From: Vitrella brassicaformis CCMP3155
Taxonomy: Eukaryota; Protista; Chromerida
Direction of reading: 5' to 3'
NCBI GenBank assembly: GCA_001179505.1
Contig: CDMY01000853.1
Location: forward strand, 1 to 15,281
DNA length: 15,281 nucleotides
Shown here: piece after piece, positions 1 through 15,281 of the stretch
Numbering within the stretch: the stretch's first letter is position 1
Layout: each line of letters starts with the position of its first letter
Notes under the pieces: model-generated
Database searches by the model: none
Told to the model about the DNA's origin: nothing
The model's input: the letters and a program-made list of their open reading frames with translations, nothing else
Translations under genes and position numbers: made by a program

Positions 1-311
1 AACTTTGACTGATTGGCCAGTCCATCGGTCTTATTAAAGTAAAAGCACTCTTACTCTGGGACTTACCGCGCAGCAGATCCTCTATTCAGCTAACTACAGG
101 AAAGGTCCTCACCGGCCTTTTCGCACACTGCTATCGTATCGTCTCGTCTCCATCTTCATGTACACAAGCTGTCGGCCCGCTTTCACTCCCCTGCCATTGT
201 CACTGCCCGCAGACCGACCCGAACACTCACACATCTACACGTCCCTCTCGGGTTCAGACGATCCGCGCATCGCATCCGAGAAACAATCGCTCAGATGGAG
301 CCGACCCGGCC

Positions 312-319
312 TAGGGTTT
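312..319. promoter_or_regulatory. Single telo-box-like motif (TAGGGTTT / AAACCCTA)
   Basis: Exact 8-mer read from the sequence. A single copy can easily occur by chance. Confidence 0.2.
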
Positions 320-422
320 GAACTTGACATCAGCAGCAGCAAGGTAAGGGCCCAAAAAGCCGACCTCTGCGCCCGGGCCTCAATCAGATGAGCAGCATCC
401 ATCGGTCGTCAGTCATTCATTG

Positions 423-2427
423 TCAGATGAAGAGCTGGGCGTGGGGGTCCCGCGCCTCGAAGAATCGCGTGACGACTCGCTTGACCAAGTCTCGGTGGTC
501 GCAGATGTTCGGGTCAACATTGCGGCCAGTCACGTCGGACTGCACACCTGAATGAATGGACGACAGCAACATAACAACACAACACAACACAACAAATGTA
601 TGGCATTTCTGTGTGAGGGTGTGAGTAAAGTGAGGGTACCGATGATGTAGAGTTTCTTGGCGATGAACATGGGCGACAGGTGCAGCAGGTTCCAGAACTG
701 GTCCCCGTTCTTCTTGACGTTCAGAATCTTCACAACCAAGTCGTCACACATTTGCACCTGAAGGCAGAAAACAAACGGCACGCAGAAAGAACGAACGGAT
801 GCAGGCAGGCACGTGACGAGACGAGACGAGCAGCCTAGCCTCTCTCTGCGCTGCGTGTGTGACATATTGACATACCGAAGTGGCGCTGGTAAGGTTTTGG
901 ATCCACCGTGCAATCTTGGCCACCTCCTCCCTGTCGGTCTCTTCGCACTGCATGAACCGGCAGTTTATGCCGCACACCTCCCACGGGCTGTACCCAGTCA
1001 AATCGCAGAAGCCTGATAGATACATAGATAGATGCACACGACGCACACACACGCGACAGCCACTCAGGAGACGAGACCACACGGAGAGGGTCTGTCTCTA
1101 TGGCACGCCACTGACCTTGCGACACCGAGACGATGGGGCAGTCGTTCTGCGAGGGGTCTGCGAGTGTGGTGGAGAAGGTCACAGAGTCCATGTCGATTTT
1201 GGAGAGCAGCTCGGCGTCGGCCGAGCACCGCGTCATGGATATCTTCATCTGCAGCTCGGACACCAGGCTTTCCAGCTTGGTGATCTGGGTCTTGAGCAGC
1301 TCATTCTCCTCTGAATGAACAAGACACACACACGACTCACGATGAATGGATGGAGGGCGGGTGTGGCTGTGTGAATGCGTGTTTTCATTCGCCCGCCCAT
1401 TTGACCGACTCACCTGTGAGTGAGAGGAGGTCATTGGAGAAGGTCTGGTTGTCGTGTGGCGGCTCCAAAAACTCGGACAGCATGCTCGGCGTGAACACAG
1501 TCGGGTCGAGACGAACCTTCTTGCTGCAGACAGACATCCACACAACACAAAGGACAGCCAAATGAGCAGACAGACAGACACCCATGGGTCACCACACCAC
1601 ACCCTCCTACTGACCGACCTGTTTCGTGTGACCTCTTCGTGCTTCCCGTCATCACTTGCCGCCGACCCATGCCCACAGTCCACCCACTCGTCCCCCCTCT
1701 CGCCACCGGCCCTCGCGGCCTCATCGTCCCCCGCCCCCTTGGCCACCTCACACGGCGACCTTTCCCTCTTGTTGCGCCCGTCATCGTCGCAACGCATCGA
1801 CTCGGCCAAACGCGATGACGGCGAGGGCGACATCCTCGCCTCCCTCCCGACACTCTCGCCCTGCTGCTGCTGCTGCTGCTGTTGCTGGGCGAGGGATGCC
1901 TGCGCCCGCACGTTCTGCATCAGCTGTATGAGAGCGAGAGCCTCCTGCGCGCCTCTCGCGCCCCGCGACGGATCGGAGGAGGCCGCCTCACTGCTCGATG
2001 CTGATGTGTCGGGCTGCCATGACCGAGAAGTCGGGCCGCTGGGTGCGGCACTCGGCTGTGGAGCCATCCAGGAGCCGGGTGGTGGTCGGTTTGACACGAA
2101 TGTGCTGTCGACGAAGCCGCCTCTCTGCTGCTGTGGGAAGGAGGGTCCATAGTGGTAGGTCGGCGGGGAGGCGGGCATGAAGGGCATGAGGTAAGGGTTC
2201 ATGCTGTCGAAGCCACTGGCCCTCCCGCCGCCCCTTCCGTCATACAAATGCGGATTGGTGCCGAATGGCTCTCCTCCGTCGCTGAAGGTCCTCCTTCCTC
2301 CCATCGTGTACGCCGCCTCAGTGTCAGGCTGGCATCGAGGCCTGGGTGACTCGCTCGGCGGCGCCTCTGCTGCCCTCTTCTGCTCGCCAGGGTGGGAATG
2401 GTCGACAGCTGCCGCAGGAGCTGACAT
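423..2427 (-). CDS. Leucine-zipper plus LOV (PAS-family, flavin-binding blue-light sensor) protein, about 497 aa, 6 exons, aureochrome-like architecture
   Basis: Exons (-): 2427-1619, 1523-1414, 1310-1116, 1012-876, 757-640, 547-423. All introns are GT-AG and phase-compatible, total 1494 nt, ending at TGA 425-423. The spliced C-terminus reads TTLADPSQNDCPIVSVSQGFCDLTGYSPWEVCGINCRFMQCEETDREEVAKI...VVKILNVKKNGDQFWNLLHLSPMF...YIIGVQSDVT, matching the LOV consensus (DP..D.PI, F..LTGY, GxNCRFLQ, N..K.G..FWN, GVQ.D). A heptad repeat lies directly upstream. The start ATG at 2427 is the most plausible one but is unproven. Confidence 0.9.
1861..1887 (-). repeat. CAG/CAA trinucleotide repeat encoding a 9-residue polyglutamine tract in exon 1 of the LOV gene
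   Basis: The plus strand reads (CTG)7 TTG CTG, which translates to Q9 on the minus strand. Confidence 0.9.
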
Positions 2428-2545
2428 CGATGTCCACAGCTTGACTAGTGTAACGAGATTCGTGAGAACTTCTTGTCTTCTGCGAGCCAGGCGGTACCCT
2501 GAACCCCAGAACCCTGTAGCGGTTTCCTGAGGGTGAGAGCCCGAT
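2428..2545. promoter_or_regulatory. Very short divergent intergenic region, putative bidirectional promoter
   Basis: Only 118 bp separate the ATG at 2427 (-) from the ATG at 2546 (+), or 163 bp if the phosphatase starts at 2591. Inferred from position only. Confidence 0.4.
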
Positions 2546-3861
2546 ATGTGGCGCTGCCGATCGTCGAAGAGGAGCATCCATGCTGAGGTGATGTCGGGAC
2601 TCAGATCTGAATCCCTGCATTTCATCTGTCGGCCTCACCAAAGCCCTCGAGCTTTCAGCACTCTGCTTGCATCGTCGAAGCCTGTGCCCCTGCACCACCG
2701 CAGCTTTCCTGTTTACCACCAACGAATATCCTCCAAGAGGAGCAGGAGTGGCGGTCAGCGCACTTCGAGCACATGGGCAGTTGAGGCGAGTTCGGCCGAC
2801 GCAGCTGACGCGGAGAAGTTGCTGGTGGTGTTTGATCTGGACGAAACCTTGGTGCACACGAGGGCGGGTGGGCCGCAGCAGAATGGCGGAAAGGGTGTCG
2901 ATTTTGAGCTTTCGATGGAAGCGGGGGATCGGTACTCGGTGTCGGTACGGCCAGGCGCTGAGGCCATCTTGCGGTGGTGCACAGAGAACGGCTTTGAGAC
3001 AGCTCTGTACACAGGTCCCTGAGGCACTCACTCATTCACATGCACTGCACTGCACTGCTGGGTTTGTTGAATGCACTCATCGCATCCATCTGTGTTTGTC
3101 GTGTGTGTGTGGGTGCGTGGGGTGGGTGTCTGATCGGTATATCAGCCGGTGTGGAAGGCTATGCGGAGCGTGTGATGAGGAAGCTTGACCCTCACCGCAG
3201 GTACTTGCCCAGGCGGCTGTACAGAGACTCGTGCAGAAGGGTGGTCATCGGGGGAGGGGGCCCATCAGAAGAAAACGCAAGTGTCTTTCTCAAGGTGAAG
3301 CAAGACAGCTGTACAAAGGCAAAGAAAGAATGGTATGGTGGCCATGTCATGTACTGCTGCTGACTGCCTGTCTCTCTCTCGGTGTGTGTGTAGGACCTTA
3401 GCCGCTTTCGCGGCTGCTTGAAGCGTGTGGTCTTGGTGGACAACTCGCCGCTCTCTTTCTTCATCAACCCAGACAACGGCATTCCAGTCGCAGGTAGGTA
3501 CCACGCAAGCCAAGCACATCGAGCCGCGACAGACACGTGACTGACTGGATGTCTGTCGCGTGACTGTGTGTGTTTGTGTGGGGGCATAGATTTCCTTGCT
3601 GACCACCACAATGACGCGGCCAAGCACTCGTCATACGTGGACGAGTTCGACAGTCTGCGGCAGCTGCTCCTGGACCTCAAGCCGCTCGCAGACGTCAGGT
3701 CAGTCAGCTGCTGACTGACAAGGGCAATGTGGGCAATCACACAGACAGACCATGGGGCCATGTGGATGGTGTGCAGGCAGGAGCTTCGTGAGAGGTTCAA
3801 TCTAATGGACAACCTGGTGACGAAAGTGGTGGTCGGGATGAGCATAGCCAGCCGGCTGTGA
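2546..3861 (+). CDS. NIF/FCP1-SCP (CTD small phosphatase-like) HAD-superfamily phosphatase, about 303 aa, 5 exons
   Basis: Exons: 2546-3014, 3146-3294, 3394-3493, 3590-3698, 3777-3861 (912 nt, GT-AG, TGA at 3859-3861). Motifs: LVVFDLDETLVH (DxDxT), RPG, LYTAG..YA..V...LDP, LYRDSC, KDL, VVLVDNSP.SF..NP.NGIPV, DVR..LR..F.L. Alternative start at ATG 2591. Confidence 0.92.
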
Positions 3862-4349
3862 CGATCGATGAGGGAGGGGGGAGGGGCGCCAAGCGGATGG
3901 ATTGGATGAAGCGAGTAGTTCGGTGCTGGTTTGTCGTGTTCAATACGGGTCTGTCTGTACAGTCAGGGGGAGGGCACTTATGCAGACAGCGTCAAGTGAA
4001 TGAGGCCGCAGCCTTGCCTTGCCATGCTAAGATACTTATATTCACTTTTGCCGTTGACCCCACGACGTGGCTCATTTGGCGTCAAGGGACGACAGCTGTG
4101 CTCTAGACACACAAGGCCCACTTGGCCGAACGGGTCGGCAGGGATCGCATGCGAGACTGGGAGACGCCCACGGCGAAATCCAACCCCCCCCCCTCGCCTA
4201 GACCATGATGCGTTTGTGTCCCGAGAAACAACGCCAACACGGAAACGAGACCCCCTGAGTCAAATGCCGTCCGTCTCGACAGAAATAAAAAATCGCGAAT
4301 CGCTGGCCGTTACCGGTAGAGGATTATTCTTCCACTCAGAGCAAGAAGG

Positions 4350-6199
4350 ATGGCTCTGACCTTGTGGTTGCTGTTAGCTCTGATTGGCGCATGTGGCGCC
4401 CGAGGTCGCCCTTCCATGCCGCTCAAGGTGCCCAACGCCAACACTGAAAGTAAGTACTCACTTGTGTGTAATGTGATATGTGACGAGGGCGGTTTCTCTT
4501 TCTGGCGGGGCGCTTTCTGTGCAGAAAGGCGAGAACTGCTCGGGGCCGTCCACAGAAGGCACAAGAGATGGCGGAAATGGGAACGTCATCATTCGCACAG
4601 CGCAGCTGGCTGTACTGCAGAAGATGGCCGCGGGGACGTCATCCTTCGATGGAACAACCAAACACTCGACACCGTCCGCTCGAAGGAACTTGGGGCGGCG
4701 GAGGCCTCCCGGACCTACGCAATGGTCAACTTGGCCATGTTTGACGCCGTCAACGGCATCGACCTTTCGTCGTCCTCAAGCAAAACCTGCCCCCGCTACC
4801 CAGCCCTTGTTGGGGCTGTAGGAGCCCCCAAGTGCGCCGACAGAGAGGCTGCGGCCGCTGCAGCCGCTCACGCAGTGCTCGCGGGTCTCTATCCGGACAT
4901 GGCTGATACCTACAATGCGCAATTGGCAGAGGATCTTGAGTCCCGCAGCGGAGACAACTTCGACAGGGGCGTCCAGTGGGGCGCCATGGTCGGCCGCCAA
5001 GTCGTCACGGCCCGCAAGGACGACGGGTCGTCCCCGTCGGAAACCCTCGCGAAAAGTGACCAAGTGGGGGAGTTTCGACAGGACTGGACAAGTGCACAAT
5101 ACCGCAATATGGATCCCTTCGGCATCAAAGACAAGGCGCCTTACCGCAGCCCGGGGCCTCCCGCTCTTGACAGTCCCGAATACGCCAGGGACCACAGCGA
5201 GGCGCGTCTGGAAGGCGACGCTAGCGACTTCAACCAGACAAAGGAGGAGATATTCCGGTTCTGGAAGGGTGGCAGCGGCTCCGCCCGGCCCCCAGGTGAG
5301 TGAGTGAGGGGATGATGGTACATACCTACCTCCGTGGCTCACCGGCAGTTTCTCTCGATGCAGGTGAGTGGATCAAGATCGGCCAGGTGGTGGCGGAGCA
5401 GCAAGGGACAACAAAGTCGCTATCAGGAACGGCGCGGCTGTTTGCGCTCTTGAGCGCTGCGTTGGCCGATTCTACCATCGTCGCTTGGGACAGCAAGTTC
5501 ACGGTATGTGTGTGTGGGTGGGGTGTGCACTCAGCTGCACGACTCGACTCATCGACCCGCATCGAGTCCATCGTTGTTCTCTCTCTTTGAATGTGCCATG
5601 CAGTATCGCCATTGGCGGCCCCAGACGGCCATTCGAGAGGCCAACACGGATGGCAACAGCGAGACGGTGCAAGTGGACGGCTGGACGCCGCGAAACGGCA
5701 GCCCGGGAAGCTCACCCGAACACACATCAGGTACACACACGCATACCGTAGCCAACCGTGTACCTGCAGCATGTCGACCCCCTGCCTGTGTCTCTCGTAT
5801 GGTTCTATCTATCTCTTGCTGTCGGCCTGACAGGCCAAAGCACGTTTGCCGGTGCTGGGTCCACCGTCCTGGCCGCCTTCTACTGCACCGACCAAATCAC
5901 ATTCACATTCGAGGGTACTGTGCGCATGAACAGACGTGACGGGCACACACATGTTTTGGATGCGTGTGTGCTGTGCTGTGCTGTTTTGTGTATGGGTCTG
6001 TGCAGGTGACGACGCCATCGCAGGGGAGCGAACGTACACCAGTTTCTCAGAGGCGGCCGCTGAGGCCGGCCAGGCCCGCATCTTTGCTGGTATCCACTTT
6101 CGGTTCAGCGATCAGGCGGGCCAGGCGGCCGGCCGGGCCCTTGCAAACGAGATACTCGGCTCCTTCCTTCGGTGCCGCCATTGCTCACACTGTGCTTAA
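4350..6199 (+). CDS. Secreted vanadium-dependent haloperoxidase-like protein (PAP2/VHPO superfamily, bacterial/fungal VCPO-like type), about 470 aa, 6 exons
   Basis: Exons: 4350-4449, 4525-5295, 5364-5503, 5604-5730, 5834-5914, 6006-6199 (1413 nt, TAA at 6197-6199). The first acceptor could instead be 4620/4621, which keeps the same phase. Signal peptide MALTLWLLLALIGACGA. Family N-terminal motifs VILRWN, ASRTYAMVNLAMFDAVNGI and AAAAAAHAVLAGLYP. Active-site motifs AWDSKFTYRHWRP, PEHTSGQS and RIFAGIHF. Confidence 0.9.
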
Positions 6200-6256
6200 T
6201 TGAAGACAAAATGAACGAGCTGGGGGTGCGAGGGATGAGAGCGGGGTGCGGCCAGG

Positions 6257-6260
<4 letters not shown>

Positions 6261-6288
<28 letters not shown>
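6261..6288. repeat. (TG)14 microsatellite
   Basis: Read directly from the sequence. Representative of many CA/GT tracts in this window. Confidence 0.9.
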
Positions 6289-6293
<5 letters not shown>

Positions 6294-6638
6294 CCAAGCG
6301 GTGATTGGGTGGGTGTTGCTGGTGCTGGCTGGTATTTTTCGGTCACTCGCTGGCAGTTTTTGCGTCCATGCCGTGGCGGCATCGATTGCTATAGCAATTG
6401 TGCAATAGCCCAAGTGAATGCCACAGGCAGTTTTTTCTCTTCCGGTGTGTGGGAGGCTGTCCAGCTAGTGTGTGTCGGCGTTTTGTGCAGTGTGAGAAAC
6501 ATCATCACAGCGACCGACGGACGGACAACGTGAGCGCATTCCAATCTTCCTTCCAAAACAGCCAAGGTTGTTTGTATGCACGTGCGTCCCAACCACCCAA
6601 AGATGGATCGAAGGACGCACGGATGCACTGCTCGTCAG

Positions 6639-7905
6639 ACACACACACACACGAGACGGGTCGATCACAAACGTCCGGCTGCTGTCTGTCTGTCGGTCTT
6701 GACGACACGCTTCTCATTAAATGCTAAAGGGCCCACCACGCAACGCCCCACACAGTGTGTGTGGTGGGCTGGCTGGCAGGAAAGGGACCGAGAAAAGCAT
6801 GGCACGCACTAGCCACCCACCGCCCAGCACAAGAAAACACGCCTGCCTGCCTGCCTGCCTGCCCGCGTCTCCTATCTCGATCCCTCCCGATATCTCTGTG
6901 TGTGTCTGTCGCGTGAAGACCTCCTCGATCGATCCATCGGCCGGTCTGTCGGTTTGCTGACTAGTCAGTCCGTCATTCATTCAGTCATGGCTGTGCGTCC
7001 GTCCAGGTCGATGACGTCCTCCCCCTCGTCGACCATGGCGTCAAAATCGGCGCTCTCCGCCTCGATGTCACAACCAGACGTAATGATGCCAAAACTGATG
7101 ACCGACCGACAAGCACACATGAGGGAGTGGGGAATGTGTGTGTTGGCCAGCTACTGCATTCATTTAGTGCTCACTCTTCGTCGCTGGATGGTGCTGCGTC
7201 CTCCCCATCGGCTGGCTGCCCGTCCTGACCTGGGCCTGCCGCACGGTCGGGCAATGACGCCTGCACACACACACACACACACACACAGATGGACAGTGAG
7301 CGGCAGCTTGGTGCCTATTCATTCGTCCGTCTGGTGGTCGTCTCTCTCACCGCAGCAGTAGGTTGGTCGTTGTCTTGTGTGTGTTGATCGTGCGATGGGG
7401 GGGCTGCAGTGGGGTCGAAATCGGCCTGTCTGCCGCCCTCATCTGGTGAACACCAGACAGACACACCAACACATCCATCTCCGCGTGTCTGTCGAGAGTT
7501 TGTGTCAGTCATATTGCTCACCCACCTGTGGGCTGGTCATCCCGCGTGATGATCTGTCCATCGTCTGAGGGCTCGAACTCCTCGTCGTCATACTCACCGT
7601 CGGCCTCGATCTCCTCCTCTATCTCATCACTCCACACACACACACACACACACATGGCCTCACTCATACACAATGCCCTACCCCTCCCCGCTCGCTTACT
7701 CCAGTGACGACTCGCGAGCAGCCGCTGCCCCAGTGACCGTCGCAAACGGCCCCCCCGCCGTCTTGCCGCCCACTGGCCCACCCAGGTCCAGGTCTTGTGT
7801 CGCCTTCTTGTCATGTGACGAGGTGGTCAGGGAGGGGGCGATGCCCGCCTGTGGTAGCCAAATATCGACGTCGGCTTGGGCGCACCCTGCACACCACAGC
7901 ACACG
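6639..7905. repeat. Diverged segmental duplicate (about 1.27 kb) of 9571..10907, the 3' half of the CEP43-like gene
   Basis: Colinear similarity with multiple substitutions and small indels in the UTR, introns and one exon. Unique flanks on both sides. Both ends fall in CA-rich low-complexity tracts. Confidence 0.88.
6977..7886 (-). pseudogene. 5'-truncated duplicate of CEP43-like exons 8-12 with a 1-nt deletion in exon 8 (pseudogene, or a new short gene if started at ATG 7968)
   Basis: Exons (-): 7886-7700 (187 nt versus 188 nt in the parent), 7629-7526, 7442-7351, 7260-7175, 7094-6977. All splice sites are retained. The parental frame hits TGA at 7829-7827. Confidence 0.65.
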
Positions 7906-8165
7906 CCAGAAGCTGAGCGGCTGTGTTTGAGATGACTTGACTTTGGCGGATGAGGCATCAGCAAGCATTTGGCGGACGGACGTGTGTGTGGGTCGCGCGG
8001 CTTCTGATGGAGTTGTCGGTAGGGTAGGCCTGGGAAAGTGCTTTGTAGAACACATAGGGGTCTCTCCAAAAAGCAATCATATCTCCCTTAGGATGGCACA
8101 AAAAGTGTGCTAGAACGCACCACAGCGTGTCCTGGTCGCTGAGAATGGGCAGCATCTTCCTGAAG

Positions 8166-8465
8166 NNNNNNNNNNNNNNNNNNNNNNNNNNNNNNNNNNN
8201 NNNNNNNNNNNNNNNNNNNNNNNNNNNNNNNNNNNNNNNNNNNNNNNNNNNNNNNNNNNNNNNNNNNNNNNNNNNNNNNNNNNNNNNNNNNNNNNNNNNN
8301 NNNNNNNNNNNNNNNNNNNNNNNNNNNNNNNNNNNNNNNNNNNNNNNNNNNNNNNNNNNNNNNNNNNNNNNNNNNNNNNNNNNNNNNNNNNNNNNNNNNN
8401 NNNNNNNNNNNNNNNNNNNNNNNNNNNNNNNNNNNNNNNNNNNNNNNNNNNNNNNNNNNNNNNNN
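8166..8465. other. Assembly gap (300 N)
   Basis: Run of N. Confidence 0.99.
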
Positions 8466-9147
8466 CGTGTCTGCCGAAAGTTTGTGTCAGTAATATTGCT
8501 CACCCACCTGTGGGCTGGTCATCCCGCGTGATGATCTGTCCATCGTCTGAGGGCTCGAACTCCTCGTCGTCATACTCACCGTCGGCCTCGATCTCCTCCT
8601 CTATCTCATCACTCCACACACACACACACACACACATGGCCTCACTCATACACAATGCCCTACCCCTCCCCGCTCGCTTACTCCAGTGACGACTCGCGAG
8701 CAGCCGCTGCCCCAGTGACCGTCGCAAACGGCCCCCCCGCCGTCTTGCCGCCCACTGGCCCACCCAGGTCCAGGTCTTGTGTCGCCTTCTTGTCATGTGA
8801 CGAGGTGGTCAGGGAGGGGGCGATGCCCGCCTGTGGTAGCCAAATATCGACGTCGGCTTGGGCGCACCCTGCACACCACAGCACACGCCAGAAGCTGAGC
8901 GGCTGTGTTTGAGATGACTTGACTTTGGCGGATGAGGCATCAGCAAGCATTTGGCGGACGGACGTGTGTGTGGGTCGCGCGGCTTCTGATGGAGTTGTCG
9001 GTAGGGTAGGCCTGGGAAAGTGCTTTGTAGAACACATAGGGGTCTCTCCAAAAAGCAATCATATCTCCCTTAGGATGGCACAAAAAGTGTGCTAGAACGC
9101 ACCACAGCGTGTCCTGGTCGCTGAGAATGGGCAGCATCTTCCTGAAG
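8466..9147. repeat. Near-exact 682-bp copy of 7484..8165 across a gap, probable contig-overlap artefact
   Basis: Constant offset of 982 and identical ORF translations. Only three differences were seen by eye (8474, 8478, 8492). Both repeat ends abut the gap. Confidence 0.85.
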
Positions 9148-9367
9148 ACAGGCAGAAAGAGATGTCAGCCGGGGGGCCTTGTGGCTGCTTCTCGCTTCGT
9201 GTGAGGCCTCTATGTGTGTGAGCCTCTCTGATGCTGTTGTGTTTTCGGAGAGGGCATGGGCCGTTAGCGACCCCTAGCACAACTCAAGCTCGCAATTGTA
9301 AACACCCTCTGCTTTGGAGGCTTTTTCCCATTGCAGGGGGGCGGGGCGGCGGCTGATGTGCTCAGTT

Positions 9368-9391
9368 AAACCCTAACTATGCGTAGGGTTT
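9368..9391. promoter_or_regulatory. Inverted pair of telo-box/telomere-like motifs AAACCCTA-N8-TAGGGTTT next to a GGGGCGGGGCGG GC-rich box
   Basis: Exact 8-bp arms at 9368-9375 and 9384-9391. Function is inferred only. Confidence 0.4.
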
Positions 9392-9525
9392 GCGAATTTG
9401 GTGAATGCGCGTGTGCAGCAGCGCGTGGCAGACAGACAGACACACTCACACACAGGCTCATGTCAACAGGGGTCCACGCGCAGAGAGGGAAGGGGGGGGA
9501 TAAGGCCTGTGTGTGCAGTGTGTGA

Positions 9526-9570
9526 GAGGGTGCGCGTGTGTGCCATCATCGCCTGCACACGCGCACCCTC
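9526..9570. repeat. Perfect 15-bp inverted repeat (hairpin) with a 15-nt loop
   Basis: GAGGGTGCGCGTGTG (9526-9540) is the exact reverse complement of CACACGCGCACCCTC (9556-9570). Confidence 0.85.
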
Positions 9571-9910
9571 ACACACACACACACACGAGGCGGGTCGATC
9601 ACAAACGTCCGGCTGCTCGCTGTCTGTCGGTCTTGACGACACGCTTCTCGTTAAATGCTAAAGGGCCCACCAGGCAACGCCCCACACAGTGTGTGTGGTG
9701 GGCTGGCAGGAACGGGACCGAGAAAAGCATGGCATCCACTAGCCACCCACCGCCCAGCGCAAGAAAACACGCCTGCCTGCCTGCCTGCCTGCCTGCCCGC
9801 GTCTCCCATCTCGATCCCTCCCGATATCTCTGTGTGTGTCTGTCGCGTGAAGACCTCTGCGATCGATCCATCGGCCGGTCTGTCGGTTTGCTGACTAGTC
9901 AGTCCGTCAT

Positions 9911-12900
9911 TCATTCAGTCATGGCTGTGCGTCCGTCCAGGTCGATGACGTCCTCCCCCTCGTCGACCATGGCGTCAAAATCGGCGCTCTCCGCCNNNNN
10001 NNNNNNNNNNNNNNNNNNNNNNNNNNNNNNNNNNNNNNNNNNNNNNNNNNNNNNNNNNNNNNNNNNNNNNNNNNNNNNNNNNNNNNNNNNNNNNNNNNNN
10101 NNNNNNNNNNNNNNNNNNNNNNNNNNNNNNNNNNNNNNNNNNNNNNNNNNNNNNNNNNNNNNNNNNNNNNNNNNNNNNNNNNNNNNNNNNNNNNNNNNNN
10201 NNNNNNNNNNNNNNNNNNNNNNNNNNNNNNNNNNNNNNNNNNNNNNNNNNNNNNNNNNNNNNNNNNNNNNNNNNNNNNNNNNNNNNNNNNNNNNNTATTC
10301 ATTCGTCCGTCCGTCTGGTGGTCGTCTTTCTCACCGCAGCAGTAGGTTGGTCGTTGTCTTGTGTGTGTTGATCGTGCGATGGGGGGGCTGCAGTGGGGTC
10401 GAAATCGGCCTGTCTGCCGCCCTCATCTGGTGCACACCAGACAGACGCGCCACACACATCAATCCATCTCCACGTGTCTGCCGAAAGTTTGTGTCAGTAA
10501 TATTGCTCACCCACCTGTGGGCTGGTCATCCCGCGTGATGATCTGTCCATCGTCTGAGGGCTCGAACTCCTCGTCGTCATACTCACCGTCGGCCTCGATC
10601 TCCTCCTCTATCTCATCACTCCACACACACACACACACACACACATGGCCTCACTCATACACAATGCCCTACCCCTCCCCGCTCGCTCACTCTAGCGACG
10701 ACGCGCGAGCAGCCGCTGCCCCAGTGACCGTCGCAAACGGCCCCCCCGCCGTCTTGCCGCCCACTGGCCCGTCCAGGTTCAGGTCTTGTGTCGCCTTCTT
10801 GTCATGTGACGAGGTGGTCAGAGAGGGGGGCCATGCCCGCCGGTGGTAGCCGAATATCGACGTGGGCTTGGACGCACCCTGCACACCACACCACAGCACA
10901 GCACACGGGGGGACAAGACAAAGGGTATGGATAAGGGAGATGGATGGAGAGCTGCACTGCATCAATCATTGTTGCCCTGCTTTGCTTATATGTACTGCTC
11001 ACATGAGTGGCGTCCTGCTCCCGTGTGTTGGTGTTGATGGTGGCGGTGGTGGTGCTGCCGACGGTATCGCTGAGCCCCTCACTGGCACGAAAGCCATCCG
11101 CCGACATCTCATCAGCACCGATGGACGCATCACCATCTGACTCACACCGTTGGAGCGAAATACACAAGTGAGGCTTCAATTCATGTGTTGTGTGTCAATT
11201 GTTGCTGCATGGTCATGTCATGGTCCTACTTACCGTGGGAAGCCTTATGGTCCGTGCCCCCCTCCTGGCCGCCAGTTTCGTCATCCTCGTCGTCTAGGCC
11301 TGCGGATGGCCCGGCGGCATCCTCAGCCTGCGTGAGGCTCTGAGTCTTCTTCATGTCCAAGGGCGGCAAACGAGTGTGACGCGGGTCGGGGAGATCTGAT
11401 ACACACACACACACACAGGCGTCAATCGAGATGGCTGCATGGCCATGTGTGCGGCTCGTTGCGTACCATGGACATCTCTGGCTGCCATCGATCCCACTAC
11501 AGTGCTCTCCTCAATGCCCTGTCCGCCCCCAGCCGCAGCCGCCCGAGCGATCTCGCGCATCTTGCCGGCGATGGTGTCGTCAAACGACGCACTCAGCTCC
11601 AGGCTATCGCCCACAGCATACGCGCCCGCCAGCCCGCTCAGCCGTATGTCCCTCTCCGGCAGCGGCTTCGATGGCGGCACTGGTGAGAGGATGGGCCGGT
11701 TGTCGTAGGAGTGCTGCAGTGGGGAGGGCAGCTGCGAGTTGGTCATGGGCGTCTGGCCCGGGGGGGTCACCTCAAAATGGATATCAGAATCCTGACCGAC
11801 CAGCACGGACACAGCAGATGTCTGTCCGTCCGTCTGTCTGTCCGTCTGTCTGCCTGTCAAACACACCCATTCGCCCACCTGTCCAGCGTCCTCAGATCGG
11901 TGATTCAGGCCGTTGCGCATGTCGACCCTGGCCCCCTCACCCGCCGCCCCCGCGAGCAGCTCGTTGAGTCCGTCGTCCACCGCATTCCGCCGGTCGAGTG
12001 TGTAGTTGACGATGTCCTGCAGCAGGGGGTTGTCTGTGGAGGCNNNNNNNNNNNNNNNNNNNNNNNNNNNNNNNNNNNNNNNNNNNNNNNNNNNNNNNNN
12101 NNNNNNNNNNNNNNNNNNNNNNNNNNNNNNNNNNNNNNNNNNNNNNNNNNNNNNNNNNNNNNNNNNNNNNNNNNNNNNNNNNNNNNNNNNNNNNNNNNNN
12201 NNNNNNNNNNNNNNNNNNNNNNNNNNNNNNNNNNNNNNNNNNNNNNNNNNNNNNNNNNNNNNNNNNNNNNNNNNNNNNNNNNNNNNNNNNNNNNNNNNNN
12301 NNNNNNNNNNNNNNNNNNNNNNNNNNNNNNNNNNNNNNNNNNNGATGGATGGAGAGCTGCACTGCATCAATCATTGTTGCCCTGCTTTGCTTATATGTAC
12401 TGCTCACATGAGTGGCGTCCTGCTCCCGTGTGTTGGTGTTGATGGTGGCGGTGGTGGTGCTGCCGACGGTATCGCTGAGCCCCTCACTGGCACGAAAGCC
12501 ATCCGCCGACATCTCATCAGCACCGATGGACGCATCACCATCTGACTCACACCGTTGGAGCGAAATACACAAGTGAGGCTTCAATTCATGTGTTGTGTGT
12601 CAATTGTTGCTGCATGGTCATGTCATGGTCCTACTTACCGTGGGAAGCCTTATGGTCCGTGCCCCCCTCCTGGCCGCCAGTTTCGTCATCCTCGTCGTCT
12701 AGGCCTGCGGATGGCCCGGCGGCATCCTCAGCCTGCGTGAGGCTCTGAGTCTTCTTCATGTCCAAGGGCGGCAAACGAGTGTGACGCGGGTCGGGGAGAT
12801 CTGATACACACACACACACACAGGCGTCAATCGAGATGGCTGCATGGCCATGTGTGCGGCTCGTTGCGTACCATGGACATCTCTGGCTGCCATCGATCCC

Positions 12901-14396
12901 ACTACAGTGCTCTCCTCAATGCCCTGTCCGCCCCCAGCCGCAGCCGCCCGAGCGATCTCGCGCATCTTGCCGGCGATGGTGTCGTCAAACGACGCACTCA
13001 GCTCCAGGCTATCGCCCACAGCATACGCGCCCGCCAGCCCGCTCAGCCGTATGTCCCTCTCCGGCAGCGGCTTCGATGGCGGCACTGGTGAGAGGATGGG
13101 CCGGTTGTCGTAGGAGTGCTGCAGTGGGGAGGGCAGCTGCGAGTTGGTCATGGGCGTCTGGCCCGGGGGGGTCACCTCAAAATGGATATCAGAATCCTGA
13201 CCGACCAGCACGGACACAGCAGATGTCTGTCCGTCCGTCTGTCTGTCCGTCTGTCTGCCTGTCAAACACACCCATTCGCCCACCTGTCCAGCGTCCTCAG
13301 ATCGGTGATTCAGGCCGTTGCGCATGTCGACCCTGGCCCCCTCACCCGCCGCCCCCGCGAGCAGCTCGTTGAGTCCGTCGTCCACCGCATTCCGCCGGTC
13401 GAGTGTGTAGTTGACGATGTCCTGCAGCAGGGGGTTGTCTGTGGAGGCGCGCGAGAGTGAGGGCGGGAGGGGGAGGGACTCGCACAGCTGGTCCTTGGAC
13501 GGCACGATGTAGCTACGGGACACGATGTCGTCAGGGAAGCGGCCCTGATTGACCATATAGGAGGGAGGGGGGAGGTGTTCGTGTGTGTGTGTGTGTGTGT
13601 GTTGGTTCTTACGTCGTCTTGTGCTGATATGGGGCAGTCGGCGTAGAGCATGGCCTCGTGTTTGAAGACGTTGAGCGTCTCCTTCATCCCGTAGTGCTCG
13701 AGAAACGACGCGACAAGGTTGCACACAGCCAAACCTGACACACACAGGAACACACACACACATGTGCACACGTCTGTCTGTCTGTCTGTGGGATTGATTG
13801 CCTGTCTGACCATGTGGCGACTCTTTTAGTCGTTTGATGCCGTCAACGAGCTCCTCCGACCTCTCGTCCTTGGCAGTCGGCGGCCTGCAACTCATCATCT
13901 CAAACACCTTACTGCGCAACTCCGCCTGTGCACACACAGCAATCAACCCGACACACACACACATACCAAACCAACCCAACCACAGAGCAATGAATCCCAA
14001 TCCCACGAAGCAGCTCACCTTGATTCTGGGCAGGATGCCCTGCTGCACCATGGCCTCCACCACATGCTCCTTCAACAGGGCCACCTTCTCCCGACCACCG
14101 GGGCACCCGTAGTATCTCTGGGCCCTCTCATGACGCTCCTCATCCCCCAGCACCCTGCTCTGCAGCCCGTGCTCGCGCGCGATGGTCGACGGGCGCCTGT
14201 CGCGGCCCTCGTCGCGCAGAAACCGCTCGATGCGCGCCTCCTCCTCGTCTGGGTCCTCATCGTGATCACAGGCATCGGGTCCATCGTGGCCGTTGAGCGG
14301 AGGTCTGTCGTCCATGCGATTGCGCATCAGGGCGGCCGGTGGGCGCGGGTGAAGCTGCCGGACGTGCTCGAAGTCGTAGTCGTCGTGGGAATTCAT
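9911..14396 (-). CDS. CEP43: FGFR1OP/CEP43 (FOP, TONNEAU1)-family LisH-domain centrosomal/basal-body protein, about 694 aa, 12 exons
   Basis: Exons (-): 14396-14019, 13925-13811, 13734-13613, 13544-13284, 13196-12872, 12800-12639, 12541-12408 (exons 5-7 and part of exon 4 are repeated at -1405), 10878-10691, 10618-10515, 10426-10335, exon 11 and the start of exon 12 lie in the gap, remainder 9995-9911 (TGA at 9913-9911). The 694-aa length uses the duplicate copy to fill the gap. N-terminal LKEHVVEAMVQQGILPRIKAELRSKVF (TOF motif) and GLAVCNLVASFLEHYGMKETLNVFKHEA (LisH), followed by a long disordered region with an acidic tail (DEIEEEIE...EDVIDL). The family call is firm. The choice of CEP43 over FOPNL/OFD1 is less certain. 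Confidence 0.8.
9996..10295. other. Assembly gap (300 N) that hides CEP43-like exon 11; the paralogous copy suggests about 254 bp are missing
   Basis: The flanks match 7061 and 7316 of the duplicate. Confidence 0.95.
10939..12043. repeat. Apparently exact 1105-bp copy of 12344..13448 across a gap, probable contig-overlap artefact
   Basis: Constant offset of 1405, identical ORF translations and identical (AC)8 length. No difference was found by eye. Both ends abut the gap. Confidence 0.88.
12044..12343. other. Assembly gap (300 N)
   Basis: Run of N. Confidence 0.99.
13581..13602. repeat. (GT)11 microsatellite in intron 3 of the CEP43-like gene
   Basis: Read directly from the sequence. Confidence 0.9.
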
Positions 14397-15281
14397 ATTG
14401 CGATGAATCAATGCGCGGCCTCACGCTGTGAGATGTTCTCCAGTTGGAAACATTGGTGAAGCGGCGGGTTCTCCTTCAACAACTGCGAGCTCAGCCCAAG
14501 CTCAGCCTCTTGAGGTGCGCTCTCATGCACCCCCAGCACTCCGTGTGTGGTTGTTATAAGGGCGTGTTTGTGTGTGACTGGGCGATCTGCACTGGCTGGC
14601 CACCTGGGGATGGGCGGTATCTACGTATGGAGTCATGGTGCCTGACGCACGCACGCACGCCGCCGTCAAGCTGCTGCTGGGGTGGCATGTGTGCGACGCT
14701 GTGTGCCTGCTTGTATGTGGCCGTCGTTCGCAGCGCATTGCATATCCTCCTGTCTGCTGCATCTGCCCTCTGCGTGCTGCGTGTTTCGTGTCCGGATTGC
14801 ATGTTAGGGTGCCTGTTTCATGTTGGACAGACCGACAGGGGACTTGGCCGCCAGGCCACCTAGGGTGCTCCCTGAAACCGCTGCTGCTTGAGGTTGCGTT
14901 TCGCACCCTATAACCTGAATTCCGAGTAAGGCGCACCCACTGTGTGGGCACCCCGGGCCGCGAATTGGGCGGGGGTCGAAAGCAGCGTGCGAAGTGGCGG
15001 TCAATTATGTGTCACAGAGACGTCCACAGCAAAAGTGGTGGCGAGAAGCACACCGACGCATGCAACAATAGCGAGAGTGTCAAAAACATGCAGACAACAA
15101 CGGCGGGAGCTTGAAAAACATGCAGATCTCGAAGACAGACGTGGCGATAACACGCAGGTACTCAGAGGGCTGCAGTAAGAACACAAGACACGCCCTTGTT
15201 GAAGACGTGCTTCGCAAAGTATATCAGTGCATCGCTGGATGCAATTGGATGTGCCTGTTGAAGGGGATATCGAAGACTGCC

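What the first reader, a model, noticed from the sequence alone, without database searches (positions are those of the whole stretch)
423..1523. Leucine-zipper-LOV photoreceptor with aureochrome domain order but no DNA-binding basic region
Seen after splicing: F-SNDLLS-L-TEENEL-L-KTQITK-L-ESLVSE-L-QMKISM, i.e. five heptads with d = F,L,L,L,L and a = L,N,I,V,I, including the a-position Asn typical of parallel dimeric bZIP zippers. It is followed after a short linker by a LOV domain that keeps the adduct Cys (GINCRFMQ, 971-948), both flavin-binding Asn and the signalling Gln (GVQ), then a J-alpha-like helix (DHRDLVKRVVTRFFEAR). Where a bZIP N-x7-R basic helix should be, the sequence is Pro/acidic (DPTVFTPSMLSEFLEPPHD), and the neighbouring introns hold no hidden basic exon. 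An NLS-like KKVR and a roughly 270-aa P/S/G/Q-rich disordered region with polyQ lie upstream. Established: aureochromes (bZIP-LOV) are described from photosynthetic stramenopiles, and zipper proteins without a basic region can act as dominant-negative or partner subunits. Inference: a light-gated dimerisation module that sequesters bZIP factors or supplies them with an activation domain. If the host is a chromerid alveolate, this could be an undescribed photoreceptor class.
Basis: partly seen in the sequence, partly recalled or inferred. Interest (0 to 1): 0.82.

Follow-up and report, generated by a model that had tools for sequence, protein, structure and literature searches.

The report
Leucine-zipper LOV blue-light sensor, Vitrella
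This is a real, expressed gene of the alga Vitrella brassicaformis for a probable blue-light sensor (LOV domain) joined to a dimer-forming leucine zipper with no DNA-binding part. It belongs to an uncharacterised six-gene family that I found only in this species.

Summary
The gene lies on the minus strand in six exons with five GT-AG introns. Transcript contigs from three public runs skip exactly those introns.

The product is the 563-aa NCBI 'unnamed protein product' of Vitrella brassicaformis CCMP3155. It has four parts:
- a roughly 270-aa low-complexity N-terminus with a run of nine Gln;
- a c-Myc-like KKVRLD motif;
- a five-heptad leucine zipper with Asn at one a position;
- a C-terminal LOV domain.

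The LOV domain keeps the adduct Cys, both flavin Asn and the signalling Gln. One phosphate-contacting Arg is Ala. There is no basic region in the protein, in the introns or in the transcripts, and Pfam finds no bZIP.

An exhaustive search of 1.84 billion representative proteins found full-length-like relatives only in Vitrella, five paralogues:
- two more zipper-LOV proteins;
- one zipper-like member whose LOV has lost the Cys;
- two without a zipper.

In LOV trees the Vitrella group and a dinoflagellate LOV group together separate from the other sampled LOVs. Solved aureochrome LOVs score below YtvA and phototropin LOVs. It therefore shares the aureochrome domain order but is not shown to be an aureochrome.

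The mechanism is inferred: light-modulated zipper and LOV dimerisation of a nuclear co-regulator. The scan's first readers had already flagged zipper-LOV genes elsewhere in this genome. Rating: new variant of a known kind, moderate to high interest.

The parts
423..2625 (-). Whole annotated coding range of the zipper-LOV gene (six exons; product P0001, 563 aa). Transcript contigs extend to about position 100, giving a 3' UTR of 422-100.
   Evidence: Splice model; identity with P0001; spliced contigs.
1619..2427 (-). Exon 1 from the likely start Met67. It encodes a low-complexity N-terminal region in which S, A, G, P and Q make up 53% of residues. It includes the nine-Gln run (1887-1861) and the basic patch GRNKRERS (1779-1756).
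   Evidence: Composition; coordinates; transcript contigs of this gene end at 2435-2464; no Pfam hit.
1505..1522 (-). KKVRLD, a c-Myc-type NLS-like motif. Paralogue P0164 has RKRVRL at the equivalent place.
   Evidence: Alignments. Nuclear targeting is inferred, not tested.
1234..1441 (-). Leucine zipper, residues 364-398, five heptads, split by intron 2 (1413-1311). Asn375 sits at an a position.
   Evidence: 0 of 2000 shuffles reach the heptad score; paralogues P0017 and P0023 share the register and the Asn. AF2 helix 361-410 with pLDDT 93-97.
528..1173 (-). LOV core, residues 419-529, spread over exons 3 to 6. It includes GINCRFMQ (971-948), the adduct Cys455 (962-960), a 9-residue family-specific insert after F-alpha, and Gln525 (542-540).
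   Evidence: PAS_9 E=5e-12; YtvA E=2e-23; Foldseek CrPhot LOV1 target-normalised TM 0.89 at 1.8 A; conserved-column check.
426..503 (-). J-alpha-like helix (residues 538-553) and a conserved hydrophobic C-terminal tail: ...QLFI here, ...ELCI or ...SLCI in the paralogues.
   Evidence: AF2 helix 203-218 of the model; alignments.
1524..1618 (-). Intron 1 (95 nt, GT..AG). No basic exon in any frame.
1311..1413 (-). Intron 2 (103 nt, GT..AG), inside the zipper. No usable basic exon in any frame.

Best explanation
The gene encodes a LOV-type blue-light sensor. Its only other folded element is a parallel-dimer-type leucine zipper directly N-terminal of the LOV domain. Upstream lie an NLS-like motif and a long disordered Gln/Pro/Ser-rich region.

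Shown here:
- the gene is transcribed and spliced as modelled;
- the LOV domain keeps the residues needed for flavin binding and Cys-adduct formation;
- the zipper is far beyond chance and keeps its register in two paralogues, Asn at the a position included;
- there is no basic DNA-binding region;
- the family has six genes and full-length-like relatives were found only in Vitrella;
- its LOV domains stay with dinoflagellate LOVs in the trees.

Inferred mechanism:
- The zipper holds two chains together, either as homodimers or as heterodimers with the paralogues P0017, P0023 and the Cys-less P0193.
- Blue light forms the flavin-Cys455 adduct.
- The signal passes through Gln525 to the beta-sheet, the short linker helix and the J-alpha helix.
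- This changes LOV-LOV contacts at the foot of the zipper, as in aureochrome 1a, where light-driven LOV dimerisation acts on the N-terminal module (PMC4721966).
- The output is a change in dimer stability or geometry, and so in what the N-terminal disordered region and the pre-zipper segment can bind in the nucleus.
- On this reading it is a light-controlled co-regulator rather than a DNA-binding factor.
For: - Splicing and expression.
- Identity and organism.
- LOV.
- Zipper: 0/2000, 9/2000 and 1/2000 shuffles for the three zipper paralogues; 50-residue helix, pLDDT 93-97.
- No basic region.
- Family restricted to Vitrella among 1.84e9 representatives. The two word searches agree.
- LOV tree: Vitrella clade 99/90; Vitrella plus dinoflagellate group against the 46 other sampled LOVs 100/96.
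- Dinoflagellate identity of that group: source names; spliced-leader remnants.
- NLS-like motifs recur in the paralogues.
- My count of g-to-e' pairs on the registers finds no repulsive pair in the P0001 homodimer and compatible heterodimers.
Against: - No biochemical data exist. Flavin binding, the photocycle, dimerisation and nuclear location are all untested.
- Ala472 replaces the F-alpha Arg, which is Arg in 59 of 75 aligned LOVs. This could weaken or change cofactor binding.
- The structure model is a monomer, so it says nothing about dimers.
- Two paralogues have no zipper, so the zipper is not essential to the family.
- No orthologue outside one species means no comparative support for function.
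Confidence: 0.6

Rival explanations
1. A light-gated dominant-negative or activation-domain donor for true bZIP factors. The basic-region-less zipper would pair with DNA-binding bZIP proteins of Vitrella and either pull them off DNA or bring them the disordered N-terminus.
For: - The zipper has bZIP-like core chemistry: Leu at d, beta-branched residues at a, one Asn at a.
- P0017 gives a weak bZIP_1 hit to the zipper half only, E=0.056.
- Earlier scan notes report bZIP genes in this genome (not checked by me).
Against: - There is no significant similarity to any bZIP zipper.
- The family itself offers four mutually compatible zippers in the same register with the same Asn. These are simpler partners.
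- Nothing links it to a particular bZIP.
Confidence: 0.15
2. A degenerate aureochrome: a stramenopile-type bZIP-LOV gene, for example acquired with the plastid ancestor, that lost its basic region.
For: - It has the same unusual order as aureochromes: zipper N-terminal, LOV with flanking helices C-terminal.
- No aureochrome sequences could be placed in my trees, so this is not excluded phylogenetically.
Against: - The family profile scores aureochrome LOVs (85-91 bits) below YtvA (109) and phototropin LOVs (98-105).
- The LOVs that stay with the Vitrella group in the trees are dinoflagellate.
- None of the six paralogues retains a basic region.
- The protein-atlas neighbours carry PAS families only, no bZIP.
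Confidence: 0.1
3. A light-blind PAS scaffold. The LOV-like domain would no longer bind flavin and the protein would be a constitutive coiled-coil dimer.
For: - Ala472 replaces the phosphate-binding Arg, and there are family-specific changes (Gly to Cys460, Ala to Trp474).
- Paralogue P0193 has clearly lost the Cys and the Gln, so degeneration does occur in this family.
Against: - All seven core photochemical and flavin-contacting residues checked are intact in P0001 and in four of its five paralogues.
- The Arg position varies within the family (A, K, H, K, R) while the rest of the pocket is conserved.
Confidence: 0.1

Closest known systems
Aureochromes (bZIP-LOV transcription factors of stramenopile algae, e.g. 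PtAUREO1a, VfAUREO1)
   Same: - Inverted order: a zipper N-terminal and a LOV domain with flanking helices C-terminal.
- A disordered N-terminus.
- Likely nuclear.
- The aureochrome mechanism, light-induced LOV dimerisation acting on the N-terminal zipper module (PMC4721966), is the best working model.
   Different: - No basic region and no bZIP Pfam hit.
- The LOV domain is not closer to aureochrome LOVs than to bacterial or plant ones.
- The host is an alveolate, whereas aureochromes are reported only from stramenopiles (PMC10967249, PMC13737086).
- There is a 9-residue insert after F-alpha, and the LOV motif ends QC instead of QG.
YtvA and other short LOV proteins that dimerise through helical extensions (best sequence and fold matches)
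   Same: - Best PDB matches: E=2e-23, profile 109 bits, Foldseek rank 1-7.
- A LOV core whose signal is carried by coiled-coil-type helices in a dimer.
   Different: - In YtvA the signalling coiled coil is C-terminal (J-alpha) and leads to a STAS domain.
- Here the long coiled coil is N-terminal and there is no folded effector.
Dinoflagellate LOV proteins (e.g. from Pelagodinium beii, Gymnodinium smaydae, Durusdinium trenchii; uncharacterised)
   Same: They stay with the Vitrella LOV clade when the other sampled LOVs split off: FastTree 96, IQ-TREE 100/96 for that split.
   Different: - None has a zipper before the LOV domain.
- Architectures differ: 1300-1800 aa with two or three LOVs, LOV plus He_PIG, Neuralized plus LOV.
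Zipper proteins without a basic region (TSC-22 family; engineered A-ZIPs)
   Same: A leucine zipper with no DNA-binding helix. There is a weak TSC22 profile match over the zipper, E=0.007-0.04.
   Different: The match is below the Pfam cut-off (about 15-17 bits against 30) and there is no TSC box. The resemblance is coiled-coil composition only.

Membership tests
LOV domain (flavin-binding PAS subclass) | PAS fold | tested here: met
   PAS_9 E=5e-12. AF2 model with pLDDT 91-98 over the core. Foldseek to CrPhot LOV1: target-normalised TM 0.89, rmsd 1.8 A.
LOV domain (flavin-binding PAS subclass) | GXNCRFLQ motif with the adduct-forming Cys | tested here: met
   GINCRFMQ, Cys455, at 971-948.
LOV domain (flavin-binding PAS subclass) | Flavin-contacting Asn, Asn and Gln on the beta-sheet, and Arg and Gln on E-alpha | tested here: met
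   N496, N506, Q525, R456 and Q459 sit in columns that are 91-100% conserved across 75 LOVs.
LOV domain (flavin-binding PAS subclass) | Second phosphate-binding Arg on F-alpha | tested here: not met
   Ala472, where 59 of 75 aligned LOVs have Arg. The paralogues have K, H, K and R.
LOV domain (flavin-binding PAS subclass) | Flavin binding and a reversible 450-to-390 nm photocycle | not testable with these tools
   Needs recombinant protein and spectroscopy.
Aureochrome | bZIP basic region (N-x7-R/K) directly before the zipper | tested here: not met
   The protein has no N-x7-R/K. The pre-zipper segment 336-366 has 3 K/R, 4 D/E and 4 Pro. No intron frame holds a basic exon. No bZIP family appears at E<=10. 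The transcripts carry no extra exon.
Aureochrome | Leucine zipper N-terminal of a C-terminal LOV domain with flanking helices | tested here: met
Aureochrome | LOV domain belongs to the aureochrome clade | tested here: inconclusive
   Aureochrome LOVs score lower than YtvA and phototropin LOVs, and dinoflagellate LOVs stay with the Vitrella group. No aureochrome sequence could be fetched for the tree.
Aureochrome | Light-enhanced binding to TGACGT-type DNA | not testable with these tools
   Needs EMSA. A negative result is expected.
bZIP (PF00170 / PF07716) | Profile match covering the basic region and the zipper | tested here: not met
   None for P0001, P0023 or P0193. P0017 gives only E=0.056 to profile positions 35-62 of 64, the zipper half.
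TSC-22 family | TSC box plus zipper, above the Pfam gathering score | tested here: not met
   14.5-16.9 bits against a cut-off of 30, over the zipper only.

The most novel reading that the evidence does not exclude
Vitrella has a private set of light-switchable leucine-zipper subunits: three photoactive zipper-LOV proteins, one light-blind zipper member, and two zipper-less LOVs. These would form combinatorial nuclear dimers in which blue light sets partner choice or dimer geometry and so controls transcription without any DNA-binding domain of their own. That would be a natural light-controlled zipper dimeriser. It would also be a LOV signalling route in the closest photosynthetic relatives of apicomplexan parasites, and one not reported from Chromera.
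Probability: 0.3. Interest if true: 0.75.

Novelty: new variant of a known kind. Interest (0 to 1): 0.6.

Why it matters
LOV receptors are classified by what the LOV domain controls. Here it appears to control only a dimerisation helix and a disordered tail. That is the aureochrome layout stripped of DNA binding, in a different eukaryotic supergroup.

If it is photoactive, three things follow:
- It gives chromerid algae a blue-light pathway beyond cryptochromes. A 2023 survey of Chromera velia found only cryptochromes among known blue-light receptor types, although blue light drives its zoospore formation (PMC10739334).
- It would show that the zipper-before-LOV layout arose, or was kept, outside stramenopiles.
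- It offers a compact natural zipper-LOV pair, with ready-made paralogous partners, as a candidate optogenetic dimeriser.

The family is currently annotated only as 'PAS domain-containing protein'.

Tried and rejected
- Pfam on single exons gave only weak, collinear PAS_9 pieces. It became useful only after the annotated protein was retrieved.
- Three word searches found no relative outside Vitrella beyond generic bacterial LOV-phosphatase and LOV-kinase proteins, and no aureochrome. I therefore could not put aureochromes in the tree.
- The zipper alone against the PDB gave only generic coiled coils at E>=0.58. This neither supports nor excludes bZIP ancestry.
- Intron positions were compared among five family genes to look for shared ancestry. 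Only one position is shared, between P0017 and P0023. This fits old duplicates but tells little more.
- I looked for a zipper before the LOV domains of all hits. Apart from the Vitrella genes, the only hit was a Glaucocystis bHLH-LOV-LOV protein, which has a different architecture.
- Rfam on window 1-3200 found nothing.
- An exact look-up of P0160 found no contig. The cluster look-up then showed it is a truncated transcript form of Vitrella CEM40024.1.

Full report
**1. What is in the sequence**

Read on the minus strand, window 2625-423 holds six exons: 2625-1619, 1523-1414, 1310-1116, 1012-876, 757-640 and 547-423. They are joined by five GT..AG introns of 95, 103, 103, 118 and 92 nt. The joined reading frame is open for 563 codons.

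A word search using the in-frame exon 3 returned a database protein identical to this model. It is P0001, 563 aa, NCBI 'unnamed protein product [Vitrella brassicaformis CCMP3155]', UniRef 'PAS domain-containing protein'.

**2. Expression and splicing**

Assembled contigs of three public runs from two studies (X1 and X2 of P1, X8 of P4) skip exactly 546-637, 756-873, 1012-1114, 1311-1413 and 1524-1618. A contig of run X3 is collinear with the genome across 100-1850.

- The spliced form exists as RNA, and no contig carries an extra exon in introns 1 or 2.
- The contigs run from about position 100 (3' UTR) to 1850, break at the CAG repeat, and resume from 1896 to 2435 or 2464.
- Nothing covers 2465-2521 in X1. 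Beyond that, the contigs belong to a divergent plus-strand gene.
- The annotated Met1 at 2625 therefore lies outside every transcript contig of this gene.
- The first AUG inside them is Met67 (2427-2425), so the protein is more likely 497 aa.
- Contigs cannot prove an RNA end, so this remains a suggestion.

**3. The LOV domain**

- Pfam gives PAS_9 at residues 428-529, E=5e-12.
- Against solved structures the best sequence matches are YtvA (E=2e-23), phototropin LOV1 and LOV2 (about 1e-18) and, further down, aureochrome LOV (3e-15).
- An AlphaFold2 model of residues 336-563, built on 75 aligned LOV sequences, has mean pLDDT 85.7 and 91-98 over the core.
- Foldseek matches the model to YtvA, to Chlamydomonas phototropin LOV1 (target-normalised TM 0.89, rmsd 1.8 A) and to aureochrome 1a LOV at rank 16.
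- In columns that are 91-100% conserved over the 75 LOVs, the protein keeps N454, C455, R456, Q459, N496, N506 and Q525.
- Three deviations stand out. Ala472 sits where 59 of 75 LOVs have the F-alpha Arg. Cys460 replaces the usual Gly after the motif. A 9-residue insert follows F-alpha.
- From established LOV photochemistry I infer that this domain can bind a flavin and form the Cys adduct. That is not shown.

**4. The zipper**

- A simple heptad score for this stretch was reached by none of 2000 shuffles of residues 336-563.
- The AF2 model makes one uninterrupted helix from 361 to 410, with pLDDT 93-97 in its middle. A very short linker leads into the first LOV strand.
- Leu at d, beta-branched residues at a and a single buried Asn are the textbook signature of a parallel two-stranded zipper. 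That is established coiled-coil knowledge, not tested here.
- My count of g-to-e' pairs on the register finds one attractive pair and no repulsive pair for a homodimer.

**5. No DNA-binding region**

- The protein has no N-x7-R/K anywhere.
- The 31 residues before the zipper hold 3 K/R, 4 D/E and 4 Pro.
- No frame of any intron encodes a basic helix.
- Pfam reports no bZIP family, even at E<=10.
- The zipper alone finds only generic coiled coils in the PDB, at E>=0.58. A TSC22 match is far below its cut-off.
- The only basic clusters are GRNKRERS, about 80 residues upstream, and KKVRLD, which resembles the c-Myc nuclear localisation signal (my knowledge).

**6. Relatives**

An exhaustive HMMER search of 1.84 billion representative proteins found 9643 LOV-type hits. 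Only a handful align from the zipper or the linker to the C-terminus. All of these are Vitrella proteins:

| Protein | Accession | Length | Features |
|---|---|---|---|
| P0017 | CEM03295.1 | 284 aa | 51% identity; zipper, LOV and tail |
| P0023 | CEM11163.1 | 327 aa | zipper, LOV and tail |
| P0193 | CEM40024.1 | 415 aa | shorter coil; LOV-like domain with NTR for NCR and Cys for the signalling Gln, so probably light-blind |
| P0164 | CEM37188.1 | 307 aa | LOV, no zipper |
| P0026 | CEM00112.1 | 176 aa | LOV, no zipper |

- The three full zippers share one register and the same Asn at the a position. Their scores are reached by 0, 9 and 1 of 2000 shuffles.
- The family also shares the F-alpha insert, the QC ending of the LOV motif and, except in P0164 and P0026 (which extend further), a hydrophobic C-terminal tail (...QLFI...ELCI...SLCI). 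NLS-like K/R clusters recur.
- None has a bZIP hit. P0017 gives E=0.056 to the zipper half of the profile only.
- Intron positions are almost all different between the paralogues and identities are 37-51%. The duplications are therefore old.

**7. Where the LOV domain comes from**

- In a FastTree of 284 LOV domains the five photoactive-type Vitrella domains form one group (97). They join a 52-row group (96).
- In a careful IQ-TREE of 103 rows, three splits are supported: the Vitrella group at 99/90, the 52-row group at 96/90, and both together against the 46 other sampled LOVs at 100/96.
- Members of the 52-row group are named as Gymnodinium smaydae, Pelagodinium beii and Durusdinium trenchii.
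- Three further transcripts of that group start with ...GCTCAAG, the end of the dinoflagellate spliced leader (the leader sequence is from my knowledge).
- If the root lies among the other LOVs, the Vitrella family is sister to dinoflagellate LOVs, which would fit an old alveolate lineage. The root is not inferred.
- The tree holds only the best 150 hits and no aureochrome.
- A profile of the family scores YtvA at 109 bits, oat LOV2 at 105, PtAUREO1a at 91 and VfAUREO1 at 85. This argues against a special tie to aureochromes.
- None of the dinoflagellate proteins has a zipper in front of the LOV domain.

**8. Literature**

- Full-text searches for Vitrella, chromerid, Chromera or alveolate together with LOV or aureochrome found no description of such a protein.
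- A 2023 study of Chromera velia reports success only for cryptochromes among known blue-light receptors. Aureochrome and VVD queries gave no candidate (PMC10739334).
- Recent surveys and reviews call aureochromes unique to stramenopiles and do not mention chromerid LOV proteins (PMC13737086, PMC12558739, PMC8017926).
- Within this scan, first readers had already flagged zipper-LOV genes on other pieces of the same genome. These are probably the paralogues above.

**9. How it most likely works**

Shown: the protein consists of a disordered N-terminus, an NLS-like motif, a zipper, a LOV domain, a J-alpha helix and a tail.

Inferred:
- The zipper makes parallel dimers, homotypic or with the paralogues.
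- Blue light forms the Cys455 adduct.
- The change spreads from Gln525 and the beta-sheet to the flanking helices. It alters LOV-LOV contacts at the base of the zipper, as worked out for aureochrome 1a (PMC4721966).
- This changes dimer stability or geometry and the availability of the N-terminal region for nuclear partners.
- The light-blind P0193 could act as a non-responsive partner.

It has no specific support.

**10. Verdict**

- This is a new architectural variant of a known receptor kind. It is lineage-specific, expressed and uncharacterised.
- It works like an aureochrome without the DNA-binding helix, but it fails the defining aureochrome feature and is not shown to be related to aureochromes.

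Noticed in passing
window 2427-2625 (minus strand): The annotated first 66 codons (Met1 at 2625) lie upstream of all transcript contigs of this gene, which end at 2435-2464. Met67 at 2427 is the first AUG inside them. The public model may be 66 residues too long.
   Followed up: partly
window 2546 to about 3540 (plus strand): A head-to-head neighbour encodes an NLI-interacting-factor-like (CTD-phosphatase-type) protein (Pfam NIF, E=2e-7). Transcript contigs confirm its intron 3012-3142. The two genes' contig ends are only about 58 nt apart (2464 against 2522), which suggests a short bidirectional promoter.
   Followed up: partly
window 1-127: Depth in the contig tables is 17,000-20,000 here against about 24-56 over the gene. 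All runs read C instead of G at position 70. This looks like a very high-copy repeat at the window edge. Rfam finds nothing.
   Followed up: partly
window 8166-8465, 9996-10295, 12044-12343: Three runs of exactly 300 N (assembly gaps). They explain the low-GC bins in the composition profile.
   Followed up: yes
P0193 (Vitrella CEM40024.1, another contig): A family member whose LOV-like domain reads NTR for NCR and has Cys for the signalling Gln. It keeps a short coil and the SLCI tail. It may be a light-blind partner, comparable to the non-flavin-binding aureochrome 2.
   Followed up: partly
P0138 (Glaucocystis sp. AML78262.1) and P0171 (metagenomic; its cluster includes a Telonema subtile fragment): Other transcription-factor-LOV fusions turned up among the hits: bHLH-LOV-LOV (HLH E=4e-13) and WRKY-LOV (WRKY E=4e-15).
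   Followed up: no
P0015 (4197 aa) and P0016 (3055 aa), metagenomic: Giant proteins with eight to ten LOV-like domains each were the top multi-domain hits of the exhaustive search.
   Followed up: no
L006, L009, L011 (JGI transcript contigs of P0134, P0002, P0182): Dinoflagellate transcripts, with spliced-leader remnants at the 5' end, that encode LOV plus He_PIG or LOV-only proteins. They are among the LOVs nearest to the Vitrella family and are uncharacterised.
   Followed up: partly
L002 1420-2920 (minus strand), next to the P0023 gene: The paralogue P0023 sits head-to-head with a CBM_20 gene. This is the same pairing that an earlier first-reader note (s1-221690) called a LOV and CBM20-F-box bidirectional promoter.
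   Followed up: no

What the first reader, a model, noticed from the sequence alone, without database searches (positions are those of the whole stretch)
5721..5844. Catalytic S-G-H motif of the haloperoxidase reads S-G-Q while all other vanadate ligands are intact
Seen: exon 4 ends CAC ACA TCA G and exon 5 begins GC CAA AGC, giving P-E-H-T-S-G-Q-S. The alternative AG at 5769 is out of frame, so this is not a splice-choice artefact. Lys (5495), Arg (5616), Ser-Gly, Arg (6077) and the axial His (6095) are all present. Established: these correspond to K353, R360, S402, G403, R490 and H496 of Curvularia inaequalis VCPO, where H404 is the distal acid/base His (also the general acid in PAP2 phosphatases), and changing it impairs chloride oxidation. 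Also seen: His at the usual Tyr position (PEH versus PxY) and Ser at the F397-equivalent position. Inference: a natural variant with shifted chemistry (bromide/iodide only, sulfoxidation, vanadate or phosphate binding, or a non-halogenating reaction), possibly with the upstream His compensating. It may define an uncharacterised VHPO subfamily.
Basis: partly seen in the sequence, partly recalled or inferred. Interest (0 to 1): 0.72.

Follow-up and report, generated by a model that had tools for sequence, protein, structure and literature searches.

The report
Gln-for-His vanadium haloperoxidase-like subfamily
The glutamine that replaces the "catalytic" histidine in this Vitrella enzyme gene is neither an error nor decay: it is the rule in a large, unstudied, mostly bacterial branch of the vanadium-haloperoxidase fold, and that branch also carries an extra arginine that histidine-bearing relatives never have.

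Summary
The six-exon gene (4350-6200, +) is identical to the public 470-residue Vitrella brassicaformis CCMP3155 protein. Splicing at 5731/5833 gives P-E-H-T-S-G-Q-S-T, and every in-frame alternative keeps the CAA codon.

The Gln is not private to this gene. PEHTSGQST is the consensus of a well-supported clade of 40 rows (38 Gln, 2 Thr). Apart from Vitrella, every member whose source I could identify is bacterial (Entotheonella, Acidobacteriota, Proteobacteria). Its sister clade of 46 rows is all His. Vitrella keeps 107 of 114 clade-conserved positions, and all six vanadate/phosphate-binding residues are intact. The model matches the Zobellia iodoperoxidase at Z 45.

A new point: Gln co-varies with an Arg (Vitrella R288, codon 5286-5288). 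This Arg is present in 70 of 75 relatives without His and in 0 of 124 with His. I infer, without having measured it, that this Arg took over the charge and hydrogen-bonding role of the lost His.

The protein's activity is unknown.

This scan had already noted the same gene as a bacterial-type haloperoxidase homologue.

The parts
4350..6200 (+). Whole gene: 6 exons (4350-4449, 4525-5295, 5364-5503, 5604-5730, 5834-5914, 6006-6200), 470 aa, stop TAA at 6198-6200
   Evidence: All introns are GT..AG. The exon translations are found end to end in public protein P0268 of Vitrella brassicaformis CCMP3155 and are colinear with bacterial homologues.
4350..4406 (+). N-terminal hydrophobic leader (M-A-L-T-L-W-L-L-L-A-L-I-G-A-C-G-A-R-G), a probable signal peptide. 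It is followed by a basic, low-confidence stretch up to about residue 67.
   Evidence: Read from the sequence. pLDDT is below 60 for residues 1-67. Bacterial homologues also start with hydrophobic leaders. No signal-peptide predictor was run.
5286..5288 (+). Arg288 (CGG) in S-A-R-P-P-G-E-W, the first residue of the first helix of the C-terminal bundle. This is the residue that co-varies with loss of the distal His.
   Evidence: Diagnostic column R (Gln clade, 100%) versus Q (His sister clade, 100%). Arg is in 70/75 non-His and 0/124 His proteins. Helix 288-303 in the model.
5486..5497 (+). Trp332 (TGG 5486-5488, equivalent to W350 of Curvularia VCPO) and Lys335 (AAG 5495-5497, equivalent to K353)
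   Evidence: Lys is invariant in 108 aligned sequences.
5616..5621 (+). Arg342-Pro343 of the K-x6-R-P motif (equivalent to R360)
   Evidence: invariant.
5712..5730 (+). End of exon 4: Ser374 (Phe397 position), P-E-His377 (Tyr400 position)-T-Ser379, and the first base of Gly380
5731..5833 (+). Intron 4, 103 nt, phase 1, GT..AG; it splits the Gly380 codon
   Evidence: this is the only in-frame donor/acceptor pair that gives a homologue-colinear junction.
5834..5850 (+). Start of exon 5: last two bases of Gly380, Gln381 (CAA 5836-5838, the distal-His position), S-T-F, and Ala385 (GCC 5848-5850, a second diagnostic column)
6077..6097 (+). R-I-F-A-G-I-H: Arg431 (R490 equivalent), Ala434 (third diagnostic column; Gly in the His sister clade) and His437 (axial His496 equivalent)
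   Evidence: Arg and His are invariant.

Best explanation
The gene encodes a secreted protein with the two-bundle vanadium-haloperoxidase (VHPO) fold. It belongs to a deep clade that, apart from this gene, is bacterial wherever the source could be identified. In that clade the distal acid/base His of the S-G-H motif is Gln by rule (consensus P-E-H-T-S-G-Q-S-T). Vitrella most likely acquired the gene from a marine bacterium and has since gained five spliceosomal introns. The gene is intact and under constraint.

The oxyanion pocket is fully kept: Lys335, Arg342, Ser379, Gly380, Arg431 and the axial His437. The protein should therefore still bind vanadate, or phosphate, covalently or coordinatively at His437.

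What changed is the proton and charge partner above the anion. The clade lost the His. It fixed an Arg (R288) at the N-terminal end of the neighbouring helix, together with two small packing changes (Ala385, Ala434). I propose that Arg288, not Gln381 and not His377, now supplies the positive charge and hydrogen bond to the apical oxygen, and that Gln acts mainly as a polar filler. Neighbouring clades put Thr, Leu, Phe or Met at the same position while keeping the Arg.

The most likely activity is a vanadate-dependent peroxidase reaction with an altered pH or halide profile (iodide/bromide rather than chloride).

Shown: the Gln is real at the level of the assembly, it is clade-wide, the pocket is conserved, the fold matches, and the Arg co-occurs with loss of His. 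Inferred: that Arg288 reaches the pocket, that vanadate is bound, and any activity.

My probabilities: genuine clade feature in a functional gene, 0.95; Arg-for-His rewiring, 0.45; haloperoxidase activity of some kind, 0.35.
For: Motif census: 41 S-G-Q against 92 S-G-H among 267 homologues.

Tree: a clade with SH-aLRT 98 holds 40 rows (38 Gln, 2 Thr), with Vitrella nested inside it. Its sister clade of 46 rows is all His. The character needs far fewer changes on the tree than shuffled labels do (9 against a mean of 43).

Pairwise identity inside the Gln clade runs from 42% to 85% (median 55%), so the Gln has been held over long divergence. Vitrella keeps 107/114 columns that are at least 90% conserved there.

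K, R-P, G, R and H are invariant across 108 sequences.

Diagnostic columns between the Gln and His clades are R/Q, Q/H, A/S and A/G, and Vitrella has the Gln-clade state at all four.

Arg census: 46/49 against 0/65; in species-representative genomes 19/21 against 0/48, with the Thr/Leu group found through a pattern that does not contain the Arg; by pairwise alignment 70/75 against 0/124.

Topology: Arg288 starts helix 288-303. Lys335 sits near the end of the antiparallel helix 310-338. Gln381 starts helix 380-395. His437 precedes helix 439-459. All four therefore lie at the same end of the bundle.

The Arg lies in the loop-to-helix segment that carries Asp292 of Curvularia VCPO (seven residues upstream) and the Tyr at position 271 of the 4CIT chain. 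Asp292 and Gly293 line the substrate pocket (PMC10278073).

Fold: Z 45.2, rmsd 2.5 A over 377 residues to 4CIT; Z 33-35 to XhnO11, Curvularia VCPO, NapH3 and NapH1. Profile against 4CIT: E 2.7e-55.

The H404A mutant of Curvularia VCPO was crystallised with vanadate bound (1VNG; table in PMC8407142), so loss of this His does not by itself abolish binding.
Against: No coordinates were available, so the distance from Arg288 to the pocket was not measured.

The Arg/His association rests on only 2-3 independent transitions on the tree, so the sign test has no power.

There are exceptions. Two S-G-Q genes in genome bins lack the Arg (L009 has Gln, L011 has Trp), and 5 of 75 non-His proteins lack it.

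The distal His is described as critical to vanadium-peroxo formation (bioRxiv 10.1101/2025.10.24.684477), and from my own knowledge of the Hemrika/Renirie mutant work, H404A loses chlorination. The clade may therefore not be a haloperoxidase at all.

No conserved neighbouring gene gives a functional hint. No member of this clade or of its His sister clade has been characterised, as far as I could find. The CAA codon was not verified in reads or cDNA.
Confidence: 0.6

Rival explanations
1. Sequencing, assembly or splice-choice artefact: the true residue is His.
For: A single third-position change (CAA to CAC/CAT) would give His. The scaffold is a draft with three 300-N gaps. Reads could not be checked.
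Against: The junction peptide equals the consensus of the clade in which the gene is nested. Vitrella also has the Gln-clade state at the three other diagnostic columns (R288, A385, A434). Every in-frame splice alternative keeps CAA.
Confidence: 0.02
2. A private, degenerative substitution in a decaying, horizontally acquired gene.
For: Loss of a catalytic residue is a classic first sign of decay. Vitrella has a few unusual residues at conserved positions (for example A215D and R388Q in P0001 numbering).
Against: The Gln is shared by 38 of 40 clade rows. The reading frame is open through six exons with canonical splice sites. 107/114 clade-conserved columns are kept. The model is confident, with pLDDT of 95 or more from residue 68 on.
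Confidence: 0.03
3. The Gln clade is a phosphatase or phosphotransferase of the PAP2 kind rather than a vanadate enzyme. His437 would be the nucleophile, and the extra Arg would stabilise a more highly charged phosphoryl substrate or a good leaving group such as a pyrophosphate.
For: The C-terminal bundle matches class A acid phosphatases at Z 13-14. Apo-VCPO traps a phospho-His intermediate (3BB0). An added Arg raises the positive charge of the pocket. Some sources label the His-bearing relatives PA-phosphatase.
Against: In PAP2 phosphatases the S-G-H His is the general acid for the leaving group (established knowledge), so its loss should cripple hydrolysis of ordinary monoesters. The Asp of the S-R-x5-H-x3-D motif is Ser here. 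The whole-protein fold and the N-terminal bundle are of the VHPO type, not the phosphatase type.
Confidence: 0.17
4. A non-halogenating enzyme, or a non-catalytic oxyanion-binding protein, that has reused the VHPO scaffold in the way NapH3 has.
For: NapH3 is a VHPO homologue that catalyses a ketol rearrangement without halogenation and is a top structural match (Z 33.2). The residue at the His position is free to vary (Q, T, L, F, M) in related clades, as expected if it is no longer catalytic.
Against: All six anion ligands, including the axial His, stay invariant over wide divergence, which argues for continued use of the bound anion. No biosynthetic gene cluster surrounds the bacterial members.
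Confidence: 0.2
5. One reading: the upstream His of P-E-H (His377) takes over the acid/base role of the missing His.
For: His at this position is enriched in the Gln clade (35/39) compared with 15/46 in the sister clade and 1/30 in the more distant rows.
Against: It is not specific to the Gln clade: a third of the His-bearing sister clade has it too, and four Gln-clade members have Tyr. It did not pass the filter for diagnostic columns, whereas the Arg did.
Confidence: 0.1

Closest known systems
Vanadium iodoperoxidase Zg-VIPO1 of Zobellia galactanivorans (PDB 4CIT/4USZ)
   Same: The best structural and sequence match. Z 45.2, rmsd 2.5 A over 377 residues; profile E 2.7e-55. It is a monomer-type two-bundle fold and shares K-x6-R-P, P-E-[YH]-T-S-G and R-x3-G-x-H.
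   Different: Identity is only 21-22%. Zg-VIPO1 has S-G-H, Thr where Vitrella has Arg288, Phe where Vitrella has Ser374, and a 13-residue insertion in the loop before the P-G-x-W helix.
Vanadium chloroperoxidase of Curvularia inaequalis (PDB 1VNC and mutants)
   Same: Same fold (Z about 34). K353, R360, S402, G403, R490 and H496 all have counterparts, and W350 is kept as Trp332.
   Different: H404 is Gln, F397 is Ser, Y400 is His, T299 is Arg, and the D500 position is Ser. The Curvularia enzyme also has about 140 extra residues.
NapH3, a non-halogenating VHPO homologue (PDB 8CXL), and NapH1
   Same: Same two-bundle fold (Z 32-33). NapH3 shows that the scaffold can be reused for chemistry other than halogenation.
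   Different: They belong to another branch (17-19% identity) and sit in a biosynthetic gene cluster. The Gln-clade genes are stand-alone.
Class A bacterial acid phosphatases and other PAP2 enzymes (PhoN, PhoC, EB-NSAP, PgpB, LpxE)
   Same: The C-terminal bundle and the three-motif anion site (Z 12-14).
   Different: They lack the N-terminal bundle. They need the motif-2 His as general acid and the motif-3 Asp, both of which are absent here. Pfam PAP2 scores 26.8 bits against a cut-off of 27.2.
Unnamed His-bearing sister clade (actinomycete, acidobacterial and myxobacterial proteins that NCBI labels 'vanadium-dependent haloperoxidase' or 'PA-phosphatase')
   Same: 41-48% identical to the Vitrella protein. 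Same length, same P-E-[HY]-x-S-G and G-I-H-F-E-F-S context, and Ser/Thr at the Phe397 position.
   Different: It has His/Gln/Ser/Gly where the Gln clade has Gln/Arg/Ala/Ala, and it lacks the Trp at the W350 position. As far as I could find it is also uncharacterised.

Membership tests
Vanadium-dependent haloperoxidase (two-bundle ZgVIPO/CiVCPO/NapH1 type) | Two helical bundles with the VHPO topology | tested here: met
   The AF2 model of P0268 has pLDDT 89 overall and 95 or more from residue 68 on. Z 45.2 to 4CIT and Z 32-35 to 9L8X, 1VNC, 8CXL, 3W35 and 3W36.
Vanadium-dependent haloperoxidase (two-bundle ZgVIPO/CiVCPO/NapH1 type) | Vanadate ligand set: Lys, Arg (K-x6-R-P), Ser-Gly, Arg, and the axial His | tested here: met
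   K335, R342, S379, G380, R431 and H437 are present. K, R, G, R and H are invariant and S is at least 90% conserved across 108 sequences.
Vanadium-dependent haloperoxidase (two-bundle ZgVIPO/CiVCPO/NapH1 type) | Distal acid/base His of S-G-H (His404 of CiVCPO) | tested here: not met
   Gln381 (CAA 5836-5838) aligns to His404 and to the ZgVIPO His.
Vanadium-dependent haloperoxidase (two-bundle ZgVIPO/CiVCPO/NapH1 type) | Binds vanadate and oxidises halide with peroxide | not testable with these tools
   This needs purified protein. No characterised member of the clade was found in the paper searches.
PAP2 superfamily (Pfam PF01569) | Pfam gathering score | tested here: not met
   P0268 scores 26.8 bits against a cut-off of 27.2. 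Among the two closest relatives, P0002 scores 17.1 bits and P0001 has no PAP2 hit at E 0.01 or better. The His-sister protein P0047 passes at 34.8. A newer precomputed Pfam release does list PF01569 for P0268, so this is borderline.
PAP2 superfamily (Pfam PF01569) | Motifs K-x6-R-P / P-S-G-H / S-R-x5-H-x3-D | tested here: inconclusive
   Motif 1 is complete. Motif 2 has S-G but Gln in place of His. Motif 3 has R-x5-H, but Ala in place of the leading Ser and Ser in place of the final Asp.
Gln clade of VHPO-like proteins (defined here) | Placement inside the clade on a maximum-likelihood tree | tested here: met
   Vitrella exon 2 lies inside the 40-row clade (SH-aLRT 98) and is sister to a 10-row group (SH-aLRT 94). 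This was a quick search, and Vitrella was represented by exon 2 only.
Gln clade of VHPO-like proteins (defined here) | Four diagnostic residues: Arg before P-P-G-E-W, Gln in S-G-Q, Ala four residues after the Gln, Ala three residues after the motif-3 Arg | tested here: met
   R288, Q381, A385 and A434 are all present.

The most novel reading that the evidence does not exclude
A large, overlooked branch of the VHPO fold, covering the Gln clade and its Thr/Leu neighbours, has moved its catalytic cationic and proton-relay residue from the motif-2 His to an Arg on a different helix. If so, it would carry out vanadate- or phosphate-dependent chemistry that differs from all characterised haloperoxidases and PAP2 phosphatases. 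One member of this branch was captured by a chromerid alga and is now a secreted eukaryotic enzyme.
Probability: 0.3. Interest if true: 0.7.

Novelty: new variant of a known kind. Interest (0 to 1): 0.55.

Why it matters
The distal His is treated as one of the defining catalytic residues of vanadium haloperoxidases and of PAP2 phosphatases. Here there is a natural clade that has done without it over long divergence: dozens of distinct proteins, found in Tectimicrobiota (Entotheonella), Acidobacteriota and Proteobacteria and in one alga. The rest of the anion pocket stays invariant, and the clade has a candidate replacement Arg.

That gives enzymologists a ready-made swap experiment on what the His actually does: Q381H/R288Q in this protein, and the reverse in the His-bearing sister clade. 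It also flags a group of proteins that databases currently label 'vanadium-dependent haloperoxidase' without any evidence of that activity.

For Vitrella, it adds a secreted enzyme of bacterial origin to a reef-associated alga. Earlier notes in this scan report other VHPO-like genes in the same genome.

Tried and rejected

2. Exon-by-exon Pfam and NCBIfam scans. They gave only weak VCPO_N and DUF6851 hits for exon 2 and nothing for the short exons. NCBIfam also has no model for full-length clade members.

3. PDB sequence search with exon 2 alone. It returned only spurious hits such as methyl-CoM reductase gamma. Exon 6, and full-length homologues, were needed to reach 4CIT.

4. Gene neighbourhood in bacteria. 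Two contexts were read, and an all-against-all comparison of flanking ORFs was run over 24 loci. No conserved partner emerged, only generic sensor-kinase and ABC ATPase families.

5. A phylogenetically corrected test of the Arg/His coupling. There are only 2-3 independent pairs, so it has no power.

6. Measuring the Arg288-to-pocket distance. The structure tool returns no coordinates and none are stored in /data, so only a topological argument was possible.

7. Literature. There were no papers on Vitrella haloperoxidases, on Entotheonella VHPOs of this type, or on a Gln variant. The Zobellia structure paper and the Renirie 2000 mutant paper are not held.

8. I did not type or join the spliced product myself. 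Exons were searched by reference, and the full-length protein was used only as the stored public record P0268 that a search returned.
Full report
THE OBSERVATION

The window is one whole 15,281-base scaffold with three 300-N gaps. On the + strand, a six-exon gene runs from ATG 4350 to a stop at 6198-6200. The exons are 4350-4449, 4525-5295, 5364-5503, 5604-5730, 5834-5914 and 6006-6200, and every intron is GT..AG.

Exon 4 ends CCC GAA CAC ACA TCA G and exon 5 begins GC CAA AGC ACG. This reads P-E-H-T-S-G-Q-S-T, with the Gly codon split by a 103-nt phase-1 intron.

I listed every GT and AG in 5700-5850. Only donors 5731, 5758, 5773 and 5788, each with acceptor 5833, keep the frame. All four keep CAA, and only 5731/5833 gives a junction that matches homologues.

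A later protein search returned the public 470-residue record for this gene, P0268 ('unnamed protein product, Vitrella brassicaformis CCMP3155'). My six exon translations lie end to end in it, with one residue at each split codon. The splice model is therefore also the published one.

In protein numbering the pocket is K335, R342, S379, G380, Q381, R431 and H437.

IS THE GLN PRIVATE OR AN ERROR?

It is neither. I searched with exon 2 by reference and found 241 relatives. The closest are 50-60% identical. Those with names are from Candidatus Entotheonella, and the rest are from metagenomes.

A motif scan shows that nearly all of the roughly 45 closest proteins carry P-E-H-T-S-G-Q-S-T together with R-I-F-A-G-I-H-F-E-F-S. 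The next tier carries P-E-[HY]-x-S-G-H-S-S with R-V-x-G-G-x-H. An exhaustive HMMER search of cluster representatives added more family members, including S-G-T, S-G-L, S-G-S and S-G-F variants.

A maximum-likelihood tree of 116 rows (LG+C20 by PMSF, quick search) puts Vitrella exon 2 inside a clade of 40 rows with SH-aLRT 98. That clade is 38 Gln and 2 Thr. A neighbouring clade of 46 rows (SH-aLRT 99) is entirely His; one of its rows was first miscalled by my regular expression and was corrected. The residue at this position needs 9 changes on the tree, against a mean of 43 for shuffled labels.

Inside the Gln clade, pairwise identity runs from 42% to 85%, so the Gln has been held across long divergence. 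Vitrella keeps 107 of the 114 columns that are at least 90% conserved there.

A scan of species-representative genomes places S-G-Q genes in Tectimicrobiota (Entotheonella), Acidobacteriota, and Alpha- and Gammaproteobacteria. The named genomes closest to Vitrella are Entotheonella, at 53-58% identity over exon 2.

It is therefore a resident eukaryotic gene, and its nesting among bacterial rows indicates a bacterial origin.

WHAT KIND OF PROTEIN IT IS

Alignments to solved structures place Gln on the S-G-H His of the Zobellia iodoperoxidase and on His404 of the Curvularia chloroperoxidase. The P-E-H His falls on Tyr400 and Ser374 falls on Phe397. A profile of 101 family members hits 4CIT at E 2.7e-55 and Curvularia VCPO at about 7e-30.

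The AlphaFold2 models are confident. The closest relative, P0001, has pLDDT 93.6. The Vitrella protein has 89.2 overall, with 95 or more from residue 68 onward; the first 67 residues (leader plus a basic stretch) are low-confidence.

VIA-align gives Z 45.2 (rmsd 2.5 A, 377 residues) to 4CIT. It gives Z 32-35 to XhnO11, Curvularia VCPO, NapH3 and NapH1, and Z 12-15 to algal bromoperoxidases and class A acid phosphatases, which share only the C-terminal bundle. Foldseek agrees.

Pfam's PAP2 model scores the Vitrella protein 26.8 bits against a cut-off of 27.2. Of its two closest relatives, P0002 scores 17.1 bits and P0001 has no PAP2 hit at E 0.01 or better. A member of the His sister clade passes.

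K, R-P, G, R and the axial H are invariant in a 108-sequence alignment.

WHAT GOES WITH THE GLN

I compared the Gln clade with its His sister clade column by column. Only four columns are fixed differently:
- Arg against Gln, just before P-P-G-E-W (Vitrella R288, codon 5286-5288).
- Gln against His (Vitrella Q381).
- Ala against Ser, four residues after the Gln (A385).
- Ala against Gly, three residues after the motif-3 Arg (A434).

Vitrella has the Gln-clade state at all four.

The Arg is striking beyond this pair of clades:
- On the tree set it is present in 46 of 49 non-His rows and in 0 of 65 His rows.
- In the genome set it is present in 19 of 21 against 0 of 48. The Thr/Leu group there was found through a pattern that does not contain the Arg.
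- By pairwise alignment of all 199 proteins with an intact anion set, it is present in 70 of 75 against 0 of 124.

A separate, more distant Leu-bearing group also has the Arg. Clades related to the Gln clade put Thr, Leu, Phe or Met at the His position and still keep the Arg.

The caveats are real. The tree supports only 2-3 independent transitions, so a corrected test has no power. Two S-G-Q genes in metagenome bins lack the Arg (L009, L011).

The P-E-H His is enriched in the Gln clade (35/39), but it also occurs in 15/46 sister-clade rows, and four Gln-clade rows have Tyr. The Ser at the Phe397 position is shared by both clades. The Trp at the W350 position is present in Vitrella and in 23/39 Gln-clade rows, but in none of the sister clade.

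WHERE THE ARG SITS

I could not obtain coordinates, so this is an argument from topology and not a measurement. In the models:
- Arg288 is the first residue of helix 288-303.
- Lys335 is near the end of the next, antiparallel helix 310-338.
- Gln381 opens helix 380-395.
- His437 precedes helix 439-459.

All four therefore lie at the same end of the C-terminal bundle.

In the profile alignment, the Arg corresponds to Thr299 of Curvularia VCPO, seven residues after Asp292. It lies in the same loop-to-helix segment as the Tyr at position 271 of the 4CIT chain. From memory, that Tyr is the active-site Tyr263 of the Zobellia paper's numbering. Asp292 and Gly293 line the substrate pocket of the Curvularia enzyme (PMC10278073).

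HOW IT PROBABLY WORKS

Shown: the anion pocket is intact and the fold is that of a VHPO.

Also relevant: the H404A mutant of Curvularia VCPO still holds vanadate in its crystal (1VNG; table in PMC8407142). The distal His is regarded as critical for forming the vanadium-peroxo species, polarised by a neighbouring Asp (bioRxiv 10.1101/2025.10.24.684477). From my own knowledge of the Hemrika 1999 and Renirie 2000 mutant studies, which are not held in the library, H404A loses chlorination but keeps some bromination.

My best reading is that the clade still binds vanadate at His437, and that Arg288 replaces the imidazolium as the cationic hydrogen-bond donor to the apical oxygen. Gln381 would serve as a polar filler. 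The result would be a peroxidase with a shifted halide and pH profile.

The main rivals are a phosphoryl-transfer enzyme and a non-halogenating or purely binding protein in the manner of NapH3.

Bacterial gene neighbourhoods give no help. The genes stand alone.

COMPARISON AND NOVELTY

This is a member of the VHPO fold family, but it fails one defining feature of a haloperoxidase, the distal His. I therefore do not file it as a haloperoxidase.

It belongs to a clade that databases label 'vanadium-dependent haloperoxidase' or 'hypothetical'. I found no description or assay of it in the searchable literature; most subscription journals are not covered.

I rate it a new variant of a known kind. 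The Vitrella gene itself is one horizontally acquired member of that variant.

Another note reported a different Vitrella VHPO-like gene, whose apparent His-to-Ser change was judged normal for its own family.

LIMITS

- No read-level check was possible.
- No coordinates were available.
- The tree is from a quick search, and Vitrella is represented in it by exon 2 only.
- The trait column itself was not removed from the tree alignment; it is one column of 438.
- Many homologues are unnamed metagenomic proteins, so 'bacterial wherever the source could be identified' rests on the named ones and on the genome scan.
The full-length product was used only as the stored public record P0268.

Noticed in passing
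window 4450-4524: Intron 1 is 75 nt, in frame and free of stops, so ORF 4350..5303 reads straight through it. The public model splices it out. Retaining it would add 25 residues between the leader and the mature domain.
   Followed up: partly
window 5295/5364, 5730/5834, 5914/6006: Introns 2, 4 and 5 are all phase 1. Each splits a Gly codon (G|GT, G|GC, G|GT) at a Gly that aligns with Gly in the bacterial homologues shown, which is consistent with intron gain at AG|G sites after transfer.
   Followed up: partly
window 4451-4640 (protein residues about 20-67): Between the hydrophobic leader and the conserved domain lies a basic, His/Arg/Lys-rich stretch with no counterpart in bacterial homologues and low model confidence. 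It may be a targeting or pro-peptide.
   Followed up: no
window 6258-6290 and 6638-6652: A (GT)n run and a (CA)n microsatellite lie just downstream of the stop codon.
   Followed up: no
window 8166-8465, 9996-10295, 12044-12343: Three gaps of exactly 300 N. The window is the whole scaffold.
   Followed up: no
L022, L023, L028-L033, L035, L068, L070: A related bacterial group (Actinomycetota, Acidobacteriota, one Gammaproteobacterium) has S-G-T or S-G-L at the distal position, R-I-[YF]-[QG]-G-I-H in motif 3, and the Arg in a G-T-[VT]-R-E-[TP]-G context.
   Followed up: partly
L009 and L011: Two alphaproteobacterial bins have S-G-Q but Gln or Trp in place of the co-varying Arg. Each is a single-base change away from CGG. 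These could be real exceptions or bin errors.
   Followed up: no
L012 6001-7304: The Gln-clade gene of a gammaproteobacterial bin is split into two ORFs (6001-6363 and 6558-7304), from either a frameshift or an assembly error.
   Followed up: no
P0149, P0187, P0204, P0226, P0239, P0247, P0249, P0261: Some His-bearing relatives are embedded in very large proteins of 1,000-5,700 residues, so the VHPO-like module also occurs as a domain of giant, presumably secreted, proteins.
   Followed up: no
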